Shown here one piece after another: positions 1-64,000 of a DNA stretch of 64,000 nt. The position numbers and the translations under genes are program-made. This DNA comes from an uncultured Clostridia bacterium. Its GTDB lineage: Bacteria; Bacillota; Clostridia; Oscillospirales; Acutalibacteraceae. Under the pieces are notes generated by a model. That model had not been told where the DNA came from and made no database searches. It saw only the letters and a list, made by a program, of their open reading frames with translations. The DNA lies in assembly GCA_947585615.1 (NCBI GenBank), contig CANPXD010000001.1, forward strand, positions 7,115 to 71,114, written 5' to 3'. Position 1 is the stretch's first letter. Every line of letters starts with the position of its first letter.

Positions 1-128
1 CTTCCGGTACAAAATATACGGTGCGCGTCAATAAAAATATCAACCTCACGGCAAAGTTCCAGAAAGTAGAGGAAACAACCGGCGAATAGCACAAAAAGCC
101 GTGTGCGTCATTTAATCTCAAAAAATAC

Positions 129-157
129 TTGCATTTTGTGACGTAATGTGTTATATT
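129..157 (+). promoter_or_regulatory. sigma-A-type promoter preceding the tRNA-Arg(ACG) region
   Basis: TTGCAT at 129-134, 17-nt spacer, TATATT at 152-157. Read from sequence only. Confidence 0.5.
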
Positions 158-209
158 ATTTGAGCATTGAAGGCTGTGGCTGTGCCTGCGGCTTTGATAT
201 GCTTAAAAT

Positions 210-251
210 GCGCCGGTAGCTCAGTTGGATAGAGTGTCTGGCTACGAACCA
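210..251 (+). pseudogene. Truncated tRNA-Arg(ACG) copy with 5' acceptor strand, D-arm and anticodon arm only
   Basis: These 42 nt (GCGCCGGTAGCTCAGTTGGATAGAGTGTCTGGCTACGAACCA) match the first 42 nt of the intact tRNA at 302-378 with one mismatch. Similarity then stops; there is no T-arm (GGTTCGAAT) and no 3' acceptor strand. Confidence 0.75.
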
Positions 252-301
252 AACAGCCGCTTTTGCATAAAGTGTATATTTACAATTTAATAAGGTGTTA
301 C

Positions 302-378
302 GCGCTGGTAGCTCAGTTGGATAGAGTGTCTGGCTACGAACCAGAAGGTCGGGGGTTCGAATCCCTTCCAGCGTACCA
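302..378 (+). tRNA. tRNA-Arg, anticodon ACG, CCA encoded
   Basis: Cloverleaf folds by hand: acceptor GCGCTGG/CCAGCGT, D-arm GCTC-AGTTGGATA-GAGT, anticodon arm TCTGG-CTACGAA-CCAGA, T-arm GGGGG-TTCGAAT-CCCTT, discriminator A, then CCA. Confidence 0.93.
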
Positions 379-384
379 CATATA

Positions 385-428
385 AAATCCTTGAAACCGT
401 TGATATACCTTGGTTTCAAGGATTTTTT
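385..428 (+). terminator. Intrinsic terminator after tRNA-Arg(ACG)
   Basis: AAATCCTTGAAACC ... GGTTTCAAGGATTT hairpin followed by a T-run (423-428). Confidence 0.85.
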
Positions 429-598
429 ATTTGCTTAACTTCTTGTGTAACACGCCTCGGTTCTGCGGCGGTTCGGAGATTTCGCTGAATTTCTCGGTTT
501 TCGCGGCGCTTTGGAGCTTATTGAAAATATCGTCATTTGGATTTAAAATGGAAACAGACAGTTTTGCTTATTGTTTGACTTAGGTTTGAAGGAGGGAT

Positions 599-2374
599 AT
601 GATGATTAAAGGTTTAACTTTTTTCTTAAAATTTAGTTGGAAAAACAAGAAATCATATGTTGTTTTGAACATACTGAATCAAATGGTTCAAGGCATTATG
701 CCGTTGATTATAATTGCCATGCCTAAATTCATAATTGACGAATTGCTGAATCAGCAACGGATAGAAATGCTCGCTTGCTATATCGTTTTGCTTCTTATAG
801 CTACTTTTATTAAAAATTGGGTTGGTTCACATATTGAATTGCAGATATTTAATAAACGATGCTATTTATCATGCGCGTTTAGTGAGTTTATACATAATAA
901 ATTGTTAAACACAAATTACAGTAATTTGGAAACACCGGATTTTCATGAAATAAAGGAGAAAGCCAATAAGTTTTTATATGGCGACTGGCATGGTTTTTCT
1001 TTTATTTTAGAGAATGCTTTTTCTATTGCCGGTAAAATGATTACATTAATCGGTATCGTTGCCATTATTTTTACAATGAATATATGGCTTGTTTGCGCTT
1101 TTGCAGTGCTTATGGTTATCAGCACCGTAATCGATTATAAACTAAAGCAAAAAGCACACGGGCTTTCTCTTGAAGCGGTAAACATAGAGAGAAGATGGAA
1201 TTATTTTACTCGTATCCTTGAGGATTCTTCGTATTCAAAAGAAATAAGAATGAATCAAATCGGTGATTGGTTAATTAACGAAGAAAAGGAATACGCCCAT
1301 AAAGCAATAGGCTTTTATGAAAAGCGAAACAAATACTTTTCCAAGTCTGCGTTATTTAATACACTGTTTGTGATTCTGCAAAGCTTGATGACGTATTGCT
1401 ATTTGATTAAAGATGTTATTGATGGGAATATCTCTTTGGGCAGCTTTTCCATGTATGTTTCCGCCATAACTGCGTTTTCGGCGTCAGTTAAAGATATAAT
1501 AACAAGTATAGTGGATATTAAAGTTTACGGAGTATATTACGAAGCATTGGAGAAATACATAAATATCAAAGATACTATGCGTGAAAATGCAAGGTTGACC
1601 TTGCCTCAAATGGAAGATTTTTTAATCGAATTCAAAAATGTTTCATTTAAATATCCCGGTCAAAATACTTTTGCATTAAAAGCCATAAATGCAACGATTC
1701 AAAAGGGTAAAAAAATATCCATTGTTGGTGAAAACGGTTCAGGAAAAACCACCTTCATAAAGCTTTTATGCAGATTATATGACCCGACTGAAGGCGAAAT
1801 ATTGTTGAATGGTATCAATATCAAGGATATTGATTACGATGAATATATGAAAGTGTTTGCCGCTGTTTTTCAAGATTACAAATTATTTTCTTTTTCGGTT
1901 AAGGAAAATATTATTTGGAAGGATAATTCTGCAGACAGCAGAGAAAAAACGGCAGAGCTGCTGAATGATATAGGATTAGGTGAAAGAATAAATTCTCTTC
2001 CCAAAGGTATGGATACGAGTGTTTACAAGGAGTTTGACAGCAGCGGCTTTGAGCCGTCCGGAGGAGAAAGTCAAAAAATCGCCATAACGCGTGCCATAGC
2101 AAAGGACGCGCAAATAATAATACTCGATGAACCTTTATCGGCTCTTGATCCAAGAGCGGAGAATGAGATGTTTGTTCAATTTGACAATATCGTAAAGCAA
2201 AAAACCGCGATCTATATTTCTCACAGGCTTTCTTCATGTAGGCTGTGTGATGAGATTCTCGTCTTTAAGCAAGGAGAAATTTGTGAACACGGTACGCACG
2301 AAGAGCTGCTGGCACGTAACAGAGAATATCAAAAACTGTATTCACTGCAAGCTAAATACTATATCGGAGATTAA
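599..2374 (+). CDS. ABC exporter, fused permease/ATP-binding protein
   Basis: 591-aa ORF with an N-terminal multi-TM exporter domain. The C-terminal NBD has Walker A GENGSGKTT, signature SGGESQKIAITRA and Walker B IIILDEPLSALD. AAGGAGGG lies upstream. The gene is visibly AT-richer than neighbouring genes. Confidence 0.9.
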   Translation: MMIKGLTFFLKFSWKNKKSYVVLNILNQMVQGIMPLIIIAMPKFIIDELLNQQRIEMLACYIVLLLIATFIKNWVGSHIELQIFNKRCYLSCAFSEFIHNKLLNTNYSNLETPDFHEIKEKANKFLYGDWHGFSFILENAFSIAGKMITLIGIVAIIFTMNIWLVCAFAVLMVISTVIDYKLKQKAHGLSLEAVNIERRWNYFTRILEDSSYSKEIRMNQIGDWLINEEKEYAHKAIGFYEKRNKYFSKSALFNTLFVILQSLMTYCYLIKDVIDGNISLGSFSMYVSAITAFSASVKDIITSIVDIKVYGVYYEALEKYINIKDTMRENARLTLPQMEDFLIEFKNVSFKYPGQNTFALKAINATIQKGKKISIVGENGSGKTTFIKLLCRLYDPTEGEILLNGINIKDIDYDEYMKVFAAVFQDYKLFSFSVKENIIWKDNSADSREKTAELLNDIGLGERINSLPKGMDTSVYKEFDSSGFEPSGGESQKIAITRAIAKDAQIIILDEPLSALDPRAENEMFVQFDNIVKQKTAIYISHRLSSCRLCDEILVFKQGEICEHGTHEELLARNREYQKLYSLQAKYYIGD

Positions 2375-2476
2375 AAATCCTTGCAATCAAACGCTGCAAT
2401 TGCTTATCCGAGGCAACGGGAACGGCGGCTTTTTCGGTAGCCTCTGCGCGTATAAGCTTATTTTCTAAAATACAAG

Positions 2477-2514
2477 AAAATCCGATTGAAATGCAAAACA
2501 AGTTCAATCGGATT
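2477..2514 (-). terminator. Hairpin terminator between the convergent ABC exporter and DUF1349 genes
   Basis: AATCCGATTGAA (2479-2490) pairs with TTCAATCGGATT (2503-2514). A T-run follows on the minus strand (TTTTCTTGTATTTT). Confidence 0.7.
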
Positions 2515-2556
2515 ATATCATTTTATTAGATTTTTAATAATCAATTCGGCTCGGTT

Positions 2557-3156
2557 TCAGTCCGGCTGCTGTCCATTATGGGCTTTCCACTGACAATCTG
2601 TAAATTTCATATCCGTAAAAACAGCCCTGAATGAAGCGTTTTCCGGCGAGCAGGCATAGATTCCAAATCTAATTTTACCATTGCCTTTGTTCATATGGCA
2701 AATGCGCATCTGGCTGAAGTTTATGCCGTCTTCAGAGCATTCCATACAGTAATCGTCTTCCCGCCGGCTGAAACGATACCACATGGTTTTTATCGCAGCA
2801 GGGATAGCGGTGGTTGCCCAGTCGGAATATCCGCCGTTTGTTACAACACTGCCTAAATGCTGAAAATTCTCATTTTCATATTCAACAGAACATTTAAGCC
2901 AATTGCTGCTGTCTAAGTACATAACAATTCCGCACTGATCAAACCTCTGATGGCTATCGGAAAAATCTGTTTTGACTATAAAGCTGAAAAACTTCTTATC
3001 GGTTTCCATTTGCAGTACCGGCGCATTGTCATTTTGAAAATGATAGTAAGTTCTTTGCCATAAATCAGTGTATGGCGCTGTGACGATTTCCACTTTGTTA
3101 TCACGGTAATGATAGTCTTTCGGATGCCTTATCCATTTAAAATTTGTTATGTCCAT
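2557..3156 (-). CDS. DUF1349-family protein (concanavalin-like lectin/glucanase fold)
   Basis: 199-aa ORF. The N-terminal pattern W..HP......V.I.T.P.TDLWQRTYYHF..DNAP and the overall length match DUF1349 proteins as I recall them. Confidence 0.65.
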   Translation of the reverse strand: MDITNFKWIRHPKDYHYRDNKVEIVTAPYTDLWQRTYYHFQNDNAPVLQMETDKKFFSFIVKTDFSDSHQRFDQCGIVMYLDSSNWLKCSVEYENENFQHLGSVVTNGGYSDWATTAIPAAIKTMWYRFSRREDDYCMECSEDGINFSQMRICHMNKGNGKIRFGIYACSPENASFRAVFTDMKFTDCQWKAHNGQQPD

Positions 3157-3661
3157 AGTGCTTCCTTATTTATATACTGATGAAAAATAATGGGGATTAG
3201 GATTATTATAGCAATATTATAATCAATTGTCTATTGAATTTTATTTTCCGCCTGTCTTAACGAATGGATACTTCATCCAAGGAATCAGACGCTGCCCTCG
3301 GCGGAGGCAAATCCTTTAAAATATACTGCAGAATATCTTTCAAATCATTTTCGGCAGGCTTTGCCGCTTTATTACTCGGATGCTTTTTAGTTACTCGTTT
3401 CTATCTTTTTTCATTTGATGATTTCAAAAGCAACTTGCTGTTCGCGACAGACAGTATAATACTTTCCCTGCGCGTTCTCATAATTGGAAATCTCTCAAAA
3501 ATATATTGCGGCTTTTCTTTCTGACGTTGAGGTTTTCTGATTTTGTAACGCGACCCTGACAAATCGGCAAATTTTAATATATTGTAAAATTTATCTAATC
3601 ACTTTCGAGATTGTTGTTTTTAATCTTCGGGTATTGTATAATAATATAAATTATTTAGAGG

Positions 3662-4447
3662 ATGGTGCATTTTTTGAAAGTCCTTGCCGTTGGCGATGTT
3701 GTATCCAAACAAGGCTGTGAATACCTTATGCGGGTGCTGCCCGAACTGAAAAGGGAATATTCCGCCGATATTACGATTGTAAACGGAGAAAATGCTGCAG
3801 TTGGGAACGGTATAACGCCGCGCGACGCGGAATTTATTTTCAAATGCGGCGCTGATGTGATCACGCTTGGAAATCACAGCCTGCGCAGACCCGAAATCTG
3901 CGATTATCTTGATGAAAACAAATATATCATCCGTCCTGCGAATTACCATATTTCAGCTCCCGGTCAGGGAATGACGATTGTTGACAGAGGCTATATTTCC
4001 GCCGCTGTTATAAATCTTCAGGGCGCGGTTTATCTTGATACGATACGAAACCCGTTTGACGTTGCCGACGAGATGATTGCCCGGGCAAAGAAGGCAGGAT
4101 GCAGGGTGATCATTATTGATTTCCACGCGGAGGCAACGAGCGAAAAGCGGGCGCTGGGTTTTTATGTTGACGGCAGAGTCTCGGCGGTGTTCGGCACGCA
4201 CACTCATGTTCAGACGTCCGACAATCAAATTCTGCCCAAAGGGACAGGCTATGTCACCGATATAGGAATGACAGGGCCTGTAAATTCGGTGCTGGGTGTT
4301 GCCGCTGAATCTGCGATTCAAAAACTGAGGACGGGTCTGCCCGTCAGATTCAAACCGGCGGAGGGCGTATGCGCACTGGAGGGCTGTCTGTTTGAGATTG
4401 ATGACAAAACAGGCACCACAACTGACGTCAGAATTTTCAGGAGGTAG
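3662..4447 (+). CDS. ymdB: YmdB-like metallophosphoesterase (2',3'-cyclic-nucleotide phosphodiesterase family, TIGR00282-like)
   Basis: 261-aa ORF with calcineurin-like motifs GDVV, VNGENAA.GNG, GNH, DFHAEATSEK and GTHTHVQT. The true start may be TTG at 3674 (MKVLAVGD...). Confidence 0.85.
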   Translation: MVHFLKVLAVGDVVSKQGCEYLMRVLPELKREYSADITIVNGENAAVGNGITPRDAEFIFKCGADVITLGNHSLRRPEICDYLDENKYIIRPANYHISAPGQGMTIVDRGYISAAVINLQGAVYLDTIRNPFDVADEMIARAKKAGCRVIIIDFHAEATSEKRALGFYVDGRVSAVFGTHTHVQTSDNQILPKGTGYVTDIGMTGPVNSVLGVAAESAIQKLRTGLPVRFKPAEGVCALEGCLFEIDDKTGTTTDVRIFRR

Positions 4448-4449
4448 AG

Positions 4450-5946
4450 ATGGCAAAAAAAACAGCGCTGGTTTTGTGTGTTTTAATCCTATTCGGTTTG
4501 TTTTCATCCTGCTCGTCTCAGTCTGACGGTACCGAACAGGTGACCGAGGCGGTCAGCAAGAGGGAAAGCTATATACCTGAAGACGATTCAACATTTAAGT
4601 TAAGCTATACGCAGTCGGACAGTCTCAACCCGTTTGACTCGATTACACAGAACAATCAGGTTCTGGCGCAGCTTGTGTTTGAAAGCCTTTTTGATTTGGA
4701 TGATAATTTCAGCGCAACGCTGAATATTGCGTCGGGATACAGATATACAGACGCCGATGTACTTGAGGTCACGCTGAACGAGGGTCTGAAATTTTCGGAC
4801 GGCTCAGCGCTGACGGCTCAAGATGTTGAATATTCTTTTGAAAAGGCGGCAAAGTCGCCTTACTGGGGAAATTCTCTTGTTGGAATTTCCTCGTGCAGAG
4901 CGGAAACAGACGCTGTTGCGGTTTTTAATCTCCGTTATCCGAACAGCTACGCGCACAATCTGCTTGTTTTTCCGATAATCAGCTCGGAAGACGATGAAAA
5001 CGGCAATCCCGTCGGCAGCGGAAGATATTATTTTGCAATCGAAAACGGAGAGACAGTTCTGAAAGCGAGAAAATCGGACAGTTTCAAACCATACATCACA
5101 ACCATTCATCTTGAAAATATAACGACGTCAGAATCGGTTGATAATGCCGTGAATATAGGAAATATAAGCTTTGCTTTCCGCGACCTGAGCCGTGATTCAT
5201 CAAGAAAGATAACTGCCGATAAAAAGCTTGTTAATATGAATAATCTTGTGTTCATAGGAATCAATAATAAAAGCTCAATAACGTCGAATCAATATATAAG
5301 AAAGGCGATTTCGCTTGCCGTTGACAGAGAAATGCTTGTTAAAAGCGCGTTCGGAGGCTTTGCTCTTGCCGCGGAGACGGTTTTCAATCCGAAATCGGAG
5401 CTTTCCTCAACAAAAATCTTCACGAAAACGGCTGATGTAAACGCCGCAAAACAGGCAATAACGCAGAGCGGCGCAGAAAATCTTTCACTTTCGCTGCTTG
5501 TGAATTCCGACAACGCGGACCGTGTTGCGTGCGCCAGGCTTGTAAAACAGCAGCTTGAAGCGGCGGGCTTTTCGGTGAATCTTTTTGAAGCCGATTCTTT
5601 TGATAAATACAGTCAGCTTGTTAAAAGTGAAAGATTTGACCTTTATATCGGAGAAATCAAACTGCCGCCCGATATGTCGCTCGCAAGCTTTTTTACCGAA
5701 ACGGGAGACAGTCATTACGGAATAAATGTTTCGGAGAGCAGTGCTGCTCAGACCTATATGAAATATATGAGCGGCGAGACCGAACAGGGTGATTTCCTGC
5801 TTGCTTTTACGGGAGAAACGCCGTATGTTCCGCTCCTTTACAGACGCGCGATGATTTGCTATTCAAAGGCAATGAACGGAGATATGCAGGGAACGGCTTA
5901 TGATTGCTTTTCAAATATAGAGGACTGGTATTTTAAAACGCAATAA
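4450..5946 (+). CDS. ABC-transporter substrate-binding lipoprotein, family 5 (peptide/nickel type), no cognate permease adjacent
   Basis: 498-aa ORF with a signal peptide and lipobox-like FSSC. The length and pattern are those of family-5 SBPs. The ATG lies 2 nt after the ymdB stop, and the RBS CAGGAGG is inside the ymdB 3' end. Confidence 0.75.
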   Translation: MAKKTALVLCVLILFGLFSSCSSQSDGTEQVTEAVSKRESYIPEDDSTFKLSYTQSDSLNPFDSITQNNQVLAQLVFESLFDLDDNFSATLNIASGYRYTDADVLEVTLNEGLKFSDGSALTAQDVEYSFEKAAKSPYWGNSLVGISSCRAETDAVAVFNLRYPNSYAHNLLVFPIISSEDDENGNPVGSGRYYFAIENGETVLKARKSDSFKPYITTIHLENITTSESVDNAVNIGNISFAFRDLSRDSSRKITADKKLVNMNNLVFIGINNKSSITSNQYIRKAISLAVDREMLVKSAFGGFALAAETVFNPKSELSSTKIFTKTADVNAAKQAITQSGAENLSLSLLVNSDNADRVACARLVKQQLEAAGFSVNLFEADSFDKYSQLVKSERFDLYIGEIKLPPDMSLASFFTETGDSHYGINVSESSAAQTYMKYMSGETEQGDFLLAFTGETPYVPLLYRRAMICYSKAMNGDMQGTAYDCFSNIEDWYFKTQ

Positions 5947-5973
5947 CATAGTCTTTCTAAAAAAACGCAGTGC

Positions 5974-6002
5974 TTGCTATAAACGGCAAAATATATTATA
6001 AT
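5974..6002 (+). promoter_or_regulatory. sigma-A-type promoter for the asp23-yloV-recG operon
   Basis: TTGCTA at 5974-5979, 17-nt spacer, TATAAT at 5997-6002. Confidence 0.55.
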
Positions 6003-6050
6003 GCTTGTAGAGGATATAACTGCGCCAAATTATAATATCGGAGGTAATTT

Positions 6051-6407
6051 ATGGTTAAATTTGAAAATCCGAACGGATACATTGAAATTACAAATAACTA
6101 TTTTGAAAAACTTGTCGGCAAAGCGGCTCAGTCCTGCTTCGGCGTAACGGGGATGGTGAATTCAAATCCGATCCAGAGCATAAAAACGATCATTAAAAAC
6201 CGTGCGGACTGGGACAATTCAGGACAGGGCGTTATAGTCAAGAGCATTAACGGAGCGCTTGTGATAGACCTGCATATTTCCGTTTCCTACGGCGTAAATA
6301 TTTCCGCAATAGCGGACAGTATAACAAATAAGGTCAGATATACCGTTGAATCGGCAACAGACCTCAAGGTATCCAAGGTCAATGTTTTTGTTGACGCAAT
6401 TCATTAA
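6051..6407 (+). CDS. Asp23/Gls24-family alkaline shock protein
   Basis: 118-aa ORF. The I.I....E.L.G.AA....GV.GM N-terminus is typical of Asp23. It sits in the conserved position upstream of yloV-recG. Confidence 0.85.
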   Translation: MVKFENPNGYIEITNNYFEKLVGKAAQSCFGVTGMVNSNPIQSIKTIIKNRADWDNSGQGVIVKSINGALVIDLHISVSYGVNISAIADSITNKVRYTVESATDLKVSKVNVFVDAIH

Positions 6408-6422
6408 AGGAGATTATTCTGG

Positions 6423-8081
6423 ATGATTACAGGTAAAATGTTTCGTGACGGTATAATTTCCGCATCAAACAATATTGCCAACAGCCGTCAGGCGGTGGAC
6501 GCTCTTAATGTTTTTCCCGTCCCTGACGGAGACACAGGCACAAATATGAGTATGACAATCGGCGCGGCCGCTAAGGAAATGGCAGTGCTGCCCGACGGTT
6601 GCACGCTTGAAGAGGCGTCATCGCGCTGCGCGTCCGCACTGCTGAGAGGAGCAAGAGGAAACAGCGGAGTTATACTTTCATTGATCTTCCGCGGCTTCGC
6701 AAAGGCGTTCAAGGGACTTTCGCAGGCAGACGGAAAGGTTGTTGCAAAAGCTTTTTCCGAGGGCGTTGACGCCGCGTACAAGGCGGTCATGAAGCCCACG
6801 GAGGGCACGATTTTAACAGTTATAAGAAAAGCTTCCGAAGCGGCACAGGAAATGGCGGAAACAATCAACGACCCGATGGAGGTCTGCTTTGCCGCGCTTG
6901 TTGCCGCAAAGGACGCACTTGCCGAAACGCCCGAGCAGCTTCCCGTATTGAAAAAGGCGGGTGTTGTTGACGCAGGCGGACAGGGACTTGTACTTATACT
7001 CCAAGGTTTTGAAAGCGTTTTTGACAATGAGGCTATAGTTCAGCCTCTGAAGGGAAGCGCGGCTGAGCCTGATTTACGGCAGAACGGAGGGGCTGTGGCA
7101 GGCGCGTCGGGAGATATTAAGTTCGGCTATTGCTCTGAATTCCTGATTGAAAAGGCAGACAACGCCAGAGAAAAAGATCCTCTCAAACTTCGGGCATATC
7201 TTGAATCCATCGGCGACTGTGTAGTCGTTGTGGACGATGACGATATTATCAAGGTTCATGTGCATTCAAACTGCCCCGGAGACGTTATTCAGGCGGCGCT
7301 GAAATACGGACAGCTTATAAACATCAAGATAGATAATATGCGTTATCAGCACAGAAATGCCGAGGTCGGAGTCAAAAAGGGAGAAACGCCTCCTATGCCA
7401 AAGACAGAGCCTGTAAATGAATACGGCTTTGTTGCAGTGTGTGCAGGTGAGGGACTTTCCGAATTATTCAGGGATATTGGCGCGGACGTTGTTGTGAGCG
7501 GAGGGCAGACGATGAATCCCTCCACCGATGATATTCTCAACGCGATTCTGGCCACTCCGGCAAAGACTGTTTTTGTGCTGCCGAACAATAAGAATATCAT
7601 TATGGCTGCCGAACAGGCAATTCCGCTTGCCGAGGGCAGAGAGGTTCGTGTGCTTCAGACAAAAACCATTCCCCAGGGAATTTCGGCGATGCTGATGTTT
7701 GATGAGGAGGCGGACGCCGACTCAAATCAGATGCGCATGATGGAGGCTGCCGAAAGCGTGAGCACGGCGCTGGTTACGTTTGCCGCGCGCGACAGTGAGA
7801 TTGACGGCAGACCTGTTAAACAGGGTGAAATTATGGGGCTTTGCGACGGCAAAATCAGATTTGTCGGAAAGGATATTACGGAGATTGCCTTTAAAGCCGC
7901 TGACAAGCTGTATAGAAGAAAACAGGGCGGAATCATTACCGTTATTTACGGGGAGGATGCAACCGAGGATATGGCGCAGAAACTTGCGGACAGACTTCGG
8001 AACAAATACGCCGATGAGCCTGAGATAAGCGTCGTATACGGCGGTCAGCCCATTTATTACTTCATCATTTCGGTGGAATAA
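6423..8081 (+). CDS. yloV: DAK2-domain fusion protein YloV
   Basis: 552-aa ORF with an N-terminal Dak2 phosphatase-like domain (NVFPVPDGDTGTNM) and a C-terminal DegV-like domain. Asp23-YloV-RecG synteny supports the call. Confidence 0.88.
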   Translation: MITGKMFRDGIISASNNIANSRQAVDALNVFPVPDGDTGTNMSMTIGAAAKEMAVLPDGCTLEEASSRCASALLRGARGNSGVILSLIFRGFAKAFKGLSQADGKVVAKAFSEGVDAAYKAVMKPTEGTILTVIRKASEAAQEMAETINDPMEVCFAALVAAKDALAETPEQLPVLKKAGVVDAGGQGLVLILQGFESVFDNEAIVQPLKGSAAEPDLRQNGGAVAGASGDIKFGYCSEFLIEKADNAREKDPLKLRAYLESIGDCVVVVDDDDIIKVHVHSNCPGDVIQAALKYGQLINIKIDNMRYQHRNAEVGVKKGETPPMPKTEPVNEYGFVAVCAGEGLSELFRDIGADVVVSGGQTMNPSTDDILNAILATPAKTVFVLPNNKNIIMAAEQAIPLAEGREVRVLQTKTIPQGISAMLMFDEEADADSNQMRMMEAAESVSTALVTFAARDSEIDGRPVKQGEIMGLCDGKIRFVGKDITEIAFKAADKLYRRKQGGIITVIYGEDATEDMAQKLADRLRNKYADEPEISVVYGGQPIYYFIISVE

Positions 8082-8082
8082 A

Positions 8083-10110
8083 ATGCTGAATTTAAACAGT
8101 GATATTAAATACATCCGCGGCGTTGGTGAAAAAAGAGCCGAGCTTTTCAACAAGCTCGGCATTTTTGACGTGCGTTCGCTTCTTTGCTATTATCCGCGAA
8201 GGTATCAGGACTGGTCAAAGGAGAGGACTGTTGCTCAGTGCGTGAGCGGAGAAAATGTCTGTATAAAAGCGACCCTTATCACTCCTGTAAGAGAGCATCT
8301 GATAAAAAGGGGGATGACGGTTTACAAATGCAGTTTCACAGACGGCGAAACGGATATTCGTGTTACGATTTTCAACAACAAATATCTTGCAAAAGCGCTC
8401 AGGCAGTATAAGGAATATGTACTTTTCGGCAAGCTTGAAAAAAAATTGACCTTTGCCGAGATGAGTTCTCCTAAAATCGAGGAGGCGGAAAAAAACATCG
8501 GGATACATCCGATTTATTCTGCCACTGAGGGGCTTAATTCAAACGCGATCGGCAAAACAGTTAAAACGGCACTTGAAGCTCTCCCCCAAATTCCCGAAAC
8601 TCTTGACACACGGTTCAGGCTTAAATACGGTCTTGTTTCTCTTGATTTTGCAATCCGCCAGATACATTTTCCGAGTGATTTTGAAAGGCTTGATAAAGCG
8701 AAATACCGTCTTATTTTTGAGGAACTGCTTATACTTCAGCTGGGACTAATGAAGCTCAGGGGCAAAAAGAAAGCGTTATCGGGCGCAAGGGTAATAAGAA
8801 ATTACACCAACGAGTTTTACGCCCTTCTGCCGTTTTCTCCCACAAATGCGCAGAAGAGGGCAATAGACGAATGTATATCCGATATGAGCGGAAAATACGC
8901 TATGAACAGGCTCATTCAGGGAGATGTGGGGAGCGGAAAAACCGCTGTGGCGGCGGGGACGGTTTATACGTCTGTAAAAAACGGTTTTCAGTGCGCCCTA
9001 ATGGCCCCGACTGAAATACTTGCCGTTCAGCATACACAGACGATTTCAAAAATTCTGGCGCCGTCGAGTATTAAAATCGACCTGCTTACAGGAAGCACCT
9101 CCGTAAAGGAAAAACGTCTAATAAAGGAGCGTCTTGCAAGCGGTGAAACGCAGCTTGTAATCGGTACGCACGCCCTTATACAAAAAGATGTTGCATTCAA
9201 AAATCTCGGACTTGTGATAACGGACGAACAGCACCGATTCGGTGTAAACCAAAGGGCCGGTCTTGCAATGAAAGGTCACGGAGTACATACGCTCGTTATG
9301 AGCGCAACACCTATTCCGCGCACGCTTGCTCTTATGATTTACGGCGATCTTGATATTTCCGTTCTGGACGAGCTGCCCGCAGGCAGACGAAAGATACGCA
9401 CGGACGTCGTTGATTCGCGCTACCACGCGAGGATATATGAATTTGTCAGAAAAGCAGTTGAAAGAGGTGAGCAGGCCTATATCGTCTGCCCTCTTGTCGA
9501 AGAGGGAGAAAGCAACCTGCTGCCTGCGACGCAGTATGCCGAAAAGCTTTCCGAAACGGTATTCCGCGGCATAAATCTCGGTCTGCTGCACGGAAAAATG
9601 AAAGCGGACGAGAAAGAGAAAGTTATGGGCGCTTTCGTCCGAGGAGATATTAAAATACTTGTTTCAACCACCGTTATTGAGGTGGGAGTGGACGTGCCCG
9701 AAGCAACAGTTATCGTTATAGAAAATGCGGAGCGTTTCGGTCTGTCCCAGCTTCACCAGCTCAGAGGAAGAGTGGGCAGAGGGAATGCGCAGTCATACTG
9801 TATTCTTGTTTCGGACAGTAAAGGTGAAACGGCGCAAAGCAGACTTGCCGTTATGAAAAATTGCTCAGACGGATTTAAAATTGCGGACGAGGATCTGAAA
9901 CAACGGGGCCCCGGAGATTTTTTCGGCAACCGCCAGCACGGATTGCCCGAACTGAAAATCGCCGATATGCTCGGAGATACTGAAACGCTTTCGGTTTGCC
10001 GAAGGGCGGCAGGCGAAATTCTCGCGGAGGATTTTAATCTTGATAAGCCTGAAAACAGACCTCTTGCAGATGAAATTTCGGAAATGTTCAGAAATTCAGT
10101 ATCAAATTAA
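8083..10110 (+). CDS. recG: ATP-dependent DNA helicase RecG
   Basis: 675-aa ORF with GDVGSGKT (Walker A), TDEQHRFG, SATPIPRTL and QLHQLRGRVGRG motifs, plus an N-terminal wedge/OB region. Confidence 0.95.
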   Translation: MLNLNSDIKYIRGVGEKRAELFNKLGIFDVRSLLCYYPRRYQDWSKERTVAQCVSGENVCIKATLITPVREHLIKRGMTVYKCSFTDGETDIRVTIFNNKYLAKALRQYKEYVLFGKLEKKLTFAEMSSPKIEEAEKNIGIHPIYSATEGLNSNAIGKTVKTALEALPQIPETLDTRFRLKYGLVSLDFAIRQIHFPSDFERLDKAKYRLIFEELLILQLGLMKLRGKKKALSGARVIRNYTNEFYALLPFSPTNAQKRAIDECISDMSGKYAMNRLIQGDVGSGKTAVAAGTVYTSVKNGFQCALMAPTEILAVQHTQTISKILAPSSIKIDLLTGSTSVKEKRLIKERLASGETQLVIGTHALIQKDVAFKNLGLVITDEQHRFGVNQRAGLAMKGHGVHTLVMSATPIPRTLALMIYGDLDISVLDELPAGRRKIRTDVVDSRYHARIYEFVRKAVERGEQAYIVCPLVEEGESNLLPATQYAEKLSETVFRGINLGLLHGKMKADEKEKVMGAFVRGDIKILVSTTVIEVGVDVPEATVIVIENAERFGLSQLHQLRGRVGRGNAQSYCILVSDSKGETAQSRLAVMKNCSDGFKIADEDLKQRGPGDFFGNRQHGLPELKIADMLGDTETLSVCRRAAGEILAEDFNLDKPENRPLADEISEMFRNSVSN

Positions 10111-10282
10111 TATTTGAGAACACGTATTAGGAAATTTAAAACAGGGCGAAACGATCCATTCCGTTCAGCGTATGGAAATATCCGAAAAATAAATATCCGC
10201 CTGCCGGCAGACTTCAAAAAAACGGAACTGAATTTGCAGGCGTATATAAATACGGCAGAGCCGACAAAGGACGAAAACGCTA

Positions 10283-10320
10283 AAAGCCGCTTGAACATCA
10301 ACTCGACATTCAAGCGGCTT
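10283..10320 (-). repeat. Copy 1 of a repeated hairpin element; probable terminator of the ABC-F gene
   Basis: The minus-strand sequence is AAGCCGCTTGAATGTCGAGTTGATGTTCAAGCGGCTT followed by TTAGCGTTTTCGT. It is near-identical to 40870-40906 on the plus strand. Confidence 0.8.
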
Positions 10321-10473
10321 TCAAAATCTATAAGTCAATCGGGGAATGAATGGAATTCACTATATCTTAATATCATACACGGATAAGTTATAATTTTTAG
10401 TCATTTCGGCATATGCAAACCGCTTTATCGACAGTCTGAACGGGGCGAAAACAATCGTCTGTTACTTTTTGCG

Positions 10474-12081
10474 TCAGTATTTTTTGAGCTGGTCTTCGTC
10501 AAAGGTTTCAAGGAATTCGTCGTATGTTCCCTTGTGGTCAATCAGCTTGTCGCCCGACATCTCAATGATTCTGTCCGCCACGGTTTGTATAAACTGATGG
10601 TCGTGAGATGTGAAAAGAACCGTTTCGGGATAGCGGATAAGTCCGTTATTGAGTGCGGTAATCGATTCAAGATCAAGGTGGTTTGTCGGCTCGTCAAGCA
10701 CAAGAACATTAGCGCCGCTGAGCATCATTTTGCAGAGCATACATCTGACACGCTCTCCGCCCGAAAGCACTTGTGCCGTTTTGAGCGCGTCATCTCCGCT
10801 GAAAAGCATTCTGCCGAGCCAGCTTCTGATGTCTGTTTCAAGGGTCTGCGTTGTGTACTGACGGAGCCAGTCTATGAGATTGAGGTCAACTCCGTCGAAA
10901 TACGCGCTGTTGTCGCTCGGAAAATAGCTCTGCGAGGTGGTAACGCCCCATTTGAATTCACCTTCGTCCGGCTCAAGTTCGCCCATAATAATTTTAAAAA
11001 ACGTTGTTTTGGCAACGGCGTCTGAGCCTACAAAAGCAACCTTTTCCCTCGGATGAATCACAAATGAAATGTTGTCAAGCACTTTTCTGTCGCCTACTGT
11101 TTTGGAAATATGATCAACGCGCAGCAAATCATTTCCGCATTCTCTGTCAGGTTTAAAATCAACGTACGGAAAACGCCTTGAAGAAACGGGCATTTCTATC
11201 ATTTCAAGAGCGTCAAGCTGCTTTTTGCGGCTTGTCGCCTGCTTTGATTTTGAGGCATTGGCGCTGAAACGCTGAATAAAATCCTGAAGCTCTTTGATTT
11301 TCTGCTCGTTCTTTTTGTTCTGGTCGCGCTGCTGGCGCTGGCGCATCTGGGTGTATTCATACCAGAAATCATAGTTTCCGGCATACATCTGGATTTTGCC
11401 GAAATCAACGTCGCATATATGGGTGCAGACCTTGTTCAGAAAATGACGGTCATGTGAAACAACGATAACGGTGTTTTCAAAATCAAGCAGGAAGTTTTCG
11501 AGCCAGCGTATAGCCGATAAATCGAGATGGTTTGTCGGCTCGTCGAGCAAGAGAACGTCGGGATTTCCGAAAAGCGCCTTTGCAAGGAGCACCTTAACTT
11601 TCAAATCTGACGAAAGCTCCGCCATTTTAAGATAGTGAAATTCATCCGTTACCCCGAGCTTGTTAAGCATGAATTCGGCGTCCGATTCAGCGTTCCAGCC
11701 GTCAAGATCGGCAAATTCAGCCTCAAGTTCTCCGGCTTTTATTCCGTCTTCCTCGCTGAAATCGGGCTTTGAATAAAGAGCGTCTTTCTCCTCCATAATC
11801 TCAATAAGGCGGGGATTGCCCATAAGCACCGTTTTCACAACCTCGCAGTCGTCGTATTTGAAATGATCCTGTTCCAAAACGGACAGCCTTTCGCCGGGAG
11901 TCATAAAAACCTCGCCCTTCTGAGGCTCAAGCTCTCCGCTCAGAACCTTTAAAAAGGTTGATTTTCCGGCGCCGTTCGCGCCGATTATACCATAGCAGTT
12001 TCCCGGAGAAAACACAACGTTTACCCTTTCAAAAAGCGCTTTTCCCGCAAACTGCACCGTAACATTATTAGCCTGAATCAT
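10474..12081 (-). CDS. ABC-F family ATPase (YbiT-like, no membrane domain)
   Basis: 535-aa ORF with two NBDs (GANGAGKST; LLLDEPTNHLD and LVLDEPTNHLD) joined by a charged Q/K/R-rich linker. Confidence 0.9.
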   Translation of the reverse strand: MIQANNVTVQFAGKALFERVNVVFSPGNCYGIIGANGAGKSTFLKVLSGELEPQKGEVFMTPGERLSVLEQDHFKYDDCEVVKTVLMGNPRLIEIMEEKDALYSKPDFSEEDGIKAGELEAEFADLDGWNAESDAEFMLNKLGVTDEFHYLKMAELSSDLKVKVLLAKALFGNPDVLLLDEPTNHLDLSAIRWLENFLLDFENTVIVVSHDRHFLNKVCTHICDVDFGKIQMYAGNYDFWYEYTQMRQRQQRDQNKKNEQKIKELQDFIQRFSANASKSKQATSRKKQLDALEMIEMPVSSRRFPYVDFKPDRECGNDLLRVDHISKTVGDRKVLDNISFVIHPREKVAFVGSDAVAKTTFFKIIMGELEPDEGEFKWGVTTSQSYFPSDNSAYFDGVDLNLIDWLRQYTTQTLETDIRSWLGRMLFSGDDALKTAQVLSGGERVRCMLCKMMLSGANVLVLDEPTNHLDLESITALNNGLIRYPETVLFTSHDHQFIQTVADRIIEMSGDKLIDHKGTYDEFLETFDEDQLKKY

Positions 12082-12233
12082 TATTTTCCCTCCGCAATGA
12101 GCTGAAATACTTATATATTCTACTACACTTGTCTTTCAATTACAAGCAAAATTATATATGTTGATTTTATTCTTTATTAATTGTATAATAGATTTACTTG
12201 TATGCGATAAAATTATACATTCGAGGCTTTCTT

Positions 12234-12884
12234 ATGGATATAAAAATTTCCCCTTCAATGCTGGCAAGCGATTTTGCCAATCTTGAGGCAGAACTTAAAA
12301 AGTGTGAAAGCGCAGGAGCGGATATGATTCACCTTGATGTTATGGACGGCTGTTTTGTGCCGAACATAACAATAGGCGCACCTGTTATAAAGGCTATGAA
12401 AAAGGTCTGCGCCCTGCCGTTTGACGTTCATCTTATGATTGAAAATCCGCTTGAATATATTGACGATTTTGCAGACGCGGGAGCGGATATCATCACGTTT
12501 CATGTTGAAAGCAAAAGCGACACGCAAAAAACAATAGAAAAAATCAAGGTATGCGGCTGTAAAGCATCGCTTTCGGTAAAACCCGATACCGATATAAAGA
12601 CTGTTTTTCCGTATGCCGGCTCTCTTTCAATGGTGCTTGTCATGACGGTTGAGCCGGGATTCGGAGGTCAGAGCTTTATGCGCGGAATGCTTCCCAAAAT
12701 AGAAAGGCTTCGCGCCGAATTCCCCGAAATGGACATAGAGGTGGACGGGGGAATAAACACCGAAACAATAAAAGAATGTGCCGCGGCAGGGGCAAATGTT
12801 TTTGTGGCGGGTTCTGCCGTTTTCAACAGCAAAAGTCCTGCCCAAACAATAGCGCTGCTTAAAAAGAATGCCGGTAAAATATGA
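12234..12884 (+). CDS. rpe: Ribulose-phosphate 3-epimerase
   Basis: I moved the start to ATG 12234 (MDIKISPSMLASDF...). Motifs HLDVMDG.FVPN and VEPGFGGQ.F are present. Confidence 0.93.
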   Translation: MDIKISPSMLASDFANLEAELKKCESAGADMIHLDVMDGCFVPNITIGAPVIKAMKKVCALPFDVHLMIENPLEYIDDFADAGADIITFHVESKSDTQKTIEKIKVCGCKASLSVKPDTDIKTVFPYAGSLSMVLVMTVEPGFGGQSFMRGMLPKIERLRAEFPEMDIEVDGGINTETIKECAAAGANVFVAGSAVFNSKSPAQTIALLKKNAGKI

Positions 12885-13945
12885 AGAAAAAGCGATTTTA
12901 TAAAAATGTGCCGCGAAATCAGACCTGGACCGAAGCGGAACAGGGAAGGCAAATCGATTTTGCAGATAAGTATGATGAAGGCGGTATTTATTCGGATAAA
13001 TTTGATTATCTGCGTCCCGAAACCAAAAAAAAGAAAAAGAAACTCACGCCGCAGAATGTGCGCCGTTTTTTCAAAAAAGCAGGCGTTGTTTTGCTCTGCG
13101 TCGCTGTTTTCTGTGCCGGATATACCTGTATGGATGTCTATATGATAAGAAAAGGTATGCCCGATAGATCCGCGCTGCAGGGAGAAGCACCCGACAGCGC
13201 GCTCAATGAAATTTCACTCGGACTGAGCGCAGAATATATTGAAAGCGTTTCACTTGACGGGAGCGTTATGCTTGATGCCGTGCTGTCCCAGGCAGAGACG
13301 GAGGGGTGCAACAGCGTAGCGTTTGATATAAAGAGAAGCGAAGGCTCGCTTGGTTACCGCAGCGAGCTTTCCGTTGCCGATGCTTACGGCACCGTTGCGT
13401 TTCCCTCGGAGAATCTGAAAGCCTCTGTTGAAAAACTAATGAAAAGCGACATTCTCACAGTCGGCATTGTCTGCTGTTATATGGACAATATTGTTCCTGC
13501 GAATGATGCCTCGTCAGCCGTTCCCGGAAGCGGAGGAGAGCCATACAGGGACACTGCCGGAAATATGTATCTTAATCCGGATTCCCAGTATGCCTACACA
13601 TATATAAAAGATATTATTTCTGAGACATACGCAATGGGCGTTACGGTTTTTGTACTGACAGGCGTCGATCTGCCTGATGAGGTAAGCGACGGTTACAATG
13701 ACGGATTTGAATCCCTTGCGCAACGGCTGTATTCGGATATAGGGAATGATATAAAGCTGTTAAGGGCGGTAAATGTCCGTCTCGGTGAAAATGCCGTTCT
13801 TGACGACAGCACCGAAATCGCCGATAAATTATCAGATGATCTCGGCGACGATGGAATTTATTTTATTTCCGCATCGGGAGACAGAGCATTAATAAAAGAA
13901 AAACTGGAGGAAAGCGGAGTATCACGCTATATTCTTGCTGATTGA
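12881..13945 (+). CDS. Hypothetical membrane-anchored protein, possibly with a DUF4015-like glycoside-hydrolase-fold domain
   Basis: 354-aa ORF with a lysine-rich N-terminus, one TM helix (VVLLCVAVFCAGY) and an extracytoplasmic domain. Its ATG overlaps the rpe stop (ATGA at 12881-12884). The domain assignment is from memory and is weak. Confidence 0.6.
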   Translation: MKKKRFYKNVPRNQTWTEAEQGRQIDFADKYDEGGIYSDKFDYLRPETKKKKKKLTPQNVRRFFKKAGVVLLCVAVFCAGYTCMDVYMIRKGMPDRSALQGEAPDSALNEISLGLSAEYIESVSLDGSVMLDAVLSQAETEGCNSVAFDIKRSEGSLGYRSELSVADAYGTVAFPSENLKASVEKLMKSDILTVGIVCCYMDNIVPANDASSAVPGSGGEPYRDTAGNMYLNPDSQYAYTYIKDIISETYAMGVTVFVLTGVDLPDEVSDGYNDGFESLAQRLYSDIGNDIKLLRAVNVRLGENAVLDDSTEIADKLSDDLGDDGIYFISASGDRALIKEKLEESGVSRYILAD

Positions 13946-13947
13946 TT

Positions 13948-14805
13948 ATGAGAAAAATTATTTTCGCAGTTTTTGCGGCGGCTTTTTGCATAATTGCTGC
14001 TTTCTCTGCCAATGCGGCAGAGCCTTCAAATGAGACGCCGCTTTCAAACGTTCCGTATCTTGAGGAAATTGAATTTGAAAACGCTGTGATAGACGGCGGC
14101 TTTGTCAGCGGACAGACTGCTTTTTCAATCACACTTGACGATCCCGATACAAGTCCGCGGCTTCGCAGCTACAAAATAAACGGAGACGCCAACATTTTTG
14201 TGACGTATAATTATGATAATATGCACCGGCAGACAGGCGTTTATGTAACGCTTTCTTTTGAAAGCGGCAGCGTTATCTATACATTTAACTACTCGAACGC
14301 AAGGGACTTCAAAATTACGGACAATGCCGATCTGTCTGCTCTGTCGTGCGATTACGGAGAGGTACAGCCTGCTATTAATTCAAACGATACCGTTTATAAG
14401 CTGTATATTCCGTCTGATCTTACACAGCTTAACATCACGCCTGTGACCGCAGATACAAACGCCTACTGCTATCCTGCAAATATCAGCATGGGACTTAATG
14501 ATGAACAGGAGCCGGAGCTGAGCTTTACTGTCAACGCTTCTGACGGTTCTACAAAAATGTATGAATTCAAGGTGCGCCGTATTGACAAAACGATTGAAGA
14601 AGTAAAGCTTGAAATGGCACAGCCTGATTACGTTTCCTTCGCCAGGGGCGAGCTTTTTTATCAGCGGCCGGCAGTTATAATTGCTTCTGTTTGCGCTGTG
14701 GCAGGAGTGATTATTCTGTTTGTTTTTCTTTCAGTAACACGCAGAATTATCGTAAATCCTCGGGATAAAGACGAAAAACCGTTTTATTCGGTCAGCAAAG
14801 AATAA
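13948..14805 (+). CDS. Hypothetical secreted protein with a cadherin-like beta-sandwich-type domain and a C-terminal TM anchor
   Basis: The ORF track gives a TTG start at 13942; ATG 13948 gives MRKIIFAVFAAAFCIIAAFSANA, a signal peptide. A C-terminal TM helix (VIIASVCAVAGVIILFVFL) is present. The domain call is tentative. Confidence 0.6.
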   Translation: MRKIIFAVFAAAFCIIAAFSANAAEPSNETPLSNVPYLEEIEFENAVIDGGFVSGQTAFSITLDDPDTSPRLRSYKINGDANIFVTYNYDNMHRQTGVYVTLSFESGSVIYTFNYSNARDFKITDNADLSALSCDYGEVQPAINSNDTVYKLYIPSDLTQLNITPVTADTNAYCYPANISMGLNDEQEPELSFTVNASDGSTKMYEFKVRRIDKTIEEVKLEMAQPDYVSFARGELFYQRPAVIIASVCAVAGVIILFVFLSVTRRIIVNPRDKDEKPFYSVSKE

Positions 14806-14839
14806 TGTTTAATAAAAACGGAGGAAAGGAAGTGAGCCA

Positions 14840-16213
14840 ATGGATTTTGAGGAAATGAAAGAACGCATAGACTGCCTTTATGAAGAGCGTAATTTAACCG
14901 AGCTTAAGAACTATCTCAACGATATTAATTTTGCCGATATGGCTCAGCTTCTTGAAAATGTTTCCGATGAGCGGAAAAGGATATTTTTATTCCGACTGCT
15001 CACAAAAGAAAACGCAGCAGACACCTTTGTTGAATTTGACGCGGATACGCAGGAAAAGCTTATTCATGCATTTTCGGATAACGAGCTTCGCGAAGTACTG
15101 GATGAAATGTATATTGACGATACGGCGGATATTGTTGAGGAAATGCCCGCCTCGGTCGTTAAGCGTATTCTTAAAAATACAGACAGGGAAACCAGAGAGG
15201 CAATAAACACGATTCTTAAATATCCGGAGGACTCGGCGGGATCAATTATGACCCCTGAGTTTATTGACCTTAAAAAGGATATGACCGTTGAGGACGCGTT
15301 CAAAAGAATACGCAGAACGGGACTTGACAAGGAGACAATATACACCTGCTATGTCACTGACGCTTCGCGGCATCTTATAGGCGTTACAACGGTCAAGGAA
15401 CTTCTGCTTAACGATTACGAAGATATTATTGAGGATTTTATGGAAACAAACGTAATTTCCATAAACACTCTTGACGACCAGGAAACAGCGTCGAATGCGC
15501 TTTCAAAGTACGACTTTCTCGCAATGCCCGTGGTTGATATGGAAAACAGACTTGTGGGCATAATAACGGTAGACGACGCTATCGACGTTATTCAGGAGGA
15601 AAACACCGAGGATATTCAGAAAATGGCGGCTATTACGCCGACAGATACTCCGTATCTGAAAACAGGCGTTTTGGAAACGTGGAAAAAGCGTATTCCGTGG
15701 CTTTTACTGCTTATGATTTCCGCGACCATCACAAGTCAGATCCTCACTACGTTTCAGAACAAGCTTGCCGCCGCGTCGGTACTGGTTGCGTTTATTCCGA
15801 TGCTTATGGATACGGGAGGAAATTCGGGCGGCCAGGCGAGCGTAACCATTATCCGTTCACTCTCGCTCGGAGAAATAGGTCTTAAAGATATATTCAAAGT
15901 CATCTGGAAGGAAATCAGAGTCGGTTTTATCTGCGGAGCGTCGCTCGGTATCGTCTGCTTCGCAAAGCTTATGCTGTTTGACAGAATCGTGCTCGGGAAC
16001 AGTGCAATTTCGCTTTCTGTTTCAGTTGTTGTCTGCCTGACGATTCTATTTGAAATTGTCGCGGCAAAAATAATCGGCTGTACGCTGCCGATTATTGCAA
16101 AAAAAATCGGTTTTGATCCTGCCGTAATGGCAAGTCCGTTTATAACAACGATAGTCGATGCGATTTCACTTCTTGTTTATATTGCCTTTGCGGTTGCGAT
16201 TCTAAGAATTTAA
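14840..16213 (+). CDS. mgtE: Magnesium transporter MgtE
   Basis: 457-aa ORF with an MgtE N-domain, tandem CBS domains and a C-terminal TM domain containing PMLMDTGGNSGGQAS. Confidence 0.95.
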   Translation: MDFEEMKERIDCLYEERNLTELKNYLNDINFADMAQLLENVSDERKRIFLFRLLTKENAADTFVEFDADTQEKLIHAFSDNELREVLDEMYIDDTADIVEEMPASVVKRILKNTDRETREAINTILKYPEDSAGSIMTPEFIDLKKDMTVEDAFKRIRRTGLDKETIYTCYVTDASRHLIGVTTVKELLLNDYEDIIEDFMETNVISINTLDDQETASNALSKYDFLAMPVVDMENRLVGIITVDDAIDVIQEENTEDIQKMAAITPTDTPYLKTGVLETWKKRIPWLLLLMISATITSQILTTFQNKLAAASVLVAFIPMLMDTGGNSGGQASVTIIRSLSLGEIGLKDIFKVIWKEIRVGFICGASLGIVCFAKLMLFDRIVLGNSAISLSVSVVVCLTILFEIVAAKIIGCTLPIIAKKIGFDPAVMASPFITTIVDAISLLVYIAFAVAILRI

Positions 16214-16231
16214 TACGGTATGCGATATTAT

Positions 16232-16260
16232 TTGACAAGATTTTATTATCTTGTTATACT
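16232..16260 (+). promoter_or_regulatory. sigma-A-type promoter (extended -10) for the zapA operon
   Basis: TTGACA at 16232-16237, 17-nt spacer ending in TGT, TATACT at 16255-16260. This leaves a leader of about 135 nt before zapA. Confidence 0.6.
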
Positions 16261-16399
16261 GATATACAGAGCAGAGTTTATACGGCATAAGTCGAACTGC
16301 CTGTTTTTAAGCTTTATATTATCTGCCAGCGCTGCTGTGCCTGCAGGCAGCGGAACGGCTTTGATTTATGCAGCAGGAGAAAGGCTACGGTAATCAAAT

Positions 16400-16747
16400 A
16401 TGACTCCCAAGAATAAAGTTCAGCTTAAAATCTGCGGCGCAACATATTCCATTATTACTGAAGACGACCCCGAATACGTTGAGGATCTCGGTGAAATGAT
16501 TGACGCCGAAATGAAGAGCGTTTCAGGCAGCAATCCGAGCCTTTCGCTTATTCAGTGCGCAGTTCTTACAGCGCTTAATCAGGCGGATAACTGCAGAAAG
16601 GCAACCGCCGCCGCAGACAATCTGCGCGCGCAGATAAAGGATTATATAGAGGACGCGGCAAGGTCAAAAATAGAAGTTGACGTTGAAAGACGCGAGATAG
16701 ACAGATTGAACAGAGAGCTTGAAAATCTCAGAAAAAGGCTCGGGTAA
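16400..16747 (+). CDS. zapA: Cell division protein ZapA
   Basis: 115-aa ORF with a ZapA-like N-terminal domain (V.L.I.G..Y.I) and a C-terminal coiled coil. Confidence 0.8.
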   Translation: MTPKNKVQLKICGATYSIITEDDPEYVEDLGEMIDAEMKSVSGSNPSLSLIQCAVLTALNQADNCRKATAAADNLRAQIKDYIEDAARSKIEVDVERREIDRLNRELENLRKRLG

Positions 16748-16750
16748 TAT

Positions 16751-18757
16751 ATGAAATTTGAAATTTTAGCTCCCGCAGGTTCGCGGGAGTCACTTGTTGC
16801 CGGTGTAAGATGCGGCGCTGATGCGGTTTACCTTGGCGGTAAAACGCTGAATGCACGCCGCAGCGCCGGCAATTTTAATGACGAGGAACTAAAAAAAGCG
16901 ATTCAGTACTGCCATTCGCACGCGGTTAAGGTGTATATTACCCTTAATACCCTTTGCCGGGACGGTGAGTTTTCCGACGCCTTTCATTTTGCCGAAAAAG
17001 TCCTGACCTACGGTGCCGACGCTTTTATAGTTCAGGACATCGGCATTGTGAAAATGCTCGGAAGCTGTTTTCCCGGAGTCAGAATTCACGCCTCAACGCA
17101 GATGAGCGCAATGACTCCATCAGCTGCGGCGTTCCTTAAAAAAGCCGGAGTTTCACGTCTTGTACTGCCTCGTGAAATGACTGCGGACGAGATTGGCGAG
17201 CTTGCCGCAGACACCGATTTGGAGCTTGAAATGTTTGTTCACGGCGCACTGTGTATGAGTGTATCGGGGCAATGCTACTTTTCGGCAATGATCGGACAGC
17301 GAAGCGGAAACCGCGGTCTGTGCGCCCAGCCGTGCCGTCTGCCGTTTTCTGCCTGTAAGGAAGGCGGATTTGACCTTAGTCTTAAAGACCTCAGTCTCCT
17401 AAATCAGCTTGAGAAGATAAGCGGGCTGGGCGTGCTCAGTCTTAAAATAGAGGGCAGAATGAAAAGACCCGAATACGTTGCCGCCGCTGTTTCGTCGATT
17501 AAAAAAGCGATAAACGGTGCATACTCTTTTAAGGACGAGGAACTGCTCAAAAATGTGTTCAGCCGCAGCGGCTTTACCGAAGGATATTTTAACGGGACAA
17601 GAGACAGGTCTATGTTTGGCACAAGGCAAAAGGAGGATGTTGTCTCCGCGCGGCAGGCGGTTAAATATTTTTCTCATTTGTACGACAATGAAAATCCTCT
17701 TGTGCCTATTGATATGGAGCTTGAATTCCTGCGTTCAAAACCTGTGCGCCTTACGGCGGAAGCGCTCGGAAAAAAGGTCAGCGTTATATGCTCCGAGCCG
17801 CAGCAGGCGATTAACAGAGCAGAAACGCCCGAAAGTCTTAAAAACAGGCTGTCAAAGCTTGGAGGCACGCAGTTCTATGTGAGCAGTATAAAAATAAAAT
17901 CAGACGACGGTCTTATGCTTCCTGCCGCAGAGATAAATGCACTGCGCAGAAAAGCGGTCGAGGCACTGTCCGCCGCCGAATTAAAAATGCCCTTATGCTA
18001 TCCGCCTGACGAAATCCCTCCTCGGGAAAGAAAAGAAACAACGCCGTATTTTACGGCAAGATTTGCAGACATTGCGCAGATACCGAAAGATCACCCGTTT
18101 AAAAGAATATTTATACCGGTATGGTCGAGCGATGAAGCGTTTTTAAAAACAGGCGCGGGAGCGGAACTGCCGCGCGGACTTTTCGGCGTGGAAAAACGGC
18201 TTGAAAAAAGACTCAGGGAACTGAAAAAACGCGGCGTTAAAAATGCTCTTTGCGGCAACATCGGTGCGTATCAGCTTGCAGAGAAAATTGGTTTTCACGT
18301 TTACGGAGATTTCGGTTTGAATGTTTTTAACAGCCTGTCTGCACGGAATTTCAATTCTCCGATACTCTCCTTTGAGCTTACTGTAAAAGAGGCAAACAGC
18401 ATAAATGCTGAGGACACGGGAATGATTGCGTACGGCAGACTGCCTCTTATGCTGACGAGAATATGCCCCGTAAAGAGCAGAATAGGCTGTGATAAATGCG
18501 GAAAAAACGGAACGCTTACAGACAGACGCGGTGTCAGTTTTCCGATTGTCTGCTCGCCGTATCCGTGCGTTCAGCTTTTAAACAGTGTGCCGCTTTATAT
18601 GGGGGATAAAATGAAAGATATTAAAACGGATTTTATACATTTTTATTTTACCGACGAGAGCAAAAGCGATGTTAAAAAAATTATTGCCCTTTATAAAAAC
18701 GGCGAAAAAGCCGATTTTGATTATACAAGAGGTCTTTACTACAGAGGAGTGTTCTAA
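16751..18757 (+). CDS. Peptidase U32 family protein (long form)
   Basis: 668-aa ORF with the U32 signature region LEMFVHGALCMSVSGQCYFS. Confidence 0.88.
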   Translation: MKFEILAPAGSRESLVAGVRCGADAVYLGGKTLNARRSAGNFNDEELKKAIQYCHSHAVKVYITLNTLCRDGEFSDAFHFAEKVLTYGADAFIVQDIGIVKMLGSCFPGVRIHASTQMSAMTPSAAAFLKKAGVSRLVLPREMTADEIGELAADTDLELEMFVHGALCMSVSGQCYFSAMIGQRSGNRGLCAQPCRLPFSACKEGGFDLSLKDLSLLNQLEKISGLGVLSLKIEGRMKRPEYVAAAVSSIKKAINGAYSFKDEELLKNVFSRSGFTEGYFNGTRDRSMFGTRQKEDVVSARQAVKYFSHLYDNENPLVPIDMELEFLRSKPVRLTAEALGKKVSVICSEPQQAINRAETPESLKNRLSKLGGTQFYVSSIKIKSDDGLMLPAAEINALRRKAVEALSAAELKMPLCYPPDEIPPRERKETTPYFTARFADIAQIPKDHPFKRIFIPVWSSDEAFLKTGAGAELPRGLFGVEKRLEKRLRELKKRGVKNALCGNIGAYQLAEKIGFHVYGDFGLNVFNSLSARNFNSPILSFELTVKEANSINAEDTGMIAYGRLPLMLTRICPVKSRIGCDKCGKNGTLTDRRGVSFPIVCSPYPCVQLLNSVPLYMGDKMKDIKTDFIHFYFTDESKSDVKKIIALYKNGEKADFDYTRGLYYRGVF

Positions 18758-19323
18758 TGCTTGTTCTTGCGTCAAAATCACCGAGAAGAAGAGAGCTTTT
18801 AAGGCTGATAACAAATGATTTTGTCATCAAAACCGCCGACGTTGATGAAACTTTGCCGCAGGGGATTTCACCTGAAAAGGCTGTTCTTATGCTCTCACAG
18901 ATAAAAGCGCGGCCGTTCAGAAACGAAAGCGATATAATTATCGGAGCCGACACGGTTGTTGCGGCTGATTCAAAAATTCTCGGAAAGCCGTCCGATGACG
19001 CCGAGGCGTTTTCCATGCTGAAATTTCTCAGCGGAAGAGAACATTCGGTTTTTACGGGAGTTACTGTTTTGTCGCGCAACTGTGAAAAAACGTTTTACAG
19101 AGAAACGAAGGTGCGGTTTTATAGTCTGAGTGACAATGAAATTATTGATTACATAAAAACAGGAGAATGCTCGGACAAGGCGGGAGCATACGGAATTCAG
19201 GGAAAAGGCGCTCTTTTGGTTAAGGAAATCAAAGGAGATTACTTCAATGTTGTCGGACTGCCTGTTTCTGCCCTCTACAGGATTCTTAACAGCGGTTTTT
19301 TTGGTAATTTTAACAGAATTTAA
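18757..19323 (+). CDS. maf: Maf-family nucleoside triphosphate pyrophosphatase (septum formation protein)
   Basis: 188-aa ORF with LASKSPRRRELL, GADTVV and GAYGIQG motifs. Its ATG overlaps the U32 stop (TAATG). Confidence 0.92.
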   Translation: MLVLASKSPRRRELLRLITNDFVIKTADVDETLPQGISPEKAVLMLSQIKARPFRNESDIIIGADTVVAADSKILGKPSDDAEAFSMLKFLSGREHSVFTGVTVLSRNCEKTFYRETKVRFYSLSDNEIIDYIKTGECSDKAGAYGIQGKGALLVKEIKGDYFNVVGLPVSALYRILNSGFFGNFNRI

Positions 19324-19405
19324 TATTATTTTCTTGTATACTTCGCCGAAATTTGTCTAATTTGAGAGTTGATAAAATGATATATAAATGTTATAATGTT
19401 AATAT

Positions 19406-19435
19406 GAGAGGGCTTCTGGATTACCCTCTTTTTTA
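19406..19435 (+). terminator. Intrinsic terminator downstream of maf
   Basis: AGAGGG (19407-19412) pairs with CCCTCT (19424-19429), followed by TTTTTT. Confidence 0.65.
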
Positions 19436-19480
19436 ATCATTGCTGAGTTCTTTTCTATTTTTATGTAAAGGAGTAATGTT

Positions 19481-20365
19481 ATGGCAGCAGATTTACATTG
19501 CCATACCAAGCTGAGCGACGGTTCTGTCGGAATAGAAGATTTAATTGTTATAGCGCAGAAAAGCGGAATTGATACAATCGCTATAACGGATCACGACTGC
19601 CTTGCAGGCACGGTCAGAGGTCAGGTTATAGGAAAACGCTACGGAGTTACAGTAATTCCGGGAGTTGAAATATCTGCATTCGATTTTGAAGCGGGAAAAA
19701 AAGTACATATACTGAGTTATCTCGCGGACGCGCCGAACAGGCTTGAAGGAGTCTGCAAGCGGACTTCTGTTGCCAGAAAAAGAGCAGGACAGATTATGAT
19801 GCTTAAGGTTGCAAGCCGATTCCCGATTACATCGGATTTTATAATAAACCATGCGTCAGGCTCTGTTAATCTTTACAGGCAGCACATCATGCACGCGCTT
19901 ATGGACGCGGGTTATACCGATAAGATATTCGGAGATTTGTTTTATGCCCTCTTTGACCCGTCGAGTGAAACAAACATTCTTGCGCCGACAAAGTATCCCT
20001 CTGTTGAGGAGGCGCTGAACGAAATCCATTCAGCGGGCGGCATTGCCGTTCTGGCACACCCTGTTGCGTTTAACAATTTAGATGAAATAGACAAATATAT
20101 TTCAATGGGACTTGACGGAATAGAGGTATGGCATCCGTCGGCAAGCGAGGAGGATATTGAAAAGCTGCAGAGAATATGCCGGGAATCAGATCTCCTTATG
20201 ACGGGCGGCTCGGATTTCCACGGAATATACGGGAGAAAAACCGTCACGCTTGGCGCGTGTTCAACGCCGCAGGAGCAGCTCGACAAGCTTCTCGGCTATA
20301 AGGCAAAGAAAAAAAGAGCGCAGAGACGCGCTGAAAAGGAAGCTGCTTTGAAAACAGCAGAATAA
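19481..20365 (+). CDS. PHP-domain phosphoesterase
   Basis: 294-aa ORF with DLHCHT..SDG, ITDHD and a later GSDFHG motif, typical of PHP (polymerase/histidinol phosphatase) domains. Confidence 0.85.
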   Translation: MAADLHCHTKLSDGSVGIEDLIVIAQKSGIDTIAITDHDCLAGTVRGQVIGKRYGVTVIPGVEISAFDFEAGKKVHILSYLADAPNRLEGVCKRTSVARKRAGQIMMLKVASRFPITSDFIINHASGSVNLYRQHIMHALMDAGYTDKIFGDLFYALFDPSSETNILAPTKYPSVEEALNEIHSAGGIAVLAHPVAFNNLDEIDKYISMGLDGIEVWHPSASEEDIEKLQRICRESDLLMTGGSDFHGIYGRKTVTLGACSTPQEQLDKLLGYKAKKKRAQRRAEKEAALKTAE

Positions 20366-20373
20366 ATACAACA

Positions 20374-20418
20374 AAATCCGCCTGATTACAAAAAAGCAGG
20401 CGGATTATTTCTTTTTTT
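20374..20418 (+). terminator. Intrinsic terminator after the PHP gene
   Basis: AAATCCGCCTG ... CAGGCGGATT hairpin followed by ATTTCTTTTTTT. Confidence 0.85.
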
Positions 20419-20419
20419 A

Positions 20420-20447
20420 TTGACATGACATTCAGAATGAATATAAT
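20420..20447 (+). promoter_or_regulatory. sigma-A-type promoter for the alpha-galactosidase gene
   Basis: TTGACA at 20420-20425, 16-nt spacer, TATAAT at 20442-20447. Confidence 0.55.
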
Positions 20448-20489
20448 TGAATTACACCAATTTTATCTTGAATACGAAAGGGCAGAATT

Positions 20490-21800
20490 ATGCACAGAAA
20501 TCTCGCGAAAACTCCTCCGCTCGGCTGGAATAGCTGGGATTGTTTCGGGGCGGCGGTAAATGAAAATCAACTGCGCGAAAATGCGGACTATATGGCAAAA
20601 TATCTGAAAGAATACGGTTGGGAATATATAGTATGCGATATTCAGTGGTATGAACCTCTGGCAAAGAACAACGATTATAACAATTTTACCGAGCTGAATA
20701 TGGATGAATACGGCAGACTTATGCCTGCCGAAAACCGTTTTCCGAGCGCGGCGGGAGGAAAGGGATTCAAAGAAATTGCCGATTACTGCCACAGCCTCGG
20801 ACTCAAATTCGGAATTCATATTATGAGAGGCGTTCCGAGAGGAGCGGTACACGCGGCGCTGCCGATTAAGGGAAGCAAAAGCACCTGCCGTGACATTGCG
20901 CACCATTTTTCCGTCTGTTCGTGGAACACGGATATGTACGGGTGTCGCAATACTGCCGCCGCTCAGGAGTATTATAATTCAATTTTTGAGCTTTACGCGC
21001 AGTGGGGCGTCGACTTTATAAAGTGTGACGATATATGCGTAACAGAGTTCAGACGGTGGGACAATCCGTATTCCGCTGATTATGAAATAGAAATGATAAG
21101 AAAAGCGATAGACGGCTGTGGCAGAGATATGGTGCTGTCTCTTTCACCGGGTCCTGCGAGTATTGAAAATGCCGCTCATCTTGCGCAGAACGCAAATATG
21201 TGGAGAATGACGGGGGATTTCTGGGACGAATGGGAAAAGCTTCACGATATGTTTGACCGCTGCCTGTTATGGCAGAATGAGGTTGGCAACGGCTGCTGGC
21301 CCGATTGTGATATGCTCCCTCTCGGAAAGCTTGCAAAAAACGCTCCCTGTCACGGTGCGGCAAACAGATATACAAACTTTACAAAGCCTGAGCAGATAAC
21401 GTTGATGACACTTTGGGGAATATTCAGAAGTCCGCTTATGTTCGGCGGAAATATGCCCGAAAATGACGAATGGACTCTGTCACTGCTGACAAACAGGGAT
21501 TATCTTGAAATGCACCGTTCTTCCTTTGGAGCGAAACAGATTTACAGGAATGAAACGGACGGAAGAGGAACGATCATATGGCAGAGCAGCGGAGATGATT
21601 GCAGATATATTGCCGTTTTCAACACGGACGATGAAAAACGTGAGATAACCGCGGAACTCGGCAGTATTCTTGAGCCGTACAAGTCATATACCGTATGGGA
21701 TATATGGAATCGGACGAACGAGCCGGAAATAGGACAACAGCTTACCGTATCCGTTGACGCTCACGGCGCACGCCTGTTCAGACTGCGGGAAACGGTCTGA
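20490..21800 (+). CDS. Glycoside hydrolase family 27 alpha-galactosidase-like enzyme
   Basis: 436-aa ORF with PPLGWNSWD near the N-terminus, a GLKFGIH segment and a DFIKCDD motif characteristic of GH27 melibiases. Confidence 0.85.
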   Translation: MHRNLAKTPPLGWNSWDCFGAAVNENQLRENADYMAKYLKEYGWEYIVCDIQWYEPLAKNNDYNNFTELNMDEYGRLMPAENRFPSAAGGKGFKEIADYCHSLGLKFGIHIMRGVPRGAVHAALPIKGSKSTCRDIAHHFSVCSWNTDMYGCRNTAAAQEYYNSIFELYAQWGVDFIKCDDICVTEFRRWDNPYSADYEIEMIRKAIDGCGRDMVLSLSPGPASIENAAHLAQNANMWRMTGDFWDEWEKLHDMFDRCLLWQNEVGNGCWPDCDMLPLGKLAKNAPCHGAANRYTNFTKPEQITLMTLWGIFRSPLMFGGNMPENDEWTLSLLTNRDYLEMHRSSFGAKQIYRNETDGRGTIIWQSSGDDCRYIAVFNTDDEKREITAELGSILEPYKSYTVWDIWNRTNEPEIGQQLTVSVDAHGARLFRLRETV

Positions 21801-21889
21801 ACCGCGCCTGAATTTGAACAGATGATGAAACGTATATATTAAAAGCAAGAATAAATGCTTTATAAAATAGAGATTTAAAAAAATTTTTC

Positions 21890-21932
21890 CGCAAAAGAAA
21901 AACAGTCCCGAGGATTTGTTCTTCGGGACTGT
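21890..21932 (-). terminator. Intrinsic terminator of secA
   Basis: ACAGTCCCGA (21902-21911) pairs with TCGGGACTGT (21923-21932). On the minus strand the hairpin is followed by TTTTTCTTTTG. Confidence 0.8.
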
Positions 21933-21950
21933 TTGCTATATATAAGGCTT

Positions 21951-24713
21951 TTATTTCTTTTCGGCCTGTTCGGCGAGCTTTTCGGGAGAGCCGCAGCATT
22001 TCTTGTATTTTTTGCCGCTGCCACATGGGCAGGGATCGTTTGGCCCTACCTTCTTGCTCTTTCTGACGGGAGCTGCCTTGACCGAGTCGTCGCCTCCTGC
22101 CGATGTCGCTGTAACCTTTGCAACTGCCTTTCTTTCAACATCCTCACGACGTCTCGGCATACTTGTGAGCATTGTTAAAACGGTGTGCTCACGTATTGCA
22201 GTCGTCATTTCTTCAAACATATCGAACGATTCGTTCCTAAATGCAACAATTGGATCCTGCTGTGCGTATGAGCGCAGGTGGATGCCTTCCTTGAGATCGT
22301 CCATAGCGTCAATATGCTCCATCCAGAGCGAATCAACAAAGTGCAGAAGCACCATTTTTTCAAATTCGCCGTAAAGCTCGTCGCCGAGCTTGGCTCTCTT
22401 GTCTGCGAGAATAGTGCGTCCTCTCTCCTTGAGTGTTTCGGCAATTTCGTGAACCGTAAGCGTGCTTACATCCGTAAAGTCCTCGTCTGTTGCAAGCCAT
22501 CCCCTGTATTTTTCCTTTAAGCCTTGGATATTCCAGTCTTTCTTGTCGGCGTCATTTGCGCAGTAAATAGCAACATTTTCGTCTACGCTTGATTCAAGCA
22601 TATTCAGAATTTTGTCGGAAAGATCAATTCCGTCAAGAACCATATCGCGCTGTTTGTAGATAAGTTCTCGCTGGCGGTTCATAACATCATCGTACTGGAG
22701 CGTGTTTTTGCGTATACCGAAGTTTCTTCCCTCAACCTTACGCTGTGAGGATTCAACTGTTTTTGTTATCATCTTGTTTGAAATAGGCAGATTTTCGTCA
22801 TCTGCAAGTCTGCCCATAATCATTTTCAGCCTGTCTCCGCCGAAGAGGCGCATTAAATCGTCCTCCAGTGAAAGATAAAACTGCGATTTGCCGGGATCAC
22901 CCTGACGCCCCGAACGTCCGCGGAGCTGATTGTCTATACGTCTTGAATCGTGGCGTTCGGTGCCGAGGATAAAGAGACCTCCTGCCTCTCTTACCTTGTC
23001 TGCCTCTTCCTTTATTTCATTCTTGTATTTGTTTTCAAGCTCCTTGAAGGTTTTGCGCGCTTCAAGAATTTCTTCATTATCTGTTTCCGCAAAGCCTGTT
23101 GCCTCGGCAATGAGCTCATCAGAATACTGCATTCTCCTCATTTCGGATTTGGCAAGATATTCAGCATTTCCTCCAAGCATAATATCCGTTCCGCGTCCTG
23201 CCATGTTCGTGGCGATCGTAACGGCGCCCAGTTTACCTGCCTGAGCGATGATTTCAGCCTCGCGCTCATGGTTTTTAGCATTGAGCACATTATGCGGAAT
23301 TTTAGCCTTTTTGAGAAGCTTGGAGAGCAGCTCGCTCTTTTCAATGCTTATTGTGCCGACAAGTATCGGCTGTCCGATTTCGTGGCATTTTTTAATCTGC
23401 TCTATGGCATTGTTGAATTTGGCGCGCTCCGTTTGGAAAATAATGTCGGGAAGATCCTCACGGATGAGCGGTCTGTTTGTCGGGATTTCAACAACATCGA
23501 GCTTATAGATTTCATTGAACTCGGGAGATTCGGTGGACGCGGTTCCCGTCATACCCGAAAGCTTTTTGTAAAGACGGAAATAATTCTGGAATGTGATGGT
23601 TGCGAGCGTTTTGCTCTCGTGTTCAACCTTAACACCTTCCTTAGCTTCAATTGCCTGATGGAGACCGTCGTTATAACGTCTGCCGAGCATAATGCGCCCC
23701 GTAAATTCGTCTACAATAAGAACCTGTCCGTCCTTTACAACGTAGTCTATATCCCGGCGCATAACACCGTTTGCCTTTATTGCCTGATTGATATGGTGGA
23801 GCAGCGTGGTGTTTTCCATATCCATAAGGTTTTCAACGCCGAAACGCTCCTCGGCTTTCTGAACGCCGCTTCTCGTGAGTGTAGCAGTGCGTGCTTTTTC
23901 GTCAACAACATAGTCGCCGTCGTAGGTTGCCTCGGTGTCCTGCTTTTCGTCCATCTGGGCAACCTTAATCATTTTAAGACCTCTTGCAAAGTCGTTTGCC
24001 TGGCGGTACATATCCGTTGACTGGTCTCCCTTGCCGCTGATGATAAGTGGAGTACGAGCCTCATCTATAAGGATCGAGTCGACCTCGTCAACAATTGCGA
24101 AAACGTGACCTCTCTGCACCTTCTGCTGTTTATACTGAACCATATTGTCACGAAGATAGTCGAATCCCATTTCGTTGTTGGTGCCGTAGGTAATATCGCA
24201 GTTATAGGCTTCCTTTCTCTGCTCGTTTGTCTTTTCGTGAATAATAAGACCTGCACTTAAACCGAGAAAGCGGTAGAGCTTGCCCATCCATTCGCAGTCG
24301 CGCTTTGCAAGGTAGTCGTTTACCGTAACGATATGAACGCCCTCTCCCGTGAGCGCGTTAAGATAGGCAGGCAGGGTGGCAACAAGAGTTTTTCCCTCTC
24401 CTGTTTTCATTTCGGCAATTCTTCCCTGATGGAGAACAATTCCGCCTATTACCTGAACCTCAAAATGCTTCATTCCGAGAACACGCCATGCTGCCTCGCG
24501 GCATACCGCAAATGCGTCCGGAAGTATATCGTCAAGCGTTTCGCCGCCGGCGAGTCTTTCTTTAAGGATCTGAGTCTGGGAAACAAGCTCTTTGTCGCTC
24601 ATAGGCTGATACTTGCTTTCAAGCTCAAGCACCTTGTCGGACTGTTTTTTGACTTTTTTTATTTCCTTTGCGGAGTAATCTCCGAAAATTGCGGTTAGGA
24701 TTTTGTTTGCCAT
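21951..24713 (-). CDS. secA: Preprotein translocase ATPase SecA
   Basis: 920-aa ORF with MKTGEGKTL, DEVDSILIDEARTPLIISG and the C-terminal zinc-binding tail CPCGSGKKYKKCCG. Confidence 0.97.
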   Translation of the reverse strand: MANKILTAIFGDYSAKEIKKVKKQSDKVLELESKYQPMSDKELVSQTQILKERLAGGETLDDILPDAFAVCREAAWRVLGMKHFEVQVIGGIVLHQGRIAEMKTGEGKTLVATLPAYLNALTGEGVHIVTVNDYLAKRDCEWMGKLYRFLGLSAGLIIHEKTNEQRKEAYNCDITYGTNNEMGFDYLRDNMVQYKQQKVQRGHVFAIVDEVDSILIDEARTPLIISGKGDQSTDMYRQANDFARGLKMIKVAQMDEKQDTEATYDGDYVVDEKARTATLTRSGVQKAEERFGVENLMDMENTTLLHHINQAIKANGVMRRDIDYVVKDGQVLIVDEFTGRIMLGRRYNDGLHQAIEAKEGVKVEHESKTLATITFQNYFRLYKKLSGMTGTASTESPEFNEIYKLDVVEIPTNRPLIREDLPDIIFQTERAKFNNAIEQIKKCHEIGQPILVGTISIEKSELLSKLLKKAKIPHNVLNAKNHEREAEIIAQAGKLGAVTIATNMAGRGTDIMLGGNAEYLAKSEMRRMQYSDELIAEATGFAETDNEEILEARKTFKELENKYKNEIKEEADKVREAGGLFILGTERHDSRRIDNQLRGRSGRQGDPGKSQFYLSLEDDLMRLFGGDRLKMIMGRLADDENLPISNKMITKTVESSQRKVEGRNFGIRKNTLQYDDVMNRQRELIYKQRDMVLDGIDLSDKILNMLESSVDENVAIYCANDADKKDWNIQGLKEKYRGWLATDEDFTDVSTLTVHEIAETLKERGRTILADKRAKLGDELYGEFEKMVLLHFVDSLWMEHIDAMDDLKEGIHLRSYAQQDPIVAFRNESFDMFEEMTTAIREHTVLTMLTSMPRRREDVERKAVAKVTATSAGGDDSVKAAPVRKSKKVGPNDPCPCGSGKKYKKCCGSPEKLAEQAEKK

Positions 24714-24780
24714 TATTTCACCTCATTATCAAGCTGCATTCAATAATTTTATCACAATATTGATGCCGTGTCCATTCTTT

Positions 24781-25380
24781 TTAAGCAATCGCGCTTTTTA
24801 TTGCTCCGAGCGCGCCGCCGGAAACGGCGTCCTCCGCTGTTTCGTCAAAACCGAGCACAAGATTTTTTTTGTCTTGGGTTATCGTAAGCGTAAATTCAAT
24901 AGGCTTTGGATTCAGAACAGCGTCGGAAATGCTCTGAACAAGCTCCGCAAGATTGTTGTCGAGCCACAGCTCATTGTCAAGATTGGCAAGAAGCGAAAAG
25001 GTTGAATACTTTTCAAGCAGCCTTTTTGCAAAGGAAGAGGCAATGAGCGACAAATCCTTGTTCGTCACTGAAACGGTAACCGTCTGCGCCTCAAGGTCAA
25101 TATCCTTAACCTCATAGGTAAGATTTTCAAAGATTGCGATTCCGAGCTTTCGGAACTGGTCGTGCTTCTCGGCATATCCGGTAATAATGCTGAGCGTGCG
25201 GGAATCTACGTATTTGTCAAGCTTCTCCGTGTCAAACGACTTGAGTGCGGCAAAGGCTTCGTCAACGGTTTTTGTAACGTTTTCTTCCGTAAGTGCCGCA
25301 CCCGATGAACACGAGCAGAATGAAAGCGCGATAAATAAAACCGCCAGCGTCAGAGAAAATAGTTTTTTCATAATCATCAC
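24781..25380 (-). CDS. Hypothetical lipoprotein
   Basis: 199-aa ORF with a signal peptide ending in the lipobox-like LSFCSC. I recognised no family. Confidence 0.65.
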   Translation of the reverse strand: MMIMKKLFSLTLAVLFIALSFCSCSSGAALTEENVTKTVDEAFAALKSFDTEKLDKYVDSRTLSIITGYAEKHDQFRKLGIAIFENLTYEVKDIDLEAQTVTVSVTNKDLSLIASSFAKRLLEKYSTFSLLANLDNELWLDNNLAELVQSISDAVLNPKPIEFTLTITQDKKNLVLGFDETAEDAVSGGALGAIKSAIA

Positions 25381-25474
25381 CTGAGTAAAAGTATCGGTCG
25401 GTGACCGTTAAAAGCTATTATATATTGTAATTGTTAATTTTTCAATATCGGAGTGGCAAAAAATAAATAAATAA

Positions 25475-25503
25475 TTGCATATTAAAAACATATATGGTAT
25501 AAT
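25475..25503 (+). promoter_or_regulatory. sigma-A-type promoter (extended -10) for the cyclase / sugar-transferase genes
   Basis: TTGCAT at 25475-25480, 17-nt spacer ending in TGG, TATAAT at 25498-25503. Confidence 0.6.
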
Positions 25504-25592
25504 TAGCAAAATTATTTCAGAATGCGCCGATATGCGGTGTAAGTTTTGTTCGGCGCTTATCCGCTTTTAAAGGCTTTGATTTGAGGGAGAAT

Positions 25593-26186
25593 ATGAAAAT
25601 ATTTGATATTTCGCCGGATATTTTCAGCGCAAGGCTTTACGGCTCGGATACTGCGCCGCATCTCACGGCAGTCAGCAGGATGAGGGACGGTGCGGAGTAT
25701 AATCTTTCCGATATAACGATGTGTCTTCATACGGGAGCGCATATTGATTCTCCGCTCCACTTTGTTGAAAACGGCGTTTCAGTCGGTGAAATGGACATGG
25801 ATAAATTTATCGGGGAATGTCATGTAGCCTCTGCGAAAGGTCCGATAACCGCTGAATGGGTGGAAAGGAATATGCCGTGGAACTGTAAAAAACTGCTGAT
25901 AAAATGCGGCGGAAACGGGTATCTTATGGATAATGCCGTGTTTGAAATCTGCAGGTTTAATATAGACCTTGTGGGGATAGACGCGCTTTCGGTTGCTCAC
26001 GAGAGCAATGAAGGACCTGTGCACCGGGAGCTGATGTATAACAATATAGCAATTCTTGAAGGAATTGATTTGGAAAATGTGGACGACGGCGAGTACTTTC
26101 TGTTTGCCGCGCCTGTAAAGGCAAAGAGCGCTGAGGCAGCGCCCTGCAGAGCCGTTTTGATAAAGGGCTTAACAGCTACGGATTGA
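25593..26186 (+). CDS. Cyclase-family protein (kynurenine formamidase-like, PF04199-type)
   Basis: I set the start at ATG 25593 (MKIFDIS...) behind GAGGGAG. The H.G.H.D.P.H motif is present as HTGAHIDSPLH. Confidence 0.8.
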   Translation: MKIFDISPDIFSARLYGSDTAPHLTAVSRMRDGAEYNLSDITMCLHTGAHIDSPLHFVENGVSVGEMDMDKFIGECHVASAKGPITAEWVERNMPWNCKKLLIKCGGNGYLMDNAVFEICRFNIDLVGIDALSVAHESNEGPVHRELMYNNIAILEGIDLENVDDGEYFLFAAPVKAKSAEAAPCRAVLIKGLTATD

Positions 26187-26190
26187 TAAT

Positions 26191-26808
26191 ATGAAAGCTT
26201 TTCTGAAAAAATGGTTGGCACCAATAAAATTTAAACGGTTGTTTGATATTTTTGCGTCTTTTTTCGCACTTATCATTCTTTCTCCGCTGTTTCTGGGAAT
26301 CTGTGCAATTAATTTCTTTATTCCCGATACGAGCGTATTCTTTTCGCATGAGAGAAGAGGAAGGCGAGGAAAGCCCTTCAAAATTTATAAATTTCAAACA
26401 ATGAAAAACAATACGCCGAACTGCGCGACGGGCGAGCTTGAAAATCCTGAGCAGTATATAACAAAATTCGGAAGATTTCTCAGAAAGACAAGTCTTGACG
26501 AGCTTCCTCAGCTTTGGAACATCCTGAAAGGAGATATGAGCTTTGTCGGTCCGAGACCGCTTATTACGAGTGAAATCAGGGCGCACAGAATGAGACTTGA
26601 ATACGGCGTTTACCGTTTCAGACCGGGACTTACGGGACTTGCGCAGGTGAGCGGACGTGACAGCATATCCCTTATGAAAAAAATGAAATATGATAAGTTA
26701 TATTGTGATAACTGGAGTATTAAAATGGATATAGCAATACTTTTTCAGTCAATCGGAGTCTGTATCCGCCGCGAGGGCTTCCACGAGGGAATATATCACA
26801 GAAGATAG
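26191..26808 (+). CDS. Small bacterial sugar transferase (polyprenyl-phosphate phosphoglycosyl transferase, EpsL/WbaP C-terminal type)
   Basis: 205-aa ORF with one N-terminal TM helix, KRLFDI, KIYKFQTM and DELPQLWNILKGDMSFVGPRP motifs. Confidence 0.9.
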   Translation: MKAFLKKWLAPIKFKRLFDIFASFFALIILSPLFLGICAINFFIPDTSVFFSHERRGRRGKPFKIYKFQTMKNNTPNCATGELENPEQYITKFGRFLRKTSLDELPQLWNILKGDMSFVGPRPLITSEIRAHRMRLEYGVYRFRPGLTGLAQVSGRDSISLMKKMKYDKLYCDNWSIKMDIAILFQSIGVCIRREGFHEGIYHRR

Positions 26809-26875
26809 GCAAATCGGATATGATAAACCGTGTTTTGATTTGGTTTGCTTTGACATCCTTGCTAAGAAACAATAA

Positions 26876-29953
<3,078 letters not shown>

Positions 29954-30135
29954 CAGTTTTTGATATGTTTCGGTAAAATGTTAAGAAATGATTAAGAAAA
30001 CTGTTTTTTCTTGACATTTTAAATAAGATGTATTAGATTAATATTTTACAAAAGCAGTGCATTTTTCGCATATATTATACCGGATAAAATATCAAATCGT
30101 TTCATATTTTTTGTATTTATGAGGGTTATAAATTT

Positions 30136-31566
30136 ATGAAATCTTTAAAAGAAACGGCGATGACCATTGCGGTTAAGGAAGCTGTAAAGTACGCGAGAAA
30201 GGATTTTGAGTCAAACGCTCCGAAAATTCTTTCATTGCTTGAAAAGGCAGATGTAAAGAGGGTAAACCGAAGCACCTATGCAGGTCTTCACAAGGTTATG
30301 GACGATCCCGAGAACAACTGGATGCGCTTTGTCAAAAAGCTTGCGTGCGACACCGATATGAATGTGCTCATGAAGCTCATTCCGCCTATGATGAACGTTG
30401 CGATCAACAGTTATTCCATTAGAATGAAGAGTATTGAAAAGTACGATTGTAATGTTCCGTGGGCAATACTTATGGATCCGACTGCCGCCTGCAATCTGAA
30501 ATGTACCGGATGCTGGGCTGCGGAATACGGAAACACGAGTCAGCTTACATATGACGACCTTGCAAGAATTATCGAACAGGGCAAGGAACTCGGAACGTTT
30601 ATGTATCTTTACACAGGCGGCGAGCCGACTATGCGCCGAGCGGATTTAATGCGGCTTTGCCGTGAAAATCCCGACTGTGTGTTTATGAGCTTTACGAACG
30701 GCACACTGATTGACGACAGCTTTGCCGATGAAATTGCGCAGGTGGGCAATTTCCTTCCCGCATTTTCAATAGAGGGATATGAGGAGGAAAACGATTTTCG
30801 CCGCGGAAACGGCACTTTTGAAAAATGCACGGCCGCGATGAAGCGGCTCAAGGAGCGCGGCGTACCTTTCGGAGCTTCTCTTTGTTACACCAGCAAAAAT
30901 ACAGAACTGCTCGCATCCGACGAGTATATGGATTGGCTTATTGATCAGGGCGTTATGTTTGCATGGTTTTTTACATATATGCCTACCGGAAACGGTGCCG
31001 TAACGGAGCTTATGGCGTCTCCCGACCAGCGTGCGCTTATGTATAAAAAAATGCACGAGTGGAGACATACAAAGCCCATTTTCGCACTTGATTTCTGGAA
31101 TGACGGAGAGTATGTTCAGGGTTGTATTGCCGGAGGCCGCCACTATTTCCACATTAATTCAAACGGTGACTGTGAGCCATGCGCCTTTGTTCATTATTCA
31201 AATGTGAATATAAAGGAGTGTTCCGTTCTGGATGCTCTGAGAAGCCCCTTGTTTAAGGCTTACAGAAGGAATCAGCCGTTTAACAACAATATGCTCAGAC
31301 CCTGCCCCGTACTTGACAATCCCGGAGCTATCAGCAAAATGGTAAAAGAAACGGGCGCTTATTCAACGGAAATGCGCCATCCCGAGTCGGCAAACGAATT
31401 GTTTGATAAAACAATCAACGCCGCCAAAGCGTGGAAAGTCAAGGCGGACGAACTTTTTGACCGTGACGAATACATAAGAAAGCACGTCAAGGACGAAAAT
31501 ATGTATAACTATGAAAAATCCGACGAGGAAAGGGAATTTTCGGAATTTGAAAAAACAACTGAATAA
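30136..31566 (+). CDS. Radical SAM protein of unknown function
   Basis: 476-aa ORF with CNLKCTGC (CX3CX2C) at about residue 118, GGEP, and a later Cys cluster (NGDCEPCAFVHY) suggesting an auxiliary cluster. There is no partner gene on either side. Confidence 0.85.
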   Translation: MKSLKETAMTIAVKEAVKYARKDFESNAPKILSLLEKADVKRVNRSTYAGLHKVMDDPENNWMRFVKKLACDTDMNVLMKLIPPMMNVAINSYSIRMKSIEKYDCNVPWAILMDPTAACNLKCTGCWAAEYGNTSQLTYDDLARIIEQGKELGTFMYLYTGGEPTMRRADLMRLCRENPDCVFMSFTNGTLIDDSFADEIAQVGNFLPAFSIEGYEEENDFRRGNGTFEKCTAAMKRLKERGVPFGASLCYTSKNTELLASDEYMDWLIDQGVMFAWFFTYMPTGNGAVTELMASPDQRALMYKKMHEWRHTKPIFALDFWNDGEYVQGCIAGGRHYFHINSNGDCEPCAFVHYSNVNIKECSVLDALRSPLFKAYRRNQPFNNNMLRPCPVLDNPGAISKMVKETGAYSTEMRHPESANELFDKTINAAKAWKVKADELFDRDEYIRKHVKDENMYNYEKSDEEREFSEFEKTTE

Positions 31567-31670
31567 ATTGTTTGATATGGTATAAAACAGGGGTGTGTCC
31601 GCGGACACACCCATATGCTGTTTAGTCAGAAAATAATCATAAACCGAGTTTTAAAGGAGTTATTTTTTCT

Positions 31671-32942
31671 ATGGATAGCGATTCTGTCCGATTAATTTTT
31701 GTAATGGTGGTGCTGGTGCTGTTCAGCGCTTTCTTTTCATCTGCCGAAACGGCGTTTTCCTCCCTTAACAGAGTAAAGCTCAAAGCAATGATGCCGGAAA
31801 GCTCAAAGAACAGAAAAATCGACAGAGTGCTGAGGCTTTCGGATGAGTACGATGTTGTGCTGTCAACCATTTTAATCGGAAACAATCTTGTGAATATAGC
31901 CTGTACTTCCATTGCGGCGCTTGTGTTTACCGGATTCCTGGGCGAAAATCTCGGAACTACCGTATCAACGGCGGTAATGACAATCGTTGTTCTGATTTTC
32001 GGGGAGGTTACACCGAAGCAGATAGCGAAGGAAAAGGCGGAGAGATACGCGGTGCTGATAGCTCCTGCCGTGCGGTTTTTTATAATTCTGTTCAGTCCGC
32101 TGAATTTGTTCTTCAGAGGATGGTCTAAAATGCTGTCTAAGCTGTTCGGTTTGGGAAAAGCAAACACCGTAACCGAGGAAGAGCTTAAAACATATGTAAA
32201 CGAGGCGCGCTCGGGCGGTGAAATAGATGAAAATGAATCACAGCTGATACGCTCGTCAATAGAATTTGACGATATAGATGTTTACGATATTTTAACGCCG
32301 CGTGTTGATGTAGACGCAGTGGATAAATATTCCTCTTTCAATGAGATTGAAAAGATTTTCAAGGAGAGCAACCACAGCAGACTTCCTGTCTATATAGGCG
32401 ATATAGACCATATAGTCGGTCTTATACACCACAGGGATTTTGAGGCGGCGAGAGACCGTAATTTAAAATCGCTCAGAACCATATTGAAGCCGGTTCCGAC
32501 CGTTTCACCCGATACAAAAATTTCAAAGCTTCTGCGCATTTTGCAAAAAAACAAAACGCATCTTGCCGTTGTCGTTGATGAATTCGGCGGAACGGAGGGA
32601 ATCGTTACGCTGGAGGATATTCTGGAGGAGCTTGTCGGAGAAATATGGGATGAACACGACGAAGTTTCAGTTGATATAGAAAGCGTCGGAGAAAACGAAT
32701 ATATTGTTGACGGCTCCGCATCTCTTGAGGACTTCTTTGAATTTTTCGGTATTTCATATGAGGAAAACGATGTTACCACGGTAAACGGCTGGGTTATGCT
32801 CCAAACGGATAAAATCCCCGAAAAGGGAGATTCTTTTTCCTTTGAGAATATTTCGGCGCAGGTACTGTCTACCGAAGGCAGGCGCGCGGATAAAATTAAA
32901 ATCACGGTAAAGGACGGCGGAAATGTTTCGGTTCAGAAGTAA
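31671..32942 (+). CDS. Hemolysin-family / CNNM (DUF21)-CBS-CorC_HlyC membrane protein
   Basis: 423-aa ORF with an N-terminal DUF21 TM domain, a CBS pair (HSRLPVY ... LAVVVDEFGGTEGIVTLEDILEELVGEI) and a C-terminal CorC_HlyC domain. Confidence 0.9.
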   Translation: MDSDSVRLIFVMVVLVLFSAFFSSAETAFSSLNRVKLKAMMPESSKNRKIDRVLRLSDEYDVVLSTILIGNNLVNIACTSIAALVFTGFLGENLGTTVSTAVMTIVVLIFGEVTPKQIAKEKAERYAVLIAPAVRFFIILFSPLNLFFRGWSKMLSKLFGLGKANTVTEEELKTYVNEARSGGEIDENESQLIRSSIEFDDIDVYDILTPRVDVDAVDKYSSFNEIEKIFKESNHSRLPVYIGDIDHIVGLIHHRDFEAARDRNLKSLRTILKPVPTVSPDTKISKLLRILQKNKTHLAVVVDEFGGTEGIVTLEDILEELVGEIWDEHDEVSVDIESVGENEYIVDGSASLEDFFEFFGISYEENDVTTVNGWVMLQTDKIPEKGDSFSFENISAQVLSTEGRRADKIKITVKDGGNVSVQK

Positions 32943-33528
32943 AGAGACAGCGGGCACCGGCTGTGAATTTATAATTGCGGGGCTTGGCAATCCAGGCTCA
33001 AAATATGAAATGACGCGCCATAATGCCGGTTTCCTCGCGATTGATTTATTTGCAATCAAAGAAGGAATAAATCTAAAAAAACTCAAATTTCATTCCCTTA
33101 TCTGCAACGTCAGAATCAGCGGAAAAAATTGTCTTGTTATGAAGCCACAGACCTTTATGAATAATTCAGGCGAAGCAGTGGCAGAGGCAGCAAAATTCTA
33201 CAAAATTCCTTCGGAAAATATTATTATAATATCAGATGATATTTCGCTTGACGTCGGCAAAATCAGAATACGCAGAAAAGGCTCGGCAGGTGGGCACAAC
33301 GGACTCAAAAGCATTATTTCCTGTATAGGGTCCGAAGATTTTCCACGTATTAAAATAGGCGTGGGGAAAAAGCCAACAGCCGAATATGACCTTGTTGATT
33401 GGGTGCTGGGAAGATTCCCCAAGGCGCTTGAGCCTGAGCTGAAAACAGCTCTTGAGGAGGCTGTCTCGGCAATTCCGATGATTGTCGGCGGAGAAATCGA
33501 CAAAGCAATGAACTTGTTTAATTCTTAG
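32923..33528 (+). CDS. pth: Peptidyl-tRNA hydrolase
   Basis: GLGNPGSKYEMTRHNAGF and GGHNGLKS motifs are present. 32923 is the only in-frame ATG, and it overlaps the upstream gene by 20 nt. Confidence 0.92.
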   Translation: MFRFRSKETAGTGCEFIIAGLGNPGSKYEMTRHNAGFLAIDLFAIKEGINLKKLKFHSLICNVRISGKNCLVMKPQTFMNNSGEAVAEAAKFYKIPSENIIIISDDISLDVGKIRIRRKGSAGGHNGLKSIISCIGSEDFPRIKIGVGKKPTAEYDLVDWVLGRFPKALEPELKTALEEAVSAIPMIVGGEIDKAMNLFNS

Positions 33529-33570
33529 GCTTTTGTGCTTATCATTGAATAAACAGAAAGAAGAAAATAT

Positions 33571-36500
33571 ATGTCGTGCTTTTCAAAAATATTTGAAAAG
33601 AGCAGTGAATTTTTGAGCCTCGCCGGAAGTGTTGACACTATGGGAACACCTGTCGGGGCAACCGGTGTTTCCGACGCACTCAAGCCGCATCTTATTCACG
33701 CTCTTACTCAGTATCATAATGAAAGGGCAATTATAATTATGCCCGATGAAGCGTCTGCCGTAAAAATGAGCGAAAATCTCTCGGTGCTTCAGGATGGAGT
33801 GCTGTTTTTTCCAAGCCGGGAATTCACATTTCAGTATGTTGCGGGAGTTTCGCATGAATTTGAGCATATAAGATTAGGCGTACTTTCAAAAATACTAAAA
33901 GGCGATTACAGTGCTGTTGTCTGCTCCGTAAATGCCGCCTGCCAGAAAACCATGCCGCCGCAGTCTCTCAGGAATCATTCTCTCAGAATATCAAAGGATG
34001 AAAGCATAAATGTTGAGGAAACAGTAAAAAAGCTTACCGAGGCGGGCTACAGCCGATATGACCAGGTTGACGGAACATCTCAATTCGCGGTAAGGGGCGG
34101 AATTTTAGATATTTTTTCTCCCGGTGATTCAGAGCCTGTAAGAATAGAACTGTGGGGGGATACGGTCGATTCTCTTTCACGCTTTGATATTTCCACACAA
34201 CGCCGTACTGCCGCACTTCAAAGCGTTGATATAATTCCTGCCGGTGAGGTTCTTTTTGAATCAACTGAAAATTTTGCGAAAAAAATTGAGGATTTTGCAA
34301 AATCACTCAGAGGAAAGGCGGTCAGGGCGCGCGAGGGTCTTTATGGCGACGCGCAGATCCTTAAAAACGGAGGTTCTCTCCCTTGTAACGACAGGTATCT
34401 GCCGCTCGCGTTTGACAGCTCGGGGATTTTTGATTATGCCGATGGGCTTGTCTTTGTCTGCGAAAGCGGAAAGGTAAAGGAAAAAGCGGTCAATCAGCAA
34501 AAGCTGATGAACGAGCAGATCAAGCATTATCTCGAAAGCGGAATACTTTGCAGCGGACTTGATAAATTCACGATCGGTTTTGAGGAGCTGAAAGAATTTT
34601 ATTCATCGCACGGCGCGGTTTATCTTGATTCTTTACCGCGCGGCTCGTTTGATACCCCGGTTGCCAATCTTTCCTCCTTTACCGTTCAGAGCTTCGGTGT
34701 GTGGAACGGGACGCTTGAACAGCTTGTTGAGGATATAAATCCGCTTTACGACAGAGGTTTTTCCATCTGCATTTTGGCAGGAACTGCAAGGGGCGGAAAA
34801 GCGCTGGCGCGCGATCTTAACGAGCGCGGCTTCGACTCTGTTTTCTGCGAAAAGCAGCCAAATGAATTCCCAAAAGGCTACGTAACCGTTCTGCCGGGTT
34901 CGGTTTCTTCCGGTTTTCAGCTTTCCGATATTAAATTTGCGCTTATTTCACAGACAAGAACAGTTCAGAAAAAAAAGAAAGCAAGAGCTTCAACAGCGGA
35001 AAACGCGATTCATTCGCTTGATGAACTGACTGCCGGTGATTATATTGTTCACAATGTTCACGGAATAGGCATTTTTGAGGGAATCCACGCTCTCGAAATA
35101 AACAAGGTAAAAAAAGATTATATAAAAATTTCCTATGCAAAGGGCGATATTCTTTATGTGCCCGTAACACAGCTTGACCTTGTTTCAAAATATATAGGCC
35201 CCGGGGGAGAGGGAACTGTAAAAATCAACCGCCTCGGCGGCAGCGAATGGAAAAAAACAAAGGCAAAGGTGCGCTCCTCCGTTAAGGATATGGCAAAGGA
35301 GCTTATTGCGCTTTATGCAAAGCGTATGAGTACAAAGGGACACGCCTTTTCCGAGGATACCGACCTACAGCGTGATTTTGAGCTTCGCTTTGCTTATGAG
35401 GAAACGGAGGATCAGCTTCGCAGCGCAGACGAAATCAAGAAAGATATGGAGCGCGCCGCGCCTATGGACAGACTTCTCTGCGGCGACGTCGGATTCGGAA
35501 AAACCGAGGTTGCCATGCGGGCAGCTTTTAAATGTATATCTGACGGAAAGCAATGCGCTGTGCTTGTTCCGACAACCGTGCTTGCAATGCAGCATTTCAG
35601 CACGGCAAAGGCGCGTATGGAGGCGTTCCCTGTCAGAACCGAAATGCTGTCCCGTTTTGTTCCACCCAAAAAACAGAAAGAAATAGTAAAAGACCTTGAA
35701 ACAGGCAAAGTGGATTTACTTATCGGAACGCACAGAATAATTAGCAAGGATATAAAATTCAGGGATCTCGGACTGCTTATCGTTGATGAGGAGCAGCGTT
35801 TCGGCGTTGCCCAAAAGGAAAAAATCAAGCAGAAATTTCCCCGTGTCGATGTTCTTACGCTTTCGGCGACGCCTATTCCGCGAACGCTCAATATGGCAAT
35901 GAGCGGAATAAGAGATATGAGCCTGCTTGAAGAAGCTCCGGGCGACCGCCATCCTGTTCAGACATATGTTATTGAATATGATTTCGGAGTTCTTGTTGAG
36001 GCTATGGAAAGGGAACTTTCAAGAGGAGGGCAGTGCTATTATCTTCATAACAACACCGAAACGATTGAACACACGGCGGTGCGGATAAAAAAGGAACTTC
36101 CAGACGCGAGAGTCGGTATTGCGCACGGAAAAATGACAGAGGAGCAGCTTTCGGACGTTTGGAACAGTCTTCTCAACGGAGAAATCGACATTCTTGTCTG
36201 CACAACAATAATTGAAACAGGAATAGACATTGCAAACGTGAATACTCTGATCGTCGAAAACGCTGACAAAATGGGTCTTGCGCAGCTCCATCAGATAAGG
36301 GGCAGGGTCGGCAGAAGTTCGCGCAGGGCATTTGCCTATCTGACGTTTACAAAAGGCGGAGAGCTTTCGGATATTGCTTCAAAACGCCTTGAAGCAATCA
36401 GGGAATATACCGAGTTCGGTTCCGGTTTTAAAATCGCAATGCGCGATCTTGAAATCAGGGGCGCGGGCTCGATTCTCGGAAGCCGCCAGCACGGCCATAT

Positions 36501-37038
36501 GGAGGCGGTCGGTTACGATATGTACCTCAGACTGCTCAGCGACGCGGTTGCCGAGGAAAAGGGTGAAAAACCGCAGGATCTTGAGGAAAAGGACTGCCTT
36601 ATAGATCTGCCGATAGACGCCCATATTCCCGACAGCTATATTTCGTCCACGGCTCAGCGCCTTTCAATGTATAAGCGTATTGCCGCAATCAGAACGGACG
36701 AGGACGCTAAAGACGTTTTCGATGAACTTAAGGACAGGTTTGGAAATCCTCCGGAGGCAATTTGCGGACTTGTCGAAATTTCGCTTTTGAGGAATGAAGC
36801 CGCGTCAGTCGGTGTTTACGAAATAACGCAGAAAAACGGTTCGGTTCTGTTTTATATGAAAGAGCCCGACATAAAATACGTTATGGCGCTCAACAGGGAA
36901 ATGAAGGGCAGAGTTCTTCTGTCCGCCGCTAAAAAAGCCTATATAGCAGTTAAGCTGAACTTTGAATCCGCGCTTGAAACGGTTCGGAAATCGCTTGCCG
37001 TTATGCAAAATGTTTTGAAAAACGACCATAATGAATAA
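33571..37038 (+). CDS. mfd: Transcription-repair coupling factor Mfd
   Basis: 1155-aa ORF with a UvrB-homology N-terminus, a CarD-like RNAP-interaction domain, helicase motifs GDVGFGKTEVA and DEEQRFGV, and a TRG motif region. Confidence 0.96.
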   Translation: MSCFSKIFEKSSEFLSLAGSVDTMGTPVGATGVSDALKPHLIHALTQYHNERAIIIMPDEASAVKMSENLSVLQDGVLFFPSREFTFQYVAGVSHEFEHIRLGVLSKILKGDYSAVVCSVNAACQKTMPPQSLRNHSLRISKDESINVEETVKKLTEAGYSRYDQVDGTSQFAVRGGILDIFSPGDSEPVRIELWGDTVDSLSRFDISTQRRTAALQSVDIIPAGEVLFESTENFAKKIEDFAKSLRGKAVRAREGLYGDAQILKNGGSLPCNDRYLPLAFDSSGIFDYADGLVFVCESGKVKEKAVNQQKLMNEQIKHYLESGILCSGLDKFTIGFEELKEFYSSHGAVYLDSLPRGSFDTPVANLSSFTVQSFGVWNGTLEQLVEDINPLYDRGFSICILAGTARGGKALARDLNERGFDSVFCEKQPNEFPKGYVTVLPGSVSSGFQLSDIKFALISQTRTVQKKKKARASTAENAIHSLDELTAGDYIVHNVHGIGIFEGIHALEINKVKKDYIKISYAKGDILYVPVTQLDLVSKYIGPGGEGTVKINRLGGSEWKKTKAKVRSSVKDMAKELIALYAKRMSTKGHAFSEDTDLQRDFELRFAYEETEDQLRSADEIKKDMERAAPMDRLLCGDVGFGKTEVAMRAAFKCISDGKQCAVLVPTTVLAMQHFSTAKARMEAFPVRTEMLSRFVPPKKQKEIVKDLETGKVDLLIGTHRIISKDIKFRDLGLLIVDEEQRFGVAQKEKIKQKFPRVDVLTLSATPIPRTLNMAMSGIRDMSLLEEAPGDRHPVQTYVIEYDFGVLVEAMERELSRGGQCYYLHNNTETIEHTAVRIKKELPDARVGIAHGKMTEEQLSDVWNSLLNGEIDILVCTTIIETGIDIANVNTLIVENADKMGLAQLHQIRGRVGRSSRRAFAYLTFTKGGELSDIASKRLEAIREYTEFGSGFKIAMRDLEIRGAGSILGSRQHGHMEAVGYDMYLRLLSDAVAEEKGEKPQDLEEKDCLIDLPIDAHIPDSYISSTAQRLSMYKRIAAIRTDEDAKDVFDELKDRFGNPPEAICGLVEISLLRNEAASVGVYEITQKNGSVLFYMKEPDIKYVMALNREMKGRVLLSAAKKAYIAVKLNFESALETVRKSLAVMQNVLKNDHNE

Positions 37039-37079
37039 CTGAAAACGCCTCGGGGCATAATGCTTTTGAGGTGTTTTTT

Positions 37080-37781
37080 ATGTCATCAAATTCAAAAGAA
37101 AAAAAGGGAAACAAAAATTTAAGAGCACTGTTTTCTGTTATATGCATTTCTATTATTGCCCTTGGACTTGTCGTTTATTTTTCAACGCGTCCGTCTGACG
37201 AGGGTACGGTAAACGAGCCTACTACGGTTGCGGAAACAACACAGCAGGTGCAGAAAAGCGTAACGGTAGAGGATACAACCGCTCAGAAAACAACTGCCGC
37301 CGAAACAAGTCAGCCGAAAACAACAGCGTCTGAAAAAACATCTATGGCGCTTACGGACACGAACACTCCGTACAAGAGCTTTTATAATTATCCGATAGAC
37401 GAGGCTGTAGTAAAGGGCTATACAGAGGAGCTTGTCTATAATGAAACGATGGGCGACTACAGGAGTCACACAGCCGTCGATTTTAAGGGTGAGGCAGGAA
37501 TTGCCGTCTTTGCCGTGAACGACGGTATTGTGCTTGACGTTTACAATGACAGCATTTACGGAATGACTGTTGAAATTGACCACGGCGGAAAGCTTGTTGC
37601 CAAATACTGCGGTTTGGATTCGGTCAGCGTTTCGGCAGGCGACTCGGTTATCATAGGCGAAACCGTGGGAACGCTCGGTGCAGTGCCGTTTGAGGCGTCG
37701 TCTGAGTCACATCTGCATTTTGAAACAAAACTTGACGGTCAATATGTAAATCCGCTCGACGTTATGGGCAAAACAGAATAA
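37080..37781 (+). CDS. Membrane-anchored M23-family (LytM-type) peptidase
   Basis: I set the start at ATG 37080 behind GAGGTG (the track's GTG is at 37071). One TM helix, a Thr/Gln-rich linker, and the M23 motifs HTAVDF and SHLHFE are present. Confidence 0.85.
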   Translation: MSSNSKEKKGNKNLRALFSVICISIIALGLVVYFSTRPSDEGTVNEPTTVAETTQQVQKSVTVEDTTAQKTTAAETSQPKTTASEKTSMALTDTNTPYKSFYNYPIDEAVVKGYTEELVYNETMGDYRSHTAVDFKGEAGIAVFAVNDGIVLDVYNDSIYGMTVEIDHGGKLVAKYCGLDSVSVSAGDSVIIGETVGTLGAVPFEASSESHLHFETKLDGQYVNPLDVMGKTE

Positions 37782-37797
37782 AACAGCGCTTTTTCAT

Positions 37798-37831
37798 AAT
37801 CCGCTCCTGTTTCGGGAGCGGATTGTTTTTT
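37798..37831 (+). terminator. Intrinsic terminator after the M23 peptidase gene
   Basis: AATCCGCTCC ... GGAGCGGATT hairpin followed by GTTTTTT. Confidence 0.88.
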
Positions 37832-37918
37832 GCGTTTTTTTAAATTTACCCTTTAAATACCGTGTCCTTTTTGTTATAATATTTTCGCATTTATTTATAT
37901 ATACCGGAGGAACTTTTT

Positions 37919-39325
37919 ATGGGCGGATTTTTTGCGGTGGCGTCACAGGAGGATTGCGTATTTGACTTGTTTTTCGGGGTGGATTATCATTCACATCTCG
38001 GAACACGCAGAGCCGGATTGGCTGTCTACAGTGATGAGACGGGATTTGACAAGGCGATTCACAATATTGAAAACGCGCCTTTCAGAACAAAATTCACTTC
38101 CGAATCAAACACAATGCACGGAAAGCTGGGCATAGGTTGTATTTCCGATTTTGAGGCACAGCCGATTCTTGTTCGTTCTCATCACGGCACGTTTGCAATT
38201 ACAACAGTGGGAAAAATTAACAATGCAGATGAAATAGTAAGCGATATAATAAATTCAAACACGCATTTTTTTGAAATGCACAACGGCGAAATTAACCCCA
38301 CGGAGCTTGTTGCCGCAATCATAAATCAAAAGGATAATTTTATAGAAGGCATACGATATGCGCAGGAGATTATTGACGGTTCGCTCAGTATGCTTATTCT
38401 TACGACCAAGGGTATTTACGCGGCAAGGGACAAGCTGGGAAGAACCCCGATAGTTTCCGGTAAAAAGGATGACGGCTATTGCTTCAGTTTTGAAAGCTTT
38501 GCCTATCTCAATCTCGGGTACACCGACTGCAGAGAACTGGGACCGGGCGAAATCGCTGTTATGACGGCAGAGGGAATAAAAACGCTTGTTCAGCCGGGAG
38601 ACAAAATGAAAATCTGTACGTTTCTCTGGATTTATTATGGTTACCCGTCATCGTCATACGAGGGCATAAGCGTTGAAAAAATGCGGTATAACTGCGGAAA
38701 AGTTCTTGCAAGGCGGGATAACGTTAAGCCTGATATTGTGGCAGGTGTACCCGATTCGGGAACGGCCCACGCAATCGGCTACGCAAACGAATCCGGCTTT
38801 CCGTTTTCAAGACCGTTTGTAAAGTATACTCCCACATGGCCGCGCTCGTTTATGCCCACGCATCAGAGCAAGCGTAACCTGATTGCAAAGATGAAACTGA
38901 TTCCCATTCACGACCTGATCAACGGCAAGAGCCTGCTCCTCATTGATGATTCAATCGTTAGAGGAACACAGCTTCGCGAAACAACCGAATTTCTCTATGC
39001 AAGCGGCGCGAGAGAGGTACATATCAGACCTGCCTGTCCTCCGCTCCTTTTTGGGTGTAAATATCTTAATTTTTCACGCAGCACCTCGGAGATGGAGCTT
39101 ATTACGCGCTGCGTCATAAAAGAATTTGAAGGTGAAAATGTAACCCGCGAGACGCTCAGCGAATATGCCGACCCTGACAGTGAAAAGTATCAGAAGATGA
39201 TAGACAGAATCTGTGAAAAGCTGCATTTTACAAGCCTTCGTTACCACAGACTTGATGATATGATTGAATCAGTCGGCATTTCTCCGGACAAGCTCTGCAC
39301 ATATTGCTGGAACGGAAAGGAATAA
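37919..39325 (+). CDS. Amidophosphoribosyltransferase (PurF) paralogue lacking the N-terminal Cys nucleophile
   Basis: 468-aa ORF collinear with PurF. It has the PRPP loop LLLIDDSIVRGTQ and the Fe-S Cys positions (ICT, GCKY, CTYC). The N-terminus is MGGFFAV where PurF has CGV(F/V)GI. Confidence 0.8.
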   Translation: MGGFFAVASQEDCVFDLFFGVDYHSHLGTRRAGLAVYSDETGFDKAIHNIENAPFRTKFTSESNTMHGKLGIGCISDFEAQPILVRSHHGTFAITTVGKINNADEIVSDIINSNTHFFEMHNGEINPTELVAAIINQKDNFIEGIRYAQEIIDGSLSMLILTTKGIYAARDKLGRTPIVSGKKDDGYCFSFESFAYLNLGYTDCRELGPGEIAVMTAEGIKTLVQPGDKMKICTFLWIYYGYPSSSYEGISVEKMRYNCGKVLARRDNVKPDIVAGVPDSGTAHAIGYANESGFPFSRPFVKYTPTWPRSFMPTHQSKRNLIAKMKLIPIHDLINGKSLLLIDDSIVRGTQLRETTEFLYASGAREVHIRPACPPLLFGCKYLNFSRSTSEMELITRCVIKEFEGENVTRETLSEYADPDSEKYQKMIDRICEKLHFTSLRYHRLDDMIESVGISPDKLCTYCWNGKE

Positions 39326-39342
39326 ACAATTCCTAAAAAATA

Positions 39343-39371
39343 ATGACAAATGGAAATTTGTGTATTATAAT
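39343..39371 (+). promoter_or_regulatory. sigma-A-type promoter for oadB-oadG
   Basis: ATGACA at 39343-39348, 17-nt spacer, TATAAT at 39366-39371. Confidence 0.5.
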
Positions 39372-39402
39372 ATTTATTAGTTTATTGTCTGGGAGGTAAA
39401 AA

Positions 39403-40542
39403 ATGGTACAGTTAAGCATAATGTCCACATTCAGCGACCTTTTCTCCAATTTCGGAAACATTCAGCCCGGTCAGGTTATAATGATGATTATAGGCGGACT
39501 GCTCGTATTTCTTGCAATCAAAAAAGAAATGGAACCCACGCTGCTTCTTCCGCTCGGCTTTGGAACGATTCTTGTCAATCTGCCCCTTTCGGGTGCAATC
39601 GGCGAGGACGGACCGATAACGGTTCTGTTCAACGCAGGTATAGCAAACGAACTGTTTCCCCTGTTATTATTTATAGGAATAGGCGCGATGATTGATTTCG
39701 GACCGCTGCTCAAAAATCCGTGGCTTATGCTGTTCGGCGCGGCGGCTCAGTTTGGGATATTCTTTACTTTTTTTGTTGCTTCATTCTTTTTCGATATTCC
39801 CGATGCGGCGTCAATAGCCATCATCGGAGCGGCAGACGGGCCGACATCCATTTTCGTTGCGAATGAGCTTCATTCACAGTATCTCGGACCGATTATGGTG
39901 GCGGCATATTCGTATATGGCGCTTGTGCCGATTATTCAGCCGCCTGTAATCAAGCTATGCACAACGAAGAAAGAACGTCTTATCAGAATGAAATATAAGC
40001 CCGGCGAGGTTTCCAAGACAACGAAAATCCTTTTCCCCGTTATCATCACTATAATTGCGGGTCTGGTTGCCCCGAAGTCGGTTGCGCTTGTGGGCTTCCT
40101 GATGTTCGGAAACATTATACGTGAATGCGGCGTGCTCAATGCGCTCTCTGAAACGGCGCAGAATGCTCTTGCAAATCTTATAACCATTCTGCTCGGTTTG
40201 ACTGTTGCGTCAAAGATGTACTACGAGGATTTCCTTAAAAAGGAAACCATTATGATTCTTGCGCTCGGACTTGTGGCGTTTATATTTGATACCGCGGGCG
40301 GCGTATTCTTCGCAAAGCTTCTCAATCTGTTCCTGCCGAAGGATAAAAAGGTTAATCCGATGATAGGTGCGGCAGGTATTTCGGCATTTCCGATGAGCGG
40401 ACGCGTTGTAAATCAGATGGGACTTAAAGAGGATAACCAGAACTTTTTGCTTATGCAGTCAATAAGCGTAAATGTATCGGGTCAGATTGCCTCGGTTATA
40501 GCCGGCGGACTTATTCTTACGCTTGTTGAAGGACTGATTTAA
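39403..40542 (+). CDS. oadB: Na+-translocating decarboxylase beta subunit (OadB/GcdB/MmdB family)
   Basis: 379-aa polytopic membrane ORF. The segments EPTLLLPLGFG, IGAADGPTSIF and MIGAAGISAFPMS are typical of OadB-family beta subunits. Confidence 0.9.
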   Translation: MVQLSIMSTFSDLFSNFGNIQPGQVIMMIIGGLLVFLAIKKEMEPTLLLPLGFGTILVNLPLSGAIGEDGPITVLFNAGIANELFPLLLFIGIGAMIDFGPLLKNPWLMLFGAAAQFGIFFTFFVASFFFDIPDAASIAIIGAADGPTSIFVANELHSQYLGPIMVAAYSYMALVPIIQPPVIKLCTTKKERLIRMKYKPGEVSKTTKILFPVIITIIAGLVAPKSVALVGFLMFGNIIRECGVLNALSETAQNALANLITILLGLTVASKMYYEDFLKKETIMILALGLVAFIFDTAGGVFFAKLLNLFLPKDKKVNPMIGAAGISAFPMSGRVVNQMGLKEDNQNFLLMQSISVNVSGQIASVIAGGLILTLVEGLI

Positions 40543-40554
40543 GGAGGGTAAAAT

Positions 40555-40752
40555 ATGCTCGGTTTATTGAATACTTTTTCGGCGCTCACCATGGCGATTT
40601 CAATCAATTCCGATTCATGGAAGCAGACTCTGCCCGTTATGGCAATAGGAATGGTGGGTATCTTTATCGTTATAGGCGTAATCATACTCTGTACCTATGG
40701 ATTAAACAAGCTTTTTTCAAAAAGAAAAAAGAAAGACGATGACAATAAATAA
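40555..40752 (+). CDS. OadG-like small membrane subunit
   Basis: 65-aa ORF behind AAGGAGGG with a single TM helix (MAIGMVGIFIVIGVIILCTYG) and a basic tail. Its position directly after oadB supports the call. Confidence 0.55.
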   Translation: MLGLLNTFSALTMAISINSDSWKQTLPVMAIGMVGIFIVIGVIILCTYGLNKLFSKRKKKDDDNK

Positions 40753-40763
40753 GAGAATGATTT

Positions 40764-40790
40764 ACGGGACTGCTTCGGCAGTCCCGTTTC
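40764..40790 (+). terminator. Intrinsic terminator after oadG
   Basis: ACGGGACTGC-TTCG-GCAGTCCCGT followed by TTTC. Confidence 0.75.
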
Positions 40791-40869
40791 AAATTGCGAA
40801 TAAAGCTGTCTGAACGATGCAGATATAAAGCAGAAAAAACGTATGATTCATTTTATTTTTGTATTGAGA

Positions 40870-40906
40870 AAGCCGCTTGAATTTGATTTTGATGTTCAAG
40901 CGGCTT
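40870..40906 (+). repeat. Copy 2 of the repeated hairpin element
   Basis: AAGCCGCTTGAATTTGATTTTGATGTTCAAGCGGCTT followed by CAGGCATTTTTCGT. 31 of 37 hairpin positions are identical to the minus strand of 10283-10320, and all differences lie in the loop. Confidence 0.8.
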
Positions 40907-40953
40907 CAGGCATTTTTCGTTTCCGGTGATTCGCCGGTATTTAGGAACTTATT

Positions 40954-41994
40954 TCAGCATTTTCTTTTTCTGGAATCAATATCAAATATGAGAACAGCAC
41001 AGCCGAGTATCATAAGGGCGGACAGTGTAAAGTTTACGCTGAAAGGGATAGGAGTGCTTTGCGAATAATTTGAAAAAACCTGAGCGGCGTCGGGAAACAG
41101 TTTCGTAAATAAAAAACAAAGCAAAGCGGACAGAAGCGCGTGAACGATTCGCCAGATAAAAAAGTCAAAATACCGCATATTTATTTTTTTGATTATCGAA
41201 AAAAGCTGAAAATGAATGCAAAAACCCGAAAACGCAATCAAAAAGGCAAGAGCCGGAAGAGAAAACGCGTCGTGATTATCGGCAACGCCTCCCGTTATTT
41301 CTATTATCGGAGAAAGCACGGCAGGATATTTCACAGCCTCGCCCAATGCCGAAAAAAGAATGATACAGGCAGAAATGTTCAGAACGGAGCGAATGGAATT
41401 CTCTGTCGACACGTTGAGTGCTTCTGCAATCGGCAGGGCGGAATAGCCCGAATGAGAATCGGATACCTTTTCATAATGAAACGACGAAAAAAATGCTATA
41501 AGCAGAGACGCCAGCGTTGTTGACGCAAACAGAAGCAGACCCGCGCGCTCGTTTTTCAGTATGATTGTTCCGACTGCTGTTATGATAAATGCCGCTCCGC
41601 CGTTTACGTTGAATCTCATAAGGCGCTTTGCCGTTGCGTCGTCTATATCCGAGTTGTCATAAAGGCTTTCAGTCAGCACTGCGCCTGTGGGGTAGCCCCC
41701 GATAAGACCGAAAATCATCGCGGCGCCTGTTGCTCTCGGCAGACGGAAAACCTTTTCGGTCACGGGAGCAAGAGCGTTCTGGAGCATATTTCCAGCCGTT
41801 GATTTTGAAATCATATTAAAAAGGATGAGCAGCGGCAGAAGTCCCGGAATTATGATGGTTTCCGACATTTCAAGACCGTGGAGCGCACCCTCCTTTGCCT
41901 GGGGAGAAAATGCAATCAACACAATTGAAACCGCCGCGAGAGCCGCAAGCTGCAGGCTTTCTTTTTTTATTCTCATATTTTGTTCCCCTTTCAC
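40954..41994 (-). CDS. ylbJ: Sporulation integral membrane protein YlbJ-like (nucleoside-recognition/Gate-domain protein)
   Basis: 346-aa polytopic membrane ORF with an N-terminal pattern (A.EG...G......IIPGLLPLLIL) like YlbJ. It is divergent from spoIIE. Confidence 0.6.
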   Translation of the reverse strand: MKGEQNMRIKKESLQLAALAAVSIVLIAFSPQAKEGALHGLEMSETIIIPGLLPLLILFNMISKSTAGNMLQNALAPVTEKVFRLPRATGAAMIFGLIGGYPTGAVLTESLYDNSDIDDATAKRLMRFNVNGGAAFIITAVGTIILKNERAGLLLFASTTLASLLIAFFSSFHYEKVSDSHSGYSALPIAEALNVSTENSIRSVLNISACIILFSALGEAVKYPAVLSPIIEITGGVADNHDAFSLPALAFLIAFSGFCIHFQLFSIIKKINMRYFDFFIWRIVHALLSALLCFLFTKLFPDAAQVFSNYSQSTPIPFSVNFTLSALMILGCAVLIFDIDSRKRKC

Positions 41995-42153
41995 GTCCCT
42001 ATATAATTAATATAAATTGACACAGCATTTATGAAAAAAATATGCAGATTTTCATTTTTCCGTGAAATGGGGCGCGTTGTGACATTTTTTTCAGCGTTCC
42101 CTTTTTATAATATCTTGAATGAGGGGAATAATTAATTTTACGGATGTGTAAAA

Positions 42154-44265
42154 ATGAAAACTATTACCCCGAATAAAGAAGAAATCAGGAAAAGTCTGAA
42201 GAACGGCAGCGTCAGAAATCTGACGGAAGCGGCGGTGTTTCTCGTTCTTGGATTTGTTCTGAGCAGCTGCTTTGTTCTTGAGGCGGCGTCACCGTTTTCC
42301 ATTTCGCTGATTTCCGTTTCAAAAAGAAAGAATTTTATCTACAGCGCAGTCGGAAGCGCACTGGGGTATCTCGTTTTTTGTCCTCAGAGCTTTGCGCGTT
42401 ACGGTGTTTCCGTTATTATTGTGTCGCTTGGCGCATTTGCCGTTTCTCTTGCCGATATAAAAAATCAGCCCGCGCTTCCTATGGTACTGGCTTTTCTTTC
42501 ACTTACCGCGACAGGAGTTGTAGTAGACGTAAAAACAGGCGCGACCGGCGCGCAGTACGCCCTGACTTTTGCCGAGGGTATACTCGGACTTGGCGGTTCG
42601 TTTTTTTTCTTCAGGGCAATAAACTGTAATTTCAGACGTTTTCGTTTTAAAGCGCTTCCCGTGTCCGATTTAACGTGCATTGTTATTTCCGCCGCCGTAG
42701 TTCTGATGAGCCTTGCCCGTATAACTGTCGGTGAACTATCGCCTGCGCGGATTTTAGCGGTTTTTTTAATTTTGATGACAACCCGTTTCGGGTCGGACAG
42801 GCTTGGTTTCATTCTGGCGCTTTCCCTTGGGTTTTCACTTGGAATTGAAAGTAGGGAAACGATTTTCCTTGCGGGAGCTTACGGCTTTTCAACACTTCTT
42901 GCTTCGCTTTTCTGCCCTGTCGGGTCATGGAGCGCGGCTGTTTCGTTTGTTCTTTCGTGCGGCCTTTTTTCGGTTGCGTCGGGAAGCAGCGCGGGGCTGT
43001 ATATAACGCTTGAAAGCGCAGCCGCAGGAATTGTTTTTGCGCTTTTGCCGTCTGTTGCGGTAAGTAAAATAGAAGATTTTTTCCACGGCGGAGCGGATAT
43101 TGCACCCGATGGCTCACTCAGGCAGAGCCTTGTTGTAAGGCTTCGCTTTGCCTCTTCGGCTATGAATCATATAAGTGAGAGCGTAAATGAGGTTCGCGAA
43201 AAAATAAACGATATGAACATAAGAAACGCGCAGAGAGCGCGCGCCGAGATGTCCGAGGCCGAGTATATTTCACAGGAAATCATAAACGAAAAGACAAACG
43301 AAATCAGGATGGTGGCATCTGACCAGTTCTTTTCCATTTCGGATATGCTTGCCGACCTTGCAAAAGAATTTGACGAGGCGGAATATTTTGACAATATCGC
43401 CGCAGGAAGAATAAGAAGAATGCTCGGCGAATATGAAATTTATCCGAAAAATATTTCCGTTATTGAAGATAAATTCGGCAGAATGAGAATAGAAATTATG
43501 ACAAGGGGAAGAGAAACTTCCCTCTCTAAACCTGAAATCCAAAAGGAAATTTCAAAAATATGCAGCCGTTATTTTGACAGGGGCAGGCTGACTCATTTTC
43601 GCGAGGATTCCATGATAACCTTTGCGGAAAGACCAAATTACTCGTTTGAAATCGGCTTCGCGCAGCACAGCGCGGAGGGAAAGCTATGCGGCGACACGAT
43701 AAAAACGGTAAACGACGGAAGAGGGCACAGTATTCTTATTATAAGCGACGGTATGGGCAAGGGAGGCAGAGCGGCGCTTGACGGTGCAATGGGTGCCGGA
43801 CTGCTCTCAAAGCTCCTTTGCGCCGGTTTTGGGTTTGACAGTGCGCTCAAGGTCGTGAATTCCGCACTGCTTGTAAAATCAAATGAGGAAAGCCTTGCCA
43901 CAATCGACTGTTCCGCCGTGGATTTGTTTACCGGAAGGGTAGATCTTTACAAAGCGGGTGCGCCGGCAACCTATATAATTAAGGGAAACAGAGTGACAAA
44001 ATGCGAACTGACTTCTATGCCTGCGGGTATTTTAAGAGGTATTGAGTTTGCAAAGCGTACAGCCGTATTAAGCAGCGGTGACCTTATAGTTATGACGAGT
44101 GACGGTATAACGGAGCTTGGCGGAGAATGGCTTACCGCAATGCTTAAGGGATTCGAGGATACTCCCGTGCAGGAAATAGCAGACAGCGTACTTCGGGAAG
44201 CGCTCAATATCGCAAAGGGGAAAAAAGAGGACGATATGAGCATAATCGCAGCGAGACTGAAATGA
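42154..44265 (+). CDS. spoIIE: Stage II sporulation protein E (membrane PP2C phosphatase)
   Basis: 703-aa ORF with about 10 N-terminal TM helices, a central regulatory region and a C-terminal PP2C/SpoIIE domain (CGDT, LIISDGMGKGGRAA, MTSDGI). Confidence 0.9.
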   Translation: MKTITPNKEEIRKSLKNGSVRNLTEAAVFLVLGFVLSSCFVLEAASPFSISLISVSKRKNFIYSAVGSALGYLVFCPQSFARYGVSVIIVSLGAFAVSLADIKNQPALPMVLAFLSLTATGVVVDVKTGATGAQYALTFAEGILGLGGSFFFFRAINCNFRRFRFKALPVSDLTCIVISAAVVLMSLARITVGELSPARILAVFLILMTTRFGSDRLGFILALSLGFSLGIESRETIFLAGAYGFSTLLASLFCPVGSWSAAVSFVLSCGLFSVASGSSAGLYITLESAAAGIVFALLPSVAVSKIEDFFHGGADIAPDGSLRQSLVVRLRFASSAMNHISESVNEVREKINDMNIRNAQRARAEMSEAEYISQEIINEKTNEIRMVASDQFFSISDMLADLAKEFDEAEYFDNIAAGRIRRMLGEYEIYPKNISVIEDKFGRMRIEIMTRGRETSLSKPEIQKEISKICSRYFDRGRLTHFREDSMITFAERPNYSFEIGFAQHSAEGKLCGDTIKTVNDGRGHSILIISDGMGKGGRAALDGAMGAGLLSKLLCAGFGFDSALKVVNSALLVKSNEESLATIDCSAVDLFTGRVDLYKAGAPATYIIKGNRVTKCELTSMPAGILRGIEFAKRTAVLSSGDLIVMTSDGITELGGEWLTAMLKGFEDTPVQEIADSVLREALNIAKGKKEDDMSIIAARLK

Positions 44266-44352
44266 TAAAAAGATCATTTTATATACTTTTGCTTGCAAAA
44301 GGTCTTTGGAGTATGATATGATAAGCATACATAGATAAAGGAGGAAACTGCA

Positions 44353-46170
44353 ATGTGTGGTATAATCGGATATATAGGCAAAAGTGAAGCTACGGGCATC
44401 CTTATCAAAGGGTTGAAGGATCTTGAATACAGAGGATATGACAGCGGCGGGATCGCCGTTTTAAATAAAAACAATTTAAAAATCGTAAAGGCTAAAGGCG
44501 AAATTAAGCGCCTTGAGGAAAAATTGGGCGGCAGCAGTCTTGGCGGCTCTGTAGGAATCGGTCACACACGCTGGGCAACGCACGGCAAGGCAAACGAGAT
44601 TAACGCACATCCTCATTGCAGTGAGCATTTTGCCGTTGTTCACAACGGAATTATAGAAAACTACAAGGAAATCAAAGAAAGTCTCTCAATGAGCGGCATT
44701 TCATTTGAAAGCGAAACGGATACCGAGGTCATTCCGAAACTGCTGGAGCTTAACTACAGTGGAGATGTAATTGACGCAATCAAAAAGACGGTTAAGCTTT
44801 TGGAAGGCTCGTACGCTCTCGGCATTCTCTGCACGGATGATGAAAATACGCTTTACTGCACAAAAAAAGGCTCTCCGCTCATTATCGGTGTCGGCAAGGA
44901 CGAGAATTTCATTGCGTCCGACGTCAATCCCTTGCTTCATTATACCAAGGAAGCCGTTTATCTTGAGGATGGTGAGACTGCCGCGATTACGGTGGATAAG
45001 ATAACGGTGTATGACGGCAATTTTTCCGAAATCAAAAAGGAAATTAAGACGCTTCAGCTAAGCAAGAGCGCTGCCGACAAGGGCAATTTTGAGCATTTTA
45101 TGCTTAAGGAAATATATGAAGAACCGGAGGTTGTAAGAAATACGCTGGGCGCGGTTACGGAGGACGGAGAAATATTTTTCCCCGAAATGCCGTTTGACGC
45201 TCAGGACTTCAGGGAAATCAACCGCGTCTATATCGTCGGTTGCGGCTCTGCATATCATGTGGGACTGATAGCAAAATACAACTTTGAGAAAATAGCAAAA
45301 ATTCCCGCGTTTGCGGAATATGCAGGAGAATTCAGATACGCAGACGCTGTTATAGACGAAAAGTGCCTTGTAATCATTATCAGCCAGAGCGGTGAAACGG
45401 CGGACAGTCTTGCGGCGCTTAAGCAGGCAAGAGAGATGGGGGCAAAAACGATAAGCATTGTAAACGTTCCCGAAAGCTCTATAGCGAAAATGAGTCATTA
45501 CAATCTGCTTACACTTGCAGGTGCGGAAATAGCCGTTGCCACAACAAAGGCGTTTTCGTGTCAGCTTGCAATGCTTAATATGCTCTGCCTTTATATCGCG
45601 CGTCAGCGCGAAGCCTGCACCGAGGTTTTCAGCGAGATTGCGGTTAATATGAGTTCGCTGCTTCCGAAGAAAATAGAAAGGGTGCTTGCAAAGGAAAATG
45701 AACTGAAAACCCTTGCAAAGGAAATCAAGGATATGGATAAGTGCTTCTTCCTTGGCAGAAATGTTGATTACGGCGTTTCGCTCGAGGGAGCGCTCAAGCT
45801 CAAGGAAATCAGCTATATAGACTGTGTTGGTTATCCGGCAAGCGAGCTTAAGCACGGAACGATAAGCCTTATTGAAAAAGACACTGTCTGTTTTGGACTG
45901 ATAAGCAACAAGGATTTGCTGCCAAAAACCGTATCAAATCTTATTGAAGTTATCGCGAGGGGAGCAAAGGTTATTGTTTTTGCGCCGGAAAGCCTAAAAG
46001 ACGATTTACCTCAGTTTGAGACTGTTATCACATATCCCGATTCAATTCCGCTCCTGACGCCATCCATTGAGGTTATACCGTTGCAGCTTCTTGCTTATCA
46101 CGTTGCATACGAAAAGGGACTTCCTATTGATAAGCCGCGCAACCTTGCAAAATCAGTTACCGTTGAGTAA
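44353..46170 (+). CDS. glmS: Glutamine--fructose-6-phosphate aminotransferase
   Basis: 605-aa ORF with an MCGIIGY N-terminus (Cys nucleophile), two SIS domains and the C-terminal KSVTVE. Confidence 0.97.
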   Translation: MCGIIGYIGKSEATGILIKGLKDLEYRGYDSGGIAVLNKNNLKIVKAKGEIKRLEEKLGGSSLGGSVGIGHTRWATHGKANEINAHPHCSEHFAVVHNGIIENYKEIKESLSMSGISFESETDTEVIPKLLELNYSGDVIDAIKKTVKLLEGSYALGILCTDDENTLYCTKKGSPLIIGVGKDENFIASDVNPLLHYTKEAVYLEDGETAAITVDKITVYDGNFSEIKKEIKTLQLSKSAADKGNFEHFMLKEIYEEPEVVRNTLGAVTEDGEIFFPEMPFDAQDFREINRVYIVGCGSAYHVGLIAKYNFEKIAKIPAFAEYAGEFRYADAVIDEKCLVIIISQSGETADSLAALKQAREMGAKTISIVNVPESSIAKMSHYNLLTLAGAEIAVATTKAFSCQLAMLNMLCLYIARQREACTEVFSEIAVNMSSLLPKKIERVLAKENELKTLAKEIKDMDKCFFLGRNVDYGVSLEGALKLKEISYIDCVGYPASELKHGTISLIEKDTVCFGLISNKDLLPKTVSNLIEVIARGAKVIVFAPESLKDDLPQFETVITYPDSIPLLTPSIEVIPLQLLAYHVAYEKGLPIDKPRNLAKSVTVE

Positions 46171-46180
46171 ACAGATATAT

Positions 46181-46221
46181 AAGCGCGCCGTTCGGTTAAT
46201 AGCCGATCGGCGCGCTTTTTT
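46181..46221. terminator. Bidirectional terminator between the convergent glmS and mnmA genes
   Basis: AAGCGCGCCG ... CGGCGCGCTT hairpin followed by TTTTT. Confidence 0.85.
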
Positions 46222-46234
46222 ATGATGGTTTATA

Positions 46235-47314
46235 TTAAAAAATTTCTTCAATAACTCCGCCGCCGACAACAATATCTCCGTCGTACATAACGGCTGCCTG
46301 CCCCTTTGAGGTGGAGCGTTGGGGTTTGTCAAAGGTGATTTTTATTCTGCCGCAGTTAAGCCGCTGAGCCGTTGCAGGCTGCTCTTTCATATTATATCTC
46401 GTGCGTGCCTTGATTTTCAACGGCTCTTTTATTTCAGCCACGGAAATCAAATTGACGTCGCTTATTATTACGCCTCGGCTTAAGGCATCATTGGCATTTC
46501 CTAAAATAATTTCGTTTTTTTCGGGATTTTTGCCGCAGACATACAGAGGTTCTTTATAGGATATGCCGAGACCTTTTCGCTGACCGACCGTATATCTGAT
46601 TATGCCGTTGTGCGTGCCGAGGATTTCGCCGCTCTTCGTTACAAAATTGCCGGGAGGATATTTTTTGCCTGTGTGATTTTCAATAAACGCGGCATAGTCG
46701 CCGTCCGGAACGAAACAGATGTCCTGACTTTCACGCTTGTCCGAATTAATAAAATTATTTTCAAGCGCGATTTTGCGTATTTGGGGTTTGCTATATTCCC
46801 CGAGCGGAAAAACGGTGCGCGCAAGTCTGTTCTGGGTGAGAGAGTACAGAACATAGCTTTGATCTTTCGCACTGTCAACGCCTTTCTTCAAAAGCCAGCG
46901 TCCCAGAGATTCGTCGTATTCCGTGCGCGCATAGTGGCCCGTGGCAACGCAGTCGCAGCCCAGTTCATCGGCACGTCTGAAGAGCTGTTCAAATTTCAGA
47001 TACCGGTTACAGTCTATACAGGGATTGGGTGTTCCGCCGTTTTCATATACCGAGATAAATTTTTTTATAACCTTTTTTTCAAATTCATCCTTAAAATTGA
47101 AAACGTGATACGGAATTCCAAGATGAAAGGCTACGGAACGTGCGTCCTCAATATCATCAAGCGTGCAGCAGGCTTTATCCCTGCCGACTCCAATATCGTC
47201 GTTGCTATAGAGCTTCATTGTAACGCCCACACAGTCAAAGCCCCGTTGTTTCATCAAAAAGGCGGCGGCACTGCTGTCTACGCCGCCGCTCATTGCTATA
47301 AGCGCTTTTTTCAT
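46235..47314 (-). CDS. mnmA: tRNA 2-thiouridine(34) synthase MnmA
   Basis: 359-aa ORF with the PP-loop AMSGGVDSS and conserved catalytic Cys residues (NPCIDCN). Confidence 0.95.
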   Translation of the reverse strand: MKKALIAMSGGVDSSAAAFLMKQRGFDCVGVTMKLYSNDDIGVGRDKACCTLDDIEDARSVAFHLGIPYHVFNFKDEFEKKVIKKFISVYENGGTPNPCIDCNRYLKFEQLFRRADELGCDCVATGHYARTEYDESLGRWLLKKGVDSAKDQSYVLYSLTQNRLARTVFPLGEYSKPQIRKIALENNFINSDKRESQDICFVPDGDYAAFIENHTGKKYPPGNFVTKSGEILGTHNGIIRYTVGQRKGLGISYKEPLYVCGKNPEKNEIILGNANDALSRGVIISDVNLISVAEIKEPLKIKARTRYNMKEQPATAQRLNCGRIKITFDKPQRSTSKGQAAVMYDGDIVVGGGVIEEIF

Positions 47315-47316
47315 AT

Positions 47317-48234
47317 TTAACCGCCGTATTCAATCATTTTATCAATACATTTTTTTGCCTTCGCAATCGTTTCACTGTCAAGGAGAATTTCCTCTCCGGC
47401 AAGACCCTTGCAGCAGTTCAAGACATCGGGCAGGGTGGTTATTTTCATATTGTGGCAGACAAGATCCTTTGACAGAGGATAAAACGCCTTATCGGAGCAG
47501 TCATACTGCAGATGTTCAACGATGCTGTTTTCCGTTCCGATTATGAATTCCGTTGCACTGCTTTTTGCGGCGTAATCCATAATTCCGCTTGTTGAGCCTA
47601 TGTAATCCGCATGGCGCGAAACCTCGGGAATACATTCGGGGTGAACAAGCAAAAGCGCGTTCGGATGTTTCTTTTTGGCCTGCATAACGTGCTTTTCGTT
47701 CACTCTGCAGTGAGTGGGGCAACCGCCCGAAACAAGCTTTATGTTTTTATCGGGGCATTGCTTGGCAACATATGTACCGAGGTTTATATCGGGGATAAAC
47801 AGGATGTCCTTTTCAGGCATTGCCTTTATAATTTTAACGGCGGACGACGAGGTTACGCAGACATCACAGATCGTTTTCAGTTCTGCCGTTGTATTTATAT
47901 AAGCGACTACTGTATAACCCGGATTCATTTCTTTCATCTGCTCTATAAGCTCCCTGTCCATCTGTTCGGCCATCGGGCAGCCTGCGTCGGGACTTGCAAG
48001 AATAACCCTTTTCTCGGGAGAAAGAATTTTTACCGTTTCAGCCATAAAACGCACGCCGCACATAAGTACGGTTCTTGCTTTGACGGACGCCGCCTTAACG
48101 GAAAGGGCATAGGAGTCGCCTGTGAAATCGGCGATTTCCGTAATTTCTCTTGCCTGATAGGAATGCGCAAGAATACAAATATCCTTTTCTTTTTTTAATT
48201 TTAAAATCTGATTCTGTACTTCCGATACTGTCAT
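47317..48234 (-). CDS. nadA: Quinolinate synthase NadA
   Basis: 305-aa ORF with the threefold NadA pattern including ILAHSYQ, FMAETVKIL, CPMA and VHPEC. Confidence 0.9.
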   Translation of the reverse strand: MTVSEVQNQILKLKKEKDICILAHSYQAREITEIADFTGDSYALSVKAASVKARTVLMCGVRFMAETVKILSPEKRVILASPDAGCPMAEQMDRELIEQMKEMNPGYTVVAYINTTAELKTICDVCVTSSSAVKIIKAMPEKDILFIPDINLGTYVAKQCPDKNIKLVSGGCPTHCRVNEKHVMQAKKKHPNALLLVHPECIPEVSRHADYIGSTSGIMDYAAKSSATEFIIGTENSIVEHLQYDCSDKAFYPLSKDLVCHNMKITTLPDVLNCCKGLAGEEILLDSETIAKAKKCIDKMIEYGG

Positions 48235-48246
48235 AGTGTCTCCTGT

Positions 48247-48678
48247 TTATTTCAGATGGCATTCCTCACAGCTTTCGCAGTCAGGGAAAAGTGATTTGTC
48301 GTATGCAATGCCGTTTTTGTCGTAATAATCCTTAACGGCTGCTTTAACAGCCTCTTCGGCAAGAACCGAACAGTGGATTTTATGCGCCGGCAGACCATCA
48401 AGCGCCTCAACAACTGCCTTGTTGGTGAGAGCGAGGGCATCCTCGATTTTTTTCCCTTTTATCATTTCCGTTGCCATGGAAGATGTTGCGATTGCCGAGC
48501 CGCAGCCGAATGTGTTGAATTTTACATCGGTGATTATGCCGCAGTCGACCTTGATATACACTTTCATTATATCTCCGCACACGGCGTTTCCGACTTCGCC
48601 GATGCCGTCCGCGTTTTCAATTTTTCCGACATTTCTCGGATTTTGAAAATGATCCATAACCTTTTCACTATATAACAT
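48247..48678 (-). CDS. nifU: Fe-S cluster assembly scaffold (NifU N-terminal / IscU type)
   Basis: 143-aa ORF with [16 protein letters not shown] and HCSVLAE motifs. Confidence 0.93.
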
Positions 48679-49861
48679 GGTTAATCTCTCCTTTTGAAAG
48701 TTCGTCCCATACGGGAGACATATTTCTTAAATATTCCACGATTTCGGGAACGTTTTTGATTATATAATCTATTTCCTCTTCCGTGTTTTGCTCGCTGATT
48801 GAAAGGCGAAGCGAACCGTGGGCAACCTCATGGGGAAGTCCGATTGCAAGAAGAACGTGACTTGGATCAAGCGAGCCTGATGTGCAGGCGGAGCCGCTTG
48901 ACGCTTCGATTCCGCGACTGTCGAGCAGCAGCAAAAGGCTTTCGCCCTCAATGCCTTCAAAGCACATATTGACATTGCCGGGCAGCCTGTTTACCGCGTC
49001 GCCGTTCAGAACGGAGTGCGGTATGGAGGAAAGACCTTCTATCAGCTTATCCCTGAGACGCGAAACATATTCACGGTTCTTTTTGATTCCGCTGCACGCC
49101 TCGTCAAGAGCCGCCGCCATACCGGTAATCGCAGGCAGATTTTCGGTGCCTGCGCGCTTTCCTCTTTCCTGTGCGCCGCCCTCAATCAGATTCTGGAGCA
49201 AAATACCCTTTCTGCAGTAAAGAGCGCCGATTCCTTTCGGCCCGTAAAATTTATGGGCAGAAAGTGAAAGCATATCTATATTCATTTTTTCAACATCAAT
49301 TTCTATATGGCCTGCCGCCTGAACTGCGTCTGTGTGGAACAAAACGCCCGCCTCTCTGCATACAGCTCCGATTTCGGCAATCGGCTGAATGGTTCCGATT
49401 TCATTGTTGGCAAACATAACCGTTACAAGGCAAGTGTCTTCACGGATTGCGTCTTTGACCTCCTCGGCTGTTATGATGCCGTTTCTGTGAACGTCAAGCA
49501 GGGTGATTTCAAAACCCTCTTTCTCCAGCTTGTTGAGAGTATGAAGCACTGCGTGGTGTTCAAATGCTGTTGATATAATGTGCTTTTTGCCCTTCTTCTC
49601 ACCGAGAATGGCAGCGGTACGTATCGCCTGATTGTCCGCTTCGCTGCCTCCTGAGGTAAAATATATCTCACGCGGCTGAGCTCCAAGATTTTTTGCAATG
49701 CGTTCTCTTGCCTCAAGCAATTTTTCAGCAGCCTGCTGCCCTGTTGTGTGCAGGCTGGACGGATTGCCGTAGTATGTTTCAAACATCGGCATCATTGCGT
49801 TAAGAGCCGTTTTGCTTATTTTGGTTGTTGCCGCATTATCTGCATAAACAAACATCGCCAT
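48668..49861 (-). CDS. nifS: Cysteine desulfurase (NifS/IscS type)
   Basis: 397-aa ORF with the PLP lysine in [10 protein letters not shown] and the active-site loop SSGSACTSG. Confidence 0.95.
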
Positions 49862-49909
49862 TTTCCTTTCAGTGATCGGTTATTACATAATTCCCATAGA
49901 ATTAGTATG

Positions 49910-49938
49910 ATTATATATCCCTAAAACCATAATGTCAA
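49910..49938 (-). promoter_or_regulatory. sigma-A-type promoter for the nifS-nifU-nadA-mnmA operon
   Basis: On the minus strand: TTGACA (49938-49933), 17-nt spacer, TATAAT (49915-49910). Confidence 0.6.
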
Positions 49939-50089
49939 TACAAAAACGGAAAAAAATACAATTTTGTGCAAGAGCGCGGCATTTTCTGCTTTGCCGCGCT
50001 CTTTCCCTTTTATTATCATTATGCACTTTGCTTTGTCTTATTCTTGCAGTTCCGCTTTTTCATTAAAATTGTAATGCAAAAACAGAGAA

Positions 50090-51757
50090 TTATTCCGTTG
50101 TCCCGTCAGAAGACATTGATTCCGGAGCGGCAGTGGTTGTGGTAACGGTTTCGCCGTAAACCTGAATCAGCACTTCTTCACCCTTTGCAGAGCTGGTGCC
50201 TGCCGCAGGAGCCATTCCGCCTTTTGATTTAACCGTATCCGCCTTGTGTCCGTCATCATTATAAATTGTAACGATTTTCACCTTGAAGCCGGCTTTTTCA
50301 AGAGCGCTTACCGCATCTGCTTTACTCAGTCCGCCGACATCGGGTACGGTTGCGGTTTCTATACCTTTGCTGACTGTTAATACAATTTCAGAACCCTGTT
50401 CAATCTCTGTGCCCGGTTCGACGCTCTGCTTAAACACAAGTCCCTCTTCCGCGTCCGATGTGTATTCATAGACAAAGGTGATTTTAAACTGAGCGTTCCA
50501 AGAGCCTGTGTTTTTAACATCGCTTTCCGTGTAACCGGCACGGAAATCCGGAACGGCAATTTTTGGAAGGGTAGTGGCGGCTGTTGTTGTTTCATGCTTT
50601 ATAACAAGTCCCGAAAAACCTATAATATAAACCGCCGCGGCGACTACCGCAACTGCAAGCAGAACGATAATGGCTGTTTTAACTCCTTTTTTGCTGTCTT
50701 TCTTTTCAGGAGGTTTCGGACTGCGCTGCTCAGACTGTGCACTCTGAGATTTCGGGGCTTCTGCCTGAGGAATGGGGGCGGAATGAGCAACAACAGACGG
50801 AGCTGCGTTCAGCAGTTCTCTGAAATCATCAATACTCTGAATTCTTTTTTCGGGATAAATCTGAAGACCGCCTCCGAGCGCTCTTATAACGTGAGGAGGG
50901 ATTTTCTCGGCGATTCTGTTCGGAATCATAAGCTTGTCGTTTGTTTCCCTTGCCATCGCATCGGGCGGATCGTTGCCCACAAGCGCGCGGTATATGCAGG
51001 CGGAGAATGAGTAAATATCGGTCGCGGGGCAGATTTTATGACTGTTTTCATACTGCTCCAGCGCTGTGTAGCCGGCAGACGGCGTGAATTCAAGCTCACC
51101 TGACGCGCTGCTGCATTCGCTTATGCAAAAGCCTGCAAGGCGCACCTTTCCGTCACGGCACAGTACGAGATTATCAGGATTAATTGCGCCGTGAATGATA
51201 CCGTTTGAATGCAGTCTTTCAATTGTTGTCAGGACAGGCATAAACATAAGACGCGCCTTATCCCACAAAATATTATTATCCTCATTTCGGATAAGAAAGT
51301 CTCTGAGAGAAACGGTTTCCATTTTTTCACAGACAGCGTACGCAGTCTCATTTTCCTCAAAAACGTCTATAACAGGTATGACAGCGGATAGGGAGTTCAG
51401 ACCCTTGAGCGTTTTCCAAAGCCTTATAAATGAATTTTTGTAATTGCTGAAGTTCTTTCTGAAACGTTCTCTGACATGAACATCGCTGTTTCCTTCAAGT
51501 CTGTTCGTTATTCCCTTGGGAAGAAATTCACGTACAGTGACCGTGCAGCGCCGCTCCGTATCATAGCCTGAATAAGTTACCGCATCGCTTTCTTCCGAAA
51601 TCACTTTCCCGACGATATATCTGCCTGAAAGGACAGTCTTGCGCGGAAGATATTTCATATTGGTTACGGAATCATTGTCAAAGCCGCAGTTACCGCATAC
51701 GCTTCCGTTGGTTAGCTTTTCAAAGCAATTCATACATAAATTATCGGCTAAATCCAT
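50090..51757 (-). CDS. Zn-ribbon / Hanks-kinase-like (predicted pseudokinase) / TM / 2x PASTA membrane protein
   Basis: 555-aa ORF. The N-terminus is CMNC...CGNC. The kinase fold is retained but the catalytic motifs are degenerate: VTVREF for VAIK, IIHGAINPDN for HRDxKxxN, LAGFC for DFG. One TM helix (AIIVLLAVAVVAAAVYIIGF) and two PASTA-like repeats follow. Confidence 0.8.
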   Translation of the reverse strand: MDLADNLCMNCFEKLTNGSVCGNCGFDNDSVTNMKYLPRKTVLSGRYIVGKVISEESDAVTYSGYDTERRCTVTVREFLPKGITNRLEGNSDVHVRERFRKNFSNYKNSFIRLWKTLKGLNSLSAVIPVIDVFEENETAYAVCEKMETVSLRDFLIRNEDNNILWDKARLMFMPVLTTIERLHSNGIIHGAINPDNLVLCRDGKVRLAGFCISECSSASGELEFTPSAGYTALEQYENSHKICPATDIYSFSACIYRALVGNDPPDAMARETNDKLMIPNRIAEKIPPHVIRALGGGLQIYPEKRIQSIDDFRELLNAAPSVVAHSAPIPQAEAPKSQSAQSEQRSPKPPEKKDSKKGVKTAIIVLLAVAVVAAAVYIIGFSGLVIKHETTTAATTLPKIAVPDFRAGYTESDVKNTGSWNAQFKITFVYEYTSDAEEGLVFKQSVEPGTEIEQGSEIVLTVSKGIETATVPDVGGLSKADAVSALEKAGFKVKIVTIYNDDGHKADTVKSKGGMAPAAGTSSAKGEEVLIQVYGETVTTTTAAPESMSSDGTTE

Positions 51758-51814
51758 TTTCTTCCTCCGTATATATTAATAACATAATAACAGCAATTCT
51801 GTATTCGTGTATAT

Positions 51815-51843
51815 AGTTTATCAATCCGTTTTGCTTTTGTCAA
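51815..51843 (-). promoter_or_regulatory. sigma-A-type promoter for the pseudokinase gene
   Basis: On the minus strand: TTGACA (51843-51838), 17-nt spacer, TAAACT (51820-51815). Confidence 0.5.
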
Positions 51844-51879
51844 GAACGGCAGTGGAGTATTTGCATTTTGATACATCCA

Positions 51880-52107
51880 TTATCCGTAGAACAAATCATC
51901 AAACGTAATTTCAAGTATTTCTTTTATCAGCCTTATCTCATCCGGATAAATGTGGCGCTGACCGACCTCTATTTTTGCAACGGCGCTGCGCGTTATGTCG
52001 CATCCATACAGCTGCAGCTTGATTGAAAGCTGCTCCTGTGTCATATTTTTAAGTTCTCTTTGCGCACGGATTCTGTTTCCGAACGCCTTTTCATATTCTT
52101 TGTTCAT
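51880..52107 (-). CDS. XRE-family helix-turn-helix transcriptional regulator
   Basis: I set the start at ATG 52107 (MNKEYEKAFGNRIRAQRELKNMTQEQLS...) behind AAGGTGG, giving 75 aa. It has a classic HTH_3 domain and no sensor domain. Confidence 0.88.
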   Translation of the reverse strand: MNKEYEKAFGNRIRAQRELKNMTQEQLSIKLQLYGCDITRSAVAKIEVGQRHIYPDEIRLIKEILEITFDDLFYG

Positions 52108-52150
52108 TTTGTACCACCTTATTATGCACCTGAACGGGAGCAAATATCTC

Positions 52151-52179
52151 TTGACATTATCGTATCCGTTTGATAAAAT
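52151..52179 (+). promoter_or_regulatory. sigma-A-type promoter for the LRR protein / peptide A operon
   Basis: TTGACA at 52151-52156, 17-nt spacer, TAAAAT at 52174-52179. Confidence 0.6.
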
Positions 52180-52183
52180 AATA

Positions 52184-52203
52184 TTGCACCTATATAGGTG
52201 CAA
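52184..52203. promoter_or_regulatory. Perfect 20-bp palindrome, candidate operator for the adjacent XRE regulator
   Basis: TTGCACCTATATAGGTGCAA begins 5 nt downstream of the -10 hexamer. An extra half-site, TGCACCT, lies at 52125-52131 in the regulator's own leader. Confidence 0.6.
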
Positions 52204-52237
52204 AAATATTTGATACTACAGAACAGGGGGTAAAAAT

Positions 52238-53548
52238 ATGAAAAGGTATATAAAATCGTTCATCTGTGTTTTGATGGTGAGTATGATCGCTTTGCCCGCC
52301 GGTATCAGCGCGTACGCGGAAGAAAGCGGGGACTATAAATACACAACCGGAAGCAACGGAAACGCTGTAATCACAGGTTACACCGGAACAGACACGGATG
52401 TGGTTGTACCGTCGTCACTTGACGGTTTTCCTGTAGAGGAAATCGGGCGAAGAGCTTTTGCAGGCAACAAAACAATCAAAAGCATAACGGTTTCCGAAGG
52501 CATTACCGTAATAAACAGCTCCGCGTTCTCCGGTTGTTCTAACCTGCAAAAGGCGGTGCTTCCCGAAGGACTGCTGGAGCTCAAGGATTGTGCTTTTCAA
52601 AGCGACAGAAATCTTGAAACAATCAATTTTCCGTCGACGCTTACAACGATTGGAGCGAGTTGCTTTTACGATGATCTTAAACTTACCAAGGCCGTTATCC
52701 CCGGAGGCGTTAAGATATTGGGTGAAAACGCGTTTCGTTTCTGCAACGCTTTAACGGAAATAACGATAGAAGAAGGCGTTGAGGAAATAAAAAGCGGAGC
52801 GTTTTATGAATGCCCAAAAGTGTCAAAGCTTGTTTTACCTTCAACTATGAAAATAATCGGTCGCGACGCGTTGGTACTGTCTGCGAATTTAACGTATATT
52901 ATTGTGCCGGACGGAATTGAGAGCATCGGCAGTCAAGGTATCGGCTTCAGAAGAACATTTGTGTTTGAAAACGACGATGATCCGTATGTTGTGCCTGTAA
53001 CCGATCTGGTGCTTTACGGAAAGCCGGGCAGTGTTGCCGAGGCGTATGCAAAACAAAACGCAATGACATTTAAAGATTCGTCCGAACTGTTTAACGTAAC
53101 CTACAAAGGCGCTTCTCTGAGAGTCAACAATCCCGGAATGCGATTCGGATTCAGCCTTGAATGCGGGGATCTCGCGCTTGAGGACGCATACGAATCCGAA
53201 ATAGGATTTTTGTATTCCTATTCGGAAAGTAGTGCCGAAAAGCTTACGCTTGAAAACCGGGGGAAGGAAGGAGTAAACAAAATAATAGCCGTCAACAGTT
53301 CGGAATCGGGGAATATCGTATCCTATAATCTTGTGTTTACAAAGATCCCCAAGGAAAGCTACGCAGAAAAAATATCAGTCAGGGGCTATGCGGTCATTGA
53401 CGGCAGAGTATATTATACCGAACCTGCAACAGACTGCCTGAATGATATAGCACAGCGGATACTGAGCGATGATAAACTGGACGGCGGCACTAAGGACGCG
53501 CTCCGGAAAACGTTTGACATTCAATACCTGAAAGGAGGGAACATTTAA
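52238..53548 (+). CDS. Secreted BspA-type leucine-rich-repeat protein
   Basis: 436-aa ORF with a signal peptide (MVSMIALPAGISAYA). About 8 tandem repeats of roughly 23 aa follow the pattern I..I.I.EGVT.I...AF..C..L..V.LP. A C-terminal non-LRR beta-rich domain follows. Confidence 0.85.
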   Translation: MKRYIKSFICVLMVSMIALPAGISAYAEESGDYKYTTGSNGNAVITGYTGTDTDVVVPSSLDGFPVEEIGRRAFAGNKTIKSITVSEGITVINSSAFSGCSNLQKAVLPEGLLELKDCAFQSDRNLETINFPSTLTTIGASCFYDDLKLTKAVIPGGVKILGENAFRFCNALTEITIEEGVEEIKSGAFYECPKVSKLVLPSTMKIIGRDALVLSANLTYIIVPDGIESIGSQGIGFRRTFVFENDDDPYVVPVTDLVLYGKPGSVAEAYAKQNAMTFKDSSELFNVTYKGASLRVNNPGMRFGFSLECGDLALEDAYESEIGFLYSYSESSAEKLTLENRGKEGVNKIIAVNSSESGNIVSYNLVFTKIPKESYAEKISVRGYAVIDGRVYYTEPATDCLNDIAQRILSDDKLDGGTKDALRKTFDIQYLKGGNI

Positions 53549-53655
53549 TGAAAGATAAGTACATAAAGCCAGAGACAGAGTTCGAAACGTTCAGAACATC
53601 GGACATAGTAACCACAAGCGGCGAACCTGATACAGATGTTGAATGGGGCACCTAA
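53548..53655 (+). CDS. Small peptide A (35 aa), RiPP/lasso-precursor-like, not in the ORF track
   Basis: The product is MKDKYIKPETEFETFRTSDIVTTSGEPDTDVEWGT. The ATG shares one base with the TAA of the LRR gene, and AAAGGAGGGA lies 8 nt upstream. It is a paralogue of the peptide at 53734-53862. Confidence 0.65.
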   Translation: MKDKYIKPETEFETFRTSDIVTTSGEPDTDVEWGT

Positions 53656-53667
53656 TCATTAAAAAAG

Positions 53668-53703
53668 AAAGACGGCGGTTGAATTATTCAATCGCCGTCT
53701 TTT
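53668..53703. terminator. Bidirectional terminator between the two convergent peptide genes
   Basis: AAAGACGGCGGTTGAAT / ATTCAATCGCCGTCTTT forms a near-perfect hairpin of about 17 bp. It is flanked by an A-run on the left and a T-run on the right. Confidence 0.85.
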
Positions 53704-53733
53704 AAATAGTATTGTTTTGGGGACAGTTTAGAA

Positions 53734-53862
53734 TCAGTCGAGATCTTCGTCTCCGTGATCGACCTCTCCGTATCCGCCGTCACCGAAGCCGCTTGTTGTA
53801 ATAACGTCGGCAGTTATAAATTCTTCGATTTCGGAAACCGGCTTATCGTATGATTTTTTCAT
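53734..53862 (-). CDS. Small peptide B (42 aa), RiPP/lasso-precursor-like, not in the ORF track
   Basis: The product is MKKSYDKPVSEIEEFITADVITTSGFGDGGYGEVDHGDEDLD. AAGGAGG lies 8 nt upstream of the ATG. The first 25 residues align gap-free with peptide A. Confidence 0.65.
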   Translation of the reverse strand: MKKSYDKPVSEIEEFITADVITTSGFGDGGYGEVDHGDEDLD

Positions 53863-53911
53863 GCTGACAACCTCCTTTTAAGCAGTTTAATTATGCAATG
53901 CTTAGTCCGAC

Positions 53912-53986
53912 TGGCACCCCAAGCAGGAATCGAACCTGCATCTAATCCTTAGGAGGGACTTATTCTATCCGTTGAACTATTGGGGC
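53912..53986 (-). tRNA. tRNA-Arg, anticodon CCU, CCA encoded
   Basis: The reverse complement GCCCCAATAGTTCAACGGATAGAATAAGTCCCTCCTAAGGATTAGATGCAGGTTCGATTCCTGCTTGGGGTGCCA folds as a cloverleaf. The anticodon loop is CTCCTAA and the T-arm is GCAGG-TTCGATT-CCTGC. Confidence 0.9.
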
Positions 53987-54004
53987 GTATTCATTCAATA
54001 TCAT

Positions 54005-54033
54005 ATTATATATTAAGTAATGTTCAATGTCAA
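54005..54033 (-). promoter_or_regulatory. Consensus sigma-A promoter for tRNA-Arg(CCU), probably also driving peptide B
   Basis: On the minus strand: TTGACA (54033-54028), 17-nt spacer, TATAAT (54010-54005). The -10 hexamer ends 18 nt before the tRNA 5' end. Confidence 0.7.
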
Positions 54034-54427
54034 TGTAAAATGATGTATCACCGGTGTTTATTCCGATCTGCGGTAATATATAATATAAATATATAATATA
54101 AAACATTTTGTGATTATAGGTTCAGGCAAAAATTCTTTCCGTAAAGCAAATAGTTATTTAAAAATTTGTAGTACATTATCTTGTGACTGTTTATCAAAAA
54201 GTTACAAAACTAACACAAGATATTGATAATTCACCGATAATCATTACAAAAAGGTTACAAATCAGAGCCGAAAAGTGCCAAATTTTTAAATATTTAACAA
54301 AAAAGCGATTTCACCAATTAAAGCGTAAAAGTAAATTTAACACAACATCTTGATTTTAAATGAATTTTTTAAACGATCCCTAAATATTTTTTTGTATATT
54401 TTGCACAAAAAGAGATTTTTTAAAAGG

Positions 54428-54456
54428 TTGACATATTATGCAAAAATTCCTATAAT
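54428..54456 (+). promoter_or_regulatory. Consensus sigma-A promoter for the G5/3D-domain protein gene
   Basis: TTGACA at 54428-54433, 17-nt spacer, TATAAT at 54451-54456. Confidence 0.7.
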
Positions 54457-54569
54457 GCCAGATGTTTGAGAAATAATAGAATATATGCTTCTGTCGGAAA
54501 TACCAAATCCATATATGGTTTTTCTAAAAAAGCAGGCAAATATTGTTTCTTATCAAAAAGGAGATTAAG

Positions 54570-55793
54570 ATGATTAACGAATCAGGCGTTGCATCTGTAA
54601 GGCACATTTCACGTGTCGTAGCGGCAACGGTAATTGCGTTTCTTCTTATCGTATTTACTTTTGCCGCAAATGCCTTTGCAGGTATCGCGGGAGAGTACAA
54701 TGTCGTTATCAACGACAACGGTTATGAATACACAATTACAACAGACGAAACGGAACCAATCGAAATTCTCAACAAGGCAAATATTACCCTCGGTCCGAGA
54801 GACTTGCTAAGCATAGCCGATTTCAGAGCAGGATCGGGCGGTACAATAGTAATTGACAGATTGAATACAATCAACGTCAGTCTTAACGATTTAATTAAAA
54901 CATTTGAGGTTTATGCGGACACCGTGGAGGAGGCCTTTGCGGAAACGGGTATTGATACCGATGGCTGCCGCATCAACTACGACGGTTCTGCTCCCGTTGA
55001 AAACGGTATGGTGATTACTGTTCAGACGCCTAAGACTGTTACAATCAATGCGGACGGAAAAGTCATAAGAATCAGCGCGATTAATGCCACGGTTTCCCAA
55101 ATTTTATCGGTAGCCGGAATTGAACTCGGCGAAAATGACTATACCGAGCCGTCAGCGGACGCGACTGTCAGCGATGAAACGGTCATAGACGTTTACAGAG
55201 TTGCGTTTAGAACGAAAACAGAGACTGAAAAAATTCCTTACGAAACAATCAAAAAAGACGATTCAGACATCGAAAGAGGCACAGTCCGGATTGAAACACA
55301 GGGCAAGGACGGTGAAAAATCCGTAACGTACAGTGTTAAATATATAAACGGTCTGGCTGTCGAGCAGAAGGAACTTTCATCAACTGTGGTGAAAGAGCCT
55401 GTAACAGAGATAAAGCGCGTCGGTACAAAGAACGCTGAAACAGTACCCAACGGTGTTGACAGCTACAACGGATTTTATGTAGGGCAGGTAATTAACGGAA
55501 AATATACGCATTACTGTGCCTGTGCCGTATGCAACGGAAATTCAAGGGGTATAACAACCTCGGGCAAAAAAATTTACAACGGTATGGATAATCCTTATTA
55601 TATTGCCTGCAACTGGCTTCCTTTAGGTTCAGTTGTTGAGATCGGAGGCATAGACTATACTGTTGTTGACCGCGGCGGAAGCGGGCTTTCAAAGACGGGA
55701 AGAATCGATATATTCACTCCGGAGGGACATTCCGCCTGCTATAAAAAGGGAACGGGCGTGTGCACGATAACGATTGTACGGCTTGGCTGGTAA
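54570..55793 (+). CDS. YabE/RpfB-like cell-wall protein (DUF348 repeats, G5 domain, C-terminal 3D domain)
   Basis: I set the start at ATG 54570 behind AAAGGAG. It has an N-terminal TM anchor, DUF348-like repeats, a G5 domain (EKIPYETIKKDDSDIERGTVRIETQGKDGEK) and a 3D domain (GSVVEIGGIDYTVVDRGG...IDIF). Confidence 0.85.
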   Translation: MINESGVASVRHISRVVAATVIAFLLIVFTFAANAFAGIAGEYNVVINDNGYEYTITTDETEPIEILNKANITLGPRDLLSIADFRAGSGGTIVIDRLNTINVSLNDLIKTFEVYADTVEEAFAETGIDTDGCRINYDGSAPVENGMVITVQTPKTVTINADGKVIRISAINATVSQILSVAGIELGENDYTEPSADATVSDETVIDVYRVAFRTKTETEKIPYETIKKDDSDIERGTVRIETQGKDGEKSVTYSVKYINGLAVEQKELSSTVVKEPVTEIKRVGTKNAETVPNGVDSYNGFYVGQVINGKYTHYCACAVCNGNSRGITTSGKKIYNGMDNPYYIACNWLPLGSVVEIGGIDYTVVDRGGSGLSKTGRIDIFTPEGHSACYKKGTGVCTITIVRLGW

Positions 55794-55840
55794 TGCACTT
55801 CGGAATTAAAATTCAATACGTAAATAATTTAAATTATAAA

Positions 55841-55868
55841 AACCGGACAGTTCATCTGTTCGGTTTTT
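55841..55868 (+). terminator. Intrinsic terminator after the G5/3D gene
   Basis: AACCGGACAG-TTCAT-CTGTTCGGTT followed by TTTT. Confidence 0.85.
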
Positions 55869-56015
55869 GTGTGCCCTTTTTGAAACGGAAAATCTCCGGC
55901 AGAAATGTATATTAAAATATTAACAAATAGTAAATAAATATATTTACAGATTGCAACAATTGTAAAAATTTGATATGATGTCTATACAAAAATAAAGAAA
56001 ATATGGGGAATAGTT

Positions 56016-57695
56016 ATGATTGAATACACAACAAAGTACAATGTTAGAACAACGATGTTTCAGCAGTTTGAAAAATCTGCTGCCGAGAGAGGGGAAAATC
56101 CCTGCCTTTACTACTATAACAATACTTTGAGTTGGAATCAGACCGCACAGTTAGTGGACAAATGTGCGGCGGCTCTTGTTGCAAACGGAGTTCGGAAAGG
56201 CGACAGAGTTGTTATATGTCTGCCGAATATGCCGCAGTGCATTGCCGCTATTTATGCGATAAATAAAATCGGCGCAATTGCGTCAATGCTACACCCTCTT
56301 TCCGTTAAGAGCGAAGCGGATTACACAATTAAGCTTGTCGGTGCAAAATATGCTTTTTGCTTTGATGTTTCGGAAAAGGCGTTTACAGGCAATCCCGATT
56401 TAACACTTATCAAATGCAAAACGGCATCGTATTTCCCGAAATCGCCGTACGGAGCTATTGCAAATATGCTCTATAAAAAGAAAATCAAGGGCAAAACAGC
56501 TCCCGCGGAGAATGTTAAAAAGCTTATTGAATGGGGCGATTTCCTTAAAGAGGGAGAGGCCTATATCAAAGAAAACGGCGTCCCCGAAACAATGTCGGAT
56601 TCTCTCGCAACCGCTGCAATTATGATGACGGGCGGCACTACCGGCAATCCAAAGGGTGTTATGCTCACTTCGGAAGCGATAAACAATCTTTCGTATCAGC
56701 TTGTTGATGTTGTTACCACCGTTCTCAAAATGCAGATAGACCCGGATGCGGACGGTATGCTTACCGCCCTTCCCGTGTTCCACGGTTTCGGCTTTGCGCT
56801 TTGTATGCACGTTTCAATGTGCGTCGGTATGCCTCAGGCACTGTTCCCCACATTTGACGCAAAGATGTGTTCCTCCGCAATTAAAAAATATAAGCTCAAT
56901 TACATTTTCGGTGTTCCCGATTTCTTTGAAAAGGTTTATGCTGCCGGCTATCTCAAGGGTATTGATATGAGCGCCATGAAGCTTATCGGTTCCGGCGGAG
57001 ACGTTGTCCCTTATTCCCTTACGGAAAAAATGGACAGATTGCTCAAGGAAAACGGTGCGCTTGTTCATTTTGTATCGGGCTATGGTCTGACGGAGTGTGT
57101 TACCGTTTGCACCTTTACCGATCCGCGCCGTGAAGCGCCGCAGGGTTGCATAGGCGTTCCTTGCTACAATATTGAAACCATGACGGTAAAGCCGGGAACA
57201 ACGGAAAAATGCGAGGGCGAGGACGGAGAACTTTGCGTTTACGGGCCGACTCTTATGCAGGGCTATTGGAATGATCCCGAGGAAACCTCAAAAATGCTTC
57301 TTGAGCATGAGGACGGAAAAGTATGGCTTCATACGGGGGATATGTGCTTCATAGATGAAAAAGGCGATATTTACTACCGCCAGCGTTTGAAAAGAGTATA
57401 TAAAATAAGCGGCTATCTTGTTTATCCCTCGTTCATCGAGGAATCCTACCGCTCAATGGCTGAGATTTTTGACTGCTGTGTTATCGGTAAGGAGGACGGC
57501 GGAAAGACAATGCTCAAGCTCTTTGTGGTAAAGAACAAAAAGTTTGCCGATGACGATGAGGCAGAGCTTATGACTAAGATTAAAAAATTCGGGGAGCAGA
57601 ATCTTTCAAAATGGTCTGTTCCGAGAGAAATCGTGTTTATAGACGAACTTCCGAGAACGAAAATCGGCAAGGTCGATTTCAAGGTTCTCAGCTGA
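56016..57695 (+). CDS. AMP-binding enzyme (acyl-CoA synthetase / long-chain fatty-acid-CoA ligase family)
   Basis: 559-aa ORF with the AMP-binding motif MMTGGTTGNPKGV, the later GYGLTE and TGD motifs, and a C-terminal PRTKIGKV. Confidence 0.9.
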   Translation: MIEYTTKYNVRTTMFQQFEKSAAERGENPCLYYYNNTLSWNQTAQLVDKCAAALVANGVRKGDRVVICLPNMPQCIAAIYAINKIGAIASMLHPLSVKSEADYTIKLVGAKYAFCFDVSEKAFTGNPDLTLIKCKTASYFPKSPYGAIANMLYKKKIKGKTAPAENVKKLIEWGDFLKEGEAYIKENGVPETMSDSLATAAIMMTGGTTGNPKGVMLTSEAINNLSYQLVDVVTTVLKMQIDPDADGMLTALPVFHGFGFALCMHVSMCVGMPQALFPTFDAKMCSSAIKKYKLNYIFGVPDFFEKVYAAGYLKGIDMSAMKLIGSGGDVVPYSLTEKMDRLLKENGALVHFVSGYGLTECVTVCTFTDPRREAPQGCIGVPCYNIETMTVKPGTTEKCEGEDGELCVYGPTLMQGYWNDPEETSKMLLEHEDGKVWLHTGDMCFIDEKGDIYYRQRLKRVYKISGYLVYPSFIEESYRSMAEIFDCCVIGKEDGGKTMLKLFVVKNKKFADDDEAELMTKIKKFGEQNLSKWSVPREIVFIDELPRTKIGKVDFKVLS

Positions 57696-57700
57696 AAATA

Positions 57701-57736
57701 AAAACGCGGCGTTCAAGCGAACGCCGCCGCGTTTTA
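57701..57736 (+). terminator. Intrinsic terminator after the AMP-binding enzyme gene
   Basis: AAAACGCGGCGTTC ... GAACGCCGCCGCGTTTT is a GC-rich hairpin with a T-run. Confidence 0.85.
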
Positions 57737-58004
57737 TAATGATTAAAAAAGGCCGCCTGTTATTGACGTCCTTTTTTTCGCATACTCAGAAACTCTCATA
57801 CAGTACGCGTTTGGAACTGCGGCATAGAATGACAGAAATCCGCAATGCCAATGTTATTATATCTTTGAGAAAGACCAAAATCAACATTTCGGAATTAATT
57901 TGTGCAATTCAGATAGAAATCTTTTTCGCTTTTACAGCAATATATCCAACAGATATTTGTTGATAAATGGCAGGTCTTCATATATAATACCTTTGGTGAT
58001 ACAA

Positions 58005-58676
58005 ATGAGAATGAGAAGAAAAAAGAATTTGGAGACAAGGCTTGAGTCCTGCGGCGATTATCTTATTATGTGTGACAAGGGCAGCGACCTGAATTATGAA
58101 AACGCGGCAAAAAACCTTGCTTTATTTGATTATGAGGAACTTTTCGGAAATTCAAACAGAATAATGCTTGAAGTCGGATGCGGGAAGGGCGCATTTGCCT
58201 GTGAATATGCAAGACGCAATCCCGATATGAACGTTCTTGCGGTTGAGGTTGCCGCCAATGTGATTGTGGCAGGCTGTGAAGCGGCAAAATCCGCGGGACT
58301 TACCAATATAAAATTTTTAAAATGTGCGGCCGAGTATCTGCCGCGCTTTATTCCGGAAAAATCGGTCAGCGAGATAAATCTTAATTTCAGTTGTCCTTTT
58401 CCCAAAAAGAAGTATGCAAAGCACAGACTGACGCACGAGAGGTTTTTAAAGATTTACAAGCGTCTTATGAGCAACGACGCCGTTATTAACCAGAAAACAG
58501 ACAATATGAATTTCTTTGAGTATTCATTGGAAAGCTTCTCAAACAACGGATTTAAGCTGAGCCATATCAGTCTTGACCTGCACAACAGCGGTTTTGAGGG
58601 CAATATAGTTACGGAATACGAAAAACGCTTCGCAGAGCTTGGAATGCCGATTTACAGGCTTGAGGCAAGACTATGA
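58005..58676 (+). CDS. trmB: tRNA (guanine-N7)-methyltransferase TrmB
   Basis: I set the start at ATG 58005 (MRMRRKKNLETRL...). It has the SAM motif LEVGCGKG and the F.CPFPKKK region typical of TrmB. Confidence 0.88.
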   Translation: MRMRRKKNLETRLESCGDYLIMCDKGSDLNYENAAKNLALFDYEELFGNSNRIMLEVGCGKGAFACEYARRNPDMNVLAVEVAANVIVAGCEAAKSAGLTNIKFLKCAAEYLPRFIPEKSVSEINLNFSCPFPKKKYAKHRLTHERFLKIYKRLMSNDAVINQKTDNMNFFEYSLESFSNNGFKLSHISLDLHNSGFEGNIVTEYEKRFAELGMPIYRLEARL

Positions 58677-58680
58677 ATGC

Positions 58681-58714
58681 AAAAAAACGACCTGCAGCAA
58701 ACAGGTCGTTTTAA
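58681..58714. terminator. Bidirectional terminator between trmB and the convergent GPH transporter gene
   Basis: AACGACCTG-CAGCAAA-CAGGTCGTT with an A-run on the left and a T-run on the right. Confidence 0.85.
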
Positions 58715-58729
58715 TTTGCGTCCGATTTT

Positions 58730-60286
58730 TTATTCAGCCTCGGAGTTTTTGGCTTCAGCAGCGGCTTTCTGTGCAGCGTCCTGCTGTGCAAGACGGTCTG
58801 CGCGGATGTCCGCAAGCTCGGCAATCATCTGATTTTTGAAATCACCGTGGATTGGATAGATAATAAAGGAAAGTCCGTAAAAACCTCTCGCAATCGCCGG
58901 TAAGATGCAGAATACTGCCCATATACCATTGAGCATTTTGGGATCTGTCTGCGGAATGGCGTTGCCGAGAGAGTCGGTAAGCGGAACGTAGTTTATCCAT
59001 GTGAGAACCATTCCCGAAAGCCAGCCGGTAATCGAGGTTGCAAGCTTTGTGAAATAACCCTGAACAGTTGTAACAAGAGCTTCGTTGCGAAGACCGTGTT
59101 TCCATTCCATATAGTCAAAGGTTTCTGCACTGAGTATCGGGTTTACAACCTGAATAACCTTGTTGGGAAGTCCGCATACGGTAAGTGCGAAAATAACCCA
59201 GATAAGATTGAGTATGTAATTATCTTTAAAGGTTTGACCGAAAGGATGATAACCGATTATGAAAAGCAGTGTATATGCCACGCCGCCGAATACACCTGCC
59301 ATAATAGCGGTAGTTCTTGAGCCGAATTTTTTGACAAGCTTTGCGGCAAAGGGCACCATAAGATAGTTCGGAATACCTGTGAAAAGTCCGCAGATACTCT
59401 GATTTGCGATGTTTCCTGAGTTGTTGAGCCAGAAATACTGCTCCGATGAACCGCCGACAGCCTTGAAGTTGTTGAAGAAATCGGAAAGGATGATTGCAAA
59501 AAGCGGACGGTTTGTGAAAATCTGCTTGATTGATTCAAGCACGGAGGTTTCGTTCATTTCCTCACGCGACTGAAGCGGAACACGCTCGCGCATATTAAAG
59601 AAACCGAAAATTGTGAAGCCTGCGGAAATGATAACCATAAAATAGGCAAAACTCGTGTAAACGCCCTTCATATTGATTGATGAATTGATTTTCGGCAGGA
59701 ACTGAACAAGAATCGGAACCAAAGAGGGAAGCCATACACCGAAAAGTTCAAAGAACTTACTTATGGTAATTAGATTGTTTCGTTCGTCGTTATTCGGCGT
59801 TATGTTGTAAATCATAAGATTCCATGCGCCGAAATAGCTCATTCCCAGACCGTTGATTACGATTGCGATAGCTGCCCAGATGATTTTTCCGTTTCTGGAA
59901 ATATCGGGAGCGGTAAACATCATAATGCTGCCCACTACCCAAAGCGGCAGAGGAATTATGAAGAAAGGTCTGATTCTTCCCCAGCGTGTTCTTGTGCGGT
60001 CGATGATAAGACCGGAAATCGTGTCGTCAAGAGCATCGTAAACCGACGCGAAAAGGTTTATGTATGCGTACGCCGTGGTATCAAGCTTCAGGAACTGAAT
60101 CATAAAGAATTCTTTGTACGCACTTGTAAATTGACTGAGGTTTTTCTGACCGAAGTTTACAAGAACATAGGCGGCTATCTCTTTCGGAGAAAGATAACGC
60201 TTTTTCGTATAGGCAAGCTTATCCAGTTCTTCCTGCTCTTCGGTTAAAATATCCTGTTCTGTCAAAAAAATCACCACTTTCCACAA
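58730..60286 (-). CDS. Glycoside-pentoside-hexuronide (GPH):cation symporter family MFS transporter
   Basis: 518-aa ORF with 12 predicted TM segments and a MelB/GPH-like N-terminal LSPKEIAAYVLVNFGQ motif. The start is uncertain: the track's codon is TTG, and alternative GTG/TTG codons lie within the first 8 codons. Confidence 0.85.
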   Translation of the reverse strand: MWKVVIFLTEQDILTEEQEELDKLAYTKKRYLSPKEIAAYVLVNFGQKNLSQFTSAYKEFFMIQFLKLDTTAYAYINLFASVYDALDDTISGLIIDRTRTRWGRIRPFFIIPLPLWVVGSIMMFTAPDISRNGKIIWAAIAIVINGLGMSYFGAWNLMIYNITPNNDERNNLITISKFFELFGVWLPSLVPILVQFLPKINSSINMKGVYTSFAYFMVIISAGFTIFGFFNMRERVPLQSREEMNETSVLESIKQIFTNRPLFAIILSDFFNNFKAVGGSSEQYFWLNNSGNIANQSICGLFTGIPNYLMVPFAAKLVKKFGSRTTAIMAGVFGGVAYTLLFIIGYHPFGQTFKDNYILNLIWVIFALTVCGLPNKVIQVVNPILSAETFDYMEWKHGLRNEALVTTVQGYFTKLATSITGWLSGMVLTWINYVPLTDSLGNAIPQTDPKMLNGIWAVFCILPAIARGFYGLSFIIYPIHGDFKNQMIAELADIRADRLAQQDAAQKAAAEAKNSEAE

Positions 60287-60520
60287 AAATTTTACCGAAT
60301 ACGGATATAATCAAAATGTAACATTCTAAATATACCAAATTATATAAAATAATTCAATATAAAATACAATTTAATATAAAGAAATTTTTGCTAATTATTA
60401 ATAGTGTATAAATCCGATGATGCATTTTAGTCTATTTTGAACAAATAATATTAAAAAAAGAGCAAAAATAAAACTTCGGTTTAATTAATCATAAGAACAG
60501 CAGAACGGCTGTGGCAAAGA

Positions 60521-60555
60521 ATAAAAAAGCCGTCTGAATGGATTCAGGCGGCTTT
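60521..60555 (-). terminator. Intrinsic terminator of the hypothetical membrane protein gene
   Basis: AAGCCGTCTGAAT-GG-ATTCAGGCGGCTT hairpin, with TTTTTT following on the minus strand. The stem sequence is related to the repeat at 10283 and 40870. Confidence 0.8.
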
Positions 60556-60563
60556 CTGAAATC

Positions 60564-61319
60564 TCAGGCTTTTATATTTGATTTCTTTTTTCTGACAAGC
60601 GCAAAGCAGACGATCAAGACTGCGTAAAGGGCAATCCAGAAGAAATACGACTTGCTGACCCGCATTCCCGCGTTTGCCATAAGAACTGCCGAAAAAGCTT
60701 TTCTTGCAAGGTTTACGGCAAGACCTATTATTGAAAAATCAGATATAAGCAGCGCGCTCTTTTTCGAGCTGAAGGCAGCGGCGGCAATAAGGATCGCGGA
60801 GGGAGCGATATAGCAGGCATATTGCACCGCGTAAACATACAGCATGGACTGTGTTTTCATATAAAAATAGGTTGAAAGACTTGTTGAAATCGGATTGAAG
60901 AAGGGTACGGCAGTGAGGAGGAGCAATATCGGCAGAAGCTCCACCGCGTTATTATTCTTGGACTGCGACCTGTAATGACGATAAATCGCATAAGCAAAAA
61001 GTACGAGCGCCGCTTTGCGGACAATATAATAGACGAGATATGCGTCGGTATTAAGACTTTGCAGCATATCAAGCTCCGGAGGCATGATTTTAAAGGCAAA
61101 TATCGCAGAAATCATACCTATATAGCTGTCCGTTGCTTTCATTATAAAAAGATATGTAACAGCGCACGCGGCAGTGTATACAATAGCCTGGATAAGCGCT
61201 GATGTGCTGTTCCACAGAGTAAGGCGTTTAAATGCCTTTTCAACAACAAAGCAGGCGAAAACAATTAAAAGAGGAATAATATGAAAAATATGTTCCTTTG
61301 TCAGTTTGCATTTTTGCAT
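60564..61319 (-). CDS. Hypothetical polytopic membrane protein
   Basis: 251-aa ORF with about 7 hydrophobic segments. I recognised no family. Confidence 0.6.
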   Translation of the reverse strand: MQKCKLTKEHIFHIIPLLIVFACFVVEKAFKRLTLWNSTSALIQAIVYTAACAVTYLFIMKATDSYIGMISAIFAFKIMPPELDMLQSLNTDAYLVYYIVRKAALVLFAYAIYRHYRSQSKNNNAVELLPILLLLTAVPFFNPISTSLSTYFYMKTQSMLYVYAVQYACYIAPSAILIAAAAFSSKKSALLISDFSIIGLAVNLARKAFSAVLMANAGMRVSKSYFFWIALYAVLIVCFALVRKKKSNIKA

Positions 61320-61410
61320 AAAATCACGCTTTCGTTTACAATTTATTCATAATTCAATTATAGATTGAGGGGAAAAATTTGTCAATAGCTTTTCTATTCA
61401 ATTAATAAAC

Positions 61411-61441
61411 AGAAAATCTGTCCGCATAGAAGCGGACAGAT
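61411..61441 (-). terminator. Intrinsic terminator of the 212-aa hypothetical gene
   Basis: ATCTGTCCGC-ATAGAA-GCGGACAGAT hairpin. The minus strand continues TTTTCTGTTT. Confidence 0.75.
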
Positions 61442-61448
61442 AAGGAAT

Positions 61449-62087
61449 CTATTCGGCATTGTAAACCATAACCGTTTGAAAAAACTGAGTGTTCATAAAC
61501 TGCCGTTCATAGGCGATTTCAAAGCCTTTGCGCTCAAATATCGGCAGCAATGTTTTTGAAAGCGTTTCATAAACGACGACAAAATTTTCTTCTTCGGCTT
61601 TCTTTTTTGCCTCGTCAATGAGCTGCGCGATTTCATCGCTGTTTTCGGGATCGGCATACATGGTCAGCACCTTTTTCTGCATACGCTCGGGAAGAATAAC
61701 GTCAATTATATCGGTTATTACTCTTCGGTGCAGCAGGATATGTGATGAATTTTTGTCACGCATCATCGAAAAGCCGTGCTGACCTGAAAATTTATGTGGA
61801 TAAGTGTCGGGATTGATAAGCGTTGCGGCCGTTTTTCCGCTTTCTGAGGATAAAAGTTCGTCTCGAGCGATCCATTTCGGAAGAAAATATCTGAAATATT
61901 TATTTATAAAGCTGTCTCTGTTTATTTTCAGAGGACAATAAAACATAAACATCGGATCTTTCACCATAATTGGCGGAAGATTTGCCGCAAGCAGTCTTAA
62001 TTTCATATTTTCCGGGTTGTCTTTCATAACGTGTATATAGCCTTTCACGCGTGTGGAATTAAACGCAAATCCGTGCCCGCAGAGCAT
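61449..62087 (-). CDS. Hypothetical cytoplasmic protein
   Basis: 212-aa ORF with no recognised family. An alternative start is ATG 62027 (MKDNPEN...). Confidence 0.55.
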   Translation of the reverse strand: MLCGHGFAFNSTRVKGYIHVMKDNPENMKLRLLAANLPPIMVKDPMFMFYCPLKINRDSFINKYFRYFLPKWIARDELLSSESGKTAATLINPDTYPHKFSGQHGFSMMRDKNSSHILLHRRVITDIIDVILPERMQKKVLTMYADPENSDEIAQLIDEAKKKAEEENFVVVYETLSKTLLPIFERKGFEIAYERQFMNTQFFQTVMVYNAE

Positions 62088-62201
62088 ATAAAATACTGAA
62101 AGAAAATTGCTTTACCGATACCGCCGAAGCGCGGAAATACATTGCCTTTATTCTATTATAAATCTTATGATGTTGCAATATTACATAGAAAATTTTACAA
62201 A

Positions 62202-63596
62202 TTATTCAATTTTTTCATCTTTTTTTTCGGGATAGAATTCGGGATTCTTTTTAAGTCCCGAATTTACCGCCGCAAACATGACAGCGGCAAGCACAACGCA
62301 GGTCAGGTCTGCAACAGGCTGCGCGAAAACAATTCCGTTGAAGCCGACAAAACGGCTCATAATAACAAGGAGCGGGAAGAAAATAAGTCCTTGCCTGCCG
62401 AGTGAAATAACAAGGCTCGGAACAGGCTTTCCCATTCCCTGAAAAGCGAAGTTATAGGTGAACATGATTCCGATAAACGGACCTGCGAGCATAAGTCCAC
62501 GCAGTATTTTAACACCGTATTCGGTAACCATTGGATCGTTTTCACCGTTGAAAATATTGATTATTTCTGAGGTGAAAATAAAGTACAGAATAGTGAGTGC
62601 GGAGCCGATGATAAGGGTACATATCATTGTGAAGCGCATTGTTTTTTTGAGCCTTTGCATATTTCTTGCACCGAAGGAATAGCCAATGAGGGGCTGAACG
62701 CCTATGCCTATACCCATTTGCAAAAAGGCGACGAGCATATTTACCTTCATCGCAATTCCGAGCGCCGCAACAGCCGACTCACCGTAGTCCTTTATAAAGT
62801 TGTTGAGAATTATATTTGAAACGCTCATCAGCAGATTGTTTATCGCTGCGGGAATTCCGACCGGAATAACGTTTCTGGCAATTCCGTCTCTAACTGAAAA
62901 CCTTTTCGGATTGCAGGACAGGATTGAATTTCCGCGCATCAGGTAGATGGCATAGTAAACAACAGATGCAACGTTTCCTATAACCGTGGCTATTGCCGCA
63001 CCGCCTACCCCCATATCAAGAGCAAGAATCATGATTGGGTCAAGAATGATATTGGTGATTGTGCCAATCATCATACCCGTCATTGATTCCCTTGCCGCGC
63101 CTTCGCCGCGGACGAGATTTCCGGCTGTTATGGAGGTTACAATCATCGGACCCCCGATTGCGATATATTTCAGATAGTCGTAGGCGTAATTATATACGAT
63201 GCCGCTTGTCGCTCCGAGAGCGGATATAAGGGGCTTTATAAATAGGAGAATAAGCGCAAGAAGAAGCGCGCCCGATATAATCGACATAAAAATCGAGAAC
63301 GAACTGATTTTTTTTACTCTGTCGCTTCTTCCCTCGCCCATTGAGCGTGAAATGTATGCCGATCCGCCGACTCCGAAAATATTTCCGAAAGCGACAAAGA
63401 AAAGGAAAACGGGCATTGTCAGTGAAACCGCCGCTGTTGCGTCCGTTTCTTTCATAAGACTTACAAAATAGGTGTCTGCCATATTGTAGATTACGTTTAC
63501 TATGCTTGAAAGAACGGAGGGAACGGCGAGAGCCGCGACCGCCTTTGGTATCGGATAGGATGAAAATATTTCTTCTCTTTTTTCTTTTGACGCCAT
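62202..63596 (-). CDS. MATE-family efflux transporter
   Basis: 464-aa ORF with 12 TM segments, the typical MATE N-terminus (P....L..NVIYNMADTYFV) and an internal duplication. Confidence 0.9.
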   Translation of the reverse strand: MASKEKREEIFSSYPIPKAVAALAVPSVLSSIVNVIYNMADTYFVSLMKETDATAAVSLTMPVFLFFVAFGNIFGVGGSAYISRSMGEGRSDRVKKISSFSIFMSIISGALLLALILLFIKPLISALGATSGIVYNYAYDYLKYIAIGGPMIVTSITAGNLVRGEGAARESMTGMMIGTITNIILDPIMILALDMGVGGAAIATVIGNVASVVYYAIYLMRGNSILSCNPKRFSVRDGIARNVIPVGIPAAINNLLMSVSNIILNNFIKDYGESAVAALGIAMKVNMLVAFLQMGIGIGVQPLIGYSFGARNMQRLKKTMRFTMICTLIIGSALTILYFIFTSEIINIFNGENDPMVTEYGVKILRGLMLAGPFIGIMFTYNFAFQGMGKPVPSLVISLGRQGLIFFPLLVIMSRFVGFNGIVFAQPVADLTCVVLAAVMFAAVNSGLKKNPEFYPEKKDEKIE

Positions 63597-63641
63597 TTTT
63601 ATCTCCTTATATTCAAAATTTGCAAAACGAGTATGCTGTAA

Positions 63642-64000
63642 TTATAAAATCTCCGAAAGCTTTGCAAACGCCTCAAGAGTAAAACTTTCGGCTCTTGCGT
63701 TTTCCTGCGCGCCTATCTGCCTGAGCGCGTCGGCAACGCACTGCTTCGGTATATTGAGACTCCCCGACAGACAGTTGAGCGCCGTTTTTCTTCTTTGTGA
63801 AAAGGCGGCGCGGATTATTTCAAAAAATCTTTTTTCGTCTGTAACCGCAACGGGCGGCTTTTTTCTTGGTGTAAGCTTTATTACGGCACTGTCTACCTTG
63901 GGAACGGGCATAAAGCATTCTTTTCCGACCTCAAACAGCATTTCCGTTTCTGCGTAATAGCTTACCGCAGCAGTTACAGCCCCTGCGTTGCGTGTGCCTG
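63642..64000 (-). CDS. rsmA: 16S rRNA (adenine1518/1519-N6)-dimethyltransferase RsmA/KsgA, C-terminal part; the gene runs off the window
   Basis: The translation F.P.PKVDSAVIKL.PR ... FSQRRKT..N.L is the conserved KsgA C-terminal half. The frame stays open to the window edge. Confidence 0.85.
   Translation of the reverse strand, partial: GTRNAGAVTAAVSYYAETEMLFEVGKECFMPVPKVDSAVIKLTPRKKPPVAVTDEKRFFEIIRAAFSQRRKTALNCLSGSLNIPKQCVADALRQIGAQENARAESFTLEAFAKLSEIL

Follow-up and report, generated by a model that had tools for sequence, protein, structure and literature searches.

Two convergent open reading frames, too short to appear in a standard gene list, lie between a leucine-rich-repeat gene and a tRNA gene in the 64,000-nucleotide stretch of an uncultured Clostridia genome analysed here (contig CANPXD010000001.1; hereafter "the window"), and the question they raise is whether they are real genes and, if so, whether they encode orphan lasso-peptide precursors, as was proposed in a first-pass annotation of the sequence. 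To answer this, we first re-examined the locus, which contains the following features:

52238-53548, plus strand: a secreted LRR_5 (BspA-type) protein of 436 aa with an N-terminal signal-like sequence, whose C-terminal ~165 aa (53045-53545) form a conserved, unannotated domain.
53531-53540, plus strand: the Shine-Dalgarno sequence of peptide A, AAAGGAGGGA, 7 nt before the ATG.
53548-53655, plus strand: the peptide A gene (35 aa), with the leader module MKDKYIKPETEFETFRTSDIVTTS (53548-53619), the tail GEPDTDVEWGT (53620-53652) and the stop codon (53653-53655).
53667-53703, no assigned strand: a bidirectional intrinsic terminator shared by the two convergent peptide genes.
53734-53862, minus strand: the peptide B gene (42 aa), with the leader module MKKSYDKPVSEIEEFITADVITTS (53862-53791), the tail GFGDGGYGEVDHGDEDLD (53790-53737) and the stop codon (53736-53734).
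53871-53877, minus strand: the Shine-Dalgarno sequence of peptide B, AAGGAGG, 8 nt before the ATG.
53912-53986, minus strand: tRNA-Arg(CCT), directly upstream of peptide B, with which it may be co-transcribed, ending at the shared terminator.
54005-54033, minus strand: a sigma-70-type promoter sequence upstream of the tRNA and peptide B unit, predicted from its match to the consensus alone (TTGACA, 17 nt, TATAAT; 12 of 12).

The observation itself was confirmed. Both ORFs are present with the translations given previously, and the ATG of peptide A (53548-53550) shares base 53548 with the TAA of the LRR_5 gene (TAATG); the only discrepancy was a trivial one, in that the Shine-Dalgarno spacer of peptide A is 7 nt rather than the 8 nt first given. 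Residues 1-25 of the two peptides align without gaps, with 14 of 25 identical, and the shared motif occurs nowhere else in the six frames of the window. The intergenic hairpin has a 17-bp stem (53667-53683 paired with 53687-53703) and a 3-nt loop, flanked by an A-run upstream and a U-run downstream; the 84-nt segment 53653-53736 folds at -27.3 kcal/mol (z = -5.5), and 0 of 200 shuffled sequences folded as well. An Rfam search of the locus returned only the tRNA above its family threshold (63 bits; also called by ARAGORN), the other matches, including those on the hairpin, being sub-threshold chance hits of which the best aligned to the 3' end of the CsrC model, and an explanation in terms of an RNA element was rejected. 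The neighbouring genes were likewise as described: the LRR_5 protein (Pfam LRR_5, 1.5e-45), an HTH_3/XRE repressor, a PASTA kinase and the tRNA.

To test whether the ORFs might have arisen by chance, we searched for homologues. Pfam and NCBIfam scans returned no family for either peptide, even at E <= 10. A word-indexed protein search with peptide B alone gave only 2 hits and a three-sequence profile gave 7, but an exhaustive profile search of representative sequences revealed 870 clusters (at 50% identity) at E <= 1e-3, nearly all of 33-60 aa, from gut and rumen Clostridia. These share the motif MKxxYxKPxxEIxEFxxxDVITTS(G), followed by a hypervariable, acidic and Gly-rich tail (22% Gly, 22% Asp+Glu, with Cys in only 3 of 149 tails). 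In addition, a hand-made degenerate DNA pattern (35 bits) found at least 120 loci in species-representative genomes (numbered with the prefix L below), almost all inside a Met-initiated ORF of 30-65 aa. A Shine-Dalgarno core was present upstream of 116 of 131 genes, against a background of 8.5%. Homologues P0004, P0013 and L050 carry the same EPDTD[VI]xWG tail as peptide A, and the tail of peptide A differs from its L050 relative by 4 synonymous and 0 non-synonymous changes. The peptide A gene is called in independent metagenome contigs, while the exact peptide B protein is found on 5 metagenome contigs, and the one strain-level substitution inside it (53788) is synonymous. We rely on these tail and strain comparisons rather than on pN/pS of the leader block (0.30), which is partly circular because the search pattern fixes 9 of 20 codons. 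No family member was found in plasmid or phage collections.

These data also allowed us to reject two other explanations. The possibility that both ORFs are debris of a longer decayed gene, which had been named beforehand as a refuting condition, is ruled out by the fact that each has its own Shine-Dalgarno sequence and ATG, and by conservation of the same 30-60-aa size across many genera. A frameshift or read-through extension of the LRR gene is ruled out because the gaps and frames vary and because an independent Shine-Dalgarno sequence is present in 89% of family genes. The family occurs in several scattered copies per genome: Ruminococcus flavefaciens ND2009 has L109 (two copies), L120 and L125, and CALEPT01 has L048 (two copies) plus L060. 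Cultured carriers include R. flavefaciens ND2009 and YAD2003, Eubacterium coprostanoligenes ATCC 51222 and Porcipelethomonas ammoniilytica. Single sequences are seen on 1000 or more contigs, placing these peptides among the more common small ORFs of gut and rumen Clostridia, yet every source calls them "hypothetical protein", and literature searches for the motif, PF14907, ScmC and the enzyme combination found no description of the family.

We next asked whether the peptides are lasso precursors, the reading first proposed on the basis of the MKKxYxKP N-terminus, a Thr two residues before the conserved Gly25, and a Glu at position 8 (A) or 9 (B) counted from that Gly. This interpretation was only partly supported. 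The conserved-leader and variable-tail layout holds, and Y5-x-x-P8 and T22-T23-S24|G25 are nearly invariant in the family, placing Thr at -2 and -3 before the conserved Gly. Moreover, when the family profile was aligned using hhalign with 18 predicted or known lasso precursors, columns 1-16 aligned with a probability of 67% (P = 5e-5), although this similarity is short and only moderately significant. Beyond these columns, however, the resemblance ends: the leader is about 4-5 residues longer than lasso leaders, and the spacing from Pro to the junction is 17 residues, against 13 in clostridial lasso leaders. Gly occupies core position 1 in 85 of 139 tails, but an acceptor Asp/Glu at positions 7-9 occurs in 57%, no more often than in neighbouring three-residue windows (50-67%). 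Only 45 of 139 tails (32%) are formally lasso-compatible, 32 of 139 are 14 residues or shorter, and peptide A, whose core had already been suspected of being too short to thread, would have a 3-residue tail after Glu8. No NCBIfam lasso precursor model matches either peptide.

Consistent with the earlier claim that the window contains no maturation enzyme, tblastn found no HprK-like, PqqD, PF14907 or S26-like gene within it, and the only SGGxDS PP-loop lies at the N-terminus of a 359-aa ORF that we read as MnmA-like. To determine whether related peptide genes are linked to such enzymes, we clustered and annotated neighbours at 124 related loci. In 16 of these the peptide gene sits next to at least one gene of a cassette, and 4 carry all five: an HprK-like P-loop protein (best NCBIfam hit ScmC, 1e-8 to 2e-10), a PqqD recognition protein (PF05402 at 9e-14, above the gathering score; present in 8 loci), a soluble S26 signal-peptidase-like protein (1e-6), an ABC exporter and a PF14907 nucleotidyltransferase (2.7e-41). 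These frequencies are lower bounds, since only 8 kb was examined per locus; about 87% of the sampled loci show no cassette gene within those 8 kb. The operon order is the same across L024, L048, L049, L082, L104 and L108. To judge from sequence, the enzymes look active: GxSMxP, HR and GDN are conserved in the S26-like proteins, which have no N-terminal TM segment, and the SGTGKST P-loop is conserved in the HprK-like proteins.

No recurrent Asn-synthetase-like cyclase or transglutaminase-like B2 was found at the 16 loci, where the five-gene operon is flanked by housekeeping genes. Among the 38 other ORFs of the cassette loci, the only Pfam families matched by more than one ORF were Chromate_transp and Response_reg, although only the top 25 of 66 singleton families were inspected. 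It remains the case that the cassette PqqD protein is closest to lasso B1 models, albeit below their cut-offs (1.6e-7), and that HprK-like and nucleotidyltransferase genes are typical accessories of Firmicutes lasso clusters (PMC7533575; PMC6993621). Nevertheless, the idea that the peptides are orphan lasso precursors, processed in trans by a cyclase with B1/B2 encoded elsewhere in the genome, is largely refuted at the family level and we consider it very unlikely. The alternative that had been offered alongside it, a distinct and undescribed peptide family, is the one that the evidence favours.

The cassette raised a further possibility, namely that the peptides are unmodified bacteriocin-like or pheromone-like molecules whose N-terminus is simply an export leader removed during ABC-dependent secretion, with tails that act on other cells as antimicrobials or quorum signals, and with HprK-like and PF14907 proteins serving immunity, regulation or an unrelated function. 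The layout of conserved leader and hypervariable tail in several copies per genome, the dedicated ABC exporter and peptidase, and an AgrC-type HATPase_c_5 kinase upstream in loci L008-L010 would be in line with this. However, the tails are short, strongly acidic, Gly-rich and neither amphipathic nor cationic, unlike known bacteriocins; the leader ends in T-S and has no double-glycine motif; and the 555-aa ABC protein aligns to the bacteriocin_ABC model only from about residue 140 and so lacks the C39 peptidase domain. In addition, a PqqD recognition protein is normally tied to modification enzymes, and this reading leaves the coupling to surface proteins and the tail motifs on anchored proteins, both described below, unexplained. 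We therefore regard it as doubtful.

The first-pass annotation had listed the LRR gene merely as one of the genes around the peptides, but our analysis suggests that it is not an incidental neighbour. Of 106 peptide genes with informative upstream sequence, 65 (61%) lie directly downstream, on the same strand, of a secreted multidomain protein belonging to the same neighbour cluster as the LRR_5 protein, with a median gap of about 19 nt. The part shared by these proteins is the C-terminal ~275 aa, and an alignment of the C-terminal domain has invariant GLRFGF, YGFVY, NxVFTxI and RxYxxxDG motifs. A word-indexed search with the C-terminal domain of the LRR protein gave no hits, profile searches against PDB sequences, Pfam and NCBIfam gave nothing meaningful, and a structure prediction of the native protein was confident only in the LRR part, with pLDDT below 50 for the C-terminal domain. 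Furthermore, tail motifs recur at the C-termini of adjacent envelope-anchored proteins, with 8 genuine matches at score >= 25 against 1.25 expected.

Because the upstream secreted protein, not the cassette, is the most frequent conserved neighbour (61% against about 13% of loci), it is possible that the peptide is an unprocessed small partner of that protein (a subunit, a folding or secretion helper, or an inhibitor), its N-terminal module binding the C-terminal domain directly, and that the cassette is relevant only to a minority branch of the family. The short gaps, and the overlapping stop and start in the window, fit stoichiometric co-expression; the peptide's N-terminal module and the protein's C-terminal domain are the conserved halves of otherwise variable partners; and in one subgroup the upstream protein carries an S8 protease domain, making a role as inhibitor or substrate conceivable. 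Against this, the upstream proteins carry Sec-type signal sequences while the peptide has none, so the two would be in different compartments unless the peptide is exported. Peptide B and about 39% of family genes with enough upstream sequence have no such upstream protein, cassette loci without it exist (for example L019 and L104), the leader resembles RRE-bound lasso leaders, and this view does not explain why tails are hypervariable or why they are shared with anchored proteins. On balance we think it unlikely.

Taken together, what the analysis establishes is that both genes are real and conserved, that the family exists, that the gene linkages hold, and that no lasso enzyme was found in the window or as a recurrent neighbour at the related loci; recognition of the leader by an RRE, the cleavage site, any modification, export and binding of the tails to the C-terminal domain are all inferred. 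The explanation that we favour, although we hold it to be no more than about as likely as not, is that these are leader-dependent, exported linear peptides. In this view, the conserved 24 N-terminal residues act as a leader, of which the first ~16, an amphipathic beta-strand-like YxxPx[IV]E...F segment shared with Firmicutes lasso leaders, would bind a PqqD-type recognition protein. The T-T-S|G junction, with nearly invariant small residues at -3 and -1 (T22, S24), fits the rule for type I signal peptidases, and the soluble S26-type peptidase of the linked cassettes may cut there, although the leader is acidic and has no hydrophobic h-region, so that it fits only the cleavage-site rule, and S26-type leader peptidases are not an established RiPP component. 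At the family level, the features of a generic RRE-dependent RiPP precursor, with a conserved leader, a variable core, an adjacent PqqD-type protein and putative modifying enzymes, were found in the 16 of 124 loci, but in the window both precursors are orphans, one of them coupled to the LRR_5 surface protein; any maturation and export cassette must then lie elsewhere in the genome, and action in trans is assumed.

The product would most likely be a strongly acidic linear peptide, possibly phosphorylated and/or glycosylated, and not a lasso; the predicted unmodified tails have monoisotopic masses of 1204.4884 Da (A) and 1852.7023 Da (B). Phosphorylation of a C-terminal Ser, as in paeninodin, cannot be general, as many tails, including that of peptide B, contain no Ser or Thr (25 of 139 lack both). 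If the HprK-like protein modifies the peptide at all, its target might be the TTS motif itself, which would conflict with a simple picture of a discarded leader. The released tail would appear to be a short C-terminal recognition motif, since the same motifs end adjacent lipoprotein-, TM- or SLH-like-anchored linker proteins and the peptide gene is translationally coupled to the secreted protein. We infer from gene order and motif sharing only that the tails are ligands of its C-terminal domain, acting in docking, release or signalling at the cell surface.

A more far-reaching and tentative version of this idea, which we consider possible rather than likely, is that the family defines a new kind of system combining two things. 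The first would be a RiPP-like class that has descended from lasso clusters but lost lasso formation, with an RRE-bound leader removed by a soluble S26 signal-peptidase-type enzyme and with HprK-like and PF14907 tailoring. The second would be a peptide-based surface docking code, in which the hypervariable motifs exist in a free form (the exported peptide) and a tethered form (at the ends of anchored linker proteins), and act as ligands of a previously unrecognised C-terminal domain on secreted adhesins, proteases and other enzymes, controlling their attachment to the cell surface and their release from it. If the linked cassette does mature the peptides, this would be a RiPP-type pathway with an unprecedented leader protease and would show how lasso clusters can evolve into something else, which bears on genome mining, where such loci are currently flagged only as generic "RRE-containing". 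The tight coupling to BspA-type LRR proteins, S8 proteases and other surface proteins, together with the shared tail motifs, also gives a testable way into how anchor-less surface proteins of these abundant commensals are retained or released, and into the function of a widespread unannotated domain.

Of the systems already described, the closest are the paeninodin/pseudomycoidin-type lasso clusters of Firmicutes (A, HprK-family kinase K, PqqD-like B1, transglutaminase-like B2, NTP-transferase N, ABC exporter D and Asn-synthetase-like cyclase C). In the pseudomycoidin cluster, ordered C-A-K-B1-B2-N-D, PsmK phosphorylates the precursor Ser and the PsmN NTP-transferase is required for hexosylation (PMC6993621). 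The two share a short precursor that begins MK-x-[WY]-x-x-P-x-[IV]-E, Thr close to the leader end followed by Gly, the host group of gut and rumen Clostridia, and a gene order of precursor, HprK-like protein, PqqD and protease, then exporter and nucleotidyltransferase. In the family described here, however, no cyclase or B2 protease was found and an S26 signal-peptidase-like protein occupies the protease position; the leader is about 5 residues longer and has a conserved DVITTS block that lasso leaders lack; there is no conserved ring-acceptor residue; the tails are shorter, hypervariable and often without the C-terminal Ser that is the kinase target in paeninodin and pseudomycoidin; and the gene is tightly coupled to surface-protein genes. 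The SynChlorMet (Scm) peptide-modification cassette is a more distant relative: the HprK-like protein gives its best NCBIfam hit to ScmC (TIGR04249; 2e-10 and 1e-8) and is followed by a PqqD-like protein, but the scores are far below the family cut-off of 125 bits, and none of the recurrent or annotated neighbours is a radical SAM/SPASM enzyme. In the case of the cohesin-dockerin-type non-covalent surface assembly of Ruminococcus and Clostridia, the comparison is an analogy for the inferred docking only: secreted multidomain enzymes or adhesins with a conserved C-terminal module are encoded next to envelope-anchored linker proteins, but here the presumed ligand is a C-terminal motif of 6-12 residues, not a folded cohesin, and the C-terminal domain has no dockerin match. 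Finally, multi-precursor RiPP systems such as prochlorosins and NHLP/Nif11-type precursors differ in leader sequence and enzymology, there being no LanM or cyclodehydratase here, and in that the cores of the present family are Cys-free and acidic and its precursors far shorter, but they are similar in having many scattered precursor genes per genome that share one highly conserved leader, carry very diverse C-terminal parts and lie, for the most part, remote from any modification enzyme.

We first confirmed that both of the small genes described in the first-pass annotation are present in the window exactly as reported. The features of the locus are as follows:
52238-53548 (+), a 436-amino-acid LRR_5 protein gene
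53548-53655 (+), peptide A, 35 amino acids, MKDKYIKPETEFETFRTSDIVTTSGEPDTDVEWGT
53667-53703, a hairpin with a 17-bp stem and a 3-nt loop, lying between the two peptide genes
53734-53862 (-), peptide B, 42 amino acids, MKKSYDKPVSEIEEFITADVITTSGFGDGGYGEVDHGDEDLD
53912-53986 (-), tRNA-Arg(CCT)
54033-54005 (-), a predicted promoter that matches the sigma-70 consensus perfectly (TTGACA, 17 nt, TATAAT)
54543-55793 (+), a 416-amino-acid protein with DUF348 and G5 domains

The ATG of peptide A overlaps the TAA of the LRR_5 gene and is preceded, 7 nt upstream, by AAAGGAGGGA, while peptide B has AAGGAGG 8 nt upstream of its ATG. The calculated monoisotopic masses of the unmodified predicted tails are 1204.4884 Da for peptide A (GEPDTDVEWGT) and 1852.7023 Da for peptide B (GFGDGGYGEVDHGDEDLD), and those of the full-length peptides are 4051.888 Da and 4565.059 Da, respectively. 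The hairpin between the two genes is preceded by an A-run and followed by a U-run, and the 84-nt segment containing it folds at -27.3 kcal/mol with z = -5.5, so that it is a bidirectional terminator. A search against Rfam identified only the tRNA at this locus, together with sub-threshold chance matches, two of them on the terminator hairpin. The tRNA sits directly upstream of peptide B, which lies 49 nt downstream of it on the same strand, behind the consensus promoter and before the shared terminator, so that a small protein-coding gene may be co-transcribed with a tRNA. The DUF348/G5 protein, which is transcribed divergently from the tRNA and peptide B unit, has a C-terminal region that looks to us like a 3D/RlpA-type domain, a cell-wall-associated architecture. 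When all six reading frames of the window were searched, the motif shared by the two peptides was found nowhere else.

To test whether these are genuine genes, we searched for relatives. Neither peptide matches any Pfam or NCBIfam model, and a word-indexed protein search found a few relatives. However, an exhaustive profile search of 1.84 billion representative proteins identified 870 clusters at E <= 1e-3, nearly all of them 33-60 amino acids long. The only long protein among the top profile hits (P0010, 374 amino acids) is a repetitive low-complexity sequence that matches the leader profile in 5 short stretches, and is probably spurious rather than a member of the family. The family consensus is MKKxYEKPExEIxEFxxEDVITTS(G), followed by a hypervariable tail with a median length of 17 residues. 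This tail is 22% Gly, 14% Asp and 8% Glu; Lys and Arg are rare, Cys occurs in only 3 of 149 tails, and 104 of 149 tails have an aromatic residue in the last six positions. Using a degenerate DNA pattern for the leader (about 35 bits), we found at least 120 loci in species-representative genomes, and virtually every match lies in a 30-65-amino-acid ORF that starts at a Met 2-5 codons before the Tyr. Of 131 genes, 126 start with ATG and 116 have a Shine-Dalgarno core upstream, against a background of 8.5%. Moreover, the tail of peptide A differs from its relative in L050, one of these loci, by 4 synonymous and 0 non-synonymous changes, in codons that were not part of the search pattern. The same arrangement of peptide B, peptide A and LRR_5 gene recurs in independent metagenome samples, in which the only substitution inside peptide B is synonymous.

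The hosts are almost all gut or rumen Clostridia (Oscillospiraceae, Ruminococcus, Eubacterium and Lachnospiraceae), and include cultured R. flavefaciens ND2009 and YAD2003, E. coprostanoligenes ATCC 51222 and Porcipelethomonas ammoniilytica. Family loci L015, L108 and L043 come from metagenome-assembled genomes labelled Prevotella, Alistipes senegalensis and Gastranaerophilaceae but, since the rest of the family is found in Clostridia, these short contigs are probably binning contaminants rather than true occurrences outside Clostridia. No family member was found in plasmid and phage collections. Although some exact sequences occur on 1000 or more contigs, public sources name family members only ‘hypothetical protein’, and no paper in the library searched contains the motif. 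Some loci hold tandem arrays of two or three family peptide genes (L019:2481-2891, L097:1208-2492, L020:2196-2466 and L123:3310-3572), with near-identical leaders and different tails within one locus; in L019 and L097 the array lies directly next to the HprK-like gene described below.

Turning to the gene neighbourhood, we called ORFs in 125 non-redundant loci, sampled as 8-kb segments, and clustered them. Two associations stand out. The dominant neighbour is a large secreted protein encoded directly upstream on the same strand, which was observed for 65 of the 106 peptide genes that have enough upstream sequence (61%), with a median gap of about 19 nt. The LRR_5 protein of the window belongs to this cluster. 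While the N-terminal parts of these proteins vary (S8 protease with Fn3_assoc/CHB_HEX_C_1 and LRR_5, LRR_5 alone, Flg_new repeats or Ig-like repeats), they share the C-terminal ~275 amino acids. Within the window’s subgroup, alignment of this region defined a conserved but unannotated domain of ~165 amino acids (53045-53545 in the window, residues ~270-436 of the LRR_5 protein) with invariant GLRFGF, YGFVY, NxVFTxI and RxYxxxDG motifs. The domain has no Pfam, NCBIfam or PDB-sequence match, and a single-sequence AlphaFold model was unreliable there, with a pLDDT below 50. In several loci, very large RHS/YD-repeat proteins flank the module of S8-LRR_5 protein, peptide and lipoprotein (L003:445-5535 and 9545-15739; L008:1633-6678), and an AgrC-type HATPase_c_5 kinase lies upstream in L008-L010 and L012, hinting at a polymorphic-toxin or signalling context for that subgroup. 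In L009 (13294-20111) and L011 (5576-12393), a defence-island-like stretch lies just downstream of the peptide module, comprising a weak SIR2_2 hit, a KAP NTPase, an AAA_15/AAA_21 plus OLD-TOPRIM protein followed by a UvrD helicase (a Gabija-like pair), and an FRG-domain protein.

The second association is with a five-gene cassette. In 16 of 124 loci the peptide lies next to one or more of its genes; eleven loci have at least 2 of the four core genes, 8 have at least 3, and 4 have all five, frequencies that are lower bounds given the length of sequence sampled. In most of these loci the cassette follows the peptide gene directly. The cassette genes are:
an HprK-like P-loop protein of ~246 amino acids (TIGR04249 ScmC at 1e-8 to 2e-10), with a conserved SGTGKST motif
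a PqqD protein of ~86 amino acids (PF05402 at 9e-14), with weak hits to lasso_PqqD models
an S26 signal-peptidase-like protein of ~142 amino acids (TIGR02228 at 1e-6), with GxSMxP, HR and GDN conserved and no N-terminal membrane anchor
an ABC exporter of ~555 amino acids that lacks a C39 peptidase domain
a PF14907 nucleotidyltransferase of ~370 amino acids (2.7e-41)

The gene order is constant across loci, the operon is flanked by unrelated housekeeping genes, and no Asn-synthetase or transglutaminase family recurs there. The window itself has no homologue of the four specific cassette genes, and its only SGGxDS PP-loop lies at the N-terminus of a 359-amino-acid ORF, which we read as MnmA-like.

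A possible lead on the role of the tail came from the lipoproteins encoded downstream of the peptide gene in the S8/LRR_5 subgroup, which end in DGWI[ND]KWY, the same motif that ends some family peptides. When we systematically compared each peptide tail with the C-termini of all neighbouring ORFs, we found 8 genuine matches at a score >= 25 after two self-matches were removed, against an expectation of 1.25 from shuffled pairings. Shared motifs include DGWIxKWY, NQTPWG and IELPF[VI]P, and the anchored proteins lie at L123:3535-4086, L061:3923-4432, L099:446-1252, L078:6709-7566, L048:5380-5919, L089:5575-6135 and L108:4228-4695. Every matching protein is anchored to the envelope, by a lipobox, by an N-terminal TM helix or by what we read by eye from the sequence as SLH-like (S-layer homology) domains, followed in each case by a long low-complexity linker and then the tail motif. 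The recurring module is therefore a secreted protein with the conserved C-terminal domain, then the small leader peptide, then an anchored linker protein that ends in the same motif, although the window lacks the anchored partner. We infer, as a hypothesis and as the weakest step in our argument, that the tails are short C-terminal ligands, free or tethered, of the conserved domain, and that they govern surface attachment or release.

Whereas the genes, the family and its gene linkages were observed directly in sequence, the mechanism that we propose for the peptides is inferred throughout, including recognition, cleavage, modification and export. In this view, the amphipathic N-terminal segment of the leader would bind the PqqD protein. 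The nearly invariant T-T-S|G junction has small residues at -3 and -1, which is the specificity rule of type I signal peptidases and suits the soluble S26-like enzyme, and the ABC protein would export the product. The HprK-like and PF14907 proteins may phosphorylate and glycosylate the peptide. However, 25 of 139 tails, that of peptide B included, have no Ser or Thr, so the target could be the TTS motif itself, or there may be no general modification. Most precursor genes are remote from any cassette in the sequence sampled, and genomes carry several scattered copies; under this model maturation would have to act in trans, as in other multi-precursor systems.

Taken together, these data confirm the observation made in the first-pass annotation but support its interpretation only in part: the leader is lasso-like, the precursors are orphans and the family is undescribed, but they are not lasso precursors. 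The two genes are members of a very common, unannotated peptide family, whose linked enzymology and coupling to surface proteins match no described class that we could find. We regard it as an RRE/leader-dependent peptide system. It remains possible, though we consider it unlikely, that it represents something more novel, namely a new RiPP-like class combined with a peptide-motif surface docking system.

To compare the family with lasso peptides in detail, we used predicted clostridial lasso precursors (PMC7533575, Table 3), which begin MKxWxxPx[IV]EELxIxETAx|G. The first ~15 positions line up residue for residue with this family ([WY]-x-x-P-x-[IV]-E...[IF]), but hhalign between the two alignments matched only columns 1-16, with a probability of 67% and P = 5e-5. 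Downstream of this, the family has about 5 extra residues and its own DVITTS block. Nor is the lasso core rule a feature of the family, since Asp/Glu at positions 7-9 occurs in 57% of tails, no more than in neighbouring windows (50-67%), only 45 of 139 tails are formally compatible, and many tails are too short. The accessory genes are nevertheless those typical of Firmicutes lasso clusters: in rumen genomes HPr-kinase, PqqD and ‘uncharacterised nucleotidyltransferase’ genes accompany 58%, 46% and 30% of lasso clusters, respectively. In B. pseudomycoides the cluster order is psmC-A-K-B1-B2-N-D, where the kinase phosphorylates the C-terminal Ser of the precursor and the NTP-transferase-like PsmN is required for adding hexose to the phosphate (PMC6993621). 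The cassette described here reads A-K-B1-[S26]-D-N, and thus has the same skeleton, but it has no cyclase, and an S26-type peptidase stands where B2 would be. We conclude that the system works partly like a lasso cluster, through an inferred RRE-guided handling of a leader peptide, but that it is not a lasso system.
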